Of a stretch of 64,000 nucleotides of DNA, positions 1 to 64,000 are shown piece by piece. The translations under genes were made by a program, and so were the position numbers. The stretch is from an uncultured Spirochaetota bacterium (GTDB lineage Bacteria > Spirochaetota > Spirochaetia > SZUA-6 > Fen-1364): the NCBI GenBank assembly GCA_963781885.1, contig CAWAHW010000002.1:160001-224000 (forward strand), written 5' to 3'. Numbering within the stretch: position 1 is the stretch's first letter; every line of letters starts with the position of its first letter. The notes below the pieces were generated by a model. It was not told the DNA's origin and ran no database searches. It worked only from the letters and a program-made list of their open reading frames with translations.

Positions 1-1
1 C

Positions 2-175
2 TCAAAGGTCCCTCTCGGGAGGCTCTGCAGGATCGATGACGTGGTGGCATTCGTGAGGTTCCTGACGGTGGACGGGGACTACTGCACCGGCCAGGCTTTC
101 AATGTCAGCGGCGGACGGGAAATGCACGTAGGAACCACAGAGGAAGGGGGATGGAATGGCGGAGAACCAGTTTGA
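2..175 (+). CDS. C-terminal fragment of SDR oxidoreductase, sorbitol-6-phosphate dehydrogenase (SrlD)-like; truncated by window edge
   Basis: Manual frame-2 translation [42 protein letters not shown] resembles the SDR/SrlD C-terminus (KVPLxR...YCTGQxxNVxGG). In-frame stop at 173-175; a one-base error near 128 could hide an earlier TAG. Confidence 0.65.
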
Positions 176-449
176 TGCTCTGGGCATGATCGAGACGCGC
201 GGATTCGCGGCGATGGTGGAAGCGGCGGACGCGATGGTGAAGGCCGCGAAGGTCGATCTTGTGGGCTACGAGAAGATCGGCGGCGGGTACGTGACGGCGG
301 TCGTGCGCGGCGACGTTGCCGCCTGTCGCGCGGCGGTGGATGCCGGTGCGCGTGCGGCGGAGAAGGTGGGAGAGATCGTGAGCACGCACGTGATCCCGCG
401 GCCGCATGAAAGCGTGGACGCGGCGCTGCCGTTGGGCAGGAAGGGGTAG
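156..449 (+). CDS. BMC hexamer shell protein (BMC-H, PF00936)
   Basis: ALGMIETRG...[12 protein letters not shown]...[15 protein letters not shown]...HVIPRPH; GAGGAAGGGGG RBS upstream. Confidence 0.97.
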
Positions 450-452
450 GCC

Positions 453-1094
453 ATGGCGGTAGACCTCAGGACCTACGTATTCCTCGATTCGCTGCAGCTT
501 CAGAACGCATCGTTCATCGCCACCGTGTCCAAGGGGTATTACCCCATCGGCATGCAGGCCTGCTGCGTCATCGAGATCGCCCCGGGCATCGAGATCAACA
601 GGCTCACCGATATCGCGCTGAAGGCCACGAACGTGACCCCCGGCCTCCAGATCGTCGAACGAGCCTACGGACTTCTGGAGGTCCACTCGGACAGCCAGGG
701 CGATGCGCGCATGGCCGGCGAGGCGGTGCTGCGCGAGCTGAAAAAGACCGAGCAGGATCGGCTGAAGCCGCGGGTGATGACCAGCCAGCTCATCAAGAAC
801 ATCTCCGACCATCACGCGCAGCTCATCAACAAGGTGCGTCACGGCAACATGGTGCTGCGCGGCGACACGCTGTACGTGCTGGAGGTGGAGCCCGCGGGCT
901 ACGCCTACTACGCGGCCAACGAGGCGGAGAAGACCTCGAAGGTGAACATCATCGAGGTGCTGGGCTTCGGGGCATTCGGCCGGGTGTACATCGCCGGGGA
1001 CGAGGCGGAGGTCATCGAGGCGCGCAAGGTGGTGGAGTCGCGTTTGGGCGGATTGAGCGGCCGCGAGATCGCGGCAAATACCCAGAGGATATAA
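453..1094 (+). CDS. BMC tandem-domain permuted trimer shell protein (BMC-Tdp; CcmP/CsoS1D/Haliangium-type)
   Basis: [64 protein letters not shown] motifs; 213 aa. Confidence 0.93.
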
Positions 1095-1144
1095 GAGCCC
1101 AGGTTTGGGCGGGCATTCGAGCCGTGGATAAGGGGAAGGAAACT

Positions 1145-1465
1145 ATGGCGGAGAACCAGTTTGACGCTTTGGGCATGATCGAGACGCGCGGATTCGCGGC
1201 GATGGTGGAAGCGGCGGACGCGATGGTGAAGGCCGCGAAGGTCGATCTTGTGGGCTACGAGAAGATCGGCGGCGGGTACGTGACGGCGGTCGTGCGCGGC
1301 GACGTTGCCGCCTGTCGCGCGGCGGTGGATGCCGGTGCGCGTGCGGCGGAGAAGGTGGGAGAGATCGTGAGCACGCACGTGATCCCGCGGCCGCATGAAA
1401 GCGTGGACGCGGCGCTGCCCCTCGGGCGGCAGCCCAGCGGCCCGAAACCGGCGGCGAAGAAGTAG
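1145..1465 (+). CDS. BMC hexamer shell protein (BMC-H), second copy with basic C-terminal extension
   Basis: Same protein as 156-449 up to LPLGR, then [11 protein letters not shown]; GGAAGGA RBS before ATG 1145. Confidence 0.96.
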
Positions 1466-1503
1466 CGGCGCGCGGGCGACGTGCCCGCGGAAGGGATGCG
1501 GTC

Positions 1504-1824
1504 ATGGTACTGGCGCGGGTGAAAGGCACGGTGGTGAGCACGCACAAGCCTTCCTCCATGGAAGGGCTGCGGCTGCTCCTGCTGGAGAAGGTGGACGCGG
1601 TGACCCTCAAGGGAAAGGGCGACTTCGTCGTCGGCATCGACAGCGTGGGCGCGAATGCCGGGGAGATCGTGTTCTACGTCACGGGATCCAGCGCGCGCAT
1701 GACGGACGCCACGAAGGGCAAGCCGTCGGATGCCACGATCATCGCGATCGTGGATGCCATCGAGAAGGACGGCGCGCTCACCTACGACAAGGCACGCGGG
1801 GACGCCGCGGCAGGCCCGGCATGA
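1504..1824 (+). CDS. BMC pentamer (vertex) protein, EutN/CcmL family
   Basis: MVLARVKGTVVSTHK...DSVGANAGEIV...GSSAR...DATIIAIVD. Confidence 0.95.
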   Translation: MVLARVKGTVVSTHKPSSMEGLRLLLLEKVDAVTLKGKGDFVVGIDSVGANAGEIVFYVTGSSARMTDATKGKPSDATIIAIVDAIEKDGALTYDKARGDAAAGPA

Positions 1825-2114
1825 ACCTTGCGCGGGTGCGGGGCACGGTGGTTGCCAGCGTTCGATCGGACAAGGTGGAAGGGGCGAAGTGGCTCCTCAT
1901 CGAGGACTGCGACCAGTCGGGCAAGGGACGCGGCGAGTACCTCGTGGCGCTCGACATGGTGGGCGCCAACCGGGGCGAGCTCGTGCTCGTCACCCAGGGA
2001 AGCTCCTGCCGTTGGACGTACCGCACGGAGGACCGGCCGATGGACACCCTTGTCGTCGCGATCGTGGATGCCATCGACCAGCGCGGGGCCGTGGTCTATG
2101 CCGCGGCTCACTGA
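1821..2114 (+). CDS. BMC pentamer protein, EutN/CcmL family
   Basis: MNLARVRGTVVAS...ALDMVGANRGELVLVTQGSS...DTLVVAIVD; ATGA overlap with previous gene. Confidence 0.93.
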   Translation: MNLARVRGTVVASVRSDKVEGAKWLLIEDCDQSGKGRGEYLVALDMVGANRGELVLVTQGSSCRWTYRTEDRPMDTLVVAIVDAIDQRGAVVYAAAH

Positions 2115-2124
2115 GGGATGACGC

Positions 2125-3573
2125 ATGGCAAACCCGGCTGACGAGATTCGACAGATCGTCGCGGAGGTCCTGAAGAGCGCCGACGTCGCGGCGATGCTCA
2201 ACGGGACGGGCGCGGCAGCGGGCGCGGCGCGCCCGGGCGTCGCCTTCGGCAATGGCGTGTTCGCCGACATCGACTCCGCGGTCGGTGCCGCCGCGGCGGC
2301 ACAGAGGGAGCTTGCGGAGCTGCCGCTGGACACCCGCCGCCGCATGATCGACGCGATGCGTCACGCGGTCATTGCCGCCAACGATTCCTTCAGCGCCGAG
2401 GCCGTGGCGGAGACCGGCCTGGGCAACGTGCGGGACAAGAAGGTCAAGAACGAGCTCGCGGCGGCAAAGACCCCCGGCGTGGAGGACGTCGAGCCCTCCG
2501 CATACTCCGACGAGCACGGCCTCACCATCACGGAGCGCGCGCCGTATGGCGTGATCGGCGCGATCACGCCGGTGACCAATCCCACCGCCACGATCACGAG
2601 CAATTCCATCGGCATGATCTCCGCGGGCAATTCCGTTGTTTTCAACGTGCACCCGAACGCAAAGGGGGTCTCCAATCGGCTTGTTGCGCTTCTCAACGAT
2701 GCCATCGCGGGCGCGGGCGGGCCGCGCAACCTCCTCTGTGCCATTGCCGAGCCCACCATCGAAAGCGCGGGCGAGCTGATGAAGCATCGCGGTGTGGCGA
2801 TCCTCGTCGTCACCGGCGGCCCCGGCGTGGTGAAGGCGGCCATGGGCAGTGGCAAGAAGGCAATCTGCGCCGGTCCGGGCAACCCTCCCTGTGTCGTGGA
2901 CGCTACCGCCGACATGTCGAAGGCCGGTCGGGACATCGTGGCAGGGGCCAGCTTCGACAACAACGTGGTCTGCATCTGCGAGAAGGAAGTGCTCGCCGTG
3001 GATTCCATCGCGGACAGGCTGAAGCAGGAGATGAGGGCCAACGGCGCCTTCGAGCTCAACCCGAGCCAGCGTGACGCGGTGACCCGTCTGGTGATCCCCT
3101 CGCCCAAGGGGCCGCGCGTCGAGAGCGCGCCGAACAAGGACATGGTGGGAAAGGACGCGGCGTTCATCGCACGCGCGGCCGGCATCGAGGTTCCCCCCTC
3201 CACAAGGCTCCTCCTGATGGAGGTGGATCGTGATCACCCCCTGGTGTGGAGCGAGCAGCTCATGCCCGTGCTGCCCCTCGTGCGCATGCAGAGCGCCGAC
3301 GAGGCCATCGATTTTGCCGTGGCGGTGGAGCATGGGTTCCGGCATACGGCCATGATCCACTCCCACGACATCGAGAAGCTTTCCCGGATGGCGCGCCTCA
3401 TGAACTGCTCCCTGTTCGTGAAGAATGGTCCTTGCTACGCCGGTCTCGGCCAGGGCGGGGCAGGGTTCACCTCGTTCACCATCGCCAGCCCCACCGGCGA
3501 AGGGCTCACCCGTGCGCGCACGTTCACCCGTGAACGGCGCTGCACGCTGGTGGACTATTTCAGGATCGTGTAG
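2125..3573 (+). CDS. CoA-acylating aldehyde dehydrogenase (EutE/PduP family) with N-terminal encapsulation peptide
   Basis: PYGVIGAITPVTNP, TGGPGVV, GPGNPP, SFDNNVVCICEKE, EQLMPVLP, SFTIASPTGEG; N-terminal amphipathic DEIRQIVAEVLKS then Ala/Gly linker. Confidence 0.95.
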   Translation: MANPADEIRQIVAEVLKSADVAAMLNGTGAAAGAARPGVAFGNGVFADIDSAVGAAAAAQRELAELPLDTRRRMIDAMRHAVIAANDSFSAEAVAETGLGNVRDKKVKNELAAAKTPGVEDVEPSAYSDEHGLTITERAPYGVIGAITPVTNPTATITSNSIGMISAGNSVVFNVHPNAKGVSNRLVALLNDAIAGAGGPRNLLCAIAEPTIESAGELMKHRGVAILVVTGGPGVVKAAMGSGKKAICAGPGNPPCVVDATADMSKAGRDIVAGASFDNNVVCICEKEVLAVDSIADRLKQEMRANGAFELNPSQRDAVTRLVIPSPKGPRVESAPNKDMVGKDAAFIARAAGIEVPPSTRLLLMEVDRDHPLVWSEQLMPVLPLVRMQSADEAIDFAVAVEHGFRHTAMIHSHDIEKLSRMARLMNCSLFVKNGPCYAGLGQGGAGFTSFTIASPTGEGLTRARTFTRERRCTLVDYFRIV

Positions 3574-3575
3574 CC

Positions 3576-3860
3576 ATGAAGCTGGGACGCGTGATCGGCA
3601 GGGTGGTCTGCACGCAGAAGATGGAGTGTTTCGAGGGATTGAAGCTCCTCCTCGTGCAGCCGGTGGATGAGGACGGCAAAGACGCCGGCAGTCCCCTTGT
3701 GGCCTTCGACGTGGCACGGGCGGGGGAGGGGGACCTCGTGATGTTCGAAGCGGGAAAGGAAGCTGCGCAGGCGAACCCCAACGGCTGGTTCAATCCCGGC
3801 GACGCGGCGATCCTTGGGGTCGTGGATGAGGTATCGACAGGACCGCGGAGGGGCCGATGA
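3576..3860 (+). CDS. BMC pentamer protein, EutN/CcmL family
   Basis: MKLGRVIGRVVCTQK...KLLLVQP...AFDVARAGEGDLV...DAAILGVVD. Confidence 0.94.
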   Translation: MKLGRVIGRVVCTQKMECFEGLKLLLVQPVDEDGKDAGSPLVAFDVARAGEGDLVMFEAGKEAAQANPNGWFNPGDAAILGVVDEVSTGPRRGR

Positions 3861-4165
3861 CGCTTGCGAAGGTGACGGCGAATGTCGTTTCCACGGAGAA
3901 GCATGCCCACTACCGGGGTCGCAAGATCCTCGTGGTCCAGCCGGTGGGGCCCGATGGGACGCCGAAGGGGAAGAGCTTGCTCGCGGTGGACGGCGTGCAG
4001 GCGGGAATCGGCGACCTCGTGCTCGTTGTGGACGAGGGCGGCTCCGCGCGCGCGGTGATCGGCGATGAGACCGCGATGACCATCCGGACTGCGATCTGCG
4101 GGATCGTCGACCGCATTGATGTCGCGGAAGATCCCGCGACATCAATTGACATCGAGAACCGGTGA
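3857..4165 (+). CDS. BMC pentamer protein, EutN/CcmL family
   Basis: MTLAKVTANVVSTEK...KILVVQP...AVDGVQAGIGDLVLVVDEGGSAR...GIVD; ATGA overlap. Confidence 0.94.
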   Translation: MTLAKVTANVVSTEKHAHYRGRKILVVQPVGPDGTPKGKSLLAVDGVQAGIGDLVLVVDEGGSARAVIGDETAMTIRTAICGIVDRIDVAEDPATSIDIENR

Positions 4166-4172
4166 GGGAGAA

Positions 4173-4640
4173 GTGAGCGGCAAAGATAACGTGCGCAGCG
4201 TGGCCATCGGCTCCGACCACGGGGCATTCAGCCAGAAGGAAGCGCTGAAGACATACCTGCAGACTGCGGGCTACCGGGTCGTGGACGTCGGCTGCTTCGA
4301 CAAAGGTCCGGTTGACTACCCGGACATCGCCGTGGCGGTGTGCCGCCACGTGGTGAGCGGGGACTGCGAACGGGGGATCGTGCTGGACGGGGCCGGGATC
4401 GGCTCCTGCATCGCCGCGAACAAGATCAAGGGGATCCGCGCGGCTCTCTGCTACGACATCCGCACCGTCATCAACAGCCGGGAGCACAACAACGCCAACG
4501 TGCTCACCCTCGGCGGACCGCTGCACGACGCGGGGCAGCTCGCCGACATGGCGCGCACGTGGCTGGAGACCCGCTTCGGCGGCGGGCGGCACATCATCCG
4601 GGTGAACAAGATCATGGCAATCGAACGAGGAGGCGTGTGA
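4173..4640 (+). CDS. rpiB: RpiB/LacA/LacB family sugar-phosphate isomerase
   Basis: IGSDHG, VDYPD, GxGIG..IAANKIKGIRAA, SREHNNANVLTLG, FGGGRH..RV; GTG start after GAGGGAG. Confidence 0.92.
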   Translation: MSGKDNVRSVAIGSDHGAFSQKEALKTYLQTAGYRVVDVGCFDKGPVDYPDIAVAVCRHVVSGDCERGIVLDGAGIGSCIAANKIKGIRAALCYDIRTVINSREHNNANVLTLGGPLHDAGQLADMARTWLETRFGGGRHIIRVNKIMAIERGGV

Positions 4641-4645
4641 GACTC

Positions 4646-5437
4646 ATGGACCAGAACCAGTTGATCGAAAAGATCGTGAGCGAGGTCATGGCGCGGATGG
4701 CCGCCGCTCCTGCCGCGGGGAAACCGGCGGAATCGGGCGCCACCAGCGCGTCGGCCGTCCCCGCCCTGGGGTCGGCGGACATCGCGAAATACATCGACCA
4801 CACCATGCTGCGGCCCGAGGCTCCCACCGCCGCGTTCGACAAGCTCTGCCAGGAGGCGCTGCAGTATCACTTCTTTGCAGTCTGCGTGAACTCCTGTCGC
4901 GTTTCCTACGTGGCGCGCAAGCTCCAGGGCACGGGCATCAAGGTCGCCTCCGTGGTCGGTTTTCCCCTCGGTGCCATGACGAGCCGGTCCAAGGCCTTCG
5001 AGACGCGGGAGGCCATCGAGGACGGAGCCTCCGAGATCGATATGGTCATCAATATCGGCCTGCTGAAGTCGGGCGATCATCGCGGCGTGGAAGAGGATAT
5101 TCGCGCGGTGCGCCGTGCCACCCGGGGGAATACGATCCTGAAAGTGATCATTGAAACGGCCCTGCTTACCCAGGACGAGAAAGTCATGGCGTGCGAGCTT
5201 TCAAAGAAGGCTGGCGCCGACTTTGTGAAGACCTGTACCGGCTTCTCGGGCGGCGGCGCAAGCGTGGAGGACATTTCCCTGATGCGCCGCGTCGTGGGCA
5301 GCGAGATGGGGGTGAAGGCGAGCGGCGGCGTGCGCACGTACAAGAGCGCGCTCGCGTTCATCGGCGCGGGGGCAAGCAGGCTGGGCTGCGTGGCGAGCGT
5401 CGCCATCGTCACCGGTGCGGAGGGATCGGGGAGCTGA
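4646..5437 (+). CDS. deoC: Deoxyribose-phosphate aldolase-family protein with N-terminal encapsulation peptide
   Basis: IDHTMLRP, VVGFPLGA, GASEIDMVINIG, LKVIIETALL, FVKTCTGF, VKASGGVR; leader MDQNQLIEKIVSEVMARM plus Ala/Pro linker. Confidence 0.93.
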   Translation: MDQNQLIEKIVSEVMARMAAAPAAGKPAESGATSASAVPALGSADIAKYIDHTMLRPEAPTAAFDKLCQEALQYHFFAVCVNSCRVSYVARKLQGTGIKVASVVGFPLGAMTSRSKAFETREAIEDGASEIDMVINIGLLKSGDHRGVEEDIRAVRRATRGNTILKVIIETALLTQDEKVMACELSKKAGADFVKTCTGFSGGGASVEDISLMRRVVGSEMGVKASGGVRTYKSALAFIGAGASRLGCVASVAIVTGAEGSGS

Positions 5438-5455
5438 CTAGCCCCCGCAAACCCC

Positions 5456-6166
5456 ATGGCACTCCTGATCCCGTCGATTCTTTCCGCCGATTTCACGCGA
5501 CTCGGCGATGAGCTGCGCGCAGTGGAGGCGGCCGGCGCAGACTGGATCCACGTCGACGTCATGGACGGGCATTTCGTTCCGAACCTCACCATGGGCCCGC
5601 TGGTCGTGGAGGCCGTGCGCCGGGTGACGCGGATCCCCATCGATGCCCACCTCATGATCGAGAACCCTGATCGGTTCATCGAGCGATTCGCCGAGGCGGG
5701 GGCCACGCACATCAGCGTGCACGCGGAGACCGCCGTCCATCTGAACCGCTCACTCCAGCTCGTGCGGTCGTGCGGCGCGCATCCCGGGATCGCTTTGGGG
5801 CCCGCCGCGCCCCTGTCGCTTGTCGAGTGGTCGCTGGACTACGCGGATTACGTTCTGCTCCTCGCGGTGAATCCCGGTTTCGGCGGGCAGGATTTTCAGC
5901 CCTGCGTGCTGGAAAAGATCCGCGCCTTTTGCGCCGAGATCCGGCGCCGGGGACTCTCGACAACCATTCAATCCGATGGCGGCATCAACCTGGGAACCAT
6001 CGCGGATTTCGCGGCGGCCGGTGTGGATGCATTCGTGGTTGGATCGGCGTTGTTCGGAAGCGGCGATTACCGCGCCACCCTGGCCGCGATGCGGCAGAAG
6101 GTGGAGCGCGCGGCGGGGCAGACCCCCGCGGTTGCCAGCCGCGGCGGCGCGGGGATCGGTCGATGA
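5456..6166 (+). CDS. rpe: Ribulose-phosphate 3-epimerase
   Basis: PSILSADF, HVDVMDGHFVPNLTMG, DAHLMI, VNPGFGGQ, DGGIN, VVGSALF. Confidence 0.95.
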   Translation: MALLIPSILSADFTRLGDELRAVEAAGADWIHVDVMDGHFVPNLTMGPLVVEAVRRVTRIPIDAHLMIENPDRFIERFAEAGATHISVHAETAVHLNRSLQLVRSCGAHPGIALGPAAPLSLVEWSLDYADYVLLLAVNPGFGGQDFQPCVLEKIRAFCAEIRRRGLSTTIQSDGGINLGTIADFAAAGVDAFVVGSALFGSGDYRATLAAMRQKVERAAGQTPAVASRGGAGIGR

Positions 6167-7032
6167 TCGCGATTGCCAACGGGTTCTGGGGTGCCGCGAT
6201 CTCGGAGACGGGCGCCGAGATGAAGAGCCTCGCCAATCTCAAGACCGGTCAGGAGCACATCTGGCACGGCGATCCGACATGGTGGAACGGCTCAGCCCCG
6301 GTGCTTTTTCCCATCATCGGGGGGCTGAAAGACGGCGCGTACACATTCGAAGGGAAGCAGTACAAACTGCCGTCTCATGGGTTCGCGCGGGGCAGCGAGT
6401 TCATGGTGACCCGGGCCGGGTCGGACTTCGCGGAGCTCGTGCTCGCGTCCAACCCGAAGACACGGGAAAACTACCCCTTCGATTTCTCCCTGAAGGTGTC
6501 TTTCGGTCTAGAGCGCTCGGGCGTCGCCATTCGATATGAAGTCACCAACACGGGGTCGTCGCGCATGTTTTTCTCCATCGGGTCGCATCCCGCGTTCGTG
6601 GTTCCGTTTGCCGGGGGCGCGCTTGAAAACTACTACGTGCTCTTCGAGCGCGAGGAGAGCATCGAGCGCTGGTTCTTCAAGGACGGCATCATCCTGGCGG
6701 GCAAGACCGAGGAGGTGCTGGACAACAGCCGCACCCTCAACCTCACCCGATCGATGTTCGACGACGGCATCATGATCTTCAAGCACCCGGCCTCGCGCGA
6801 GTTCGCCATCGCCAACAGCCGCGGCGCGCACGCGGTCCGGGTGGTGACCGAGGGTGTGCCCTACCTGGGGATCTGGTCGAAGCCCGGAGGTGCGCCCTTT
6901 CTCTGCATCGAGCCGTGGCATGGCATCCCCGACATGAGCGACGCGACGGGAAACCTCGTGGAGAAGGAAGGCATCGTCGGGCTCGACCCCCGCGCGATCT
7001 TTTCGACCGGTTATCGCGTGGAGATCGAATAG
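6163..7032 (+). CDS. Aldose 1-epimerase family protein (LacX-like)
   Basis: GAEMKSL, WHGDP.WW..SAPVLFPIIG, HGFAR, FSIGSHPAF, FLCIEPWHG; ATGA overlap with rpe. Confidence 0.9.
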   Translation: MIAIANGFWGAAISETGAEMKSLANLKTGQEHIWHGDPTWWNGSAPVLFPIIGGLKDGAYTFEGKQYKLPSHGFARGSEFMVTRAGSDFAELVLASNPKTRENYPFDFSLKVSFGLERSGVAIRYEVTNTGSSRMFFSIGSHPAFVVPFAGGALENYYVLFEREESIERWFFKDGIILAGKTEEVLDNSRTLNLTRSMFDDGIMIFKHPASREFAIANSRGAHAVRVVTEGVPYLGIWSKPGGAPFLCIEPWHGIPDMSDATGNLVEKEGIVGLDPRAIFSTGYRVEIE

Positions 7033-7103
7033 CCTCACTCCCGCCGAAACCTCCGATTTGTTCGCGCGCGGGGTATTCCTTATATTAGGCGGGGGATCAA
7101 CAC

Positions 7104-8138
7104 ATGAGTGACTACCTGCCTTCCGCCAATCGCTACGCGTCAATGCTGTACAGAAGATGCGGGAAAAGCGGCCTGCGGCTGCCTGCTCTTTCCCTGGGAC
7201 TGTGGCATAACTTCGGTGGCGCGACGCCTCAGGAAAATGCCCGGCGGATGATCTTCCGTGCGTTCGACCTCGGCATCACGCATTTCGACCTGGCAAACAA
7301 TTACGGCCCTCCCCCGGGGTCCGCGGAGGAGAACTTCGGAAAGATCCTCGCCCAGGATCTTGCCGGTCACCGCGACCAAATGATCGTCTCCACGAAGGCC
7401 GGCTACCTCATGTGGCCGGGCCCGTACGGGGAATGGGGCTCGCGAAAATACATCCTGGCGAGCCTCGATCAAAGCTTGAAACGGATGGGGCTCGACTACG
7501 TCGATATCTTCTATTCCCACCGCCTGGACCCCGATACGCCGCTGGAGGAGACGCTCGGCGCGTTGCACAGCGCCGTGCAGCAGGGCAAGGCCTTGTACGT
7601 GGGCGTCTCTTCCTACTCCGCGGCCATGACGCGCAAGGCCTCGACGATTCTCCGGTCCCTCGGGACCCCGTGCCTCATCCACCAACCCTCGTATTCCATG
7701 CTGAACCGGTGGATCGAGAAGGGGCTGCTGGACGTCCTGGGCGAGGAAGGGATCGGCTGCATCGCCTTCTCGCCCCTGGCGCAGGGGATGCTTTCGGACA
7801 AATATCTTGCCGGCATTCCGGCCGGCACGAGGGCCGGGACGCAGGGCACGGCGCTGGACAAGAAGCTGTTGACGGAGGAGAACCTTCGACACATCAAGGC
7901 GCTGAATACAATCGCGAAGGCGCGCGGGCAGAGCCTCTCCCAGATGGCGCTCGCGTGGGTCCTGCGCGACACACGCGTCACCTCCGCACTGGTGGGAGCG
8001 AGCAGCCCGGCGCAGATCTCCGAGAGCGTCGCGGCCCTCTCGAACCTTCGTTTCACCACGGAGGAGATCGCGCGGATCGACAAGGACGCCGTGGAGGGCG
8101 GCATCAATCTTTGGGCGCAATCCAGCGACGCCGGCTGA
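7104..8138 (+). CDS. yghZ: Aldo/keto reductase, L-glyceraldehyde-3-phosphate/methylglyoxal reductase (YghZ/Gpr) type
   Basis: YRRCGKSGLRLPALSLGLWHNFG, THFDLANNYGPPPGSAEENFG, STKAGYLMWPGPYGEWGSRKY, HQPSYSMLNRW. Confidence 0.9.
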   Translation: MSDYLPSANRYASMLYRRCGKSGLRLPALSLGLWHNFGGATPQENARRMIFRAFDLGITHFDLANNYGPPPGSAEENFGKILAQDLAGHRDQMIVSTKAGYLMWPGPYGEWGSRKYILASLDQSLKRMGLDYVDIFYSHRLDPDTPLEETLGALHSAVQQGKALYVGVSSYSAAMTRKASTILRSLGTPCLIHQPSYSMLNRWIEKGLLDVLGEEGIGCIAFSPLAQGMLSDKYLAGIPAGTRAGTQGTALDKKLLTEENLRHIKALNTIAKARGQSLSQMALAWVLRDTRVTSALVGASSPAQISESVAALSNLRFTTEEIARIDKDAVEGGINLWAQSSDAG

Positions 8139-8226
8139 CGGTGACCGGCGAAGTGCGGTTTTTCCACCCGACGCATTGACGCGGCCCGTTGATCCGAATA
8201 ACCTTGCGCTCGAAGGAACCACGTTG

Positions 8227-8523
8227 ATGGCAATCGACCAGAACCGCTTCGAGGCCCAGGTGAGCGAGGTCCTCGCGTCATTCGATTTCAATCTCGTTCA
8301 CCGGGTCATGGAATTTCTAGACTGGACGTGGGCGAATCTCGATCGCATCCCGACGAAAAAGGAGCTTGTGGCCGAGGCAGGGCGGCTCCTGAGGGAGCTG
8401 GCGGGATCCCCCGGGGTCCTGGGCAGCGGCGGTCTGCGGGCGAGCTTCAAGGAAGACGGGACGCTCAGCCTCAAGTTCATCGTGAGCGAGAGCTGGTCCG
8501 ATCTGGCCGAGGACGCCCGTTAG
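8227..8523 (+). CDS. Small hypothetical protein (FDF..VH.VM..LDW.W motif)
   Basis: ATG 8227 with GAAGGA upstream; coherent 98-aa globular-looking sequence filling the gap between two + strand genes. Confidence 0.6.
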   Translation: MAIDQNRFEAQVSEVLASFDFNLVHRVMEFLDWTWANLDRIPTKKELVAEAGRLLRELAGSPGVLGSGGLRASFKEDGTLSLKFIVSESWSDLAEDAR

Positions 8524-8541
8524 GCCCCTTTCTGCCCGCTC

Positions 8542-8570
8542 TTGACTTATTTTTACTAGTAGAATACTAT
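8542..8570 (+). promoter_or_regulatory. Sigma70 promoter of IclR gene with imperfect palindrome in the spacer
   Basis: TTGACT(8542)-N17-TACTAT(8565); TTTTACTAGTAGAA inverted repeat at 8551-8564. Confidence 0.6.
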
Positions 8571-8588
8571 TTGATAAGAGATGAAGAG

Positions 8589-9443
8589 ATGAAGGATCGC
8601 AGTCGTATCAAGAAGCCCGTTCGCACCTATTCGGCACCCGCGGTCGACAGGACGCTCGACATCCTGGAATACATGGCGGCGCACCCGCGTCCCTTCGGTA
8701 CCACGGAGCTCTCACGCAGCCTCAACATACCGATCAATTCCGTATTCCGCATCCTCAAACGCCTGACGGACCGCGCCTATACGGTGCAGGATCCCTTTTC
8801 CGACGGCTACCAGCTCAGCACGAAGGTTTTCACCCTCGGCATGAGCCTGTATGTCAGGTTCGAGCTGCGCCAGCGCGTCCGGCCTCATCTCGAATGGCTC
8901 TGCCGGGAAACCGAGGAGACCTGCCAGCTCCAGGTCCCGCAGGGGGACAAGATGCTGGTGCTGGACACCATCAGCCCCGAGGTCCAGTACTACATCCGGG
9001 TGGTGCCGGGCGGACTCGTTCACTATCACCCCAATGCCTTTGGAAAGGCGGTGCTCGCCTTCGATACCGAGGAGGAGATCAAGCGCCTCATCCCGCCGAG
9101 GCTGCCGGGGTTGACGCCGCACACCATCGTCCTGCGCACGGAACTCTTGAAGCAGCTCGAGAACGTGCGCAGGACGGGTCTCGCGTACGACAACGAGGAA
9201 TACAACGAGGGGATCAGGTGCGTCGGCGCGCCGGTCTTCGACGTGGAAGGCAAGGTCGTGGCGGGTCTCGGGGTCACGGGGCTCGTGTTCACCTTCCGCA
9301 ACCAAAGGCTGGCGGCGTTCGAGCAGCTCGTGCTCGAATGCGCCTTCCGCGTCTCCCGGGACATCGGGTACACGGGCGGCTTCTTCACCGACAAGATCGC
9401 GCGCCCCTTTTCCAACCAGCTCCAGAAGGCCGGCGGCTCCTGA
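8589..9443 (+). CDS. IclR family transcriptional regulator
   Basis: YSAPAVDRTLDILE HTH, GKAVLAF, LTPHTI, GLAYDNEEYNEGIRCVGAPVFD. Confidence 0.95.
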   Translation: MKDRSRIKKPVRTYSAPAVDRTLDILEYMAAHPRPFGTTELSRSLNIPINSVFRILKRLTDRAYTVQDPFSDGYQLSTKVFTLGMSLYVRFELRQRVRPHLEWLCRETEETCQLQVPQGDKMLVLDTISPEVQYYIRVVPGGLVHYHPNAFGKAVLAFDTEEEIKRLIPPRLPGLTPHTIVLRTELLKQLENVRRTGLAYDNEEYNEGIRCVGAPVFDVEGKVVAGLGVTGLVFTFRNQRLAAFEQLVLECAFRVSRDIGYTGGFFTDKIARPFSNQLQKAGGS

Positions 9444-9456
9444 TCTTCAGGCCTGC

Positions 9457-10494
9457 TCAGGCCCTGATCGGGTAACGGCCGAGCTCCCGCCACGTCGTGA
9501 GCAACGCTCGATAATTCTCCGGCGTGACCGACGAGTGGATTGAGTTGCTCGACGAGAGGATGAAACCTCCGCCCGGCGCGCCGACCCGCAGCGCATGGCG
9601 CGTGGCGGCGGCGACTTGGTCGGGCGTGCCGAGGGTCATCAGGTGCGCGCAGTCTACATTGCCCTTGAGCGCAATGAGCGCCCCCAGCTTTGCCTTCACT
9701 TCCGCGAGGTCCATGCCGGCGACGGGATCGATGGGATCAAGGCAGTCGATGCCCGATTCCACGATCATGTCCATGAGCGGCCAGATCATGCCGTCGGTGT
9801 GCTTGATGACACGGAGGCCCAGCGCCTTGAACCCCTGCACGACGCGACGCAGGCCGGGCGCGAACAAGGCGCGAAAGTGCGCCGGTGACATCAGAGGCCC
9901 GCTGTCCCCGGCATAGTCGTCCCCCGTGTAGACGACCTTCGCGCCCCGTTGCGCGACCTCCTTCGCCATCGCCAGGTTGACGTCCACCGACATCTCGACC
10001 ATGGCGGCGACAAGGGTCGGCTCGGAGACGATTGCCATGAGGAGGTTTTCGTATCCCATGAGGGAGCGGGGGATGGAAAAGACGTCGTTCAGATGGACGA
10101 TCACCGCCTTCCGCCCGGCGTAGTCGCGGAGCGTCTTCTCCACGTGGAAGTAGCGTCCGGCGGCATGCGGATCAGGCGGTACGTAGCGCTCGAAGTCCCG
10201 CATGGTCCGTATCGGCGATTCGACCTCTATGCCATGCTCCTCCGCTGACTCCTGCACGGTGTATCCCCACTCCGTGCGCCATCGCCCCGGTCCGGCGGGC
10301 GCCCTGGTCCAGTCGGGCTCCGCGATCACGGCGTCAAGCCCCATGCGGTCGGCGAAATCATTCAGCGAGATGCATCCCGGGGCGAGGGCTGCGCGCACCT
10401 TCCTGTCGATGGCCCATTCGAAATGGGGCACCCTGTCGGGCTCCTTGCGATCCAGCACCCGAAGGATCCGTTCCTCACCCGTCATGTCCGCCAT
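9457..10494 (-). CDS. Uroporphyrinogen decarboxylase (URO-D)-like family protein
   Basis: MTGEERILRVL..KEPDRVP, GDDYAG..GPLMSP..FR, IKHTDG, DPIDPVAGMD, GNVD, GGGFILSSSNSIH. Confidence 0.88.
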   Translation of the reverse strand: MADMTGEERILRVLDRKEPDRVPHFEWAIDRKVRAALAPGCISLNDFADRMGLDAVIAEPDWTRAPAGPGRWRTEWGYTVQESAEEHGIEVESPIRTMRDFERYVPPDPHAAGRYFHVEKTLRDYAGRKAVIVHLNDVFSIPRSLMGYENLLMAIVSEPTLVAAMVEMSVDVNLAMAKEVAQRGAKVVYTGDDYAGDSGPLMSPAHFRALFAPGLRRVVQGFKALGLRVIKHTDGMIWPLMDMIVESGIDCLDPIDPVAGMDLAEVKAKLGALIALKGNVDCAHLMTLGTPDQVAAATRHALRVGAPGGGFILSSSNSIHSSVTPENYRALLTTWRELGRYPIRA

Positions 10495-10558
10495 TCGGTG
10501 CCTCCGATGATGATTTCACCACCCAAGTAAAAAATATCATATCATATTTAAAATCTAC

Positions 10559-10587
10559 TTGACAAATGGAATTTTACAAGTCATAGT
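10559..10587 (+). promoter_or_regulatory. Putative sigma70 promoter for SDR-cupin genes
   Basis: TTGACA(10559)-N17-CATAGT in an AT-rich divergent intergenic region. Confidence 0.5.
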
Positions 10588-10639
10588 CCGATTTGGTTTG
10601 ATCCTGACAGATGATGCGTGAACGAGGGAGGTGCTTTGC

Positions 10640-11389
10640 ATGAGTGAATCTTTGAAGGGAAAAGTCGCCGTCATCTCCGCTGTCGGCTCGGGCTTTGCCA
10701 AGGCGACCGCGGAGCTTTTTGCGAAACTGGACAAGGTGAATCTCGTCGTCTTCGACATCGATGAAGCCGCGCTCAAGACCACGGTGGCCAACTGTCAGGC
10801 CGCGGGTTCCAGGGTTGTTTCGTTCAAGGGGGATGCCACGAAGCCCGAGACATTCGAGCGCGCGCTTTCGGAGAGCATCGGCAATTTTGGCAAGGTGGAT
10901 TTCCTCATCAATTACGCCGGCGGGGCGGTCAAGGTGGCCCCCATCGAGGAGATGGATGACGCGGTGAACCGCAAGATCATCGATCTCAACCTCATGAGCA
11001 CGATCATGAGCTGCCGCACCTTCACTCCCCAGTTCAAGAAGCAGGGGTACGGGAAGATCATCAACGTGTCCAGCGCGTGCGACCGGCGTTCATGGCAGGG
11101 CTGGTCGGTCTACTCCGCGGCGAAGGCCGGGGTCAATGCGTTCACAAAGTGCCTTTACACGGAATTGCGTCCGTTGGGGATCGCGGTGACGCTCCTGGTG
11201 CCGGGCGGTTCCAACACCGGATTCCAGAAGGCAGCCCAGGGCGTCGACAAGTTCGAATGGGACGAGTCCCTCGCGGTGAGGCCCGAGCACTTCGCCGACA
11301 TGGTCTACCAGACCTGCGCGCTGACAAGGGGCGGCTGCGTATCCGAGATGCTCGTGTATGGCCTGGCGCAGGACGTGAGCGGGTTCTGA
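10640..11389 (+). CDS. Short-chain dehydrogenase/reductase
   Basis: GKVAVISAVGSGFAK (degenerate Rossmann motif), INYAG, IINVSS, YSAAK catalytic motif, PGGSNT; GAGGGAGG RBS. Confidence 0.9.
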   Translation: MSESLKGKVAVISAVGSGFAKATAELFAKLDKVNLVVFDIDEAALKTTVANCQAAGSRVVSFKGDATKPETFERALSESIGNFGKVDFLINYAGGAVKVAPIEEMDDAVNRKIIDLNLMSTIMSCRTFTPQFKKQGYGKIINVSSACDRRSWQGWSVYSAAKAGVNAFTKCLYTELRPLGIAVTLLVPGGSNTGFQKAAQGVDKFEWDESLAVRPEHFADMVYQTCALTRGGCVSEMLVYGLAQDVSGF

Positions 11390-11390
11390 C

Positions 11391-11900
11391 ATGAAAGAAA
11401 TCGCCTGGAAAAAGCTGAGTCTGGAGGCTTTCGCTCCCTTTGGGGCGTATGCGCGGATGCTGAACCCTTCGGCCCTGAAGATCGGCGCGGAGCCAATCGA
11501 GTTTTTCCGCGACATGATCCAATCCCAGTTGGGCACGACCTCACTTGCGTCCTTCGGTGTCTGCCGCGTGGTGAAAAGGCCGTGCGTCGTGGACGTGTCC
11601 GAGTACCACGACACCTGCTGCGAGATCGTGCTTCCCTTGGACGGCGACGTCCTGATGCACGTGGCGCCGGCGGTACCCGAGAAAGAGTTTCCTTTCGACC
11701 GGGCCGAGGTGTTTTTCGTGCCGAAGGGAACGATTTGCTGTCTGCGCCCGGGCGTGTGGCACCACGCTCCTTTCGCTCATGCAACGCAGGTCGTCAACTG
11801 TCTGGTCGTCCTTCCAGAGCGCACCTATATGAACGACTGCACGGTCTACCCGTTCCCGGCGGAAGAGCGGATCAGGATTGTCGGCGAGGGCGTGCTTTGA
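11391..11900 (+). CDS. Ureidoglycolate lyase (AllA)-like cupin protein
   Basis: LSLEAFAPFG, EYHDTCCEIVLP, PGVWHHAPF. Confidence 0.75.
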   Translation: MKEIAWKKLSLEAFAPFGAYARMLNPSALKIGAEPIEFFRDMIQSQLGTTSLASFGVCRVVKRPCVVDVSEYHDTCCEIVLPLDGDVLMHVAPAVPEKEFPFDRAEVFFVPKGTICCLRPGVWHHAPFAHATQVVNCLVVLPERTYMNDCTVYPFPAEERIRIVGEGVL

Positions 11901-12012
11901 ATGCGCAATGTCATTTTTTATTTAGAATACGATTGGATTTTGGAGGTCGGTCTTGCTTAATTTATTTTGTAACAGTACTTTAGGACATTTGATATTTGAA
12001 ATAAGATTTTTC

Positions 12013-12041
12013 TTGACAAATATGTATGCGCACAGCAGAAT
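12013..12041 (+). promoter_or_regulatory. Putative sigma70 promoter for sugar ABC operon
   Basis: TTGACA(12013)-N17-CAGAAT within an AT-rich ~260-bp intergenic region. Confidence 0.5.
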
Positions 12042-12167
12042 GCCATCAAGAAAACCATCTTGAAAAAAAGGAGGTGGGAGAACGCAGCAGAACAACGGAT
12101 CAAGGGCTTGGATTGTGAAAGTTGAGTGTACCGGTTTCCACAAACGTATCGAGGAGGGAGAGATCAC

Positions 12168-13193
12168 ATGAAGAAGACAGTCCTGTTGCTCGTCGCGCTC
12201 GCGCTCCTGGCCCCCATGGCATTCGCCAATGGCGGCGCAGAGAAGGCGAAGCCCATGAAGATCGCGTTCTTTGTATCAGATCTGAGCAACGTGTTTCACC
12301 AGGGGCAATTCGCGGAAGCGAAGAAGTACGCCAAGGAAAAGTACAACGCCGACGTGTACGCGTTTGACGGCAAGTCCGATTCCGCCGTCATGACGGCGAA
12401 CATCGACCAGGTCGTGGCTCAGGGCATGGATGCGGCCACCCTCCACATCTGGGACGGCGATGCCGCGACCCCTGGCGTTCAAGCTGCCATCAAGAAGGGC
12501 ATCATCATGACCGCGTTCTTCAGCCCGGTGGGCCAGACCGGGATCCCCGTGGCCCGCAGCGATGAGAAAGGCGTTTCTTTTGCCATGGGCGCGGAGATGG
12601 CCAAGCAGTGGAAGGCCGCATTCCCGAACAAGCCCATCGTGATGGTTGAGCTCGGATGGCCCGACAACACGGAAGTGAAGTCGGGACGCACCGACCCCTT
12701 CGTCCAGGGTGTCCTGTCCGTGGATCCTTCGGCGAAAGATCTCGGCTGCCAGGATGCGAGCAAGGGACCCGACACAGCCAAGCAGATCGTCACCGATCTC
12801 ATGACCACGCACCCCGAAGTCAACCTGATCGACTCCGAGGCGGGCAACCTGACCGTCGGCACGATGGCAGCGCTGACGCAGGCCGGCAGGGGCAAGTTCA
12901 ACAACGGCAAGCCGCTCACGGAAATCGTCTGCAGCTGCGACTTCGACTCGGTCGAGATCAAGGAAGTCTACGATGCCAATAGCTCGCTGAAGCTCTCCCT
13001 GGGGCTTCCCCCGATTGAAACGGCACGGGGAAGAATCGACCTGATCATGGACATCAAGAACGGCAAGGTGAAGCAGATTTCACAACCCGCGGAAGAATAC
13101 TTTTACAAGGCGTACAACATCTCCTATTGGACGATGCCGCGGGCCGATGCGGTGAAATGGCTGAACAGCCAATTCGGGACCACCGTTCAGTAG
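12168..13193 (+). CDS. Sugar ABC transporter substrate-binding protein (RbsB-like)
   Basis: Signal peptide MKKTVLLLVALALLAPMAFANGG, KIAFFVSDLSNVF; precedes ATPase and permeases; GAGGAGGGAG RBS. Confidence 0.88.
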   Translation: MKKTVLLLVALALLAPMAFANGGAEKAKPMKIAFFVSDLSNVFHQGQFAEAKKYAKEKYNADVYAFDGKSDSAVMTANIDQVVAQGMDAATLHIWDGDAATPGVQAAIKKGIIMTAFFSPVGQTGIPVARSDEKGVSFAMGAEMAKQWKAAFPNKPIVMVELGWPDNTEVKSGRTDPFVQGVLSVDPSAKDLGCQDASKGPDTAKQIVTDLMTTHPEVNLIDSEAGNLTVGTMAALTQAGRGKFNNGKPLTEIVCSCDFDSVEIKEVYDANSSLKLSLGLPPIETARGRIDLIMDIKNGKVKQISQPAEEYFYKAYNISYWTMPRADAVKWLNSQFGTTVQ

Positions 13194-13227
13194 CTTGATC
13201 GAAGCCTAAGAAAGCAGCAGTCTACCG

Positions 13228-13254
13228 AAGGGGGAGGCGGAAGCCTCCCCCTTT
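13228..13254 (+). terminator. Intra-operon stem-loop after binding-protein gene
   Basis: AAGGGGGAGGC-GGAA-GCCTCCCCCTT, 11-bp perfect stem with short T tail. Confidence 0.7.
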
Positions 13255-13274
13255 CGCAGCAGGGGGGCGGATGC

Positions 13275-14789
13275 ATGAAGCTGACGGACAACGTCCTGGA
13301 AATCAGAGACCTCGTGAAGGATTTCCCCAGCGTACGGGCGGTCAATAACGTCAGTTTCGACATCAAGAGGAACACCGTGCATTGCCTGGTGGGAGAGAAC
13401 GGGGCGGGCAAATCCACCCTCATCAAGATCCTCACCGGCGCCTCGATGCGTTCGAGCGGCAGCATTCTCCTGAACGGGATGGCATACACCCCGCACAGCA
13501 CGCGCGACGCGAAGCAGAAAGGCATCAGCACGCTGTTCCAGGAATTGAACGTGGTGGATCAGCTCACCGTGGAGGAAAACCTCACACTCGGCATGGAGGA
13601 CACGACCTTTGGATTCCTCCGCAAAACGGACAAGATCAATACGATGGTGAGCGTGATGAACAGCCTCGAACCGTCCATCAGGCCGCGGCAGCTCGTCTCC
13701 ACCTTGAGCGTCGCGAAAAAACAGATCGTGGAGATCGCGAAGGCTGTCGCCACGGAGTCTGACATCATCATCATGGATGAGCCGACTGCCGCGATCTCCG
13801 AAAGCGAAATCAAGAGATTGTTCGCCATCATCAAGAGCCTCCGAGAAAAGAACGTGACCGTCATCTACATATCGCACAGGCTCGACGAGATTTTCGAACT
13901 GGGCGACTACGTGACGGTCATGCGCGATGGAAAGCATATCGACACCAAGCTCGTGTCGGAGATCAAGGACCGATCGGAGCTGGTCAAGATGATGATCGGA
14001 AAGACCGTTTTCGAGCAGTACACGCCCAAAGAGGGCGAATGCAGGGACGCCATCCTCCAGGTCAGGCACCTCACCAACCACAAGCTCAACGACATTTCCT
14101 TCGAGGTCCACCAGGGAGAGATCGTTGGATTCTACGGCCTCGTGGGCGCCGGAAAGACCGAGCTCGCGCGTGCAATCTACGGGGTCGACCCTTACGAGGG
14201 GGATATCCTCTTCAAGGGCAGGAAGCTGCCGCCCTTCCCCGACAAGGTCATCGCCGCGGGGATCGCGCTTGTGCCGGAGGAGCGACGCTCGCAGGGGCTT
14301 TTCACCATCCTCACCATCCGCGGCAATGTGCCCGTCATGAACATGAAAAAAATCTCCCGCAACGGTTTCATCGACGCGGGGCAGGAGAGAAGGGTCACGC
14401 TCGACTACATCGACAAGCTCAGGATTTCCACGAACAGCACGGAGAAGGAAGCGTCGCAGCTCTCCGGGGGCAACCAGCAAAAAGTGGTCCTGGCCAAGTG
14501 CCTTTTTGCGGACGCGGACCTGCTCATGCTCGACGAGCCCACACGCGGCATCGACGTGGGGGCGAAGAGCGAGATCTACGGCATCATCCGCCAGCTTTCC
14601 CATGAGGGGAAATCCATCATGATCTTTTCCTCGGAGCTGCCCGAGGTCGTCAACATATGCGACAGCATCTACCTGCTCTATGACGGGAGCATGAAGGCCA
14701 CCATAAGGAATGGCTGCGACATCGACAGCGAAAAGATCCTCCATATCGTCACGGGCGGAGATGTCACCTCTGGTGACGGCGGGGAATGA
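13275..14789 (+). CDS. Sugar ABC transporter ATP-binding protein (RbsA-like, two NBDs)
   Basis: GENGAGKST, IIMDEPT, YISHRLDE, LSGGNQQKV, LDEPTRGIDVGAK. Confidence 0.96.
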   Translation: MKLTDNVLEIRDLVKDFPSVRAVNNVSFDIKRNTVHCLVGENGAGKSTLIKILTGASMRSSGSILLNGMAYTPHSTRDAKQKGISTLFQELNVVDQLTVEENLTLGMEDTTFGFLRKTDKINTMVSVMNSLEPSIRPRQLVSTLSVAKKQIVEIAKAVATESDIIIMDEPTAAISESEIKRLFAIIKSLREKNVTVIYISHRLDEIFELGDYVTVMRDGKHIDTKLVSEIKDRSELVKMMIGKTVFEQYTPKEGECRDAILQVRHLTNHKLNDISFEVHQGEIVGFYGLVGAGKTELARAIYGVDPYEGDILFKGRKLPPFPDKVIAAGIALVPEERRSQGLFTILTIRGNVPVMNMKKISRNGFIDAGQERRVTLDYIDKLRISTNSTEKEASQLSGGNQQKVVLAKCLFADADLLMLDEPTRGIDVGAKSEIYGIIRQLSHEGKSIMIFSSELPEVVNICDSIYLLYDGSMKATIRNGCDIDSEKILHIVTGGDVTSGDGGE

Positions 14790-15814
14790 ACGTGGAGACG
14801 AAGCGGGCGCGGAAAATGACGATCGGCGGCAGGATAAGCAACGAGTCGTTCATCACCCTGTTCATGATCGGCGTGCTCGTTGTCCTGTTCGGGGTTGCCT
14901 GCGCGGTTGTGCCGAGATTCTACCTGCCTCAGAACATGATCAATCTCCTCACGAACAACTGGTACATCATCATCCTGGGCATTGGCGTCACGTTCCTCCT
15001 GATCACCGGCAACTTCGACATGTCCGTGGGCGGCGTCATTGCCATGACGGGAGTCCTCTCCGTCTGGTTCTGCCAGGACGCCACCGTGCAGCAGAACTCG
15101 CTCGCCGTCGGCCTGGGGCTCCCCTATGGGGTCGCGGTCGCGCTCGCTCTGCTCTGTGCCATGGGCATCGGCGCCATCAACGCATTTTTCATCGCACGGC
15201 TGAAAGTGCCCTCCATCATCATCACGCTGGGCACGATGATGATCGCGCGCGGCGTTGCCCAGATCGCCGCGCAAGGGGCGCAGCGGAACACCAGCCTGCC
15301 CGATGTGTTCGGCGTGCTTGGCAACCTGACCATCCGGGGCACCTCCATCAAGCTCGCCGTGCTCATCATGGCGGCCCTCATCGTTGCCGCGTTCGTCTTT
15401 GAAAAAAAGACGGTTGCCGGCCGGAGGACCTACCTCATCGGCGCCAACTCCACGGCGGCGCGGCTCTCGGGCGTCAACGTGAGACGGCACCTCACCTCCC
15501 TGTTCATCATCAGCTCCCTCCTGGCGGGAATCACGGGGATACTGCTTTCATCCGAGTTCAAGGCGGGGGGGTCCAGCCGCGCGACGGGATACGAGTTCGA
15601 CGCGCTGGTGATCTCCCTGCTGGGGGGGGTCAGCATCGCGGGCGGGTTCGGCTCGGTGCTGGGGATGTTCGTCGGGGCGATTATTCTCTCCGTCGTGACC
15701 TCGGCGGCCACGGGTCTCCTTCTGTCGCCGGACTGGCAATTCACCATCAAGGGCGTCGTGACCTTCATCGCGATCCTTGCGCAGCGGTTTGCCCTGGACA
15801 AGAGGAAGGGTTGA
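14786..15814 (+). CDS. Sugar ABC transporter permease (RbsC-like)
   Basis: GNFDMSVG, IITLGTM, IGAN..AARLSG, GYEFDA..LLGGVS; hydrophobic. Confidence 0.94.
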   Translation: MNVETKRARKMTIGGRISNESFITLFMIGVLVVLFGVACAVVPRFYLPQNMINLLTNNWYIIILGIGVTFLLITGNFDMSVGGVIAMTGVLSVWFCQDATVQQNSLAVGLGLPYGVAVALALLCAMGIGAINAFFIARLKVPSIIITLGTMMIARGVAQIAAQGAQRNTSLPDVFGVLGNLTIRGTSIKLAVLIMAALIVAAFVFEKKTVAGRRTYLIGANSTAARLSGVNVRRHLTSLFIISSLLAGITGILLSSEFKAGGSSRATGYEFDALVISLLGGVSIAGGFGSVLGMFVGAIILSVVTSAATGLLLSPDWQFTIKGVVTFIAILAQRFALDKRKG

Positions 15815-15851
15815 AAACTCCACGGGGTACCGTAGAAGGGAGCATGGTGAC

Positions 15852-16889
15852 GTGAACAGCGCAAAGGAAGACACACTGCGCACGCAGCTGGAACGATCGA
15901 ACGCCGTGAGATCGAACATCAAGAAGCTCTATATCTACGTCGTGCTGGTCCTGATCGTGGCCATCTTCAGCGTGGTGAAGCTCGGCCAGGTGGAGTTCTT
16001 CGGCCGGGGGCATTTTCTCAGCCCGGACAGCATCATCAACCTCCTGCGCAGCGCCGTGCCCATATTGACACTGAGCGGCGCGTTCACGCTCCTGATGATC
16101 TCGGGCTATATCGACCTTTCCGTCGGCAGCGCAATGAGCCTCAGCGCCGTCGTGTTTTCCTGGCTGATCCTGAACGGCGCGAGCTTCCTGCCCGCGATGA
16201 TCATCACCCTGGTCATGGGCATCGGCCTGGGCTTCCTCAACGGCCTGCTGGTCATGAAGCTGCGCATCACGCCGGTGATCGCGACCCTTGTCACGCTGAA
16301 CCTGTTCAAGGGCATCGCGCTCCTGATCGTGCCGGACGGCATTTCAGCCATCAAGGGGAGCGCGACAAAGGCCATGCCCGCCTGGATCAACGACTACGCA
16401 CGCATGGATGTTTTGCTGGGCCTGCCCTGGGCATTCTACATCGCCATCGTCGTGATCGTCGCATTGGTCATCGTGCAGCGGAAGACCATCCTCGGCAAGT
16501 ACGCCGCCGCGATCGGCGGGAACCGCACGTCCGCGGAGCTGTCGGGCATCAACGCCGTCAGGATGGTATGGCTCCTGTACATCATCGTCGGCTTCTTCGC
16601 CGCCCTTGCCGGAATGGCGCGCGCCAGCTACATGTCCCTGGGCGACCCGCTGTCCGGTGACGGCATGGAGCTGGACTGCATCATCGCGGTGCTGCTGGGC
16701 GGCACGGCCTTTTCGGGGGGCGAGGGATCCGTCGCCAAGACAATCATTGGCGCGCTCATCATCATGTGCCTGACGACCGGCCTCATGACGGTCATCCCGG
16801 CCTTCTGGCAGACGATGGCAAAGGGCAGCGTGCTCATTGCCGCCGTCGTGCTCAACGCCCTCCTCGTGAGGGAGAAGGTCAAAGCCTGA
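15852..16889 (+). CDS. Sugar ABC transporter permease (RbsC-like), second
   Basis: GYIDLSVG, IATLVT, IGGN..SAELSG, GMELDCI.AVLLGGT; start codon uncertain. Confidence 0.92.
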   Translation: MNSAKEDTLRTQLERSNAVRSNIKKLYIYVVLVLIVAIFSVVKLGQVEFFGRGHFLSPDSIINLLRSAVPILTLSGAFTLLMISGYIDLSVGSAMSLSAVVFSWLILNGASFLPAMIITLVMGIGLGFLNGLLVMKLRITPVIATLVTLNLFKGIALLIVPDGISAIKGSATKAMPAWINDYARMDVLLGLPWAFYIAIVVIVALVIVQRKTILGKYAAAIGGNRTSAELSGINAVRMVWLLYIIVGFFAALAGMARASYMSLGDPLSGDGMELDCIIAVLLGGTAFSGGEGSVAKTIIGALIIMCLTTGLMTVIPAFWQTMAKGSVLIAAVVLNALLVREKVKA

Positions 16890-16938
16890 CGCGGGGCGGA
16901 TCCCTCATTGAATGGATGAGGCGGCGGGAAGAATGGGA

Positions 16939-18450
16939 ATGACGGCGGCAAGGTATCTCATGGGCATCGACAACGGCGGCACGGTGACAAAGGCCGGGAT
17001 CTACGACCCGACAGGGACCGAGATCGCCGTCTCCGCGGTGAAGACCGAGATGCGCTTTCCGATGCCCGGCCACGCTGAGAAGGACATGGACGCCTTGTGG
17101 GCGGCAAATGTGCGCGTGATCGGGGAGGCCATTCGCCGCGCGGGTATCGATGCGTCCCTGATCGCCGCCGTTGCCGTCACCGGACACGGCAATGGCATGT
17201 ACCTTGTCGCGGCCGATGGAAAACCGGCCTGGAACGGCATCAACTCCGCAGACAGCCGCGCCGCATCCTTCGTCGAGAAATGGTACGCGGACGGCACCTT
17301 TGAACGCATTCTTCCCCTGACGTGCCAGGCCATCTGGCCCGCACAACCCGCGGCGCTCCTTGCATGGTTCAAGGTGCATGAGCCGGAGGCGTATGCACGC
17401 GCGCGCTGGGTCTTCCAGTGCAAGGACTACATCCGCTATCGGCTCACGGGAGAGCCCTGCGCGGAGCTCACGGATTCGTCGGGCACCAGCCTCATGAATG
17501 TCCATACGCTCCGCTACGACCCGCGGGTGCTTGAGCTTTTCGGCATCTCCGATGCAATGGACAAGCTGCCTCCGGTGCGGCTGTCCTCCGACATCTGCGG
17601 CCGGGTGAGTCGCGACGCGGCGGTCGTCACCGGCCTTCGCGAAGGCACTCCCGTTGCCGGCGGGCTCTTCGACATCGACGCGTGCGCCCTGGCAACCGGA
17701 ATCACGGATTCAGAGAAGCTGTGCCTCATCGCCGGATCGTGGAGTATCAACGAATACATCAGCCCCATGCCAGTGGCATCGCCGGACCTTTTCATGACCT
17801 CCGCGTACTGCATCCCCGGTTACTGGCTGGAGAGCGAGGCGAGCGCCACCTCGGCGAGCAACCTCGAATGGTTCGTGACCGAGCTTATGGGCGGAGAGCG
17901 TGAGAAGGCCGAGGCGGCCGGGCGCTCCGTCTTCGCGCTGTGCAACGAAATGGTCGAATCGATCGCTCCGACCGTGGCCGACGTTCTCTTCCTGCCGTTC
18001 CTCTACGGAAGCAACGCGGGGGCGCATGCATCGGGCTGCTTCATCGGGCTCCACGGCTGGCACACCCGGGCGCACATGCTGCGCGCGGTCTACGAGGGGG
18101 TCGTCTTCTCGCACCGCACCCACGTCGAGCGCCTTCTGAAATTCCGTGATCGGCCGGGCGCGGCCCGGATCGCCGGCGGAGCCGCGAAGTCCGACGTCTG
18201 GGTGCAGATGTTCGCCGACGTGCTGCAGCTTCCCATCGAGATCACTGGCTCGGAAGAGCTGGGCGCCATGGGCGCGGCGATCTGCGCCGGGGTCGCCGTC
18301 GGCATGTTCGAAAGCTTCGGGGACGCCGTGGCGCGCATGGTGCACGTGGCGCGGACGGTGGAACCGGATCCCGGTCGCAAATCGGTCTATGACGGGAAAT
18401 ACGCCCGGTACCAGGGCTTTGTGCGAGCGCTGCGCGATGCCTGGAAATAA
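16939..18450 (+). CDS. FGGY carbohydrate kinase, L-xylulose/3-keto-L-gulonate kinase (LyxK)-like
   Basis: YLMGIDNGGT, TGHGNGMYL, CKDYIRYRLTG, GGLFDIDACA, AGSWSIN, FLPFLYGSN, AVYEGVVFSH; start may be 16912. Confidence 0.88.
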   Translation: MTAARYLMGIDNGGTVTKAGIYDPTGTEIAVSAVKTEMRFPMPGHAEKDMDALWAANVRVIGEAIRRAGIDASLIAAVAVTGHGNGMYLVAADGKPAWNGINSADSRAASFVEKWYADGTFERILPLTCQAIWPAQPAALLAWFKVHEPEAYARARWVFQCKDYIRYRLTGEPCAELTDSSGTSLMNVHTLRYDPRVLELFGISDAMDKLPPVRLSSDICGRVSRDAAVVTGLREGTPVAGGLFDIDACALATGITDSEKLCLIAGSWSINEYISPMPVASPDLFMTSAYCIPGYWLESEASATSASNLEWFVTELMGGEREKAEAAGRSVFALCNEMVESIAPTVADVLFLPFLYGSNAGAHASGCFIGLHGWHTRAHMLRAVYEGVVFSHRTHVERLLKFRDRPGAARIAGGAAKSDVWVQMFADVLQLPIEITGSEELGAMGAAICAGVAVGMFESFGDAVARMVHVARTVEPDPGRKSVYDGKYARYQGFVRALRDAWK

Positions 18451-19999
18451 GAGGACGTGCCTCGCGGGTATCGACCTCGGATCGACGAGTCTCAAATGCG
18501 TGATCTACGACCTCGCGGGCAATGTGGTGGCACGCGGGAGCCGTCCCACGGAGCGCCTGCATCCCGACGCCGCGCATCCTGACTGGACCGTGTGGGACCC
18601 TGCGCAGATATGGGGTGGCGCGGCCGCAGCCGCGCGGGAGGCGACAGGGTGTCTCGGCGACGCCGGGAGCATCGCCGCCGTGGCCGTCACGGGCATGGGC
18701 ATGGACGGTCTGCCGGTGGATGAGGACGGTGCGTGGCTCTATCCGTTCATCAGCTGGCTGTGCCCTCGGACGGAACCGCAGCACCAATGGTGGCGCGACA
18801 ACATCGGGGCGGAGCGGACCTTCGCCATCGGCGGAAACACGCTGTGGCGTTTCGGCACCGCCCTGCGCCTGCTCTGGATGGCCGCGCACGAACCGGCAAT
18901 CCTCGCCCGCACACACAAGTGGCTCCTGATCGAGGATTTCCTGAACTTCATGCTCTGCGGCAGCATGGCCACCGACTACAGCATGGCCTCGTGCACGATG
19001 CTCTTCGACCAGCGCGCGCGCGCGTGGTCGCCGGAGCTCCTCTCCCTGTCTTCGATCGACAGCGGCCTGCTTTGCGATCCCCGCCCCAGCGGCACGGTAC
19101 TGGGCGAGGTCACCGGGAGCGCCGCTTCCGCAACCGGCATCCCCGCCGGCACGCCGGTCGTGCTGGGGGGGCATGACTACCTCTGTGGCGCGCTGCCCGT
19201 CGGCGCCGTCGCCCCCGGCATGGCGCTCGACGTGACGGGGACCTGGGAGGTCGTTCACACCGCCATCCCCGCGCCTGTGCTGACGCCCGCGCTCCAGGCC
19301 GTGGGTGCGACGGTTGAATGCCACGTTGCACGCGACATGTATTCCGCCATGGGGGCCGCCGTATCGTCTGAAATGCTGGAATGGTACCGCCGGGAGTACG
19401 GGTCCGAGGCGAGTGCCCGATCCCGTGAGCGCGGCTGCGCCGACTGGGAGACGCTGATGGAGGAGGCCGCAGGATCGCCACCCGGCAGCAGGGGAGCGCT
19501 CTTCCTTCCCCACATGAGCGGCGCCGGGTGTCCGATCGTCGACACTCACTCGCGCGGCGGCTTCGTGGGTCTGAGCGACCGCACGACCCGGGGCGACATG
19601 CTGCGCGCGCTTATCGAGGGACTGGACTACCAGCTCCTGGACATCATCATCGCCCTGCAGGCGAACCTCGGGGTGGGCGTCTCCCGTCTCGTGGTCGTCG
19701 GCGGGGCGGCGCGCAATGCCTTCTGGATGCAGAACAAGGCCGACGTCATCGGACGGGTCATCGAGGTGTCGGAGATAGAGGACGCGAGCCCTCTGGGCGC
19801 CGCGATGCTCGCCGGCATCGGCGTGGGAATCTACCGGGATGAGAGAGATGCCTTCCAGCAGGTCCGCAAACCGATGAAAACCTTTGAGCCGGATACGGGC
19901 GCCGCGGCGCGCTACGCCGAGTGGTTCCCGCTCTACAAGGCCGTCTACCCGGCCCTCCGGCAGATCAACCACGCCGTCTCCGAAAGGGAGCCGGCATAA
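18437..19999 (+). CDS. FGGY carbohydrate kinase (fuculo-/xylulokinase-like)
   Basis: GIDLGSTSLK, TDYSMASCT, GGHDYLCG, GTWE, LFLPH, VVGGAARN, ASPLGAAMLAG. Confidence 0.9.
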   Translation: MPGNKRTCLAGIDLGSTSLKCVIYDLAGNVVARGSRPTERLHPDAAHPDWTVWDPAQIWGGAAAAAREATGCLGDAGSIAAVAVTGMGMDGLPVDEDGAWLYPFISWLCPRTEPQHQWWRDNIGAERTFAIGGNTLWRFGTALRLLWMAAHEPAILARTHKWLLIEDFLNFMLCGSMATDYSMASCTMLFDQRARAWSPELLSLSSIDSGLLCDPRPSGTVLGEVTGSAASATGIPAGTPVVLGGHDYLCGALPVGAVAPGMALDVTGTWEVVHTAIPAPVLTPALQAVGATVECHVARDMYSAMGAAVSSEMLEWYRREYGSEASARSRERGCADWETLMEEAAGSPPGSRGALFLPHMSGAGCPIVDTHSRGGFVGLSDRTTRGDMLRALIEGLDYQLLDIIIALQANLGVGVSRLVVVGGAARNAFWMQNKADVIGRVIEVSEIEDASPLGAAMLAGIGVGIYRDERDAFQQVRKPMKTFEPDTGAAARYAEWFPLYKAVYPALRQINHAVSEREPA

Positions 20000-20021
20000 A
20001 CAACACAGCAAGGAGAGTCCC

Positions 20022-20663
20022 GTGTACGAAGGAGAGAGACAACAGATCATTGACGTCGGCATCGCGCTCGACCGCTATCGTCTCATCAGCCTCTCGGGAG
20101 GAAATGTGAGCATGAGGATCGGGCGGCACATCCTCGTCACGCCGTCAGGCATGTCCTACGAGACGCTGGTGCCGGCCGACGTCGTGGTGATGGACGCGAC
20201 GGGCACGGTGATCGAAGGGGAGCGGCGTCCGTCGGTGGACACCGTTGCACTGCTGCACATCTTCAACCACATGCCGGGAGTGAATGCGGTCATCCACACG
20301 CACCAGCCCTACGCCACCGCCATCGGGCTGGTCATGGACGAGCTTCCCGCTTTCTGCACGACGCTCGTGAATGCCACGCTCGGCGCCGTGACCGTGGCTC
20401 CGTACAGCTCCGCCGCGAGCCTGGACATGGGGGTGCGCACCGTGGAATACATCGGCGACAAACGCGCCGTCATCCTTCGCAACCACGGTGTGGTCACCCT
20501 CGGTCCGTCCCTCAAGGATGCTCTCTATGCCGCCGTATACCTGGAAGACGCATCGCGCTCCTACTGCGCCGCGTGCACCATGGGGAAGCCGCGGTCCTTG
20601 ACGCCCGCCCAGGTCGACGAGGCCGTGGAATCATTCCGACACTACGGCCAGGGAAAGAAGTAG
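20022..20663 (+). CDS. Class II aldolase/adducin family, L-ribulose-5-phosphate 4-epimerase (AraD)-like
   Basis: GGNVS, VTPSG, PSVD (Asp as in AraD rather than Glu as in FucA), HTH, RNHG; GTG after AAGGAG. Confidence 0.85.
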   Translation: MYEGERQQIIDVGIALDRYRLISLSGGNVSMRIGRHILVTPSGMSYETLVPADVVVMDATGTVIEGERRPSVDTVALLHIFNHMPGVNAVIHTHQPYATAIGLVMDELPAFCTTLVNATLGAVTVAPYSSAASLDMGVRTVEYIGDKRAVILRNHGVVTLGPSLKDALYAAVYLEDASRSYCAACTMGKPRSLTPAQVDEAVESFRHYGQGKK

Positions 20664-20672
20664 GCGGACGGC

Positions 20673-21551
20673 ATGGCCGGATCCGGCGCGCCGGGCGCCT
20701 TCACCGACGCGAGCTTCCGCTGGGGCATCTACGAAAAGGCGCTGCCCGCGGGCGTGTCGTGGCCTGCCATGCTTTCCGCGGCGGCGGCGGCGGGCTACCG
20801 GTTCGTCGAGATCTCCGTCGATGAAAGCGACGAGCGGCTCGCACGGCTGGAATGGACTCCCGGCCAGCGACGCGACTTCCACAAGGCCCTTGCCGGCGGC
20901 CCCGTTTCTGTGGACACGATGTGCCTGAGCGGGCATCGCAGGTTCGCCCTGGGAAGCGCATCAAAACCTCAGCGAGAGAGGGCGCTTGAGATCATGCGGC
21001 GCGCAATCGATTTTGCCGCGGAGTTCGGCGTCCGCATCATCCAGGTGGCGGGCTACGACGTGCATTACGAACAGTCCACCGATGAGACCCGGGCCCTCTA
21101 TGCCGATGCGATTGCGCGCGCCGCCGAATGGGCGCGTCGATCCTGCGTCATGCTCGCGCTGGAAAACGTGGATTGCCCGGTCGTGGATTCGATCGAGGCG
21201 GCCCTTCGGTTCGTGCAGGCCGCCGATACCCCCTGGTTTCAGGTCTACCCCGACATCGGAAACCTCGCGGCGATGGGCAAGGACGTGGGGCGCGAGCTTC
21301 TCCTGGGTAGCCGCCACCTCGTCGGGCTCCATCTGAAGGACACGCGCCGCGGCGAGTTCCGGAGGGTGCCCTTCGGCGAAGGGATCGTGGACTTCGACGC
21401 GGCATTCAGGACCTTGAAGCTGATCGGTTTTCGCGGGCCCTTGATGGTGGAGATGTGGAACGAAGCGGCGGTCGATCCGGTTGCGGTCGCCGCCCAGGCG
21501 CGGCAGTGGTTGGGGGAGAAGCTGCGAAAGGCTTTCGCGAGAGAGGATTGA
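20673..21551 (+). CDS. ulaE: L-xylulose-5-phosphate 3-epimerase (UlaE/SgbU)
   Basis: GIYEKALP, FVEISVDESDERLARLEW, MCLSGHRRF.LGS, IQVAGYDV.YE, YPDIGNL, HLKDT, VPFGEG.VDF, EMW. Confidence 0.9.
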   Translation: MAGSGAPGAFTDASFRWGIYEKALPAGVSWPAMLSAAAAAGYRFVEISVDESDERLARLEWTPGQRRDFHKALAGGPVSVDTMCLSGHRRFALGSASKPQRERALEIMRRAIDFAAEFGVRIIQVAGYDVHYEQSTDETRALYADAIARAAEWARRSCVMLALENVDCPVVDSIEAALRFVQAADTPWFQVYPDIGNLAAMGKDVGRELLLGSRHLVGLHLKDTRRGEFRRVPFGEGIVDFDAAFRTLKLIGFRGPLMVEMWNEAAVDPVAVAAQARQWLGEKLRKAFARED

Positions 21552-21560
21552 CGCGGCCGT

Positions 21561-24500
21561 TCAGCTCCGCGTTGCCGGCGCCTCTCTTGCGGAAGCGATC
21601 AGGAGCTTCAGCCTGTTGAGCTGATTGACTTCACTGGCGCCGGGGTCATAGTCGATGGCGGCGATGGAGGCCTCGGGATGTCTCCTGCGCAGCTCCCGGA
21701 TCATGCCCTTGCCCGGTGACGTGATTGGGAAGGCACGCGAAGGGCTGGATGCAGGCAATCGCGTTCACCCCGTCGTGAATGAGCTCCACCATCTCGGCCG
21801 TCAGGAACCATCCCTCACCGGTCACGTTTCCTAGCTGCACGACATCGTCCACGCCCCGCGCGAGCTCGTAGATCGAAACGGGCGGATGGAAACGGTGCGA
21901 CCGGGCAAGTGAGCGCCTCTGCTGGCCGCGGAAAAGCTCGAGGCCCCAGATCCCCAGGCGTGACATAATCGCCGCGCGCGCGCTGCCGGCGAGCTTCCGG
22001 CGTCGGAACTGTGCGCCCATCGCCCCGTAGAGCAGGAAGTCCGCGAGGTCCGGCACCACCGCCTCAGCTCCCTCCGATTCGATGGCCTCCACGATGCGAT
22101 TGTTCGCCGTCGGGTGGAACTTCACGAGGATTTCGCCGACGACCCCGACACGGGTCCGGCGCGCGCCATGGATCGGCAGGCCGTCGAAATCGCGCACCAT
22201 GGCGCGTATCGTGCGGCGGTAGGCCCGAAAGCCGTGCCGCTCCAGGGATGACGCGCAGCGCGCGGTCCAGAAATCGGCCAGACGCTGCGCGGAGCCCGTC
22301 TCCACCTCATACGGCCGCACCCGGTAGAGCATGCGCATGAGCAGGTCGCCATACATGAGGGCCATGAGACCCCGGGTGACGAGCCTCCAGGAAAGCCGGA
22401 AGCCCGGGTTCTTCTCCAGTCCGAGCGCGTTCAGCGAAATGACCGGTACGTGCGCCATGCCCGCGTCGGCGAGCGCCTTGCGGATGAAGGCGATGTAATT
22501 CGTCGCCCGACAGCCGCCGCCGGTCTGTGACATGAGGAGCGCCGTGCGCGACAGGTCATAGCGGCCCGAGCGCAGGGCCGCCATCATCTGCCCCACGACG
22601 AGGATGGACGGGAAACAGGCGTCGTTGTTGACGGAGGAGAGCCCTTCATTCACCGCGCCGCGGTCCACTTCCGGCAGGATTTCCAGGCGGTAGCCGGAGA
22701 TCCTGAACGCGTGCTCGATGATGCGGAAATGAAGGGGCGACATCTGCGGCGCGAGGATCGTGTAATCCTGCCGCATCGCCTTTGTGAACACGGGTCGGGG
22801 CCGGGAGCCGCGGCGGCGCGCGGCCGCGCTCCTGTCCTTTCCCGGGCGTCCAGCGCAGCCTTCAGGGAGCGCAGGCGGATGCGCACGGCGCCGAGATTCG
22901 ACTGCTCGTCGATCTTGATGACCGTGTGTATCCTGCCGCGCTGGTCGAGTATCTCCATCACCTGGTCGGTGGTGACCGCATCCAGGCCGCACCCGAATGA
23001 ATTGAGCTGCACGAGCGCCAAGTCATCCTGCTCCGCCACGAAGCTTGCCGCGGCGTACAGCCGGGTATGGTAGACCCACTGGTCCACGACGCGCAGCGGC
23101 CGCCGCACCGTGCCGAGGTGAGCGACGGAATCCTCCGTGAGAACGGGCATGCCCAGGGAGAGGGCGAGCTCCGCGATGCCGTGATTCACCTCGGGGTCCA
23201 GGTGGTAGGGGCGACCCGCGAGCACCAGCCCGCGCAGGCCGCGTCGGCGTATCTCGGCAAGCGCCCGTTCTCCCTGCGCGCGGACCTCCGCCTTGAACCG
23301 GGCCTGCTCGGCCTTGCCGGCCGCCACCGCGCGGGCCGCCTCCTCCCGCGTCACGCCGGCCCATGCGAGCTCTTCCTGCAGCCTCACGGCGAGCCGCTTC
23401 GCGTCGTGCAAGGGCAGGAAGGGATTTGCGTAGCGCGGCCCGGCGTGCTCGGATCCTGGTGCGCCCGGCCGCGGCCGGATACCGTCGATGTTGTTCAGCA
23501 CCACCTCGGGGTAGGAGGCGACGATGGGGCAGTTGAAGTGATTGCGCGCCCCCGGATCCTCCTTCGGGTTGTGGGGGATGCAAGGGTAGAAGATGAAGGG
23601 CACACCCTGCTGCAGAAGCCGCGCGATGTGCCCGTGCACGAGCTTGCCGGGGTAACAGACGGACTCTGACGGTATCGTTTCGATGCCCGCCTCGAAGACG
23701 GCGCGGTTGGAGCGCGGCGACAGGTGCACCGAGAAACCCAGCGCGGTGAGGGCGGTGAACCAGAAGGGGTAGTCTTCATACAGGTTCAGCACGCGCGGGA
23801 TGCCGACGACGCCGCGCGGCGCCGCGGCCGGATCCAGCGGCGCGTAGTGGAAGAGCCTCTCGTACTTCCAGGCATAGAGGTTGGGAAGGGGCGCGGCCGA
23901 TGCCGCCGCGGCGGCGTTGGTCGCCGTATGCCCCGGGGCGCGCGCGGCGCCGCGCTCGCATCGGTTGCCGGAGATGAACGTGCCCTGTCCTCCGCTGCCG
24001 TCGGGGAAGCTCGTGATGGTGAGCAGGCAGTTGTTCGCGCAGCGCCCGCAGCGCGACAGGGTCGTGCGCGTCGTGAAGGACGCCAGGCGATCCAGGTCCA
24101 GGAGGCTGCTGCGCTGCCCGTCGCGTGCGCCGTCCCGCGCGACAAGGGCGGCACCGAGTGCGCCCATGAGACCGGGTATGTCCGGTCGGACCGCCTCCCG
24201 GCCCGCGATCAGCTCGAAGGCGCGCAGCACGGCGTCGTTGGAGAATGTCCCGCCCTGCACGACCACACGGGCGCCCAGCTCCGAAGGGTTTCGCAGCCTG
24301 ATCACTTTCTGCAGCGCGTTGCGGATCACCGCGTAGGAAAGACCGGCGGAGATGTCCCCCATGGAGGCGCCCTCTTTCTGCGCCTGCTTCACGCGGGAGT
24401 TCATGAAGACGGTGCACCGCGAGCCGAGGTCCACCGGCGTGCGCGCCTGCAACGCCTCCCGCGCAAAGGCCTCGATGGACAGCCCCAGCCCGTGGGCGAA

Positions 24501-25881
24501 TGTCTCCAGGAAGGATCCGCACCCCGACGAGCATGCCTCGTTCAGCAGCACGGACGAGATCGCCCCGTCGCGCACGCGCAGGAACTTCATGTCCTGGCCG
24601 CCGATGTCGAGGATGGCGTCCACGCCGGGCAAGGAAGCGCGCCGCGGCGGTGTAGTGCGCGATGGTTTCCACTTCGCCCGTGTCCATGCCGAGCGCCGCG
24701 GTGATCAGCGCCTCGCCGTACCCGGTGGCGCAGGACCGCGCGATCCACGCCGCTGCCGGCAAAGCCCGGCGCAGCTCCGTCGCCATGCGCACGGCGAGCG
24801 CGAGCGGGCTTCCGCCATTGGCCGCGTACGACGACCAGGCAAGCGCCCCGGTCGAATCGACGAGCACCGCCTTGGTCGTGGTGGATCCGGCATCGATGCC
24901 GAGGAAGCAGGGACCCGTCACGGCGGCAAGGTCAACCCGGCGCGTGCGCGCCAGGCCGTGCCGCGCGCGGAAGGCGGACAGCGCCGCTTCATCGGCGAAC
25001 AGGGGCCGCAGGCGCTCCACCTCGGGGGAGGATTCGTGGCAGAGCCCGCGCGCGCGTTCGCGCAGCTCGCCCAATGTCACCGTGGCGCCGACGGGAGCCG
25101 CCATGGCAGCACCCATGGCGACGAAGAGATGCGCGTGCGCGGGCACCCGCACCTTTTCCGGGGCAAGCCGGAGCGTCTCGATGAACAGCCGCCGGGTCTC
25201 GGGCAGGAAGTGCAGCGGTCCGCCGAGGAAGGCCACCGTGCCGCGGATGGGCTTGCCGCAGGCCAGCCCCCCGATGGTCTGGTTCACCACCGCCTGGAGG
25301 ATGCTCGCGGCGATGTCCTCCCGGCGCGCCCCTTCGTTGATGAGCGGCTGCACGTCGGTCTTTGCGAATACCCCGCAGCGCGCGGCGATGGGGTAGATGG
25401 TCGTGTGCCCGGCCGCAAGCTCGTTGAGACCCGCCGCATCCGTGGAGAGGAGCGACGCCATCTGGTCGATGAACGCGCCCGTGCCGCCGGCGCAGGTCCC
25501 GTTCATGCGCTGCTCGAGGCCGCCCGTGAAGTAGGTGATCTTCGCGTCCTCGCCGCCCAGCTCGATGGCGACGTCCGTGTCCGGGAGGGTCTTCTGCACG
25601 GCGCGCGCGCCGGCGATCACCTCCTGCACGAAAGGGATCCCCAGCCACCGCGAGACGGTGAGCCCTCCTGAGCCCGTCATCGCAACGCTGAGGAGCTGCC
25701 CCCCGCCCGCGGATTCAAGTGAGTCGCAGGCCGCCTCGATCACGGCGACGAGCGTGCCGCGGACGTCGGCCTTGTGGCGCTGGTAGGTGTGGTAGAGGAG
25801 GGCGTCATCCGCGCCGAGCGCGACGAGCTTCACGGTTGTGGATCCGACGTCGATGCCGACCCGGAGGGCGGGGGGTCTCAC
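21561..25881 (-). CDS. Multidomain 2-hydroxyacyl-CoA dehydratase activase-related protein (2x BcrAD/BadFG ATPase + DUF2229 + C-terminal domain); three apparent frameshifts
   Basis: [27 protein letters not shown]; [24 protein letters not shown]; [60 protein letters not shown] spread over 4 ORFs with breaks near 24635, 22810, 21713. Confidence 0.85.
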
Positions 25882-26471
25882 GAGGCCTCGGGCTCCTTCA
25901 CCCAGTAATCGCGGCCTCCGCCCTCCCGATCCATGAACCCGTACTCCACGAGGCTGCGGCGCAGGCGCGCCGTGTCGTCGTTGTAGCGCAGGAGGATCTG
26001 GTTCACCTTCTTTTCGCTGTAGCGCACGCCGGGCTGGAACTCGCGCAGCACGTGCCGCAGGAGAACGAGGTATTTCTTCTCCTGGGTGGGAAAGGCGGTG
26101 AACCTGCCGTCGGGACCGGTGAAACTGGCGAGCACCTTCTTGTCGAAGGATCCAAGGTCGATGCCTTTCGCGAGCTCGGGCAGGCGCTCCGTGCGCAGGA
26201 GCCGACGCGCCATGCCGGAAAGCGCCTCGAGCTTCAGCGAGTAGATGCTGTAGTGCCCCTCGGCGCGCGCGCTCACGAGCTCCGCCTCCGCAAGACGGGA
26301 GAGATGATGGGACACCGTGGATTCCCCCAGGCCCAGGAGCGCAGAGAGCTGCTCAACCGTGTAGGCGCGTTGGGAGAGGAGCCCCACGATCTTCAGCCTG
26401 TTCGCGTCCGCGAGGGCGCGAAAGAATCCGAGAAGCTCGGCATTCGGTATTTCGTTCGTTTCTATGGGCAT
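25878..26471 (-). CDS. ArsR-family HTH regulator fused to DUF2087
   Basis: FRALADANRLKIVGLL, STVSHHLSRL; C-terminal FP..EKK, YSEKKVNQIL, D.A.LRR.LVEYG.M.RE. Confidence 0.88.
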   Translation of the reverse strand: MPIETNEIPNAELLGFFRALADANRLKIVGLLSQRAYTVEQLSALLGLGESTVSHHLSRLAEAELVSARAEGHYSIYSLKLEALSGMARRLLRTERLPELAKGIDLGSFDKKVLASFTGPDGRFTAFPTQEKKYLVLLRHVLREFQPGVRYSEKKVNQILLRYNDDTARLRRSLVEYGFMDREGGGRDYWVKEPEAS

Positions 26472-26502
26472 GAAATCAATTTGACATACATCGAATCGAC
26501 TG

Positions 26503-26769
26503 TCAAGCGCGAAGCGCCGCCTGCATATGACCCGAAAAAGAGACGGCCGCGATCTGCGACGCCTGCCTGCCGCTCGTGGCAAGAAGCTCCCGCGTCGATG
26601 CGCAGAACGCGTCCCAGTAGTCGCGTGCATCCTGCTCGGCCCAGCCGGGGTGCGGATACTGGGTGGGATAGGATGCGGAGGCCGAGCCGATCAGCCTGCC
26701 CCGGGCGTCGAAGAGTGTCGCCTTGTCGCCCGTGGTGCCCAGGTCGTGGGCGAGTATCAGGTCCGCCAT
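26503..26769 (-). pseudogene. Truncated FGGY (xylulokinase-like) kinase, N-terminal 88 aa only
   Basis: ILAHDLGTTGDKA...YPHPGWAEQD...SFSGHMQ then stop; next gene begins 32 bp later, leaving no room for the remainder. Confidence 0.8.
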
Positions 26770-26869
26770 TTGCGCAGTATAGCACCCGGGCGCGCCGCGC
26801 GCGCGTCCGACCGAGCGGGACGAACGCTGCGCTTGCCGACCGGGCTGCGATCGGGGCATACTCACGGGC

Positions 26870-28075
26870 ATGCCGATAACAAGTGCACACGTGATTGCTG
26901 CGGCGCGGGCTCATCGCGACGCGACCGCCCGGACTCTCTCCTCCATCGTGCAAATACCCTCCTTCAGCGGCAAGGAGGAGGCGGTGTGCCGGAAGATCGC
27001 CGCGCTCTGCACGGAGGCGGGCCTGGACGAGGTCCGCATCGACGGGCTGGGTAATGTGATTGCCCGCGTCGGCAAAGGGCCGCGGAAGATCGTCTTTGAC
27101 GCGCACATCGACACCGTCGGGGTGGGGGACCCGTCGCGCTGGGCCACCGATCCGTTCTCCGGTCTCATCCGCGACGGGCTGGTGCTCGGCCGCGGCACGT
27201 CGGATCAGAAAGGCGGAGCCGCGGCCATGATCGCGGCGGCCCGCATCCTGAAAGAGACCGGCTATGACGGGGTATTCAGCGTCTACTTCACCTTCACGGT
27301 GCTGGAGGAGGACTGCGACGGCCTGTGTTGGCGCTACCTCATCGAGAAGGAGGGGCTGCGGCCGCAATTCGCCGTCTCCACGGAGCCGACGAGCTGCCGC
27401 CTGTATCGCGGCCATCGCGGGCGGATGGAGATCGAGGCGCAGGTGCGGGGCATCTCCGCGCACGGCTCGGCGCCCGAGCGCGGGGAGAGCGCCGCCTACA
27501 AGACCGCCCGCGCGGCGCTCGCCGTGGAACGGATGAACGAGACGCTTGCCACGGACGAGTTCCTGGGCAAGGGGACGGCCGTGGTTTCCCGCATCGATGC
27601 GCACGGGCCCAGCCAGTGCGCGGTCCCCGATCAGGGCTCGCTCTACATCGACCGCAGGCTCACGTGGGGGGAGACCGCCGACCAGGCGCTCGCCCAAGTG
27701 CGGAACGCCATGGCAGGCGACGTGGAAAAGGTGGCCATGCCCCGGTACGAAGGCAGGGGATGGAACGGCGCGCGATACGACCAGGACCTGTATTTCCCGA
27801 CGTGGAAGATCGCGGAGGATCACCCGCTCGTCACAGGAGGCCGTGAGGCGTACCACGCGCTTTTCGGCCGGCAGCCCGAGGTCGGCAAGTGGACGTTCAG
27901 CACGAATTGCGTGGCCATTTGCGGCGTGCACGGGATCCCCTGCATCGGTTTCGGCCCCGGCGACGAGGACAAGGCCCACGCGCCGAACGAGCAGACGCGC
28001 ATTGATGACCTCGTGACCTGCAGCGCCTTCTACGCCATGCTCCCGCTCGTGCTGGAGGAGAGGAGCGGGGGCTGA
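26870..28075 (+). CDS. ygeY: YgeY family M20 metallo-hydrolase
   Basis: FDAHIDTVGVG, GRGTSDQKGG, EEDCDGLCW, TEPT..LYRGHRGRMEI, HGSAPERG, DRRLTWGE, KWTFSTN, GFGPG.E..AH. Confidence 0.9.
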   Translation: MPITSAHVIAAARAHRDATARTLSSIVQIPSFSGKEEAVCRKIAALCTEAGLDEVRIDGLGNVIARVGKGPRKIVFDAHIDTVGVGDPSRWATDPFSGLIRDGLVLGRGTSDQKGGAAAMIAAARILKETGYDGVFSVYFTFTVLEEDCDGLCWRYLIEKEGLRPQFAVSTEPTSCRLYRGHRGRMEIEAQVRGISAHGSAPERGESAAYKTARAALAVERMNETLATDEFLGKGTAVVSRIDAHGPSQCAVPDQGSLYIDRRLTWGETADQALAQVRNAMAGDVEKVAMPRYEGRGWNGARYDQDLYFPTWKIAEDHPLVTGGREAYHALFGRQPEVGKWTFSTNCVAICGVHGIPCIGFGPGDEDKAHAPNEQTRIDDLVTCSAFYAMLPLVLEERSGG

Positions 28076-28581
28076 ACGCGGAGATCCTTCGCCTCGCGCT
28101 CGATCGCTACCGGCTGGACATTCACGGCATCCACGGCATCGCGCACTGGGCGCGCGTCCTGGAGAACGGCCGCAGGCTCGCCGTGGTGACCGGCGCGGAC
28201 GGCGCCGTGCTCGAGCTCTTTGCCCTCTTTCACGACTCCTGCCGCAACGGCGACGGCCAGGACCCGGACCATGGCCCGCGCGCCGCGGCGCTGGTGGCGA
28301 GTCTGCGGGACAGCATCGCACTCGATCCTGCGCGGCTTTCCCACCTTGTCGAAGCCTGCCGGTGCCACACCTTCGGTGCCGTCGAATCGGCGCACGTCAC
28401 GGTGCTCACCTGCCTCGACTCCGACCGGCTGGACATTCCCCGTGTCGGCAAGCAGATCAAGCCCTGGCTCTTGTCAACCGATGCGGCGCGCGCGCCTGAC
28501 GTCATTGCATGGGCGACGGAGCGCGCCGAGCGCCTCGCGACCCCCGTACTGCTCGCAGAGGAGTGGGGGTGGCAGGGGTAA
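28072..28581 (+). CDS. HD-domain protein
   Basis: Frame upstream of the listed GTG reads IHGIAHWARV; then FALFHDSCR..DG.DPDHGPRAA, H, CLDSDRLD; start probably CTG 28072. Confidence 0.8.
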   Translation: MNAEILRLALDRYRLDIHGIHGIAHWARVLENGRRLAVVTGADGAVLELFALFHDSCRNGDGQDPDHGPRAAALVASLRDSIALDPARLSHLVEACRCHTFGAVESAHVTVLTCLDSDRLDIPRVGKQIKPWLLSTDAARAPDVIAWATERAERLATPVLLAEEWGWQG

Positions 28582-28655
28582 CCGTTCCTGCTCGCGCGCT
28601 GCCGCGCACAAAGCGCTGTGCCGGGGCGAAGGTTCATGACTTCTGATAAGGCCGA

Positions 28656-29911
28656 CTAACGTACGAGCACCTCCTTGAACCAGGGATAGATGACGTCGGC
28701 GGCAAATTGGATGTTGTTCATTGTGCAGTGTTGGTCGGCACCGTTTTCCGTCTTGAAGACGACATGTTTCTTTTCGCACTGGAGCGCATCATAGAATGCT
28801 TCCGCGGCGCGGCTCGCCTTCTCGCCTTCTCCCTCGGATTGGAGCGACAGGAATGGCGCCGTGATATGTCCGGCCAAGGGCATGATATCCCAGTCGCACT
28901 GGATCTTCTTCATGAATTCACCAAAGCTACGGGTATTGTTGGTCCAGTCCATCAGCGAAAAAACAAAGCGCGCATCATCCCGCTTTTTGGCGACCGGAGC
29001 GACAAGTTTATTCCAAGCATCTACCGAAAGGGTTTCCAACCGTGAGGCGATGAAACCACTGAATACGCCGGGCACCTGTTCCAGGGCTTCATCCAGCCAG
29101 TGTTTGAAATAGTTTGGCAATATCGCATTGACAGCCGCCGCCTTGATGCGCTTGTCGAAAGCCGCCGCCCTCGGCACCATGAAGCCGCCCAAACTCACCC
29201 CATAGACCCCAAGACAGGCCATGTCCACGTCCGGTCGGGTCTGACAGTAGTCCAGAACCGGGCCCAGCACATGTTCCCAGTCGTGGCGAAAGCACAACGT
29301 GGGATCCTGGTGCAATGCCCCGCGTTGTCCCGGTCCATGAAACACCATCACATTGAATCCGTATTCAAGCGCCTGTGGGCCCCCCCGATGAAGAACATCT
29401 CCTCTCCGGCGCCATCGCCGCCCCCATTGAGCACGATCGTAGCTCGCGGCTCGCTGTCATGCCCGCTGGTTTTGAAGAAATACCCCGGAAGTGTGGTCGA
29501 TTCATACGGAATGGCGATTTTTTCGCCATGGTAAGGACCATGTTCAAGCGCTTTGTCGAAGCAACGGATTGAATCGTGGTAGAGCCCTGCCTGCTCCTGG
29601 CTGCCCTGCGGCATGACGGCGAACTCGGCGGCTCGGAAATAATTCCAGGCCCGCAGATACGCGCGGCTGGCGGCAACCAGGTTGCCTTCTTTTTCAAAAC
29701 CGGACGCCAATTCTTCCGTCCGTATGGCCGTTTCCTTCCAGCCCGCCACCCATGCATCGAAGGTCTCACCGCGCGTCTTTATCAGGTTGGCCGCGTAATA
29801 GCACTCACCAACGCTGGCGGCTGAATACGGGGTATACCCCATCGCTCGGGTGAACCCAGCATCGAACACCTCTGACTTGAATACATTGAGGCGCAACATC
29901 ATCTGTTTCAT
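28656..29911 (-). CDS. Alpha/beta hydrolase (FrsA / dihydroxypseudooxynicotine-hydrolase-like), frameshift near 29385
   Basis: AYLRAWNYFRAAEF, IPYE..LPGYF, GGGDG..EE, GPGQ, GVSLGG, GADQHC; break in a G homopolymer. Confidence 0.83.
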
Positions 29912-30032
29912 GGATTCCTCCTTGACGAGTCGTTGCTCTAGCGACTGTGTGTTGATTACACTGTAGCAAGACTGGCGGTGCCATTCAGCGACGAAGATGA
30001 TTGATGGGTCGCATAAGCAACAGGTGTCGAAC

Positions 30033-30686
30033 ATGTCCAAAGACAAGACGTCGCACGCTCGTATGACCAATAGCCGCAAGCTCGATCCGCGTATCGAACG
30101 CACCCAGGAAGCGCTCCGTGGTGCGCTCATGGCATTGATTGAGGAGAAAGGTTTTGACGCGATTTCGGTTCAGGATATCACCGAGCGTGCACGGCTTAAC
30201 CGTGCCACGTTTTACCTTCACTATGATGACAAGCAAGACCTGCTTGTTCGTGCGAGTGAAGCGGCCTTTGATCGTTTGATAGCGGAAGCCGGACCGATTG
30301 ATCGGGAGAACCTTGCTTTCCAGAAGCCACCACGGCAGGTTGTGCTTCTCTTTGAGCACATGGCAAAACACCGAAGGTTTTACCGATCGGTCCTCGGCAG
30401 ACCGGGAGAGCCGGCATTTGCTGCACGGGTGCACGAATACATCGCCACGTTTACGCAAAGGCGGACTGCCAGTTTGCACACCATCTACCCCGCGGCCGTT
30501 CCTATTCTGGATGATATCTTCATCAGCGAATATGTGACGGGGGCGCTGCTTGGCATAATAACCTGGTGGTTGGAAAACGACTTGCCGCGTTCACCAGAGT
30601 ACATGGCCGACCGATTTGGCTGGCTTAGCGCTGCCGGTACGTACCGGATGATGGGTATTGAGCCGCCAAGCCTTGACGCTGAATAG
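30033..30686 (+). CDS. TetR/AcrR family regulator, divergent from the hydrolase
   Basis: DPRIERT...LIEEKGFDAISVQDITERARLNRATFYLHYDDK; start may be 30063. Confidence 0.92.
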   Translation: MSKDKTSHARMTNSRKLDPRIERTQEALRGALMALIEEKGFDAISVQDITERARLNRATFYLHYDDKQDLLVRASEAAFDRLIAEAGPIDRENLAFQKPPRQVVLLFEHMAKHRRFYRSVLGRPGEPAFAARVHEYIATFTQRRTASLHTIYPAAVPILDDIFISEYVTGALLGIITWWLENDLPRSPEYMADRFGWLSAAGTYRMMGIEPPSLDAE

Positions 30687-30824
30687 CACCTCGACGCGGC
30701 ATGCCGGTCGTTACCGTTGGGATTTCCATGCATGGAGATTTTCCCGGTTCGATGTTTCTCCGCTTGAGCGTCATAAATGAGGCGAATTTGCGAGGCCCGC
30801 GCTCTACACTTATACTGGGTGTGT

Positions 30825-31597
30825 ATGCCAACGTTGCGCAGATCGATCCTTCTTCCCCTCCTGGCCGTCATCTCCCTCGGATTTGCAGGCTGCGCGACAT
30901 TTTTCGGCCCACCGGGCAGCTTCGGCCGCGAGCCGTATCGATCTGCGGATGAGCTTCGCGCGCCGCTTTCCATGGAAGAGAAGGCCGTGCTCGCTTCCGC
31001 AAAGAGCCTGCTCGGCAGGGCCCCCGACTCCAGGGTCCGGGTGAACGGCAGGACATTCACGCTGGACTGCATCGGCACGGTGGCCGCCATATTCTGGGGG
31101 CCGGCTATGACATCATGAAGGATGCCGGCCGCTACGGCGGCGGCGGTGTGCGGAGCTTCTACGCCGAGCTTCAGGCAATGAGCGCCCTGCACCACGATCT
31201 GTACCCGCGGCCCGGCGACGTCGTGTTCTGGGACAACACCTACGACGCGAACGGGGATGGGGACCTCACGGACGACCCGCTCACGCACGTGGGCCTGGTG
31301 GTCGCGGTCGACGCCGACGGCACGATCCACTACGAGCACGAGCACCTCCGCAAGGGCGTGATCGTGGAAGTCATGAACCTCCTGCATCCCGATGAGTACG
31401 CCACCCCGGACGGCAAGATCGTCAATTCCGCGATGGCAGAGGCCCGCAAGATCAGGCCCGTGCATTGGGTCTCCGGGGACCTCTGGAACTCATTCGGAGA
31501 CGTGATCGGCAATGGGCGCCGCTTCGCCATTGCGGACGTTCGTCGGGATCCGCTCGCGGCCGTCCTGCTCGCCGTCGGGGCTCCCGCGTCCCCGTGA
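30825..31597 (+). CDS. Lipoprotein with NlpC/P60 (CHAP-like) domain, frameshift near 31100
   Basis: Signal peptide with FAGC lipobox; LDCIG catalytic Cys, PRPGDVVFWDNTYD, LTHVGLV. Confidence 0.8.
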
Positions 31598-31663
31598 CCG
31601 CGCCGTCAGCGGCGCCGGTGCTGCAATCTTGCCCCATTCCCGCCGCGGGAGTACCTTGGATCG

Positions 31664-33133
31664 ATGGAGAGGAAATTTCATGTCGCAGCGTCCGGGCGCA
31701 AGCTCGTCACGCTGATTCCCGGTGACGGCGTCGGCCCCGAGGTGATGACGGCGGCACAGAAAGTGATCGAGGCTGCCGGCGCGAAGGTGGAGTGGGAACG
31801 ACGCGAGGCAGGGGCAGGCGTCTTCAAGCAGGGCATCGCCTCCGGGGTGCCGGGCGACACCATCGAATCGATACGCAAGACGCGCGTCGTGCTGAAGGGT
31901 CCCCTGGAGACGCCCATCGGCTTCGGAGAGAAAAGCGCCAACGTCACCCTGCGGAAGCTGTTTGAAACCTACGCGAACATCCGGCCCGTGCGTGAGATGC
32001 CGGGCGTGCGCACACCGTACTCGGGCCGGGGAATCGACCTTGTCATCGTGCGGGAGAACGTGGAGGACCTCTACGCCGGCATCGAGCACATGGAGACCCC
32101 CGGCGTGGCCCAGTGCCTGAAGCTGATCTCGCGCAAGGGCTGCGAGAAGATCGTGCGCCTCGCTTTCGAGTTCGCCATCTCGGAGGGCCGAAAGCGCGTC
32201 CACTGCGCCACCAAGGCGAACATCATGAAGCTCACCGAGGGCACGCTGAAGCGCACATTTGAATCGGTGGCAAAGGAGTACCCGCAGATCGAGGCGCAGC
32301 ATATCATCGTGGACAACTGCGCCCACCAGCTCGTGAAGAAACCCGAGCAGTTCGACGTCATCGTCACGACGAACATGAATGGCGACATCATCAGCGATCT
32401 CACCTCCGCCCTCATCGGCGGCCTGGGATTCGCGCCGTCGGCGAACATCGGCAGTGAGGTGGCCATCTTCGAGGCGGTGCATGGCTCGGCGCCCAAGTAC
32501 GCCGGCAAGAACGTCATCAACCCCACGGCGGTCATCCTGTCGGCGGCGCTCATGCTGCGCCACATCGACGAGATGGAGGCCGCGGTCGCCGTTGAGAACG
32601 CGGTGCTTGCCACGCTGGAGGCGGGCGTGCTGACCCGGGACGTCGTCGGCGACACCGGCGCCGCCTCCACAACGGCCTTTACCGACGCCATCATCGGCAA
32701 CATCGGCAACAGGCCGAAAAGCTACGCCGTGCGCCCGTACAAGCCGCTGAAGCTGCCCACCGTGTCCGCTGACCTGGATTTCGTGAAGGTGCGCACGCGT
32801 CGGGTCGTCGGCATGGACCTGTTCCTGGAATCGGCCCTGCCCGTGGAAGAGCTAGGCAGAGGCGTCACCGCGCTGCTCGCGGGAAGCCCGGTGGAGCTGA
32901 AGATGATTTCCAGCCGCGGCACGAAGGTCTACCCGCCCACGGGCGCCATGACGGACGCGGTGGACCTTTCCTGCTGCCGCATCGTCCTCCGCGACGCAAA
33001 GGGCGACCTCACCGACGCGCAGATCGCCGACGTGATGGCGAGGATCGGCGCGAAGCATCGCTGGATGCACGTGGAGAAGCTCAGCGAGTTCGACGGCGTG
33101 GCCGGCTACACGCGGGCGCAGGGAGAGGACTGA
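31664..33133 (+). CDS. icd: NADP-dependent isocitrate dehydrogenase with C-terminal extension domain
   Basis: IPGDGVGPE, KGPLETP, SANVTLRK, RENVEDLY, TKANIMK, NMNGDIISD, EAVHGSAP, ISSRGTKVYP, YTRAQGE. Confidence 0.93.
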   Translation: MERKFHVAASGRKLVTLIPGDGVGPEVMTAAQKVIEAAGAKVEWERREAGAGVFKQGIASGVPGDTIESIRKTRVVLKGPLETPIGFGEKSANVTLRKLFETYANIRPVREMPGVRTPYSGRGIDLVIVRENVEDLYAGIEHMETPGVAQCLKLISRKGCEKIVRLAFEFAISEGRKRVHCATKANIMKLTEGTLKRTFESVAKEYPQIEAQHIIVDNCAHQLVKKPEQFDVIVTTNMNGDIISDLTSALIGGLGFAPSANIGSEVAIFEAVHGSAPKYAGKNVINPTAVILSAALMLRHIDEMEAAVAVENAVLATLEAGVLTRDVVGDTGAASTTAFTDAIIGNIGNRPKSYAVRPYKPLKLPTVSADLDFVKVRTRRVVGMDLFLESALPVEELGRGVTALLAGSPVELKMISSRGTKVYPPTGAMTDAVDLSCCRIVLRDAKGDLTDAQIADVMARIGAKHRWMHVEKLSEFDGVAGYTRAQGED

Positions 33134-33139
33134 ACCGCG

Positions 33140-33310
33140 TCAGTCGGACGCTGCGGGCCGGCCGGGAAGCCGGCCCTTGTCCACGAGGGACTTGCGCAGC
33201 AGGAATTCGATCTGGCCGTTCATGCTCCGAAGCTCTTCCCCGGCCCAGGCGGCCAGCGCGTCGTAGACCTCGGGTGAGATGCGCAGCAGGAACGATTTCT
33301 TGTCCGCCAC
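33140..33310 (-). CDS. Arc/ribbon-helix-helix DNA-binding protein (56 aa; absent from ORF track)
   Basis: Manual translation MADKKSFLLRISPEVYDALAAWAGEELRSMNGQIEFLLRKSL...; GTG after GGAGG, directly downstream of SPFH gene. Confidence 0.82.
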   Translation of the reverse strand: MADKKSFLLRISPEVYDALAAWAGEELRSMNGQIEFLLRKSLVDKGRLPGRPAASD

Positions 33311-33323
33311 CGCGGCCTCCCGT

Positions 33324-34193
33324 CTACTGGTAGAGCGTTCCCGTGTTCACCACCGGCTGCGTATTCTGCTCGCTGCAGAGCACGACGAGAAGGTTGCTCA
33401 CCATGGTGGCCTTGCGCTCCTCGTCCAGCGCGACCACCTTCTTGGCGGCGAGCATCTCCAGGGCGCTTTCCACCATGCTGACGGCCCCTTCCACGATGGT
33501 GTGGCGCGCTGCGACCACCGCGGATGCCTGCTGACGCCGCAGCATCGCCATCGCGATCTCCGGCGCGTAGGCCAGGTGACTCACCCGGGTCTCCACCACC
33601 TCGACGCCGGCCTTGAGCAGCCGGTCCTGTATCTCCGTCCTGAGCTGCGCCGAAACCTCGGCGGTATGGCTGGAAAGGGCGATCTCCTCTTTCTCATGCG
33701 CGTCGTAGGGATATCCGGTGGCCAGATTGCGCAGGGCCGCCTCGCTCTGGACGTGGACGTAATTCTCATAGTCGTCCACCTGGAAGGCCGCTTCCGCGGT
33801 ATCCACGACCCGCCAGACGACGACGGCGGCGATCTCGACCGGGTTGCCCCGCTTGTCGTTGACCTTCAGCTTCGCCGTCTCGAAGTTGCGCACGCGCAGG
33901 CTGATGGGGCGCTTCGTGAACAAAGGGTTTGCCCAGCGCAGGCCCGGTTCCCGCGCCGTGCCCTTGTAGGCGCCGAAGAGCTGGAGGACACGGCCCTGGT
34001 TGGGGCTGACGGTGAAGAGGCCCGCCATCAGGAAAATGTCGATGACGAGCACGATCGGCGACGCGATCTTCAGCGTGAGGCCGTCGACCCGCTCCGCCAT
34101 GATGAGCCCGACGATCGCCGCCGCAAGGATCACGATCAACAGCAAAAGCATCGTGATGCCCGGCGCCGCATTCCGCTTGATTTCCTTGATCAT
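33324..34193 (-). CDS. SPFH/band-7 domain membrane protein
   Basis: Two N-terminal TM helices, [60 protein letters not shown]. Confidence 0.93.
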
Positions 34194-34211
34194 CTCATTT
34201 CTCCTTGCTAT

Positions 34212-34235
34212 TGATATGATATCACTTTGATTTCA
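34212..34235. promoter_or_regulatory. Tandem TGATATCA-like boxes upstream of SPFH-Arc operon
   Basis: TGATATGA, TGATATCA (34217-34224), TGATTTCA (34228-34235); TTGACA on the minus strand just upstream. Confidence 0.55.
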
Positions 34236-34287
34236 ACCTGTCAACAGATATCTGGAAGCACTTTGGCTGACCGGTTACTATGCGGCG

Positions 34288-35643
34288 GTGAGCGCGATAG
34301 TTCTCAAGGACTGCTTCTACATCCAGCCGTCGGCCGATGCGCAGGGAATACGCGGCGCCGATGTCCTGATCCAGGACTCCTCGATTGCCGCGATGGCCCG
34401 CGGTCTCACCGTTCCGCCCGGCGCGCGCGTCATCGATTGCGCGCATCATGTTGTGGTGCCCGGATTCGTGAACACGCACCACCACTTCTTCCAGACACTC
34501 ACGCGCAACCTGCCCGCGGTGCAGAACGCGAAGCTCTTCGACTGGCTGGTCTACCTCTATGAGATCTGGAAGAGGATCGATGGGGAGGCCATCCATACCT
34601 CGTCGCTCCTTGCGATGGGCGAGCTCCTGAAGACCGGCTGCACCTGCTCCACAGATCACCTCTATCTGTATCCGCGGGGCGCGCGCGCCGATTTCGCCGC
34701 GCTGCAGTTCCAGGCCGCCGGGGAGCTGGGCATGCGTTTCGCGCCATCCCGGGGCTCGATGTCTCTCAGCAGGAAGGACGGCGGCCTGCCGCCCGACACG
34801 GTGGTGCAGGACGAGGAGACGATACTTGCCGACAGCGAGCGCGTGATCAAGGCATTCCACGATCCGTCCCCGCGCGCGATGAGGAAGGTCGTGCTCGCGC
34901 CGTGCAGCCCTTTTTCCGTGAGCGAAGACCTCATGCGGCGCACCGCGCGTCTTGCGCGCCAGCACGGGGTGCGGCTGCACACGCATTTGGCGGAAACGGC
35001 GGACGAGGATGCGTACTGCCTTTCCCGCTACGGCGTGCGGCCGGTGGAGCTCATGGAGCGCTCTGAGTTCATCGGCCCCGACGTCTTCTACGCGCACGGC
35101 ATATTCTTCAACGACGCGGAGCTGGACGTGCTGCGGGAGCGCGGCGCGCACATCGCCCACTGCCCGTCGTCCAACATGCGGCTGGGGTCCGGTGTCTGCC
35201 GGGTGCGCGACATGCTGGACCGGGGCATCAATGTCTCACTGGCGGTGGACGGGTCGGCATCCAACGATTCATCCGACTTCCTTGGCGAGATGCGCCACGC
35301 GCTCCTCCTGCAGCGCGTCGTGAAGGGAAGCGGCGCGCTGAACGCACGGGAGGTCCTTTCCATGGCCACCACCGCCGGTGCCGACGCCCTGGGCTTCGGC
35401 GGAATCGGAAAGGTAGAGCCGGGACAGGCAGCGGACCTCGCGGTGTTCGACATCGGCAGGCTTGAATACTGCGGAAGCCTTTCGGATCCGTTTGCCGCTC
35501 TTATTTTCTCGGGTTACAACCATGGTACGGCCTATACCATCTGCAACGGGAAAGTGGTCGTCGACAACGGAAGGCTCACGGGCATCGACGAGGAGAAGCT
35601 CATCAAGGATGCGAACCGCATCGCGGCGCGGCTCGTCGAATAG
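34288..35643 (+). CDS. Metal-dependent amidohydrolase, 8-oxoguanine deaminase/AtzB-like
   Basis: NTHHHFFQTLTR, DHLYLYP, RGSMSL..KDGGLPP, APCSPFSVS, HTHLAE, HCPSSNMRLGSG, VDGSASND. Confidence 0.9.
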   Translation: MSAIVLKDCFYIQPSADAQGIRGADVLIQDSSIAAMARGLTVPPGARVIDCAHHVVVPGFVNTHHHFFQTLTRNLPAVQNAKLFDWLVYLYEIWKRIDGEAIHTSSLLAMGELLKTGCTCSTDHLYLYPRGARADFAALQFQAAGELGMRFAPSRGSMSLSRKDGGLPPDTVVQDEETILADSERVIKAFHDPSPRAMRKVVLAPCSPFSVSEDLMRRTARLARQHGVRLHTHLAETADEDAYCLSRYGVRPVELMERSEFIGPDVFYAHGIFFNDAELDVLRERGAHIAHCPSSNMRLGSGVCRVRDMLDRGINVSLAVDGSASNDSSDFLGEMRHALLLQRVVKGSGALNAREVLSMATTAGADALGFGGIGKVEPGQAADLAVFDIGRLEYCGSLSDPFAALIFSGYNHGTAYTICNGKVVVDNGRLTGIDEEKLIKDANRIAARLVE

Positions 35644-35667
35644 GACGGCGCGCGTTATCTTCGCTTC

Positions 35668-36144
35668 ATGAGCAGCGACAGACACGAATACAGCGCCCGG
35701 CTCACGTGGGAAGGGAATCTCGGCAAGGGCACCGCGACGTATGCCGGCTATGGCCGCAACTACCGGATCTCGATGCCGGGGAAGGCAGACCTGATGGGAA
35801 GCGCGGACCCGACATTCCGCGGCGCGCCGGACAGGCACAGCCCGGAGGACCTCCTGGTCGCCTCCCTCAGCGCGTGCCACATGCTGAGCTATCTCGCCGT
35901 CTGCGCGTTGAAGGGTGTCAGCGTCGTGGCATACACCGATGACGCCGAAGGCGTCATGACAACGTCGCACGGCGGCGCGACGGGCAGGTTCGAATCAGTG
36001 ACGCTTCATCCCCACGTGGCGATCAGCGGGGCGGACAAGGAGGCGCTCGCCACGGAGCTGCACAAGGAGGCGCACGAGGGCTGCTTCATCGCCAACTCGT
36101 GCAACTTCCCCGTCACCGTGGAGCCTGTCCTGACGAGCGGGTAG
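35668..36144 (+). CDS. OsmC/Ohr family protein
   Basis: GSADPTFRG, PEDLLVASLSACHMLSYL, AHEGCFIANS. Confidence 0.92.
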   Translation: MSSDRHEYSARLTWEGNLGKGTATYAGYGRNYRISMPGKADLMGSADPTFRGAPDRHSPEDLLVASLSACHMLSYLAVCALKGVSVVAYTDDAEGVMTTSHGGATGRFESVTLHPHVAISGADKEALATELHKEAHEGCFIANSCNFPVTVEPVLTSG

Positions 36145-36270
36145 TGGGCCGCTTGGGCGCGGACGCCCCGCGCGCGGTGGCGCGGCGCATATATCGCGAG
36201 GAGTCAGAAATTGACTACATCTGTCAATGCGGGCGGTCGACTGCGCGGGGACGCCCCCCCGCGCGCGAAA

Positions 36271-36549
36271 CTATTCCTTGCGGCCGGTCAGCTTGATGAG
36301 GTGAAAGCCGAACTGGGTGGACACTACGTCGCTCAGAGAACCGTTTGAAAGCTTCTTGCAGGCTTCCTCGAAGGGCGCCACCATTTTCCCGGGACCGAAC
36401 CAGCCCAGATCCCCGCCGCGCGACTTCGACGGGCAGGTCGAATGCTCCCGGGCCATCGCCTCGAAGTTCGCACCCAGCTTGATCTTCTTCAGAAGCTCAT
36501 TCGCCAGACCCTTGTCCTTGACCAGTATGTGGCTCGCGCGCCATTCCAT
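36271..36549 (-). CDS. ppiC: Parvulin-type peptidyl-prolyl isomerase
   Basis: ASHILVK, AREHSTCPS..GGDLGWF, MVAPFE, TQFGFHLI. Confidence 0.93.
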   Translation of the reverse strand: MEWRASHILVKDKGLANELLKKIKLGANFEAMAREHSTCPSKSRGGDLGWFGPGKMVAPFEEACKKLSNGSLSDVVSTQFGFHLIKLTGRKE

Positions 36550-36611
36550 GTGGATTCCTCCGTGTACGGTATCAGGGAATGATACAGGATTTCACCGCCG
36601 GCGGAAAGGGC

Positions 36612-37091
36612 TCAGTCGCGCGCGGGCTTCATGAGCAGCATGACCTGCCCCGGATCGCGGAACCCGAGCTTCCGATAGGCGTCCCGCGCCCGCCTGTCCT
36701 TCGCATCCACGGTAACTTGGATCGCCCGGACCTCGGCCGGCGCCACCTTCGCGATGAGCTGGAGGAAGTCCGCCGCAAGGTCGGGGTCGGAAAGGGGGTC
36801 GACGTACAGCTCGTCGACCGAAAGCACGATGCCGCCCAGCCGATTGCTCCACGTCGTGACGAGAATGCAGTAGCCGACCAGCGCCTGCTCGCGCTCGAAG
36901 ACGAAAAGCGTCCCCCGGTCCTTGTTGCGCTGCAGCTCGCGGAACGTGGCGAGTATGCGCTCCTGCGGCGTGGGAAGCGACTGGGGGCCTTTTGCATGGC
37001 ATCGGGTCACCAGGGCGAGAAATGCGGCGATGTCGGTCTGCTGCAGCATGCGGTAGGTCGCCCGGGTGCTCACGAGTGTGTAGTCGAGCAT
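36612..37091 (-). CDS. GNAT family acetyltransferase-like protein
   Basis: LVGYCIL, VDELYVDP, ARDAYRKLGF; lacks the usual RxxGxG loop. Confidence 0.7.
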   Translation of the reverse strand: MLDYTLVSTRATYRMLQQTDIAAFLALVTRCHAKGPQSLPTPQERILATFRELQRNKDRGTLFVFEREQALVGYCILVTTWSNRLGGIVLSVDELYVDPLSDPDLAADFLQLIAKVAPAEVRAIQVTVDAKDRRARDAYRKLGFRDPGQVMLLMKPARD

Positions 37092-37176
37092 GGCTCCTTC
37101 TACCCGCTGCCGCGGGGATTGTCAAACCGGAAGAGTCCTGTCATACAAGGCCACAGGGCCCCTCCGCGTTCGTCGC

Positions 37177-38754
37177 TCAGCTGCCTGCCGAGATTCCCTT
37201 CCGTCTGTCGGCCGACTTTCGAAGCGGCACCTCCTTCAAGAGAAAGACGGTTGCCAGGGCGACGAGGCAGATGACCAGGCAGATGATGAAGACGTGATGG
37301 ATGGCTTGGGAAAGCGCGCGGCGGGCGGCATCGAGCGCCCGCTGAAAGGTGGGCAGGAGATTGCCCGGCACGCGCCCTTCGCCGCCGTGAGCGCGGCAGG
37401 GTTTGAAAGGGCCTCGGGACTTTTCAAGGTCGCCGCCAGGGACGGGGGCAGGTCGCCAGTATCGAGATTCTGCAGCCTCGCAACGAGGAAGCTCCCGAAC
37501 AGCGTTCCCATCACCGATGAGGCGATCGTCTGCCCCATTCTCCCGAAGAACTGAATGGTCGACGTGACGACCCCTATCTGGCCTTCGCGGGACGTGTTCT
37601 GTGCCGTCACGTTGAAGATCGCCATTCCCGCGCCGATGCCTAGGCCCATGAGCACCATCGCGACCGCGACCGCGGCCGTTCCCGTGCGCGGGCCCAGGAG
37701 TGAAAGAATGAATACTCCCGCGGCCAGGAAGATGAAGCCGCCAATCGCGAGCAACTTGTACCGGCCGGTCCTTGATACGATGAAGCCGCTGATCGTCACC
37801 CCGGCGATCAGGGTGACCGTCATGGGCGTGATGATGGCCCCGGATCCGCTCGCGCTCGCGCCTTTGACGCCCTGCATGAAAAGCGGGATGAAGATGATGG
37901 CGGCAATGAGGACGCCGTTGAAGAGGAACATCTCCAGCGCGGAGAAGCTGAAGACCGAATCCCTGAACAGCGAAAGAGGGATGAGGGGACTGCGCACCCT
38001 TGTTTCCACGATCCCGAAGACGACGAGCATCACGGCGGCAAGGCCGAGCATTGCCACGACGGGCGCCGAGCTCCACGCGTATGTCGCTCCTCCCCACGAC
38101 AACGCCAGAAACAGCGGCACCAGGGCGGCGATCAGCGCGCCCGTTCCCGCGACGTCCAGCCTTTCGCGCTTTCGCTGGGCTCCATGGGAAGGAAAGGCCG
38201 TCGCAATGACCGCCAGGGTCGCCAAACCGACTGGCAGATTGATGAAGAAGACCAGGCGCCAGCTCGCATGATCGGCGATCAGCCCGCCTATCATCGGTCC
38301 GATGAGGCTGGCGAACCCCGATGCCGCTGAGACGATGCTCCCGTACTTGGCTCTTTCCGCCGGGGCGTAGAGAAGGCCGATGATAACCAGCGCGTTGGAC
38401 ATGAGCACGGCACCTCCCACGCCCTGCAGCCCCCGGAATAGTATGAGCTGCGTCATGCTCGTTGCGCACCCGCACAGCGTGGAGCCGACCAGGAAGACCC
38501 CGATGCCGGCCAGGTAGACGGGTTTGAACCCGAACATGTCCGACAGCCTGCCGACGAGCGGCATTGCCACCGTCATGCAGAGCAGGTACGCGGTAATCGG
38601 CCACGTGTAAAGATCGAAACCCTTGAGACTGGAGACGATCCTCGGCATTGCGGTGCCCACGATATTCAGGTCGAGCGAGGCAAGCAGGATTCCCGCGGTC
38701 ACCCCGGCCAGGAGAAGGATTTTCCTTTTGGGCGACAGAATCTTCTAGCGACAT
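37177..38754 (-). CDS. DHA2/MDR family MFS efflux transporter, frameshifts near 38735 and 37370
   Basis: [49 protein letters not shown]; C-terminus LLKEVPLR and ATG with GGAGG RBS lie in the neighbouring frame. Confidence 0.9.
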
Positions 38755-38785
38755 ATGACCTCCTAAAGATGTGTTTGAACTACCT

Positions 38786-38880
38786 AAACCGACCATCCGG
38801 TATATCTATTGCCAGCATCAGCTCACCATTTTTTTCCACCTCCTCCATTACTCGCAGGTTCTAAACCGACCGTCCGGTAT
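38786..38880. promoter_or_regulatory. Two copies of putative TetR operator upstream of MFS gene
   Basis: AAACCGACCATCCGGTAT (38786-38803) and AAACCGACCGTCCGGTAT (38863-38880). Confidence 0.75.
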
Positions 38881-38897
38881 ATCAAATATCATAAAAA

Positions 38898-39495
38898 TTA
38901 GGCTTTGATCGATCCATAGAAACCGTCCCAGATTGCGCGAAGGTCCTCGACCGTCCTGGCTGTTTTTCCGACCACCATGTTGTCCAAGCCGACACCGCTG
39001 TTGGTGTGGATGAACACTGCCGCGATCTGCTCGTCCGTCATGGGGCTGTCGATCTCCGCTCTTTGCCGCGCAAGGCCGATGATTTCCCGCCAGGCCGCGA
39101 GCTCCGCGGACGACGAGGAAATCATCTTCTGCCTGAACTTCCGGAAAGAAGCGTATCGCGTCGAACACGAGGGAGTAGTAGTTTAGGTCGAAGGACGAGA
39201 TGACGTCACCCTCGAGTAGTGATCCGTAGGAATCGCTGAGATGCGACAGGTAGTCCTCGTAGTACGCGCGGAGTGAAATCCGCGTGAAGTTCCTGTAGTC
39301 GATGTTGATAAGCCGGGCATAGATGTTTTCGACGATTTCCAGGAAGATCTGCTCCTTGGTGCCGAAATAGTGATAAAACGCGCCTTTTGACATCTGCGTC
39401 GCCTCGACGATCTCTTTCATCGTCACTTCCTTGAAGCTTTTCTGGAGAAAAAGCACGATCGATCGCTTCAGGATGTGCTCTTTTGTGTCTTTCAT
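38898..39495 (-). CDS. TetR/AcrR family regulator, frameshift near 39140
   Basis: TKEHIL...FKEVTMKEIVEATQMSKGAFYHYFGTKEQIF; C-terminus continues in ORF 38898-39125. Confidence 0.88.
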
Positions 39496-39508
39496 GTGCC
39501 TTCTCCAT

Positions 39509-39557
39509 AAACCGGACAGTCGGTTTAAATTATATTGCCGGTTTCATGTCATGTCAA
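39509..39557 (-). promoter_or_regulatory. Consensus sigma70 promoter of TetR followed by third operator copy
   Basis: Minus strand TTGACA(39557-39552)-N17-TATAAT(39534-39529); operator AAACCGACTGTCCGGTTT at 39526-39509. Confidence 0.8.
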
Positions 39558-39651
39558 TATCTTTCTGCGGAAAATGAAATGGGGGAACGGGCTGACGCGT
39601 CAATGACGCTGCACCCTTGCCCTCGCGCGGGCGAGCCCGTAGAATGCCCGT

Positions 39652-40437
39652 ATGATCACCGACATCGTGCGGCCGAAGACAGTCGCCGAGGCGCTGCGCG
39701 CGAAAAGCACGCCGGGGGCGGCCTACCTTGGCGGCGGCACCTGGCTGAACGCGGGACGGGAGCCGGGGCCCGCGGTCCTCATATCGCTTGAGAATCTCGG
39801 GCTGGGCACGGTGGAGGCCGCTGACGGCGGATGCACGATCGGCGCTGCGGTGAGCTTCCAGCAGCTCATCGATGCCGAATCCGTGCCGCGCGCGGTGAAG
39901 GCTGCCGCGGGGCTCACGGCGTCGCGGACACTCCGCAACATGCAGACCGTGGGTGGAGAGCTGGGCCTGTGCCCGGCGGACTCCGCGTTGATACCCGTTC
40001 TTGTCGCCCTGGACGCGACCGTGCTCCTGGCGGGGGCCCGGAAACCTCTGCCAATCGGGGATTTCTGGCTGAACAAGCCGGACGATCTTGTCCTTTCCAT
40101 CACAATCCCGGAGGGAGGCCGCACGGCCGCGGTGCGCGCGGTCTCCCGCACGTCACACAGCCCGCGCTCCCTCGTGGTCGTTGCCGGAGCGCCCGGCAGG
40201 AATGGGGGCGAGGCCTGCATGGTGCTCAGCGATTGCCGGGAGGAATGCGTGGTGATCCGGGAACCCGAGCTGAATCGCTGGCCGCTGCCGCCCCGTGAGA
40301 AGATCGAGGAAATGGTGCGCGCGGCATTCTCGCCGGCGGCAGACATCCATGCCTCGGCGGAATACAAGCGGTTCGTCGCGGGAGTGCTCGCGGCCGACAT
40401 GCTGCACGAGCTGGCAGCCGGGAAGGTGACCCTATGA
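39652..40437 (+). CDS. ygfM: Molybdopterin oxidoreductase FAD-binding subunit (YgfM-like)
   Basis: RPKTVAEAL, YLGGGTWLN, IGAAV, LRNMQTVGGE, DIHASAEYKR; directly precedes xdhD-like gene. Confidence 0.8.
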   Translation: MITDIVRPKTVAEALRAKSTPGAAYLGGGTWLNAGREPGPAVLISLENLGLGTVEAADGGCTIGAAVSFQQLIDAESVPRAVKAAAGLTASRTLRNMQTVGGELGLCPADSALIPVLVALDATVLLAGARKPLPIGDFWLNKPDDLVLSITIPEGGRTAAVRAVSRTSHSPRSLVVVAGAPGRNGGEACMVLSDCREECVVIREPELNRWPLPPREKIEEMVRAAFSPAADIHASAEYKRFVAGVLAADMLHELAAGKVTL

Positions 40438-43238
40438 AAATCGCCTTCACCTTGAACCGCGTGGCGCGCAGCGTTACGGCAGAGCCGGGCGAATGCCTCC
40501 AGGAGCTCCTTCAACGCATCGGCATTCCCTCCGTGCGCGGCGCAGACGACGGCGAAGGATTCGCCGGCGCCGACACGATACTCTTCGACGGGAAGGCGAT
40601 GCTCGCCAGCCTCATGGTCGCGGCGCAGGCCGACGGCCACTCCATCGAGACGGTGGAAAGCCTCATGGAGAACGGCCGCCTCTCGGCGCTGCAGGGCGCC
40701 ATGCTCGACGCGGGTGTCGTGCAGTCCGCGTACACCACCCCCGCCGCCGCCCTGCTCATCGAGGAGCTGCTCCGCCGCTCACCCGAGCCCACGGAGGAGC
40801 AGGTGCGGGACGCGCTTTCTGGTGTGTTCAGCAGGGCCACCGGTTACAAGCAGTTCTTCCAGGCCGTGGAGCTTGCGCGAAAGCGCCGCACGGATCCGGC
40901 ATCGACCATTTCCATTGAGGAGTTCCGCGACGACCTGCGGGTGGTGGGCAAGGTGCGCCGCCGGGTGGACGGGGTGAAGCTCGTTGCCGGCATGAAGGCG
41001 TACGTGGAGGATCGCGTCGAGCAGGGAAGCTGCACGCTCGTCATGCTGCGAAGTCCCCACGCGCACGCGAAGATACGCGGCATCGACATCGCCGCGGCAC
41101 TCGCGCTTCCCGGCATCGTCACGGTCATCACGCACCTGAGCTGCCCCGACGTCATGTACACGTTTGCCGGCCAGGGATTCCCCGAGCCGTCGCCGTACGA
41201 CTTCCGCATGTTCAGTCCCGTCGTGCGTCACGTCGGGGACAGGGTGGCTGCCGTGGTTGCCGAGGACGCGGCGACTGCCCGTGAGGCGGCAAAGCTCGTC
41301 GCGGTCGACTACGAAGTTCTCCCGGCTGCCCTCACGATGGACGATGCGATGGCGAACGGCGCCCCCGTCGTGCACGGCGATCACCTGGAGCGCATCACCT
41401 GCGAGCTTTCCATCGGATCGGATGCCCGGCGCAACCTCGCGGCGAGCGCCTCCGGCTCCATCGGCGACGTCGACAGGGGCTTCGCGGAAGCGGACGCCGT
41501 GGTGGAGCGCACGTATTCCACCAGCAAGGTCCAGTGCACGCCGCTTGAGTCGCACGTCGTCTATACGCGCATGGACGGGGATCGCCTGGTGATCCATGCA
41601 TCGACCCAGGTGCCCTGGCATCTGCGGCGCATCGTGGCGCGGGTCCTCGGGATCCGCGAGAACCGCATCCGGGTCATCAAGGAGCGCATCGGCGGCGGGT
41701 ACGGCAGCAAGCAGGACATACTCCTGGAGGACGTCTGCGCGTGGGCCACGTTCACGACCGGCAGGGCCGTGTTCTACAAGTACAACCGGGAGGAGGAGTT
41801 CATCGCTGCCACCACCCGGCACCCCATTCGCTACACCGTGAAGATGGGCGCCAAGAAGGACGGCACGCTCACGGCCATCCGGCTCACGGGTGACGCGGAT
41901 ACCGGCGCGTTCGGCAATCATGCCCTCACGGTGCCCATGAACAGCTGCTCGAAATCGCTGCCGCTCTGGCGATGCCCGAACATGGCCTTCGATCTGCGGA
42001 GCTGGTACACGAATGTCGTCTCGTCGGGCGCCTACCAGGGCTACGGCGCGCCGCAGGGCTCTTTCGCGGTCCAGATGGCGGCGGCGGAGCTTGCCGCGGC
42101 GCTCGGCATCGACCTGCTCGCGTTCATCCGCAAGAACCACGTACGGCAGGGCGACGTGCTGGAGATCCTGAAGAGCCTCGGGGAGGGAAGACCGGGGGAG
42201 GCCGTCACGGTGGGAAGCTGCGGCCTGGACAAGGCGCTGGAGGAAGGGGCCGCGAGCATCGGCTGGGGCGTGAAAGGCACGGACGCCAATCCCGACGTGC
42301 GCATCGGCAAGGGGGTGGCATTCATCCAGCAGGGCTCGGGTCTGCCGGGGCTCGACCAGGCATGCGCGAACGTGAAGCTCCTGTCGGACGGCACATTCAT
42401 GGTCCATTCCGGCGGATCGGACCTGGGCACCGGTCTGGACACCGTCCTTTCCAAGGTGACGGCGGAGACGCTCTGCTGCGACATGGACAATGTGGCCGTG
42501 CTCACCGGCGACACGGACATGACCCCCTTCGACAAGGGCGCCTATGCGTCCAGCGGCACCTTCTTCACGGGCAACGCCGTGCTGAAGGCCGCCCAGGCGC
42601 TCGCGGACCGCATGATCGACACGGTCGCGGGCATTCTGAAAGAGCCGCGCGACGGCGTGCACCTGGCCCACCCGGGCGTCGTGCAGGGCACGAAGGGATC
42701 CCTCACCTACGCCGCCCTTGCACACCGCTCCTCCTCGGGGCACGGAGAGGGCGAGCTCATGGGCAGCGCCTCCTTCGTCACGCATGAGAACGCCATCCCC
42801 TATGCGGCGCACTTCTGCGAGGTGGCGGTGAATACGCGCACCGGGGCCATCGACGTGCGCCGTTACCACGCCGTGCACGACTGCGGGACCCCCATCAACC
42901 CCGACCTTGCCATGGGCCAGGTCTACGGCGGCATCCTCAAGTCCATCGGGCACGCCCTGTACGAAGAGATGATGTTCGACGCGGAGGGGCGCTGCCTCAC
43001 CACGACCCTTGCCGACTACGGCGCTCCCATGATACAGGAGCTCCCGCGCGACGTGCGCGTCCGGCTCGTGCAGACCGACGATGCCTTCGGGCCGTTCGGC
43101 GGCAAGAGCGTCGCGGAGATCAGCGTGAACGGGGCGGCGCCGGCGCTCGCCGTCGCCATCCACGACGCGGTGGGTGTCTGGATACGCGACTGGCCCCTGA
43201 CACCGGAGAAAATCTTGAAGGCACTCGGGAGGTTCTGA
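40434..43238 (+). CDS. xdhD: XdhD-like molybdopterin oxidoreductase (degenerate 2Fe-2S domain fused to Mo-binding domain)
   Basis: VRGADDGEGFAGADT, QSAYTTP, RSPHAHA, STQVPW, GGGYGSKQD, YQGYGAP, DLGTGLDT, DCGTPINP, GPFGGKSVAE. Confidence 0.88.
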   Translation: MKIAFTLNRVARSVTAEPGECLQELLQRIGIPSVRGADDGEGFAGADTILFDGKAMLASLMVAAQADGHSIETVESLMENGRLSALQGAMLDAGVVQSAYTTPAAALLIEELLRRSPEPTEEQVRDALSGVFSRATGYKQFFQAVELARKRRTDPASTISIEEFRDDLRVVGKVRRRVDGVKLVAGMKAYVEDRVEQGSCTLVMLRSPHAHAKIRGIDIAAALALPGIVTVITHLSCPDVMYTFAGQGFPEPSPYDFRMFSPVVRHVGDRVAAVVAEDAATAREAAKLVAVDYEVLPAALTMDDAMANGAPVVHGDHLERITCELSIGSDARRNLAASASGSIGDVDRGFAEADAVVERTYSTSKVQCTPLESHVVYTRMDGDRLVIHASTQVPWHLRRIVARVLGIRENRIRVIKERIGGGYGSKQDILLEDVCAWATFTTGRAVFYKYNREEEFIAATTRHPIRYTVKMGAKKDGTLTAIRLTGDADTGAFGNHALTVPMNSCSKSLPLWRCPNMAFDLRSWYTNVVSSGAYQGYGAPQGSFAVQMAAAELAAALGIDLLAFIRKNHVRQGDVLEILKSLGEGRPGEAVTVGSCGLDKALEEGAASIGWGVKGTDANPDVRIGKGVAFIQQGSGLPGLDQACANVKLLSDGTFMVHSGGSDLGTGLDTVLSKVTAETLCCDMDNVAVLTGDTDMTPFDKGAYASSGTFFTGNAVLKAAQALADRMIDTVAGILKEPRDGVHLAHPGVVQGTKGSLTYAALAHRSSSGHGEGELMGSASFVTHENAIPYAAHFCEVAVNTRTGAIDVRRYHAVHDCGTPINPDLAMGQVYGGILKSIGHALYEEMMFDAEGRCLTTTLADYGAPMIQELPRDVRVRLVQTDDAFGPFGGKSVAEISVNGAAPALAVAIHDAVGVWIRDWPLTPEKILKALGRF

Positions 43239-44437
43239 TGGAAGCCCTGACCCCGCACGACATCCACCGCATGATCGATTCCCTCTCCGCCCCGGCCCTC
43301 GCGGAGCTTCACCGCAGGGATTTCCTCCTCACGTGGGACAAGAGCCGGGAAGGCCTCGAGGCGGTGCTCCAGTGCGCCCTGATCCTGAAGGCGCTGCGCG
43401 TGAGCAACATCTCCCCCCGGATCTACGACAGCGGCATCGCCGTGTCCCAGTTCCGCGACAACTCGACGCGGACGCGCTTCAGCTTCGCCTCCGCCTGCAA
43501 CCTGCTGGGTCTCACCGTCGCCGACCTCGACGAGGGCAAGTCCCAGGTGGCGCACGGAGAGACGGTGCGCGAAACGGCGAACATGATCTCCTTCATGGCG
43601 GAGGTGATCGGCATTCGCGACGACATGTACATCGGCAAGGGCCACGCGTACATGCTCGAGGTCGCGGAGGCCGTGGACCAGGGCTTCCGTGACGGCGTGC
43701 TGGAGCAGAGGCCCACGGTGGTGAATCTCCAGTGCGACATCGACCACCCCACGCAGTCGATGGCGGACCTCCTCCACATCGTGGACGACGTGGGCGGCTT
43801 CTCCCATCTGAAGGGGAAGAAGGTCGCCATGACCTGGGCGTATTCCCCGTCCTATGGCAAGCCGCTTTCGGTCCCGCAGGGCGTCATCGGGCTGTTCACC
43901 CGGTTCGGCATGGACGTGCGCCTGGCGTATCCCGAAGGCTACTCGCTCATGCCGGATGTCGTGCAGAATGCCGAGGGATTCGCGAAGCAGGCCCGCGGGG
44001 CATTCCGCGTCTGCTCCTCCATGAAGGAGGCATTCGACGGCGCCGATTTCGTCTACCCCAAGAGCTGGGCGCCGTTCTCCGTGATGGAGGAGCGCACGAG
44101 GATCGTGGAGACGGGTGACCGCCAGAAGCTTCAGGAGCTGGAGAGGCGCTGCCTGGAAAACAACGCGCGCTTTGCGGACTGGGAATGCACCACCGCGCTC
44201 ATGGGCGGCACCAACAACGCCACCTACCTGCACTGCCTGCCCGCGGACATCAGCGGCGTGAGCTGCCCGCGCGGGGAGGTGGCTGCCGACGTCTTCGACA
44301 AATTCCGCGGCCCCCTGTACCGGCAGGCGAGCTTCAAGCCGTATATCATCGCGGCCATGATCTTCACCAGCCGTATGGCGGATGCGCGCGCGTCGCTCTC
44401 CACGCTCCTGGACCGGATGGACAACCGGGCGCTGTGA
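43238..44437 (+). CDS. ygeW: Knotted carbamoyltransferase YgeW
   Basis: DFLLTWDK, FRDNSTRTRFSF, HGETVRETANMISF, QCDIDHPTQ, WAYSPSYGKPLSVPQG, YPKSWAP, HCLPAD. Confidence 0.95.
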   Translation: MEALTPHDIHRMIDSLSAPALAELHRRDFLLTWDKSREGLEAVLQCALILKALRVSNISPRIYDSGIAVSQFRDNSTRTRFSFASACNLLGLTVADLDEGKSQVAHGETVRETANMISFMAEVIGIRDDMYIGKGHAYMLEVAEAVDQGFRDGVLEQRPTVVNLQCDIDHPTQSMADLLHIVDDVGGFSHLKGKKVAMTWAYSPSYGKPLSVPQGVIGLFTRFGMDVRLAYPEGYSLMPDVVQNAEGFAKQARGAFRVCSSMKEAFDGADFVYPKSWAPFSVMEERTRIVETGDRQKLQELERRCLENNARFADWECTTALMGGTNNATYLHCLPADISGVSCPRGEVAADVFDKFRGPLYRQASFKPYIIAAMIFTSRMADARASLSTLLDRMDNRAL

Positions 44438-44499
44438 AGGATGCGCGCAAGGCAGGCGTTTGACCCGCACTAATCCGCCTGCGTACCTTCTCCCTCGGC

Positions 44500-45387
44500 A
44501 TGAAACTGCTGCTTGTCGAAAATCCCCACGCGGCGCACGACCGGGCGAAGCATCTCTTTGCGCCCATCGCTCACGCACTTTCCCGGGCCGGCATCGCCGT
44601 GGACACGAAGCTCACCGAGAGGCCGGGGCACGCGCGGCAGATCGTCGCCGGTTGCCGTTTCTCCGACTACGACGGCATCGTCGCGGCGGGCGGTGACGGC
44701 ACGCTCTTCGAGGTCGTCAACGGCCTGTACGAGAACAAGGGCGCCCGCGTGCCGCTCGGGGTGATCCCCATCGGCACGGGGAACGCGTTTGCGCGTGACC
44801 TCACCCTCACGAGCGGCGACTGGGAACAGGCGGTGGGGAACATCGCCGCGGGAAAGACCCGGCGCGCCGACGTGGGCCGGTTCACGACGCAGGGCCGCAC
44901 GCTGTACTACGTAAACATACTCGGCCTTGGTTTTGTCGCCGACGTCGTGGCCACCGCCAGCCGGCTCAAGCTGCTGGGCAATCTGTCCTACACGCTGGGC
45001 GTTCTTTTCCGTACGATCGGATTGCGGGCATACGGCATCCGCGTCGACGCGGACGGGCGTCTCATCGAGACGGAGGCGATCTTCACGGAGATCTCCAACA
45101 CCCGTTACACCTCGAATTTCCTCATGGCCCCGTCCGCGCGCATCGACGACGGCCTCCTGGACGTGACAATTCTGAAAAAGATCAATCGCCGCCGTCTCCT
45201 GCAGTGCTTTCCCCTGATCTTTTCCGGCGCGCACGTCACGATGCCCGAGGTGGAGTCATTCACCGTGCGGCACCTTTCCATCACGACGGACGCGCCGAAG
45301 GTCCTCACGCCGGACGGCGAGCTCCTGGGCAGCACGCCGATCGAGGTGGAGTGCCTTGGCGGCGACATCGAGGTCTTCGGCGCGTGA
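44500..45387 (+). CDS. Diacylglycerol kinase family lipid kinase
   Basis: ENP, GGDGTLFEVVNG, IPIGTGNAFA, DDGLLDV, DGE. Confidence 0.92.
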   Translation: MKLLLVENPHAAHDRAKHLFAPIAHALSRAGIAVDTKLTERPGHARQIVAGCRFSDYDGIVAAGGDGTLFEVVNGLYENKGARVPLGVIPIGTGNAFARDLTLTSGDWEQAVGNIAAGKTRRADVGRFTTQGRTLYYVNILGLGFVADVVATASRLKLLGNLSYTLGVLFRTIGLRAYGIRVDADGRLIETEAIFTEISNTRYTSNFLMAPSARIDDGLLDVTILKKINRRRLLQCFPLIFSGAHVTMPEVESFTVRHLSITTDAPKVLTPDGELLGSTPIEVECLGGDIEVFGA

Positions 45388-46091
45388 CGACGCTCGTGTC
45401 GCTGTACCGCTGGGCAGTGGGTCTTCCGTACATCGGCGTCATCTGCGTCATCGTTATCGTCAGCTCTCTCTTTGCCCCGTCGGCGGCCTATGACCCGTTC
45501 TTCAAGGCGGCGTTGCGCTTCCTGTTCCGCCTTCTCTTCATCCCCGTGCGCGTGACCGGTGAGGCAAAGATGCGCCCCGGACGGCCCGTCCTCTTCATGG
45601 CGAATCACGTGAGCATATTCGACTCGCCGCTCCTGGGCGGCTTTCTGCCCGGCATGGTGCGGGGCGTGGAATGGGCGCCGCACTTCCGCTGGCCGCTCTT
45701 CGGCCTCATGCTGCGGCGCATCGGGAACATCCCGATCGATCGCGACGACGTCTTTTCGTCCATGAAGAGCATGGCGCGCGCGCGCCGTCGCCTGGCCCGC
45801 GGCGAATCCCTTGCCATCATGCCGGAAGCCCACCGCACGCTGGACGGGAACCTCCGCCACTTCAAGAGGCTGCCGTTTCACATGGCGCGCGACGCGAGGG
45901 TGGACATCGTGCCGGTGGGCACCTCGGGCCTCTTCACCCTCAACAACAAGAGCTCCTGGAAGATCCGCACGACGCGCATCACGGTTGCGCTGGGGGAGCC
46001 GATCACGGCGGAGGAGGCGTCCGCCCACACGGTGGACGAGCTCCGCCGGATCATGCACCAGCGCATCCAGGGTCTTATCGCGCGGCCGTAG
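45384..46091 (+). CDS. 1-acyl-sn-glycerol-3-phosphate acyltransferase (PlsC family)
   Basis: ANHVSIFD (HX4D), IPIDR, MPEAHRT, IVPVG; GTGA overlap. Confidence 0.9.
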   Translation: MTTLVSLYRWAVGLPYIGVICVIVIVSSLFAPSAAYDPFFKAALRFLFRLLFIPVRVTGEAKMRPGRPVLFMANHVSIFDSPLLGGFLPGMVRGVEWAPHFRWPLFGLMLRRIGNIPIDRDDVFSSMKSMARARRRLARGESLAIMPEAHRTLDGNLRHFKRLPFHMARDARVDIVPVGTSGLFTLNNKSSWKIRTTRITVALGEPITAEEASAHTVDELRRIMHQRIQGLIARP

Positions 46092-47586
46092 CAGGGCGCG
46101 TGGCGCCCCGCGGTTTCTGCTGCCGTGCGCGCATTCCGCGGAGCGCCGCCCAGAGCACCAGCCCCAGCGCGAGCGCCATGCCCGCGTACGCGAACCATTC
46201 GCCGATGAGCGCATAGAGGGACGGCACCCTGCGCGTCGGTACATCGGCGAGCATCAACCGGTCGCTCGTCTCGAAGAACTCCTGCCGGGCCAGAACCCGG
46301 CCCGACCCGTCGACGGCCATCGAGGTGCCGTCATTCGTCTGGCGGACCACGGAGAAGCCGTTCTCCAGGCCGCGCAGGAGACCGACCTCCGTGTGATACG
46401 GCCTGATGCGCTCACGGTCGAATGCCGGTACCAGCACGATGTCGGTGCGCAGGGCGCCCAGCCGGTGGATGAATGACGGGAAGTCCATGTCGAAACAAAT
46501 GGCGGCGCCGATCCTGCCGTAGGGCGTGTCGACGGTCTTCAGGACGCCGTCGGAGCCCGTGGGGTACCAGGACATGGTCTTCACGTACGTGAATGCCCGG
46601 GTACCATCGGGTGCGAACATCACGATCTTGTTGTCGCTGATGGTGCTGCCGTAGTGCAGCACGACCATGGCGGGAGCGAAGTAGATCCCGTGGCTGCGGG
46701 CAAACTGCGCCGCCCGGTCCATGAATGCCTGCTCGTTGTCCTCCGTGAGCACGAGGTTGCCCTCCGACCAGAATATGATGCGCGCACCGGCGGCGGCCGC
46801 GCGCTCGCTCTGGGTCATGAGCTGTTCCTGGATGCCCTGGAGCTCCGCGGCATAGCCGGCCACGAGCGCGCGCGGCGTGGACTGGTCGATCCATGCCCAG
46901 TAGTCCCGGGGATGCGCGATGGTGACCGATCCGACGCGGACCGTCGGTGCGGAAGGCCGGGCAAGGGCGAAGCGCGCGCTGCCGAATGCAAGCAGGGCGA
47001 GTGTCACGGAGCCTGCCACGACGGCCAGTCTTTTTACGGAAGCAAAATCCCCACGGGCCTCCCAGAGAGTGTTGATCACCGACGCGATCCACCCGATGAG
47101 GAAGCCGACGCCCCAGGTGCCGAACAGAGAGGCGACCTGACTGACTGCGGGGAATCCCATCTGGGTCGCTGCGACGGACATGCCGCTTCCCAGCGGCGTG
47201 AGGGCGATTGCGTAGTCCACGACCAGGGCGACAGAGGGGTAGACGAGCGTGGATGCCCATTTCGGCAGGCGGCCGCGAAGCGCGCGGTCGAAGAAGAGCG
47301 CGGCAATGAGGGCGGCGGCCCGCAGGAAACTGAAGGTGTAGACCATCCAGGCATCCATGTCCCAACCGCCATTCATCTGCACGAACGAAGCGATTGCCAG
47401 CGCAAGCACGGCCGGCAGGGCCGCATACCAGCGCTTCTGGTCGCGGAAGTACCGGATGAGAAGCACCGCCGAGATCCAGGCGGCAATCGCGACATTGAAT
47501 CGCCAGCCGACGAATGCAAAACACCCGGCCCCGATGACGAGCAGAACCCACGGCCGGAAAATCCGCCAGAAACGCGCGGTGTCCAT
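46075..47586 (-). CDS. Apolipoprotein N-acyltransferase-like membrane protein (nitrilase/CN-hydrolase domain)
   Basis: Multiple TM helices, QVASLFGTWGVGFLI, WSEG, YVK, ICFD, RGLENG, SLYALIGEWF; AGGAGG RBS. Confidence 0.85.
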   Translation of the reverse strand: MDTARFWRIFRPWVLLVIGAGCFAFVGWRFNVAIAAWISAVLLIRYFRDQKRWYAALPAVLALAIASFVQMNGGWDMDAWMVYTFSFLRAAALIAALFFDRALRGRLPKWASTLVYPSVALVVDYAIALTPLGSGMSVAATQMGFPAVSQVASLFGTWGVGFLIGWIASVINTLWEARGDFASVKRLAVVAGSVTLALLAFGSARFALARPSAPTVRVGSVTIAHPRDYWAWIDQSTPRALVAGYAAELQGIQEQLMTQSERAAAAGARIIFWSEGNLVLTEDNEQAFMDRAAQFARSHGIYFAPAMVVLHYGSTISDNKIVMFAPDGTRAFTYVKTMSWYPTGSDGVLKTVDTPYGRIGAAICFDMDFPSFIHRLGALRTDIVLVPAFDRERIRPYHTEVGLLRGLENGFSVVRQTNDGTSMAVDGSGRVLARQEFFETSDRLMLADVPTRRVPSLYALIGEWFAYAGMALALGLVLWAALRGMRARQQKPRGATRPATAAR

Positions 47587-47698
47587 GAAATCCTCCTGTG
47601 ATGATGTGAACAGCCTTTTTGACGTGCCCGCCGCGCCTTTCACTTCACCATTCTGACGCCATCTTGATTCCCGCTGCCTGCACCCGTAGCATCCGTGC

Positions 47699-48670
47699 AT
47701 GGAGCTTCCCGACGGTCTTCTCACCCAGGCGCTCAGTATCACCGCCGACGGTGCCCGCATTGTCGACGCAATGATCCGGGACGCGGACCGGCCCGCGCCG
47801 CGCTTCGGCGCCCCGGGCAGTGTCGAGGAGCTGCGCGTGCCGGTGGAGGGGGGAGAGATCCGCGTGTTCCACGTCCCCTGCGACGACCCCGCGGCCCGCA
47901 GGCCGGTGGTCATGGTGCCGGGTTTCGGTGCTACGCCGGAGGGCTTCCAGGACTTCTATGCGGCCGTGCAGGGCCGGGCGGAGCTCTACTACGTGGAGAC
48001 CCGGGAGAAGTCCAGCAGCAGGATATTCACCACTGGCGCGGACATGAGCGTCGGCCGCAGCGCGCGCGACGTGCAGCAGGCGCTCGAATGGATCGGGCTC
48101 GGCGGGTCGGGCGATTTTCTCCTCATGGCCCCCTGCTGGGGCGCGGCCATCGTGCTCGAGGGTCTCCGTGAAGGCTGCCTCCGTGCGCCGACGGTCGTGG
48201 TTGCCGACCCCATGCATGCCCTGTGGTTTCCGAAGCCGCTTCTGCGCTGGGCGGCGCCCATCGTTCCCGCGTCCTTTCTCCGGCTGCTCCGTCCCGTGAT
48301 CGCACGATCGATGCTGGGCGACATGCAGGAGCCGACGCAGAAGGAACGCGCGCTGGCGTTCGTGTACGGGGCTGACGTCTGGAAGTGGAAGACCGCGGCG
48401 CACGCTGCATGGGACTTCGAGCTGATCGGCAGGCTCGGGCAGATACGGCGCGAAGTCTTTGTCCTCAACGGCACCCGGGACAAGATCCACGACCAGACCT
48501 TCTATCCCCGCATCGCCGCGGAGATGCCTTGCGGACGATTCATCTCCATGCCCACCGACGAATCGAACCGCGAGAGACTCTTTGGCGTCGCGGCAGTGGA
48601 ATTTTCGCGTGTCTCGGCAGCCGATGGATTGCCGGGCTCACTTGCGCGCTTTGAAAAGAAAATTCGTTGA
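47699..48670 (+). CDS. Alpha/beta hydrolase fold protein
   Basis: VVMVPGFG, nucleophile-elbow-like APCWGA, VLNGTRDKI. Confidence 0.6.
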   Translation: MELPDGLLTQALSITADGARIVDAMIRDADRPAPRFGAPGSVEELRVPVEGGEIRVFHVPCDDPAARRPVVMVPGFGATPEGFQDFYAAVQGRAELYYVETREKSSSRIFTTGADMSVGRSARDVQQALEWIGLGGSGDFLLMAPCWGAAIVLEGLREGCLRAPTVVVADPMHALWFPKPLLRWAAPIVPASFLRLLRPVIARSMLGDMQEPTQKERALAFVYGADVWKWKTAAHAAWDFELIGRLGQIRREVFVLNGTRDKIHDQTFYPRIAAEMPCGRFISMPTDESNRERLFGVAAVEFSRVSAADGLPGSLARFEKKIR

Positions 48671-48729
48671 CAAGGACTCTCTCCTGAGTTAACTTGACAT
48701 TCTAATATATGACTAATTTAGTCAGGTAT
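48667..48729 (+). promoter_or_regulatory. Promoter and Rrf2/IscR type-1-like operator of FTR1 gene
   Basis: TTGACA(48667)-N17-TAACTT; ATATATGACTAATTTAGTCAGGTAT (48705-48729) with core TGACTAA-T-TTAGTCA. Confidence 0.65.
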
Positions 48730-50184
48730 TACCGCGTGCTCCTGATGACGTCGCTTCTTGCGCTGGCCGTGCATCCGCTCACGGCCGCCAACCAGCACGC
48801 CGATCCCCTGTCGCCTGTCGCCGAGGTGGGCAGACAGAGCCTGCAGCTCCTTGCCGCGGGGAATGTCTCCGGCGCGGCCGCGGCGCTCGGGCAATTCGAG
48901 CCGCGCTGGTCGGCCGTGGAGGATGGCATCCGCGCGGAGAGCCCTGCGATTTACGCCCGCATCGAGGTGGCCTCCAGCCGCGCCGCTGCGGCGCTTTCTG
49001 CCGTTCCCCCCGACACCACGCGCGCGGCGCGGGCCCTGAATGACCTGATTGCCGCCACCGACGACTATTCCAGCGGCGCGGCGCGAGGCCAGGCCGCGCG
49101 GGCTCCCGCCGGTATCGCTGCCCTCGCGACACTCATCGGACAGGTGAAAGACTCCATCACCGGTGGCGACATGGCACAGGCCTCCGACCTCATGCAGAGC
49201 TTCACCGAGGTGTGGCCCCTGGCGGAGCCGGAGGTGAAGTCGCGGTCGGCGCAGGCATACGCGCACATCGAATCCGACATGACGCGGGCCTCCTCCTTCC
49301 TGCTCTCGGATGCGGCATCGCAGGTGAAAGCGCGCGAGCCCGTGGAGAGGATCAAGGCCGAGCTGGACGGGCTTTCAGCCGGGACGTCGTACAATGCCTG
49401 GGATGCCGGCCTCATCCTCTTCCGCGAAGGCATGGAAGCCCTCCTGATCATCGCTGCGCTGCTGGCGGCCCTGAAAAAGGCCGGTACGGGCTCGGGCGCC
49501 GGCGTCGTCTGGGCAGGTGCCGGGGTCGGGTTGCTCGGAAGCGTGATCATCGCCGTCATCATTGGATTCGCCATCAGCGGCGCCATGATCGGGTCCGCGC
49601 GCGAGGGGCTGGAAGGGATCGTGGGGCTCGCCTCGGTTCTCCTGATGCTCACGGTCGGTGCCTGGCTGCACAGCCGGTCCAGCCTCAAGGCCTGGAACGG
49701 CTTCGTGAAGGAAAAGGTGGGCACGGCAATCGCCGCCGGGCGCATGGGAGCGCTCTTCACGCTCGCGCTTTTCGCCGTCTTGCGGGAAGGCGTGGAAGCG
49801 GTGGTCTTCTATATCGGCATCGCGCCGGGCATCGGGGCGACGGCCCTTGTTGCCGGCATCGGCGGGGCGCTTCTCCTCCTGGTGGTGATCGGCTTTCTCG
49901 TCATCAGATTCAGTGTCAGGCTGCCGCTGCACTGGGTCTTCCTCGCCGCGACGGTGCTCATCTATTACCTTGCATTCAAGATTACGGGAACGAGCGTCCG
50001 GGCGCTCCAGTCAGCCGGCATGCTGCCCTCACATTTCGCCGAGGGTCTTCCCAGCGCGGGTTTCCTCGGCATGTCCCCGTCCTGGGAATCATTCGTGCCG
50101 CAGGCTTTCGTTCTCATGCTGGTGCTCGTGGAGGTGGCGCTCACCGAGACGCGGAGACTCGCCTCCCGACATCGCGGCGCCTGA
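48709..50184 (+). CDS. FTR1/EfeU family iron permease with N-terminal extracytoplasmic helical domain
   Basis: Two REGxE motifs (FREGME, LREGVE), multiple TM helices, signal peptide and repeated W..VE..I/V+..S..Y..IE helical units. Confidence 0.9.
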   Translation: MTNLVRYYRVLLMTSLLALAVHPLTAANQHADPLSPVAEVGRQSLQLLAAGNVSGAAAALGQFEPRWSAVEDGIRAESPAIYARIEVASSRAAAALSAVPPDTTRAARALNDLIAATDDYSSGAARGQAARAPAGIAALATLIGQVKDSITGGDMAQASDLMQSFTEVWPLAEPEVKSRSAQAYAHIESDMTRASSFLLSDAASQVKAREPVERIKAELDGLSAGTSYNAWDAGLILFREGMEALLIIAALLAALKKAGTGSGAGVVWAGAGVGLLGSVIIAVIIGFAISGAMIGSAREGLEGIVGLASVLLMLTVGAWLHSRSSLKAWNGFVKEKVGTAIAAGRMGALFTLALFAVLREGVEAVVFYIGIAPGIGATALVAGIGGALLLLVVIGFLVIRFSVRLPLHWVFLAATVLIYYLAFKITGTSVRALQSAGMLPSHFAEGLPSAGFLGMSPSWESFVPQAFVLMLVLVEVALTETRRLASRHRGA

Positions 50185-50190
50185 CACAGC

Positions 50191-53100
50191 CTATCGGCGG
50201 GAAGTCTTTTCCTTTTTCTTCCGCAACCGTTCGACCTCTCGCGGCTTTCCCAGACGGGTCCATGCGGCGATGGCCTCGTCGAAACGGCCCAGGTGCTCGA
50301 AGGCCCGCGCCGCCGCGCGCTCGTCCCCCGAGGCCCGGGCAACGCGGAGGGCCGAGTCGTAGTCGTGGCCGTCCATGTACCACCGCACCGCGTCCGGCAT
50401 TTCCCCGCGCTGTTCCGCATACCGGCCCGCAAGGGCCTGGTCCTTTTGTCTGAAACACGCGGCTTCCGCCTGGTCGATCCAGTCGTTCGCCATGAGATGC
50501 GCGACCGCCTCGCGGTAGCGCGCCCGACTCTCGCCGAGCACCACCGCGTTTGCATCCGTGAGCGCGAGCGCCGCGGCCCGGCGCTCGAACTCCGCGATGT
50601 CCCCGGCGGCGAAGGCGGCGCAGGCCGCGAGGCCGGCATCCCCCGTTTCGCGCGCACCGCGATTGACCCTTTCGATGAGGCCCAGGAGGTCCTCCGGCGG
50701 GGACGATCTCAGGAACATGTTGTGCCCAAGGATGCCCATGATGACATTCGCCACCCGGTGGGTGATGAGCATATCGAGGGCCGCCGGCGGAATGAAGAAC
50801 GTGGTGATCATCGCACCGTAGACCTGGTCGAAGACCCTCTCGATCAAGGGCCGCGCCGTCGCGGAGTCGGCGCCCCGCACGCTCGCCGCGAGCATCGTGA
50901 AGGTGACCTCGATGAGCGCCTTGTCCTCCACACCGGCCTGATAGTGCTGCATCCACTGGACGTGGGCGTAGGATTCGACGAACACACCGGAGACCGTGAC
51001 CCCCGGCGCGCTGGCGTAGCGGCGCGCTTCCTCGATCTTGTCGGAGGAGAGGAAGTACTGGAGAGCCTCCTCGTGCCTGCCCAGGCGCAGGCATATCTCC
51101 CGCACGTTTTCCAAATCCATCAGGAGCCTGAATCGCGCGAGGGCGGGGATGAGCTTTCCCTGCTTCAGCATCTGGTGTGCCTCATCGGAAAGGGATCGGG
51201 CTGCCTCCTTGTCATTGGGCATGGAAGCGGACAGGTGCTGGAACAGGTACTTCTGGATGAGGGTGACCGTCGTCTCGCTGTCATCCCCCCTGCGTTCCAT
51301 GACGCGTGCGGCGTCCAGGGGCCTGCCCCGGGCAGCATGGCTTTGCGCCAGGGCCTCGTAGTCGCCCGTCTTCTCGAGCTCCTGCGCCGCCACGACCAGC
51401 TCCTCCGCCTGGAGGAAGAGGGGGCCGGCCTTGTCGGGTATGCCCAGCGCCGCGTAGCGGATGGCAGCCTTCAAGGCCGTGGTGCGGGTCTTGACCGCGG
51501 GTATGGAATCCGCGAGGCGCGCGCGGTTGTCTTCAGACCGGGACGCGTATTGTGCATAGGCTTCCACGGCCCTGCGCACGTCCCCTTTCTTTTCGAAATA
51601 CGCCCCGATGGCTTCCTGGTCGTCGAGCTTGCGGAGGCAGCGGAGGAGCTTTTCATCGCTTGCCGTCTTTTTGTAGAGCTTCGCAGCTTCGCGATAGGAT
51701 CCGCCGCGGAAATACATGTCAGCCGCCTGCTCCCGGCGACCGACCCGCTCCAGGCACATGCCCGCCTCGAGCCACAGGTGCGCCTTTTCGAGGAAGCCCG
51801 CCGCCCGCTCGTCGTCACCCGCCCTGGCCAGGGCGCGGCCCACCTTGTCGAATGCGCCGGCCTTCTCCCAGCAGGCGAGCGCCCGCTGCGGCTCCTTCAA
51901 TTCCTCCCACGCGCGCGCCGCTGCCTCCCAGGCGCCCTCGCTTTCGCGCGCCTGCGCGCCGCACACCGCTTCCCGCCGCTTTTCCCCCAGGCCGGCCCAG
52001 AGACCCCGCGCACGGACCCAGTCCTGGGCGCGCTCGAAGCATTCCGCGGCCTGCCGTTTGTCCCCGGCCTGCTCGAAGAGCGGAGCGGCGCCGGCCCAGT
52101 CTTCCGCCGCCCGGCGCAGCCATCCTTCCGCCAGAGCGAGCTTTCCTTCCGCCCCCGCGTTGCGGAAGCATTCGCGCGCCGCCGCGTAGTGCTCGCGCTC
52201 CAGGAAGTAGTCTCCCTGCGCCTCCCACGCGGCGGGCGTCGACACCGCGCCCCACAGCTCCGCGAGCCTTTCCCGGTCCGCGGTGCGGAATACCAGGGGC
52301 GCGATGGAATCGATGTCCCAGATCGGCGACGGCTCCGGGCCGTCGTAGACGATCAGCGTGTTGCGCGCGCGGGTGACGGCGACGTAGAGCAGCGCAAGCT
52401 CGTGCCGCACGTGCGGGATGCGCGCCTCTTCCACCGGATCCCCCGCGTGTATCGTCCTCCAGGTCGCGCGCGCGGCAGGATCGGCGGCGAACTCCCAGAG
52501 AAAGACCGTGTTCGAACTCCAGGCCTTTTGCCTCGGTGATGGTGAAGACAAGCTCGGTGGCAAGCGCCTGCTTGAGACGGTCCCGCGCCTCCGCGGTCCG
52601 TGTCAGCACGACTTGTCCGGCCGCCCGCATGTCCATGCGCGCCGTCACCTCCCGCTCTGCAAGACCGGCCAGGAGCAGGGGCGGCTTCCCGCCGAACTTC
52701 CACTCCTCGCGCATGTCCGTGTCGGTGACGCCGACGAGGCCCGCCTTCAGGTCGAGCAGCGCGTTGGACAGGCGCACGATGGAGCCGACGCAGCGGAAGT
52801 TGAGACTGAGCCGGTGCACGGGCGGCACGGGGATGCCGCGCGCGTAAAGCTTGTTCTTCACCTCCTCCCAGCGGAAGCCGCTGGGGTTCACGATCTGGCG
52901 CGGGTCGCCCGTGAGGACCACGGAGCGCGGATCTGCCGCCAGTCGGAAGAGCAGCGACACCTGCACGTCGGTGAGGTCCTGCACCTCGTCGCAGACGACC
53001 AGGTCCTGCGCGAACTCGCCCGGGGAGCCGTCCAGCATGCGCAGCGCCGCCTTCGTGAGGTCGAGCTCGTCCCATCCCCCTGATCGGGCAAGCCTGTCCT

Positions 53101-54415
53101 GGTAGAAGACGGCGATCGCGTAGATCGCGCGCCGATCGTAGAGGAACGTCGGAGCGCGCTTCTTTCCCAGGGCAAGGTATTCATCCAGCGAGAGAAGGGG
53201 GGAGGAGAAATCCGCGGCGCTTTTTTCGACCAGCCGCTGGATCTCCTCCAGGGCGCGGCGACAGTCGTCCTCCGAGGCCGGGGCACGCGCGCCCAGCGCG
53301 GTCAGAAGACCCTGGTAGTCTCCCAAGCCGGTGCGCGCGGCGATGAAATGCTCCGCGCGCCGCGCGACGGCGAGCTCCTGCAGCCCGATCAGGTGCTCCC
53401 GCAGCTCCGCGCGCTCGGCGCTGGACGCGTCGCGTGCGAAATAGCGCGCGGCCAGTTGCCCGAGGCGCGCGGGCGCGAGCGGAGGCTTGGAGCCCTTGAT
53501 GATCGACCGTATCTCCTCCCAGACCAGCTCCGCGTCGTAGCTTCGGTGGTCCTTGTGGTCGGCGTAGATGCGCGCGAACTCGGCCATGCCCACTTCGCGC
53601 GCGGGAGGGAAGTCTGCGGCGACGGCCGTCGTGATCTCCTCCAGCAGCTCGCGGAACACGAGAAAGCGCGGTGCCTCCGTTTTTTCCGCGCCCTGCCTTT
53701 TCTCCATGAGACCCGCGTAGATCCTCTGTGCGAGCCTTTTCAGCAGGGGATTGTAGGTGAGGAAAAGCCGTCGACGCGCGGAAGCCGCCCGCAGGAGATA
53801 GTAGACGGAAAGCGTTGTCTTGCCGCTGCCCGCGGTACCGGAGAGCAGCACGGGCGGCACGACGTGCAGGAGCTCTTCCTGCTCCGTGGTGAGGAAAAGG
53901 AACGCCTCGAAGGAGTCGGGATCCGGGGATGAAAGAAGACGCCGCCACTCCGTGTCATCCAGCACGAGCCAGCGCTGCGGACCGTAGTCCTCGGGAACCT
54001 TCTGCTCCACGTCCTCCTGGCTCCGCCACTCCCGGGGCACGCCGTCCAAGGAAAGCTCCTGCCTCTCCTCGCCGTCGAATGGCGCGAAATCCAGGAATGG
54101 CGCATTGCGCGGCGCGATGCGGCGCGCTTCCGCGTTGATGTCGTCGTGCTGCGCGATGCCCCAGACGTAGACGGCGGTGCTCCCGCGATGATCGCCGAGC
54201 GTGAACAGGAGCCGATCGCCCTTGGAAAGACGCGCCTCGAAGACGACGCGGCGGGCGATGCCGCGCAGCTTCTTCACCCGCACACCGGCGTCCCAGAAGC
54301 CGTTTTCCAGGAACTCGAACTTTTCCCGCAGACGCTGTCGTTCCCGCTCGGGCAGCGTCAGGAGGTGACCCTTCAGGGCATCGTTGAGGAGGACGATGTA
54401 GCGGTTTTCCGGCAT
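50191..54415 (-). CDS. RelE-like N-terminal domain + UvrD/SF1 helicase + TPR-like repeats (~1400 aa), frameshift near 52513
   Basis: GTAGSGKTT, FLTYN, VCDEVQDLT, TGDPRQ, LNFR, TITEAKGLEF, LYVAVTRAR; C-terminal A.(C/L)FE.AG helical repeats. Confidence 0.85.
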
Positions 54416-54463
54416 CGGTCCTTCAATCCCCTCGGGGACGCCGTGCCGCGGTGATGTGCCGTC

Positions 54464-55027
54464 TCATTGGTAGTCCTCCATCGTGTCGATGTCGCGGAGT
54501 ATCGTCTCATCGTGCCACGGGAGCTCCCCGACGGAGAAGCGCGCCGCGATCTCCCGCATGTTCCCTTCCACCGGGTCGGCCGCGAGCACGGCGGGAATGA
54601 CGCGCGCGCTCAGGAGCACGGGGTGCCCCCTCCGTCCGCCGAATGTCGGGAAAAGAGCATCCGTTTCCGGGGCATCCCGCAGGGCCGCGAACGCCTCCGC
54701 GGGTATCCACGGCATGTCGCCCAGCGCAATGAAGAATCTCCCCGTGCGGACATGCCGCGCACCGCACTGCAGCGAGCTGAATCTGCCCTTCTCCCAGTCG
54801 GGGTTTTCCACGGCGGTGACGCGCGGATTGGCGCCGAACAGCGCGCGAAGCTCGTCGCCCCGGTAGCCGGTCACGAGGATGACGCGCGCGCACACGCCGA
54901 GCGCCGCTGCCACGACGGTGCCGATGATGGTGCCGTCCCCGAAGGGAAGGATGGGCTTCCACGCCCCCATGCGCGCCGACCTGCCGGCGGCCGGCACGAG
55001 GCAGTCGATGTCCGCGGTTTCCATCAC
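54464..55027 (-). CDS. Molybdenum cofactor cytidylyltransferase-like NTP transferase (MocA/YgfJ)
   Basis: PAAGRSARMGAWK, NPDWEKG..SSL, LGDMP, RGHPV, DIDT. Confidence 0.85.
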   Translation of the reverse strand: MMETADIDCLVPAAGRSARMGAWKPILPFGDGTIIGTVVAAALGVCARVILVTGYRGDELRALFGANPRVTAVENPDWEKGRFSSLQCGARHVRTGRFFIALGDMPWIPAEAFAALRDAPETDALFPTFGGRRGHPVLLSARVIPAVLAADPVEGNMREIAARFSVGELPWHDETILRDIDTMEDYQ

Positions 55028-55112
55028 GCGCCAGAGTACTGCGCGGCGCTGCCAGCCTCAAGTGCGCGCCTTGACCCGGCGGCCGGCAGGCGTTATCGTT
55101 TCTCTCACCCAT

Positions 55113-56321
55113 ATGACGAAGTACAGTCAGGAATTCATCCGCGCGATCCCCAAGTCAGACCTGCACGTGCACCTCGACGGATCGCTCAGGCTTTCCAGCC
55201 TCATCGAGCTGGCGCGCGAACGCAGCATCACGCTTCCCTCGTCCACCGAAGAGGGCATGAACGAGCTTGTCTTCAAGCCCGCCTACAAGAACCTCAACGA
55301 GTACCTCTCCGGGTTCGCCTGGACGCTCAGCGTCATGCAGGACCCCGAGGGCCTGGAGCGCACCGCGTACGAGCTTGCACAGGACAACTGGGCCGAAGGC
55401 GTACGCTACCTCGAGGTGAGGTTTGCGCCGCAGCTCCACATGTCGCCCCAGTTCGGTTTCGACGCCGTGATGCACGCGGTGGACAACGGCATGAAGCGCG
55501 CGCGGGATGAGGCGAACAGGAGCCTCCCTCCCCAGGAGCCGCCCTACGACTACGGCATCATCGTCTGCGCCATGCGCTTCTTCGACGAAAGCTTCTCTGC
55601 CTACTACCGGGACATCTGCCGCCTGCTTTCCAACTCAGGACCGCAGGAGGCGATCCGCGTCGCGAGCCTCGAGCTCGCGCGGGGCGGCGTGCGGATGCGC
55701 CGGGAGACCGACGTGCAGATCGTCGGTTTCGACCTTGCCGGCAGCGAATATGGCTACCCGGCGAGCGCCCACGAGGAATCGTACGACTACGTGCACAAGA
55801 ACTTCATGCGCAAGACCGTGCACGCGGGTGAGGCATACGGTCCCGAGTCGATATTCCAGGCTGTGGCGAAGCTGCACGCCGACAGGATCGGGCACGGGCT
55901 GCACCTCTTCAACGAGCAGATGATCCTGTCCGGCACGGTGAAGGACAAGCAGGCCTACATCGCCAACCTCGTGGACTACATCGCGGAAAACCGCACGACC
56001 ATCGAGGTGTGCCTTACCTCGAACATGCAGACCTCCCCGGCGCTCAAGGACATCAGCGAGCATTCGCTGCGCCAGATGCTCGCTCACAAGCTTTCCCTCA
56101 CGTTCTGCACCGACAACCGCCTCATGTCGCACACCACCGTGGTGCGCGAGCTCACCCTCGCGCTGGAGAACTTCTCCATCGCGCCCGACCAGCTCAAGGA
56201 TATCATCGCCTACGGCTTCAAACGCTCCTTCTATTACCATCCCTATTCGCGCAAGCGCAAATGGGTGCGCCAGATCATCGACTATTACGAGGCGCTGGAG
56301 AAGAAGTTCGGCGTCGCGTAG
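55113..56321 (+). CDS. add: Adenosine deaminase family protein
   Basis: PKSDLHVHLDGS, YLEVRFAP, GFDLAGSE, TVHAGE, RIGHG, EVCLTSN, TDN. Confidence 0.9.
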   Translation: MTKYSQEFIRAIPKSDLHVHLDGSLRLSSLIELARERSITLPSSTEEGMNELVFKPAYKNLNEYLSGFAWTLSVMQDPEGLERTAYELAQDNWAEGVRYLEVRFAPQLHMSPQFGFDAVMHAVDNGMKRARDEANRSLPPQEPPYDYGIIVCAMRFFDESFSAYYRDICRLLSNSGPQEAIRVASLELARGGVRMRRETDVQIVGFDLAGSEYGYPASAHEESYDYVHKNFMRKTVHAGEAYGPESIFQAVAKLHADRIGHGLHLFNEQMILSGTVKDKQAYIANLVDYIAENRTTIEVCLTSNMQTSPALKDISEHSLRQMLAHKLSLTFCTDNRLMSHTTVVRELTLALENFSIAPDQLKDIIAYGFKRSFYYHPYSRKRKWVRQIIDYYEALEKKFGVA

Positions 56322-56357
56322 CGCGTCGGGCGGGCGGCGCCGGAATCAGGATCCGAG

Positions 56358-57875
56358 GTGAGCGTGGGAGACGGCTACATACTGGGGCTCGACTGCGGCA
56401 CCCAGTCCGCGAAAGCCTGTATCTGGGACCGGGAGGGAAGGTGCGTCGCCCGCGCCTCTGCTCCGCTTTCGGTTTCCGCCCCGCATCCCGGCTGGGCCGA
56501 GCAGGACCCCGCGGAGTGGTGGGGCTCGGCGCGCGCGGCGATTGCGCAGGCGGCATCCTCCATCGACGCGACAAGGCTCGTCGCGCTGGGGATCGCTTTC
56601 CAAAGGGAAACCTTCACGCTTGCGGATGCCCGCGGCGCGCCCCTCCGACCGGGCATCCTCTGGCTGGACATCCGCGCGGACGGGGAAACGGCGGAGATTT
56701 CCGGCACCTTCGGAGCCGACGCCATCCACCGGCTCACCGGCAAGCCGCTCGACGTGACATCGGCCGTTCCGCGCATGCGGTGGATCGCGCACCACGAGCC
56801 GGACGTGCTCCGGCGCGCCGCCCGATGGATGGACGTGTGCTCATGCATCGTCGAACGGATGACCGGGGAGCTCGTCACCTGCGTCGCCGGGGCGGATACC
56901 TCCGGCCTGGTGGATCTTTCCACGCGGCGGTGGTCGACCGAGCTGCGGGGCCTCGCGGGCCTGGGGCGCATCGACCTGCCGCGCCTGGTCGAGCCAGGCA
57001 CGATCGTGGGAGGCGTGACGCCGGACGCTGCGCGTCTTCTGGGCGTGCCGCCGGGGCTGCCGGTCGTCGCGGCCGGGGGTGACGGCCAGGCTCTTGCGGC
57101 CGGATCGGGCATCGGCCTCGACGGCGGCTTCAGCCTCTCCCTTGGCACGAGCATCACTCTCGGGTTGCACAGCGACACGCCGTCAATCGCGGATCTGTAT
57201 CGCACCCTGATCGCCGCCGATCCGGGGCGCCGCTACCTGCTGGAGTCCGTCATCCAATCGGGGACGTACATCCTGCGCTGGTTCACCGATGCCTTCGGAC
57301 AGGGCCGCGAAGCATCGGGCGCGATTGACGCGTGGGAACCGGCCGTCGCCGCCCTTCCGCCGGGGAGTGACGGCCTGGTGACGATACCACACTGGTGGGG
57401 CGTGCGGTTTCCGGAATCAAGGTCGGATGCGCGCGGCGCGACCCTGGGCTGGTCTCATCAGCACGGGCAGGCCCATTTCCTGCGCTCCATTCTCGAAGGG
57501 GTTGGTTTCGAGCTCAAACTGCTGCAGAAGGGCTTCGCGCGGGAGTGCCCCGGGGCGCAAAGGCATCGGATGACCGTGTGCGGCGGCGGCTCGCGCAGCG
57601 CCGCGTGGCTGCGCATTCTCTGCGACGTCACCGGGTTGGCCGTCCGCGTGATCGACGAGCAGGAGCCCGCGGCCCTCGGCGCCGCCCTGCTTGCCGCTGT
57701 CGGCACCGGTGTCTTCCCCGATACCACGGCCGCGGCCGCGGCCCTGCTGCGTATCGGGCGGACGCTTGCGCCTGACCGCGCCGCGGCCGCGCGCTACGAC
57801 GCCCTCTATGAAGAGCTCTACATCCCCCTGCGCACGGCAAGTCTCTCCCTGTCCGCGGCATCGGGGAAGGTGTAG
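56358..57875 (+). CDS. FGGY carbohydrate kinase (xylulokinase-like)
   Basis: LGLDCGTQ, PGWAEQDP, QRET, WLD.RA, GGDGQ, LEGVGF, GGGSRS, ALGAALLA. Confidence 0.9.
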   Translation: MSVGDGYILGLDCGTQSAKACIWDREGRCVARASAPLSVSAPHPGWAEQDPAEWWGSARAAIAQAASSIDATRLVALGIAFQRETFTLADARGAPLRPGILWLDIRADGETAEISGTFGADAIHRLTGKPLDVTSAVPRMRWIAHHEPDVLRRAARWMDVCSCIVERMTGELVTCVAGADTSGLVDLSTRRWSTELRGLAGLGRIDLPRLVEPGTIVGGVTPDAARLLGVPPGLPVVAAGGDGQALAAGSGIGLDGGFSLSLGTSITLGLHSDTPSIADLYRTLIAADPGRRYLLESVIQSGTYILRWFTDAFGQGREASGAIDAWEPAVAALPPGSDGLVTIPHWWGVRFPESRSDARGATLGWSHQHGQAHFLRSILEGVGFELKLLQKGFARECPGAQRHRMTVCGGGSRSAAWLRILCDVTGLAVRVIDEQEPAALGAALLAAVGTGVFPDTTAAAAALLRIGRTLAPDRAAAARYDALYEELYIPLRTASLSLSAASGKV

Positions 57876-57884
57876 CATCGCACC

Positions 57885-58820
57885 ATGAAAGAATGCGACC
57901 TGGAGCGGGGCTACCGTGATTCGATTATTCCGTGGGTGAACCAATCGGGGATCCGGGGAACGCTCCCGCGGGCCGATGGCGTCACCCTTCGTTACCTGGG
58001 CATCGAGGCAGAGGTGGAGTCCGCCGCCCTGGTCTTCCTGTGCGGCTACCACGAGTGCTTCCTGAAATACGTGGAGTTGTTCCACGACCTCAAGGATGAC
58101 GGGCTGTCATTCTATTGCTGTGACATGCGGGGGCAGGGTTTCTCCGATCATCAGCTGGCAGATCCGCAAATTGCCTGGGTGGAGAGCTGGGAGCAGTACG
58201 TCGATGATTTTGCCGCGTTCATGAATGACGTGGTCATGGCGCGGCCGCACCGCAAGGTGTTTCTCCTTGCGCATTCACAGGGAGGCGCCATTGCGGCGAT
58301 CTATCTCGCGCGACACCATCCCGCCGTCCAGGCCGCCATCCTCAATGCGCCCCTCGTGGGTGACAGGTTCCCTCCGGTGGCAAAGACGGTCGTCCGCGCG
58401 CTCGACCTGCTTGGAAAAGGACGGGACCGCATACCGGGAGGCAAGCCCTATGCCCCGGGTACCCTGGAAAAAGACCACGTGACGCACAGCCCGGTGCGGC
58501 ATGAAATCAAGAACGCGCTGAGCGAACGCCACCCGGAGATCTGCCTGGGCGATCCTTCCAATCATTTCGTCGTCCAGTTGCTGAGTCTGGCAGCCGCCGC
58601 CCGTCGGGCCGCGCCGTCCCTATCCGTTCCCGTGCTCGTATTCAAGGCGGAAGATGACTTCTACGTCCATCCCGGCGCACTCGATGATTTCTGCTCCCGT
58701 CTTCCCCACGGCAGGAAGGTGCTTTTCCCCGGCGCACGCCACGAGATTTTCATTGAAACGGATGCCGTCAGGAACCGGGCAATCGAGGAGATACGAGGTT
58801 TCATGATGCGCGCGGACTGA
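57885..58820 (+). CDS. Lysophospholipase L2 (PldB)-like alpha/beta hydrolase
   Basis: G..E..KY.E, DMRGQGFS, AHSQGG, GARHEIFIE.D. Confidence 0.85.
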   Translation: MKECDLERGYRDSIIPWVNQSGIRGTLPRADGVTLRYLGIEAEVESAALVFLCGYHECFLKYVELFHDLKDDGLSFYCCDMRGQGFSDHQLADPQIAWVESWEQYVDDFAAFMNDVVMARPHRKVFLLAHSQGGAIAAIYLARHHPAVQAAILNAPLVGDRFPPVAKTVVRALDLLGKGRDRIPGGKPYAPGTLEKDHVTHSPVRHEIKNALSERHPEICLGDPSNHFVVQLLSLAAAARRAAPSLSVPVLVFKAEDDFYVHPGALDDFCSRLPHGRKVLFPGARHEIFIETDAVRNRAIEEIRGFMMRAD

Positions 58821-58867
58821 GGGCGCGCCGCCGTGACACCGGACGGCCTCCGTGCTATGACAAGCTC

Positions 58868-59773
58868 ATGAAAAGCACGCACCAGGTCATCCAGAAGGCG
58901 CGCGAGCTGGGCATCGGGATTCCGGCATTTAATGTCGCGCATCTCCCCATGACCGCGCCCATTATCCGCGCAGTGGTGGACCAGGATTCCTTCGCCCTCC
59001 TGGAGGTTTCCCGCATTGACTGGCTGAAGTTCGGCGCGGAAAGCCCCGCGGCCGTCATGGCCGAGTACAAGCGGCACGAGGACCCGCAGCACGTGCGCAT
59101 CCACCTCGACCACGTGCCTGCCATCGATGAAGACCGGCAGCCGGTCGACTACGTGGCAGTGATCGCGGAGGCGCTTGGGCTGGGCTACCAGTCGGTCATG
59201 ATCGACGCCTCGCGGCTCGGCCTGGAGGAGAATATCCGCGCAACGCGCACCGTGGCGGATCTTGCGCACAAGACGGGCATTCCCGTGGAGGCGGAGCTGG
59301 GCGCGGTGCTCGGGCACGAGGCAGGACCGCTGCCGCCGTACGAGGAGCTTTTTGCGTCCGGGCGCGGGTTCACGCGGCCCAATGAGGCAGCGCGCTTCGC
59401 GCGGGAGTCCGGCTGCGACTGGCTGTCGGTTGCCATCGGCAACATACACGGCGCCGTGGGGGAGGCGACGAAGAACCAGAAAAAACTGGAAGCGCGTCTG
59501 GCGCTCGATCACCTCTCGCGGCTTTCCGATGTGACCGGAATTCCGCTCGTGCTCCACGGCGGCTCGGGAATACGGCAGGAGGATATGCTCGCCTCCATGA
59601 AGCGCGGCATCGCCAAGGTAAACGTGGGAACCGAGATTCGCCAGGCCTATGAGCTCGCGCTCAAGACGACGGGAAGCGAAAAGGCCGCACAGGATGCGGT
59701 CTACGAGCGCACGGTGTCACTCATCCGGGACTGGTTTAAGCTCACGGAAATCAGGGGAAAGATTCTTTCGTAG
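58868..59773 (+). CDS. Class II ketose-bisphosphate aldolase (FbaA/GatY family)
   Basis: PAFN, IHLDH, SVMIDAS, VEAELG, LSVAIGNIHG, LVLHGGSG, KVNVGT. Confidence 0.92.
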   Translation: MKSTHQVIQKARELGIGIPAFNVAHLPMTAPIIRAVVDQDSFALLEVSRIDWLKFGAESPAAVMAEYKRHEDPQHVRIHLDHVPAIDEDRQPVDYVAVIAEALGLGYQSVMIDASRLGLEENIRATRTVADLAHKTGIPVEAELGAVLGHEAGPLPPYEELFASGRGFTRPNEAARFARESGCDWLSVAIGNIHGAVGEATKNQKKLEARLALDHLSRLSDVTGIPLVLHGGSGIRQEDMLASMKRGIAKVNVGTEIRQAYELALKTTGSEKAAQDAVYERTVSLIRDWFKLTEIRGKILS

Positions 59774-60640
59774 CACGCTCACGCAGGAAACCGGCGAGCT
59801 CTCCGAGGGCAGCGCCGGCAGGTCCTCCTCTCACGGCCGCCAGCGCCGCGCATGCTGCTTCCGCGGCGTCCGCTGCCTTTGCGCGCAGAACCATGTGCGA
59901 AGGGAAAGCCGCATCCCCGTCTGAAAGGTCATCCGCGATCTGGAAGAGCAGACCCAGGGCGCTGCCGTATTCGTCGAGGCCGCGGACCATCGGCGCCGTG
60001 CCCCCGCCGATGAGGGCTCCCGCCCTGCAGCATGCGGCAAGCAGGCTCGCCGTCTTGGCTTCCGTGATGCCGAGGTATTCGTCGATCGTCGCGTCCCGTC
60101 CCGCCGACCGTATCCCTTCCTCGAGTATTTCCCCCTGGCACATCCGCGCAGTCACCGTGAGGAAAGCATCGAGGAGCTCCTGCCGCACGAGCGCGCCGGT
60201 CCCCGGCAGACCGGATATCTCCTGGAAGAAGCGCGCGTAGAAGAGATCGCCGACGAGCACAGCCGCGGTCCTGCCATAGGATATGTGGAGGCTGGGAGAT
60301 CCCGGCGATTGTCAGAGCCGTCGACGATGTCGTCGTGAGCGAGAGAAGCCGTATGCAGGAGCTCCACGGCTGCCGCGGCGCGCACGAGCGGTTCCGGGGC
60401 CATCTCCTCCGATCCCGCCGCGCGCGCCGCCAGCAGCACCAGCATGGGCCGCAGCATCTTGCCTTCGTTCAGGAAGAGGTGGCGGACCGGGGCATGTATC
60501 GACGCACCGCGCCCGCCGGGCAGCAATGACACCTGTCCCACCTCTTCCAGGATGGCCTCGATCCTGCGCGCGACGCGGAGCAGGTCACTGGCCACGGGAA
60601 CGGCGAAGCGCCGCAGCGCCTCGTCGGTCCCCGCGACGAC
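59751..60640 (-). CDS. Polyprenyl synthetase family protein (frameshifted at ~60270-60300; start approximate; short C-terminus)
   Basis: GKMLRP, ELLHTASLAHDDIVD..RR, LVGD, GEILE, KTASL, GLLFQIADDLSD. Confidence 0.8.
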
Positions 60641-60642
60641 GC

Positions 60643-61213
60643 TTACTTGGGTATCCCGCCCGGCCACTTCGCGAAGGCCTCGATGTGCTGCCAGTAGGCG
60701 GGGAACCCGACGATGATCCAGACCACCGCGCTTCCCAGGGCCGCGATGGCAACCAGGATGCGCAGCCATTTCAGCTTCGGGAAGGCGAGGGCGGGGAGCG
60801 TGATGATGGCCGTGCCGCCCGTGATGGCGAAGCCTCCCGCCGCGGCAAGCGGTTCCGAAGTCAGGCCCAGATTCAAGATGCGCACGCCCAGGAGGACCGC
60901 CACCGCGCCGGCAAAGAACGCGTAGATGCCGATCGTGAGCAGGTTCCAGCCGAACGCCACGGAAATGCCGGCCGACGAAGAGGAAGCCGCCGAAGAGCAC
61001 CGTCATTTCCCCGTACATGATGTTGTAGGGGCCGGGGAGCGGCCAGTTGAAGATCATATGGAAGCCCGCCACGAGCGCGATGGCACCCGTGAGCAGGTAC
61101 CCCGGGATGACCTTCTTCGGGTCCTTGTCGATCCATTTTCCAATGAACAGGGCGTGGATGACCAAGGCAGCCACCATGTTGACGAGCATCAAGGTCAGGA
61201 AATCTATGAACAT
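60643..61213 (-). CDS. DUF981-like membrane protein, frameshift near 60970
   Basis: MFIDFLTLML, WPLPGPYNIMYGE, hydrophobic helices, AYWQH; AGGAGG RBS. Confidence 0.75.
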
Positions 61214-61297
61214 CGTGTACCTCCTGACGGGAAGACAGCATTTTGCTGTATGCTTATACAATAGCTATTTGGTAATATATTGGCAAAGGCGAAGCGA

Positions 61298-62326
61298 ATG
61301 GCGAAAAGGGCGATCTGGCGTGAAGCTTTGAGCGTTGTCCCTGCGATCTCGCGGGAAGAATGGGGCACGCTGGGCCTGTTCTCCCGGTGGATGGTTTCCA
61401 GCAGGGCCGCCGTGCTCGTCATGACATTCGTTTCCAGCGCCGCCGCCGGGCTCCTTGCCCTTCGCGACGGCGTCGTGCGGCCCGTGGCGTGGCTTGTGAT
61501 GACCGTGGGCCTCATGCTCGGGCACGCGGTGAACAATCTCCTCAACGATTACACGGACTTCCGACGCGGCGTGGACACCGACGACTACCTGCGCACGCAG
61601 TACGGCCCGCAGCCGGTCGCGCAGGGGCTCCTTTCCCCGGGCGCGCTTCTTGCGTTTGCCTGCGTGACGGCCGCGGTCGTGCTTGCCTGCGCGGTCACGC
61701 TCTTTTTCATGGACGGGCAGGACCCCATGGTGCTGCTGCTCCTGGCGCTTGCATCGGTCTTCGTGCTCTTCTACACGTGGCCGTTGAAGTACGTAGCGAT
61801 GGGGGAGCTTTCGGTCCTCCTGGTCTGGGGTCCGATCATGATCGGCGGCGGCTCCTATGTGCTTGCCCGGCACTTCGACCCGGTCATCCTCCTTGCCGGC
61901 GCGCCATATGCGCTCTGCGTCACGACGGTCATATTCGGAAAGCACATCGACAAGATGCAGCTCGACCGCGCGAAGAAGATCCACACGCTGCCCGTCCTGA
62001 TCGGGGAAAAAGCGTCGCGCATGTCCATTGTCGTCATGACGGCATTGGCTTTTGCCGCAATAGCGGCGCTTATCGATCTGCGCTACTTCACTCCGGCAAT
62101 GGCCGTCGTAATTGCATCGCTTCCGGCGCTGAGGAAGACGCTTCCCTCCTTCTTCCGCCCGCGGCCTTCCCAGCGGCCTGCGGGATTCCCCGAGGGCAGG
62201 GGAGGCTGGCCCTTGTACTTTGCGCCTCTTGCATTCGTGGGCACGCGCGCTTTCGGCCTTTGGTACCTTGTGGGGCTGTGCGCGGAGGCTGCCCTGCGGC
62301 ACTTCATTCCGGGATTCTGGCGATAG
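61298..62326 (+). CDS. menA: UbiA-family prenyltransferase, MenA-like
   Basis: NLLNDYTDFRRGVD, FYT.PLKY..MGE, HIDK..D..KKI.TL.V.IG; start may be 61280. Confidence 0.75.
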   Translation: MAKRAIWREALSVVPAISREEWGTLGLFSRWMVSSRAAVLVMTFVSSAAAGLLALRDGVVRPVAWLVMTVGLMLGHAVNNLLNDYTDFRRGVDTDDYLRTQYGPQPVAQGLLSPGALLAFACVTAAVVLACAVTLFFMDGQDPMVLLLLALASVFVLFYTWPLKYVAMGELSVLLVWGPIMIGGGSYVLARHFDPVILLAGAPYALCVTTVIFGKHIDKMQLDRAKKIHTLPVLIGEKASRMSIVVMTALAFAAIAALIDLRYFTPAMAVVIASLPALRKTLPSFFRPRPSQRPAGFPEGRGGWPLYFAPLAFVGTRAFGLWYLVGLCAEAALRHFIPGFWR

Positions 62327-62358
62327 GATCGCCCCTCCGCTGTCGCGCGCGCCGTTCC

Positions 62359-63864
62359 TCAGCGCCCGGCTCCAAGGTGCTCTTTCATGAGCGGCCCGAG
62401 GGCGCGGTAGCCTTCATACCTTTCAGCATAGGCAGCCTGTTGACCGAGATCTGGCTCGAAGCGCTCCCCGAGTGTGACCATGGATGACACGGCGTCAGGG
62501 AGGGACGAAAAGACACCCGCGCCCACTCCTGCAAGCATTGCCGCACCAAGGCTTCCCGCCTCCGCCACGTGCGTGCGGAACACCGGCCTGCCCAGTATGT
62601 CCGCGGTGATCTGCAGCCACGCATCGGACTTGCTCCCGCCGCCCACTGCGCGCAGCTCCCGCATCGAGATGCCTGCCTCGGCAACCGAATCGACAAGCTC
62701 CTTGTGATAGAAGACGACCCCTTCCATGATGCCCTTGAGGATGTCCCCGCGTGTGGTGTCGAGCTTCAGGCCGACAATGACGCCCGAGGTGTCGGTGAGG
62801 TAATCCGGTGGACCGGTGACGGTGAAATGGGGAAGCACGAAAACGCTCGACGGACCTTGTGGTATCTCCCGCATGAGCGCCGGGTAGACATCCGTTCCCG
62901 CGCGGTCCGCGGCTTCCCTGTCCGCCCGCGCGAACGTGTCGCGGTACCATTTCACAAGAAGGCCGCCCTGGTTGTAGATGAAGGTGACGAACCTGCCCGG
63001 CGCCGCGTGGCACTCCGTGCTCAGCCCCCAGCGCATCATCGGGCCGGGCGGCTTTCTGCCCGCAAACACGGGCATGAAGCAGAGGTACGTGCCCATGCCG
63101 CTCATGCCCATGCCTTCATCCACCACGCCGCAGCCGAGGGCATTGGCGCATTGATCGTGGGTGCCGGCGACAATCATCGTTCCCTTCTCGAGGCCCAGCT
63201 CCTCCGCAAGGGGTCCTGACACGGCGCCAATGCGCGCGCCCGCGGGAACGGGGTCCGGCAGCTTCGCGATGTCGATGCCGGCAACTTCGGCGATCTCACG
63301 GGACCAGCGGAGTCCGTCCACGTCGAAGAGAAGCGTGCGCCCCGCCAGGGCATAGTCTACCGCAGGCTCTGCCCCGAGCATGAGTGAGACGAAACCGCTC
63401 CAGAGCAGGAGCTTCCAAGCGGCCGCGTAGACGGCGGGCGTGTGGTCGCGCACCCACATCAGCTTGGGCAGGCTGTACTGCGTGCCCAGGATGTTGCCAT
63501 TGATGCGATAAAGCCTCTCCGCCCCAATTCGCGTGGAAAGGAGCGGCAGGTACTCTTCGCCCCTGCTGTCTATCATGAGAAGCGATGGCCCCAGTATCTG
63601 CCGGTCCCTGCCCACGGGGACAAGCGATTCTCCCATCGATGACACGGCGAGGGCTTTGACCGGGTCCCTGCGCACACCGTGCACCGCCTGCGTGATGGTG
63701 CGCCGGACTTTGGTCCATACCTCCGCGGGGTCCAGCTCCAGCCATCCCGGCTGCGGGCGCACCATGTCGTACTCGTCGTAGGCAAAGGACAGGGCGCGCC
63801 CGTCTTCTGAAAACACCGTTGCCTTGCAGCCGGTCGTCCCCACGTCGATGCCCAGCAGGCTCAT
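62359..63864 (-). CDS. FGGY carbohydrate kinase
   Basis: LLGIDVGTTGCKA, SSMGE, DSRG, GTHDQ, MEGV, GGGSKSD.W.Q..ADI, LGAAMLAG. Confidence 0.92.
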   Translation of the reverse strand: MSLLGIDVGTTGCKATVFSEDGRALSFAYDEYDMVRPQPGWLELDPAEVWTKVRRTITQAVHGVRRDPVKALAVSSMGESLVPVGRDRQILGPSLLMIDSRGEEYLPLLSTRIGAERLYRINGNILGTQYSLPKLMWVRDHTPAVYAAAWKLLLWSGFVSLMLGAEPAVDYALAGRTLLFDVDGLRWSREIAEVAGIDIAKLPDPVPAGARIGAVSGPLAEELGLEKGTMIVAGTHDQCANALGCGVVDEGMGMSGMGTYLCFMPVFAGRKPPGPMMRWGLSTECHAAPGRFVTFIYNQGGLLVKWYRDTFARADREAADRAGTDVYPALMREIPQGPSSVFVLPHFTVTGPPDYLTDTSGVIVGLKLDTTRGDILKGIMEGVVFYHKELVDSVAEAGISMRELRAVGGGSKSDAWLQITADILGRPVFRTHVAEAGSLGAAMLAGVGAGVFSSLPDAVSSMVTLGERFEPDLGQQAAYAERYEGYRALGPLMKEHLGAGR

Positions 63865-63904
63865 GCGCTCTAGCAGCGTCCGGACGGGCGCCGTTGTCAA
63901 GGCC

Positions 63905-64000
63905 GCCACGGTAGTCCGTGGCATTCGTCCGGCCACGGTAGTCCGTGGCATTCGTCCGGCCACGGTAGTCCGTGGCATTCGGCCCGGCCACGGTAGTCCG
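63905..64000. repeat. Tandem 27-bp palindromic repeat, at least 3.5 copies, running off the window end
   Basis: Unit GCCACGGTAGTCCGTGGCATTCGTCCG at 63905, 63932, 63959 (28-bp variant) and 63987 (partial); each contains a GCCACGG-TAGT-CCGTGGC hairpin. Confidence 0.92.

Follow-up and report, generated by a model that had tools for sequence, protein, structure and literature searches.

A single gene of the window (the whole stretch of 64,000 nucleotides that was analysed), located at positions 50191..54415 of the minus strand, was found to encode one protein of approximately 1407 amino acids in which three parts are established, namely a basic domain of the RelE/ParE fold, an ATPase-competent helicase and a TPR-like solenoid. 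Each part is of a known kind (RelE-type toxin, SF1 helicase, TPR-like repeats), while their fusion is unfamiliar. The steps leading from a trigger to cleavage are those that we infer from these parts: judged from its sequence and modelled structure, the protein may work in surveillance or defence as a self-contained unit that is driven by NTP and has a putative RNase released on sensing, a tentative reading to which we give slightly less than an even chance. No description of an antitoxin-free single protein joining RelE to a helicase with exchangeable C-terminal repeats was found in the searched literature, and the family was absent from the main text and text supplements of a 2025 survey of multidomain RelE/ParE toxins.

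In the window, the gene is read as two overlapping ORFs of the minus strand, 51815..54415 (866 amino acids) and 50191..52563 (790 amino acids), through one extra base. Reading frame 1 makes sense through ..EAKGLEFE (residue 635, position 52511) and frame 2 from TVFLWEF (position 52509), with the frameshift site, GA(A)C ACG, lying at 52510..52512 (minus strand) in the helicase motif KGLEF(D/E)TVF, with the letters gag ttc gaA C acg gtc. P0003, the closest homologue with an intact gene (1407 amino acids, 90% identical over the N-terminal half), carries ..GLEFDTVFLWEF.. over the corresponding stretch, and comparison with its locus (blastn) identified a single uncompensated extra base at approximately 52512, the gene showing no net shift of frame elsewhere. 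Removal of this base yields approximately 1407 amino acids, in agreement with the one frameshift and repaired length of about 1400 residues given in a preliminary description of this DNA. Scans of the gene for tandem repeats, promoters and terminators revealed no signal exceeding that of shuffled sequences.

Programmed frameshifting was ruled out, as the closest homologue is without the extra base and 60 of 80 related loci have an ORF that runs without interruption for at least 1150 amino acids. An assembly error is the probable cause of the frameshift in the window copy, given the same kind of split in two nearby genes: DUF981 and polyprenyl synthetase genes, 6-8 kb away, are likewise each divided over two frames. 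The assembly consists of 7 contigs. It is unlikely that the window copy is instead a genuine recent pseudogene, with a real one-base insertion and a locus that is non-functional in this genome. The extra base is present in the assembled sequence, accessory genes are frequently lost and relatives G009, G018 and G021 also have broken copies; however, each of these relatives is known from an assembly of few contigs with an estimated completeness in the range 60-74%, as indel-prone long-read assemblies would give. Moreover, just one uncompensated indel occurs over 4.2 kb, neither half of the gene is interrupted elsewhere, their identity to P0003 being 78-90%, and two further genes within 8 kb, including that for polyprenyl synthetase, are split alike.

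The N-terminal domain (residues 1-100; 54116..54415, minus strand) contains the motifs VRVKKLRG (residues 45-52), VFEARLSKGDRLLFT (residues 58-72) and VWGIAQHDD (residues 84-92), and a RelE/ParE-like pattern had been noted here earlier. This pattern was corroborated by structure comparison (AF2, Foldseek, VIA-align) and profile alignment (hhalign). The AF2 model of residues 1-175 shows a beta-alpha-alpha-beta4 order (strands 7-11, 45-51, 57-62, 67-76 and 79-89; helices 12-20 and 23-37), with middling confidence for the N-terminal domain (pLDDT 67.7). Among 48,161 PDB chains compared, a Z of at least 5 was reached by 21, all of them being RelE, YoeB, HigB, YafQ, ParE or the RelE domain of Cami1, with VIA-align Z values of 5-7.4 (always below 8) over approximately 85 of some 88 residues. 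The top rows of Foldseek were the same toxins, with E-values of at least 0.02. Furthermore, in a search of 5.8 billion sequences, the profile of the domain identified the stand-alone toxins P0165-P0168 (E 1.8e-4 to 7e-3), with which it aligned by hhalign at 97.8% (E 1.1e-12, 86 columns). These toxins share the signature VKK(L/I)KG..(F/W)EAR.DRG.R..F...HD with the domain, and three of them match ParE_like, ParE_toxin or Gp49 (PF24732, PF05016, PF05973), P0165 being without a Pfam match. The 46 short matches to the profile were mostly fragments from short contigs or weak toxin matches, and a genuine stand-alone form of the domain did not emerge from them. Membership of the RelE/ParE superfamily is thus supported by modelled fold and detectable sequence homology. 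Pfam returned no family over residues 1-175, even at E<=1, its toxin models missing the domain, and NCBIfam, PADLOC and Pfam assigned a family to neither this domain nor the solenoid. Sequence searches of the PDB with the domain and its profile (hmmsearch) returned no toxin (best matches L24 and a McrB-type GTPase, E>=0.027), and alignment of the profile with the single E. coli RelE sequence was not significant (hhalign 0.8%).

Across 28 diverse homologues, residues L36, W41, E60, R68, F71, T72, H90 and D91 of the domain are invariant and K15, K48 and K49 near-invariant, and its mean identity (0.58) falls within that of the helicase core (0.54-0.60). The domain is basic in 28/28 of these proteins (pI 9.4-11.1; 9.85 in P0003). 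In a MAFFT alignment, E60, R68 and the H90 region share columns with K52/R61/R81 of RelE and E46/R65/H83 of YoeB, which we take to be the catalytic positions. This Glu60-Arg68-His90/Asp91 constellation, together with the conservation and basic charge, suggests, as far as sequence can indicate, that the domain may be active. It is followed by a conserved acidic linker (residues 101-175; 53891..54115, minus strand; pI 4.05 in P0003), which could possibly act as a cis antitoxin-like mask over the RelE-like domain.

The UvrD-type SF1 helicase core extends from residue 176 to approximately 712 (52252..53890). Its motifs, all on the minus strand, include the Walker A GTAGSGKT (residues 193-200; 53816-53839), motif II CDEVQD (residues 475-480; 52976-52993), GDPRQ (within TGDPRQ, residues 502-507; 52895-52912), EAKGLEF (52511-52534) and LLYVAVTRAR (52357-52392), with a family signature, LGKKRAPTF (53144-53170), in the large insert between Walker A and motif II. 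The motifs LLYVAVTRARNT and HYAAARECFRNAG are present, as is every other motif that had been quoted from this gene. The full set of UvrD-type motifs with large insertions that had been described was upheld by Pfam, in which UvrD-helicase (PF00580; 32 bits against a cut-off of 23), AAA_19 (PF13245; 28.3 against 25.1) and, in P0003, UvrD_C and UvrD_C_2 (PF13538) exceeded their cut-offs, and by the near-invariance of Walker A, DExx, III, V and VI in 47 homologues. The motor is on this sequence evidence a complete, ATPase-competent UvrD-type SF1 helicase. A search of the ESM Atlas returned UvrD-helicase clusters alone and no model. Pfam and NCBIfam tie the motor to the UvrD, PcrA, Rep and RecB DNA helicases only, and UvrD-type helicases usually work on DNA rather than mRNA. 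The protein was rejected as an orthologue of these core repair helicases, as its best NCBIfam score was 30.9 bits against an equivalog cut-off of 911 (PcrA) and a search of 401 genomes of the phylum detected the N-terminal domain in 4.

The remainder of the protein is an alpha-solenoid of 686 amino acids and approximately 46 short helices (50194..52251, minus strand), beginning with the helicase-solenoid junction STPAAWEAQGDYF (52204-52242, minus strand). It was modelled by AF2 as all helix (pLDDT 93.3), in keeping with the approximately 700 residues of TPR/clathrin-like repeats previously proposed. The best Foldseek matches were IFT-A TPR arms, Ski3, Ctr9, Naa15 and clathrin, with TM-scores of 0.14-0.23, and these matches to the model are generic for long TPR arrays; Pfam matches in this half (TPR, Clathrin, IFT-TPR) were all sub-threshold. 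In second-tier relatives, a UvrD-type helicase follows the N-terminal domain in 37 of 38, with C-termini that vary between LRR, WG repeats, Sel1, classical TPR, clathrin/SNAP-like or none (n=38). This exchange behind a retained N-terminal domain and helicase suggests, at the level of sequence, that the C-terminal repeats are the sensor, an idea that gains further indirect support from the solenoid evolving at roughly double the rate of the other parts of the protein (identity 0.26-0.38).

The absence of an adjacent antitoxin, which had been remarked upon before, was confirmed among ORFs of at least 60 amino acids. The upstream same-strand neighbour is a MobA-like NTP transferase (187 amino acids; 54464..55027, minus strand), which is not of an antitoxin type and is not conserved beside homologues, and downstream lies the convergent gene of an FTR1 iron permease (48709..50184, plus strand), which is syntenic with the closest relative, L010, only. 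Across 80 related loci, neither an antitoxin nor another conserved neighbour was identified among such ORFs, the commonest neighbour family being present in 10. A type II toxin-antitoxin module was rejected on these grounds. Enrichment of homologues in defence islands, raised in the preliminary description, was not borne out: neighbours were mostly metabolic or transport genes, with toxin-antitoxin-, defence- or mobile-like neighbours (Pfam) in 8 of 40 loci and system-specific PADLOC neighbours (E<=1e-10) in just two (L042, L069). Eight further neighbour proteins that matched PADLOC (7 loci) were generic cross-hits (ABC ATPases, DEAD helicase, methyltransferase, subtilase, glycosyl hydrolase, transporters). 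For the protein itself, PADLOC held no model beyond weak GajB/RTasHel matches to helicase motifs (<=36 bits), and no match was found in 50,697 phage records. Two cyanobacterial plasmids carry relatives, in one case with DUF262/DUF3696 genes and integrases alongside.

The gene is present in 19 of 41 related genomes (the window's own included), in 9 of 20 of the same genus (the window's own excluded) and in 8 of 17 high-quality relatives, some genomes having two copies; by the N-terminal domain search, it occurs in the 4 of 401 phylum genomes mentioned above. It is an accessory gene, patchily distributed and not core. Homologues occur in two non-pathogenic bacteria that are in culture, Rectinema subterraneum SURF-ANA1 and Acanthopleuribacter pedis KCTC 12899. 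Sequence conservation is high between phyla, the tree largely tracks phyla with few nested foreign groups, and synteny holds within clades. A phylum-tracking tree and clade-level synteny are better fitted by long vertical residence than by the rapid turnover of defence genes.

In the proposed mechanism, the resting RelE-like domain would be kept harmless in cis, possibly by the acidic linker, with no separate antitoxin. A trigger, for instance a stalled complex or a protein or nucleic acid of foreign origin, would be recognised by the solenoid and perhaps also by the helicase, an NTP-dependent rearrangement of which would then uncover the RelE-like domain. The freed domain would cut RNA, most likely ribosome-bound mRNA in the manner of RelE and YoeB, and translation would stop. 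A role in surveillance or defence is favoured because of the RelE fold, the invariant residues, the modular C-termini, the accessory distribution and the lack of a partner gene; it is weakened by the weak PADLOC matches, the mostly metabolic or transport neighbours, the lack of a phage match and the phylum-tracking tree, by the N-terminal pLDDT of 67.7, Foldseek E-values of at least 0.02, Z values below 8, lack of a PDB sequence match and non-significant alignment with E. coli RelE, by the placing of E60/R68/H90 on the catalytic positions from a MAFFT alignment, and by the usual action of UvrD-type helicases on DNA.

Several of these observations would also fit quality control of RNA or ribosomes rather than immunity, with the RelE-like domain cutting A-site mRNA of stalled ribosomes and the helicase and TPR arm clearing the RNA, by analogy with a one-chain Ski2-Ski3 or Upf1-type surveillance system. 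RelE-family enzymes act on the ribosome, Ski3, from the ribosome-bound SKI complex, and Naa15, from NatA, are among the best structural matches to the solenoid, and in one of 40 loci (L033) SmpB is directly upstream of the homologue; the high conservation between phyla, mostly phylum-congruent tree and housekeeping neighbourhoods agree with such a role. However, a distribution this patchy (4/401 and 8/17 genomes) would be odd for it, the exchanged LRR, WG and Sel1 C-termini resemble ligand sensors, the TM-scores to Ski3 and the like are low and generic to long TPR arrays, and the helicase is UvrD-type, being neither Ski2- nor Upf1-type. We consider this alternative rather improbable. Alternatively, the helicase could be directed at DNA, in repair, recombination or the handling of plasmid or foreign DNA, with a RelE/ParE-fold domain that no longer has catalysis and binds nucleic acid or protein, or that acts on gyrase like ParE. 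This would suit the exclusively UvrD, PcrA, Rep and RecB kinship of the motor, the ParE_like and ParE_toxin matches of the nearest stand-alone toxins and the missing antitoxin, which would be expected were the domain harmless, but is more doubtful still, since the motor scores 31 bits against 911 for PcrA, the gene is not core, E60, R68, H90 and D91 are invariant in a domain conserved like the ATPase motifs, a pattern seldom found in degenerate modules, and Pfam ParE names do not, according to Gerdes 2025 (sections 6-7), separate RNases from gyrase poisons.

The surveillance or defence reading is further favoured by eukaryotic relatives. The comparison comprised oyster P0296 (TRANK1-like by its NCBI name), P0297 (4696 amino acids), algal P0295 and plant P0299. 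The resemblance of the helicase-TPR junction to TRANK1, first suggested from the window sequence, was substantiated and extends to the RelE-like domain: P0296 aligned with residues 391-1032 of P0003 (BLASTP, E 2e-37) and was matched by hhalign (probability 100, E 1e-47, 527 columns) across the helicase, the STP..W..GD.F junction and approximately 300 residues of solenoid, with algal P0295 reaching E 6e-35 for the helicase-solenoid. Upstream of the helicase, a RelE-like domain was detected in P0296 (hhalign 91%) and P0297 (74%), with E, R, H and D kept in these alignments at the positions of E60, R68, H90 and D91; alignment of the N-terminal profile was not significant in P0295 or P0299. P0296 and P0297 have the same order of RelE-like domain, UvrD-type helicase, junction (ST..EW..G..F) and solenoid, and the TRANK1-like insert signature LG(K/R)KRAPNF is common to the bacterial helicase. 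The eukaryotic proteins are longer (3300-4700 amino acids), with Ank repeats preceding the module in P0296 and P0295 and TPR repeats there too in P0296, whereas the bacterial proteins have no Ank or N-terminal TPR match (Pfam). In the helicase tree, five long eukaryotic proteins form their own clade, whose placement among the bacterial clades is not settled by the tree.

To our knowledge, there is no biochemistry of TRANK1, and literature searches combining it with RelE, UvrD/prokaryotic or phage returned nothing relevant. In passages of published studies, TRANK1 appears among virus- or interferon-induced genes (PMC5702629, PMC12133567), which also favours a defence role for the bacterial protein, and is described as a robust risk gene for bipolar disorder about whose role little is known (PMC8724122). 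The three-part module with candidate catalytic residues in the oyster protein thus has a bearing on TRANK1. It is possible, if on the doubtful side, that the bacterial family and animal TRANK1 derive from one ancient module and that the TRANK1 core is an NTP-gated RelE-type RNase which stops translation when triggered; this would represent a further immune mechanism common to bacteria and animals. The small, tractable bacterial homologues would open the biochemistry of the TRANK1-like module to direct testing.

Among known systems, the RelE, YoeB, HigB and ParE type II toxins (BECR fold) have the fold and basic charge of the N-terminal domain, but here it is fused to a 1300-residue helicase-solenoid with no antitoxin gene; should its RNase prove active, the family would show how a RelE toxin can be kept harmless when no antitoxin is made. 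Cami1 (CARF-RelE), an ancillary nuclease of type III CRISPR, likewise combines a RelE-fold RNase with a sensor without an antitoxin and is the second-best structural match to the domain (8phb_A, Z 7.0); it differs in its CARF sensor, which binds cyclic oligoadenylate, and has neither helicase nor solenoid. The Gabija protein GajB and other UvrD-like defence helicases belong to the same helicase superfamily, and PADLOC GajB models match partially; however, these matches (<=36 bits) cover motif stretches only, and nothing in the PADLOC defence models matches the N- or C-terminal parts of the protein. GajB itself was rejected (partial matches <=32.5 bits), there being no GajA-like partner in the neighbourhood. 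A RelE-like nuclease at the N-terminus of a helicase has been described beside Tiamat 'Type I-K' in a putative defence context (10.64898/2026.09.30.754977), the sole mention found in the searched literature of a RelE-like domain N-terminal on a putative defence helicase. Compared by description only, that helicase belongs to a multi-gene neighbourhood that also includes Tiamat and a methyltransferase, while the family described here stands alone. Avs and other NLR-like STAND NTPases follow the same one-chain logic of effector, NTPase and variable repeat sensor, mirrored here in the exchange of TPR, LRR and WG among relatives. Membership of that class was rejected, as the core is an SF1 helicase and Pfam identified no STAND NTPase core, nSTAND3 at the P-loop being sub-threshold (11-24 bits against 27.2). 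With an SF1 helicase in place of the STAND ATPase, the family would, if its RNase is active, constitute a counterpart, built around a helicase, to the single-chain immunity of NLR-like proteins.

The target gene (50191..54415, minus strand) was found to be split between two overlapping ORFs of the same strand, one of 866 aa (51815..54415) representing the N-terminal half of the gene and one of 790 aa (50191..52563) representing the C-terminal half. The former is meaningful as far as ..TEAKGLEFE (aa 635) and the latter starting with TVFLWEF, with the DNA at the frame change being gag ttc gaA C acg gtc, while the closest intact homologue (P0003, 1407 aa) possesses ..KGLEFDTVFLWEF.. at the same place. 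Comparison with the locus of this homologue (L010) using blastn showed 82% nucleotide identity and a sole uncompensated extra base in the window at approximately 52512, other gaps being paired and compensating. With this base dropped, the product is approximately 1407 aa in length, which confirms the ~1400 aa given in the preliminary description after one frameshift fix; the motifs quoted there were also all located at the expected positions.

An assembly error is the favoured explanation of this frameshift, on indirect evidence. The alternative, that the gene is a genuine pseudogene in the source genome, is unlikely, as two other minus-strand genes lying 6-8 kb away (window 59751-61264) are likewise split between frames. 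DUF981 was identified at profile positions 1-83 in ORF 60152..61264 and 86-185 in ORF 60643..61002, and a polyprenyl synthetase at positions 4-73 in ORF 60152..61264 and 70-191 in ORF 59751..60311, which suggests indel errors in the assembly. Also against a pseudogene, the source assembly consists of only 7 contigs, and the related genomes with fragmented copies (G009, G018 and G021) are likewise few-contig assemblies, with an estimated completeness of 60-74%. A programmed frameshift was rejected because the shift is not conserved, a single ORF of at least 1150 aa being present in 60 of 80 related loci.

Residues 1-175 of the product matched no model in Pfam, NCBIfam or PADLOC. An AlphaFold2 model of this region, built with 47 homologues, was of middling confidence (pLDDT 67.7) and predicted a strand, two helices and four strands across residues 7-89. 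The top ranks of a Foldseek search of the PDB with this model were RelE, YoeB, YafQ and ParE toxins together with Cami1, with probabilities of up to 0.99 and a best E-value of only 0.02. VIA-align identified 21 chains with Z of at least 5 among 48,161 representative chains, every one being a RelE, YoeB, HigB, YafQ or ParE-type toxin or the RelE domain of Cami1. Highest among them was the archaeal RelE 1wmi_C (Z 7.4, rmsd 3.0, 85 of 88 residues); Z values below 8 are flagged by the tool as common, and the weight of this model-based evidence lies in the uniform list and the near-complete coverage of toxin chains.

Independent evidence was obtained with a profile of the N-domain alone (28 sequences from at least 10 phyla), which matched the short stand-alone proteins P0165-P0168 among 5.8 billion sequences (E 1.8e-4 to 7e-3). 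Three of these four matched Pfam ParE_like, ParE_toxin or Gp49, and one is named 'mRNA interferase RelE/StbE' by JGI. Their alignment (..LRVKKIKGTQGIWEARVDRGYRMTF...VGPHD) was set against that of the target family (..VRVKKLKG.S.KVIFEARLDRGDRILFTLG...IYVWGIV.HDD) with hhalign, giving a probability of 97.8% (E 1.1e-12, 86 columns). Given these structural and profile matches, the RelE/ParE assignment first proposed for the N-terminal ~100 aa is sound at the domain level. Elsewhere in the source genome, a conventional YoeB-like toxin gene was identified (G000:C5:305631-305813; PF06769, 39.5 bits, above cut-off).

In favour of an active N-domain, L36, W41, E60, R68, F71, T72, H90 and D91 are invariant among its 28 sequences, with K15, K48 and K49 near-invariant. 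When aligned using MAFFT with the E. coli RelE sequence (taken from NC_000913), the columns of E60, R62, R68 and the H90 region were those of RelE K52, K54, R61 and R81/R83, which are its catalytic positions; hhalign of the N-domain to this single sequence was non-significant. The equivalent catalytic sites of YoeB are Glu, Arg and His. The E60/R68/H90 constellation thus looks YoeB-like, as judged from the correspondence of these alignment columns. Activity is likewise favoured by the N-domain being as conserved as the helicase core (mean pairwise identity 0.58, compared to 0.54-0.60) and by its basic charge in every one of the 28 sequences (pI 9.4-11.1), as in the stand-alone toxins (9.9-10.9). 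Next to it is a conserved segment of 75 residues with a strongly acidic composition (pI 4.05), and it is proposed, speculatively, that this segment would mask the basic N-domain in cis. As a caveat, Pfam 'ParE' names cannot tell RNases from gyrase poisons (Gerdes 2025). Many multidomain proteins for which no antitoxin could be identified were, by its own statement, excluded from a 2025 survey of RelE/ParE toxins with one or several domains; in the text available, the terms helicase, UvrD, TPR and SF1 are absent from its main text, and 'helicase' and 'UvrD' from its supplements as searched, where the few 'TPR' or 'tetratricopeptide' strings come from the annotation of an antitoxin and from an accession number (PMC11980606).

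The central region of the protein matched Pfam UvrD-helicase, AAA_19, UvrD_C and UvrD_C_2, all above cut-off, and the full set of UvrD-type motifs reported in the preliminary description was recovered. Walker A, DEVQD, GDPxQ, NFRC, EAKGLEF and LYVAVTRAR were near-invariant among 47 homologues, and an active ATPase is therefore to be expected from sequence. A core repair helicase was dismissed, since the NCBIfam equivalogs for PcrA, UvrD, Rep and RecB scored approximately 30 bits against cut-offs of 700-1100. The final 686 aa were predicted with high confidence to form about 46 short helices and nothing else (pLDDT 93.3), in keeping with the ~700 aa of TPR/clathrin-like repeats originally described. 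Best Foldseek matches of this solenoid were long TPR-type arms, namely IFT-A subunits, Ski3, Ctr9, Naa15 and clathrin heavy chain; as TM-scores were low (0.14-0.23), the predicted structure is that of a generic TPR-like solenoid with no specific relative.

A word-indexed protein search returned 528 proteins, the best 120 of which were mostly 1390-1470 aa in length and aligned over 96-100% of the first 640 residues with 47-90% identity. In the representative genomes of GTDB, 91 loci passed confirmation, of which 80 were retained; these were mostly of Spirochaetota, with other carriers among Neomarinimicrobiota, 'delta proteobacteria', Acidobacteriota, Ignavibacteriota, Calditrichota, KSB1 and further groups. 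The gene was present in 19 of 41 related genomes (the window's own counted), 8 of 17 high-quality related genomes and 9 of 20 genomes of the same genus (the window's own excluded), while of 401 high-quality genomes sampled from the whole phylum only 4 were matched by the N-domain profile (the window's own included). Owing to this patchiness the gene is firmly regarded as accessory and not core. Some large Spirochaetia genomes possess two copies (L047/L065 on CBDBDQ010000005.1, L041/L049 and L052/L069), once approximately 13 kb apart. A quick LG+G4 tree of the first 760 aa of 60 full-length members had two large clades, one of Acidobacteriota, Ignavibacteriota, Calditrichota and others, and one of Spirochaetota, in which Marinimicrobia, 'delta proteobacteria' and one Pseudomonadota are nested. 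This topology is consistent with inheritance that was largely vertical, alongside some transfer and numerous losses.

Neighbouring ORFs were called crudely (longest non-overlapping, at least 60 aa). On clustering 905 of these from the 80 loci, the target was found in 77 loci and the runner-up family in only 10, with no conserved partner or antitoxin near the target among them; as had been noted of an adjacent antitoxin, a partner gene is lacking. In 46 loci, 156 ORFs lay no more than two genes from the target; of these, 122 from 40 loci were scanned and were mostly metabolic or transport genes. Neighbours resembling toxin-antitoxin, defence or mobile genes occurred at eight of the 40 loci (L021, L025, L028, L029, L042, L045, L060 and L069). 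PADLOC matched 13 of the 122 proteins (E<=1e-10). System-specific matches were confined to two of the 40 loci, with three PDC-S01 proteins at L042 and, at L069, a Schlafen-like protein together with a type I specificity fragment, the remainder being generic cross-hits; no association with defence islands was thus observed. Phage records gave no match to the family. Two cyanobacterial plasmids possess relatives, N-domain included; on that of Crinalium, the gene is flanked by ParA and an integrase, with DUF262 and DUF3696 genes nearby. At one of the 40 loci, in a 'delta proteobacterium', the gene for SmpB, the tmRNA partner, is directly upstream of the homologue (L033:9411-9929). In the window, a MobA-like NTP transferase gene (54464-55027, minus strand; PF12804, E 2.9e-31) underlies the 5' part of the plus-strand ORF 54879-56321, which holds an adenosine deaminase; its true start is probably later than that of the ORF, since the deaminase domain begins only at aa 91.

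A search with P0003 residues 440-900 against proteins longer than 2464 aa gave five matches, including an ankyrin-UvrD protein from Cymbomonas, a green alga (P0295, 3303 aa), and an oyster protein (P0296, 3809 aa) named 'TPR and ankyrin repeat-containing protein 1-like' by NCBI. Residues 391-1032 of P0003 align with 2105-2846 of P0296 (BLASTP, E 2e-37), with matches outside the generic helicase motifs in family-specific stretches (for example LSLDEYLALGKKRAPNF in P0003 opposite LSKQEYLDLGRKRAPNF in P0296), at the junction between helicase and solenoid (STPAAWEAQGDYFLEREHYAAARECF opposite STSEEWLKRGEEFMKHSLYEVAAKCF) and along ~300 aa of solenoid. A second segment (P0003 26-218, P0296 1621-1876; E 3e-4) extends from the RelE-like domain through Walker A. 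Using hhalign, the full-family profile matched P0296 at 100% (E 1e-47, 527 columns) and the N-domain profile its residues 1616-1727 at 91.2% (E 1e-6), with Glu, Arg and His-Asp kept at the E60, R68 and H90/D91 columns. The N-domain profile also matched P0297 (4696 aa; 74%, E 2.7e-5, 'FEARINRSRRVLW...VWALIYDHDDI') and had no match in P0295 or the plant protein P0299; the sequence of P0298 begins inside the helicase. In P0296, TPR and Ank repeats precede the module (Pfam).

The five long proteins formed one clade of the helicase-region tree (SH-aLRT 100) that sits among bacterial clades, its exact branching position not being resolved by this tree. By sequence comparison the target family is firmly assigned as homologous to TRANK1-like proteins, in line with the resemblance first seen at the helicase-to-TPR junction; extension to human TRANK1 is a prediction. 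Papers that mention TRANK1 concern psychiatric genetics, judging by the titles listed, and its role is described as little known (PMC8724122). The gene is reported as one of those with the strongest induction in crocodile cells given a viral mimic (log2FC +4.72) and as interferon-stimulated in bat organoids (PMC5702629, PMC12133567). Nothing relevant was found in literature linking TRANK1 to RelE, to prokaryotic UvrD or to phage. A plasmid protein of Polymorphobacter megasporae (NZ_CP081849.1), annotated as ankyrin-repeat-containing, matched the helicase part (408-689), a bacterial ankyrin and helicase combination that recalls the ankyrin repeats of TRANK1-like proteins.

Exhaustive searching with the N-domain profile yielded 247 clusters at E<=1e-3, 161 of them at E<=1e-10. 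From the best 150 of the 247, 38 more distant relatives were scanned (E 1e-22 to 1e-11; 341-1899 aa), all of at least 500 aa except P0241 (341 aa), with shorter entries and the 5778-aa P0252 left out. Pfam UvrD-helicase was found in 36 of the 38, UvrD_C_2 alone in another, and one had no match. Their C-termini comprise LRR (P0242), WG beta-repeats (P0248), Sel1/TPR (P0221), many classical TPRs (P0277) or clathrin/SNAP-like repeats (P0256, P0257, P0272 and P0236), and some of the proteins total only 820-930 aa. The solenoid is also the fastest-evolving part of the 1400-aa family (identity 0.26-0.38 compared to 0.54-0.60). In P0252, profile positions 33-60 were matched in nine separate stretches, which looks like a repeated motif fragment rather than a whole domain. 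Matches were also identified in 131 plasmid records, of which 100 from Shigella and 13 from Escherichia encode a 'UvrD-helicase domain-containing protein'; this matches residues 408-701 alone (~28% identity, including the family-specific segment before motif II) and possibly belongs, as a distant member, to this helicase lineage.

While the domain assignments are firm, the reading of the target as an NTP-gated, cis-inhibited RelE-type RNase of surveillance or defence is put forward tentatively. Architecture, C-terminal swapping, patchiness and the expression of the eukaryotic relative suggest a defence role, while genomic neighbourhood does not. The preliminary observation is confirmed and its interpretation borne out in part; the lack of a partner, the accessory nature and the TRANK1-like homology are as firm as the domains. 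A role in ribosome or RNA quality control appears unlikely, and a DNA-directed helicase, in which the toxin-fold domain bearing the invariant E60, R68 and H90 would be non-catalytic, appears improbable. Repeat modules that are exchanged on a constant core of effector and motor, as in the target superfamily, also characterise NLR-like and other conflict proteins, and this shared pattern is regarded as the strongest support that comparison lends to a role in sensing.
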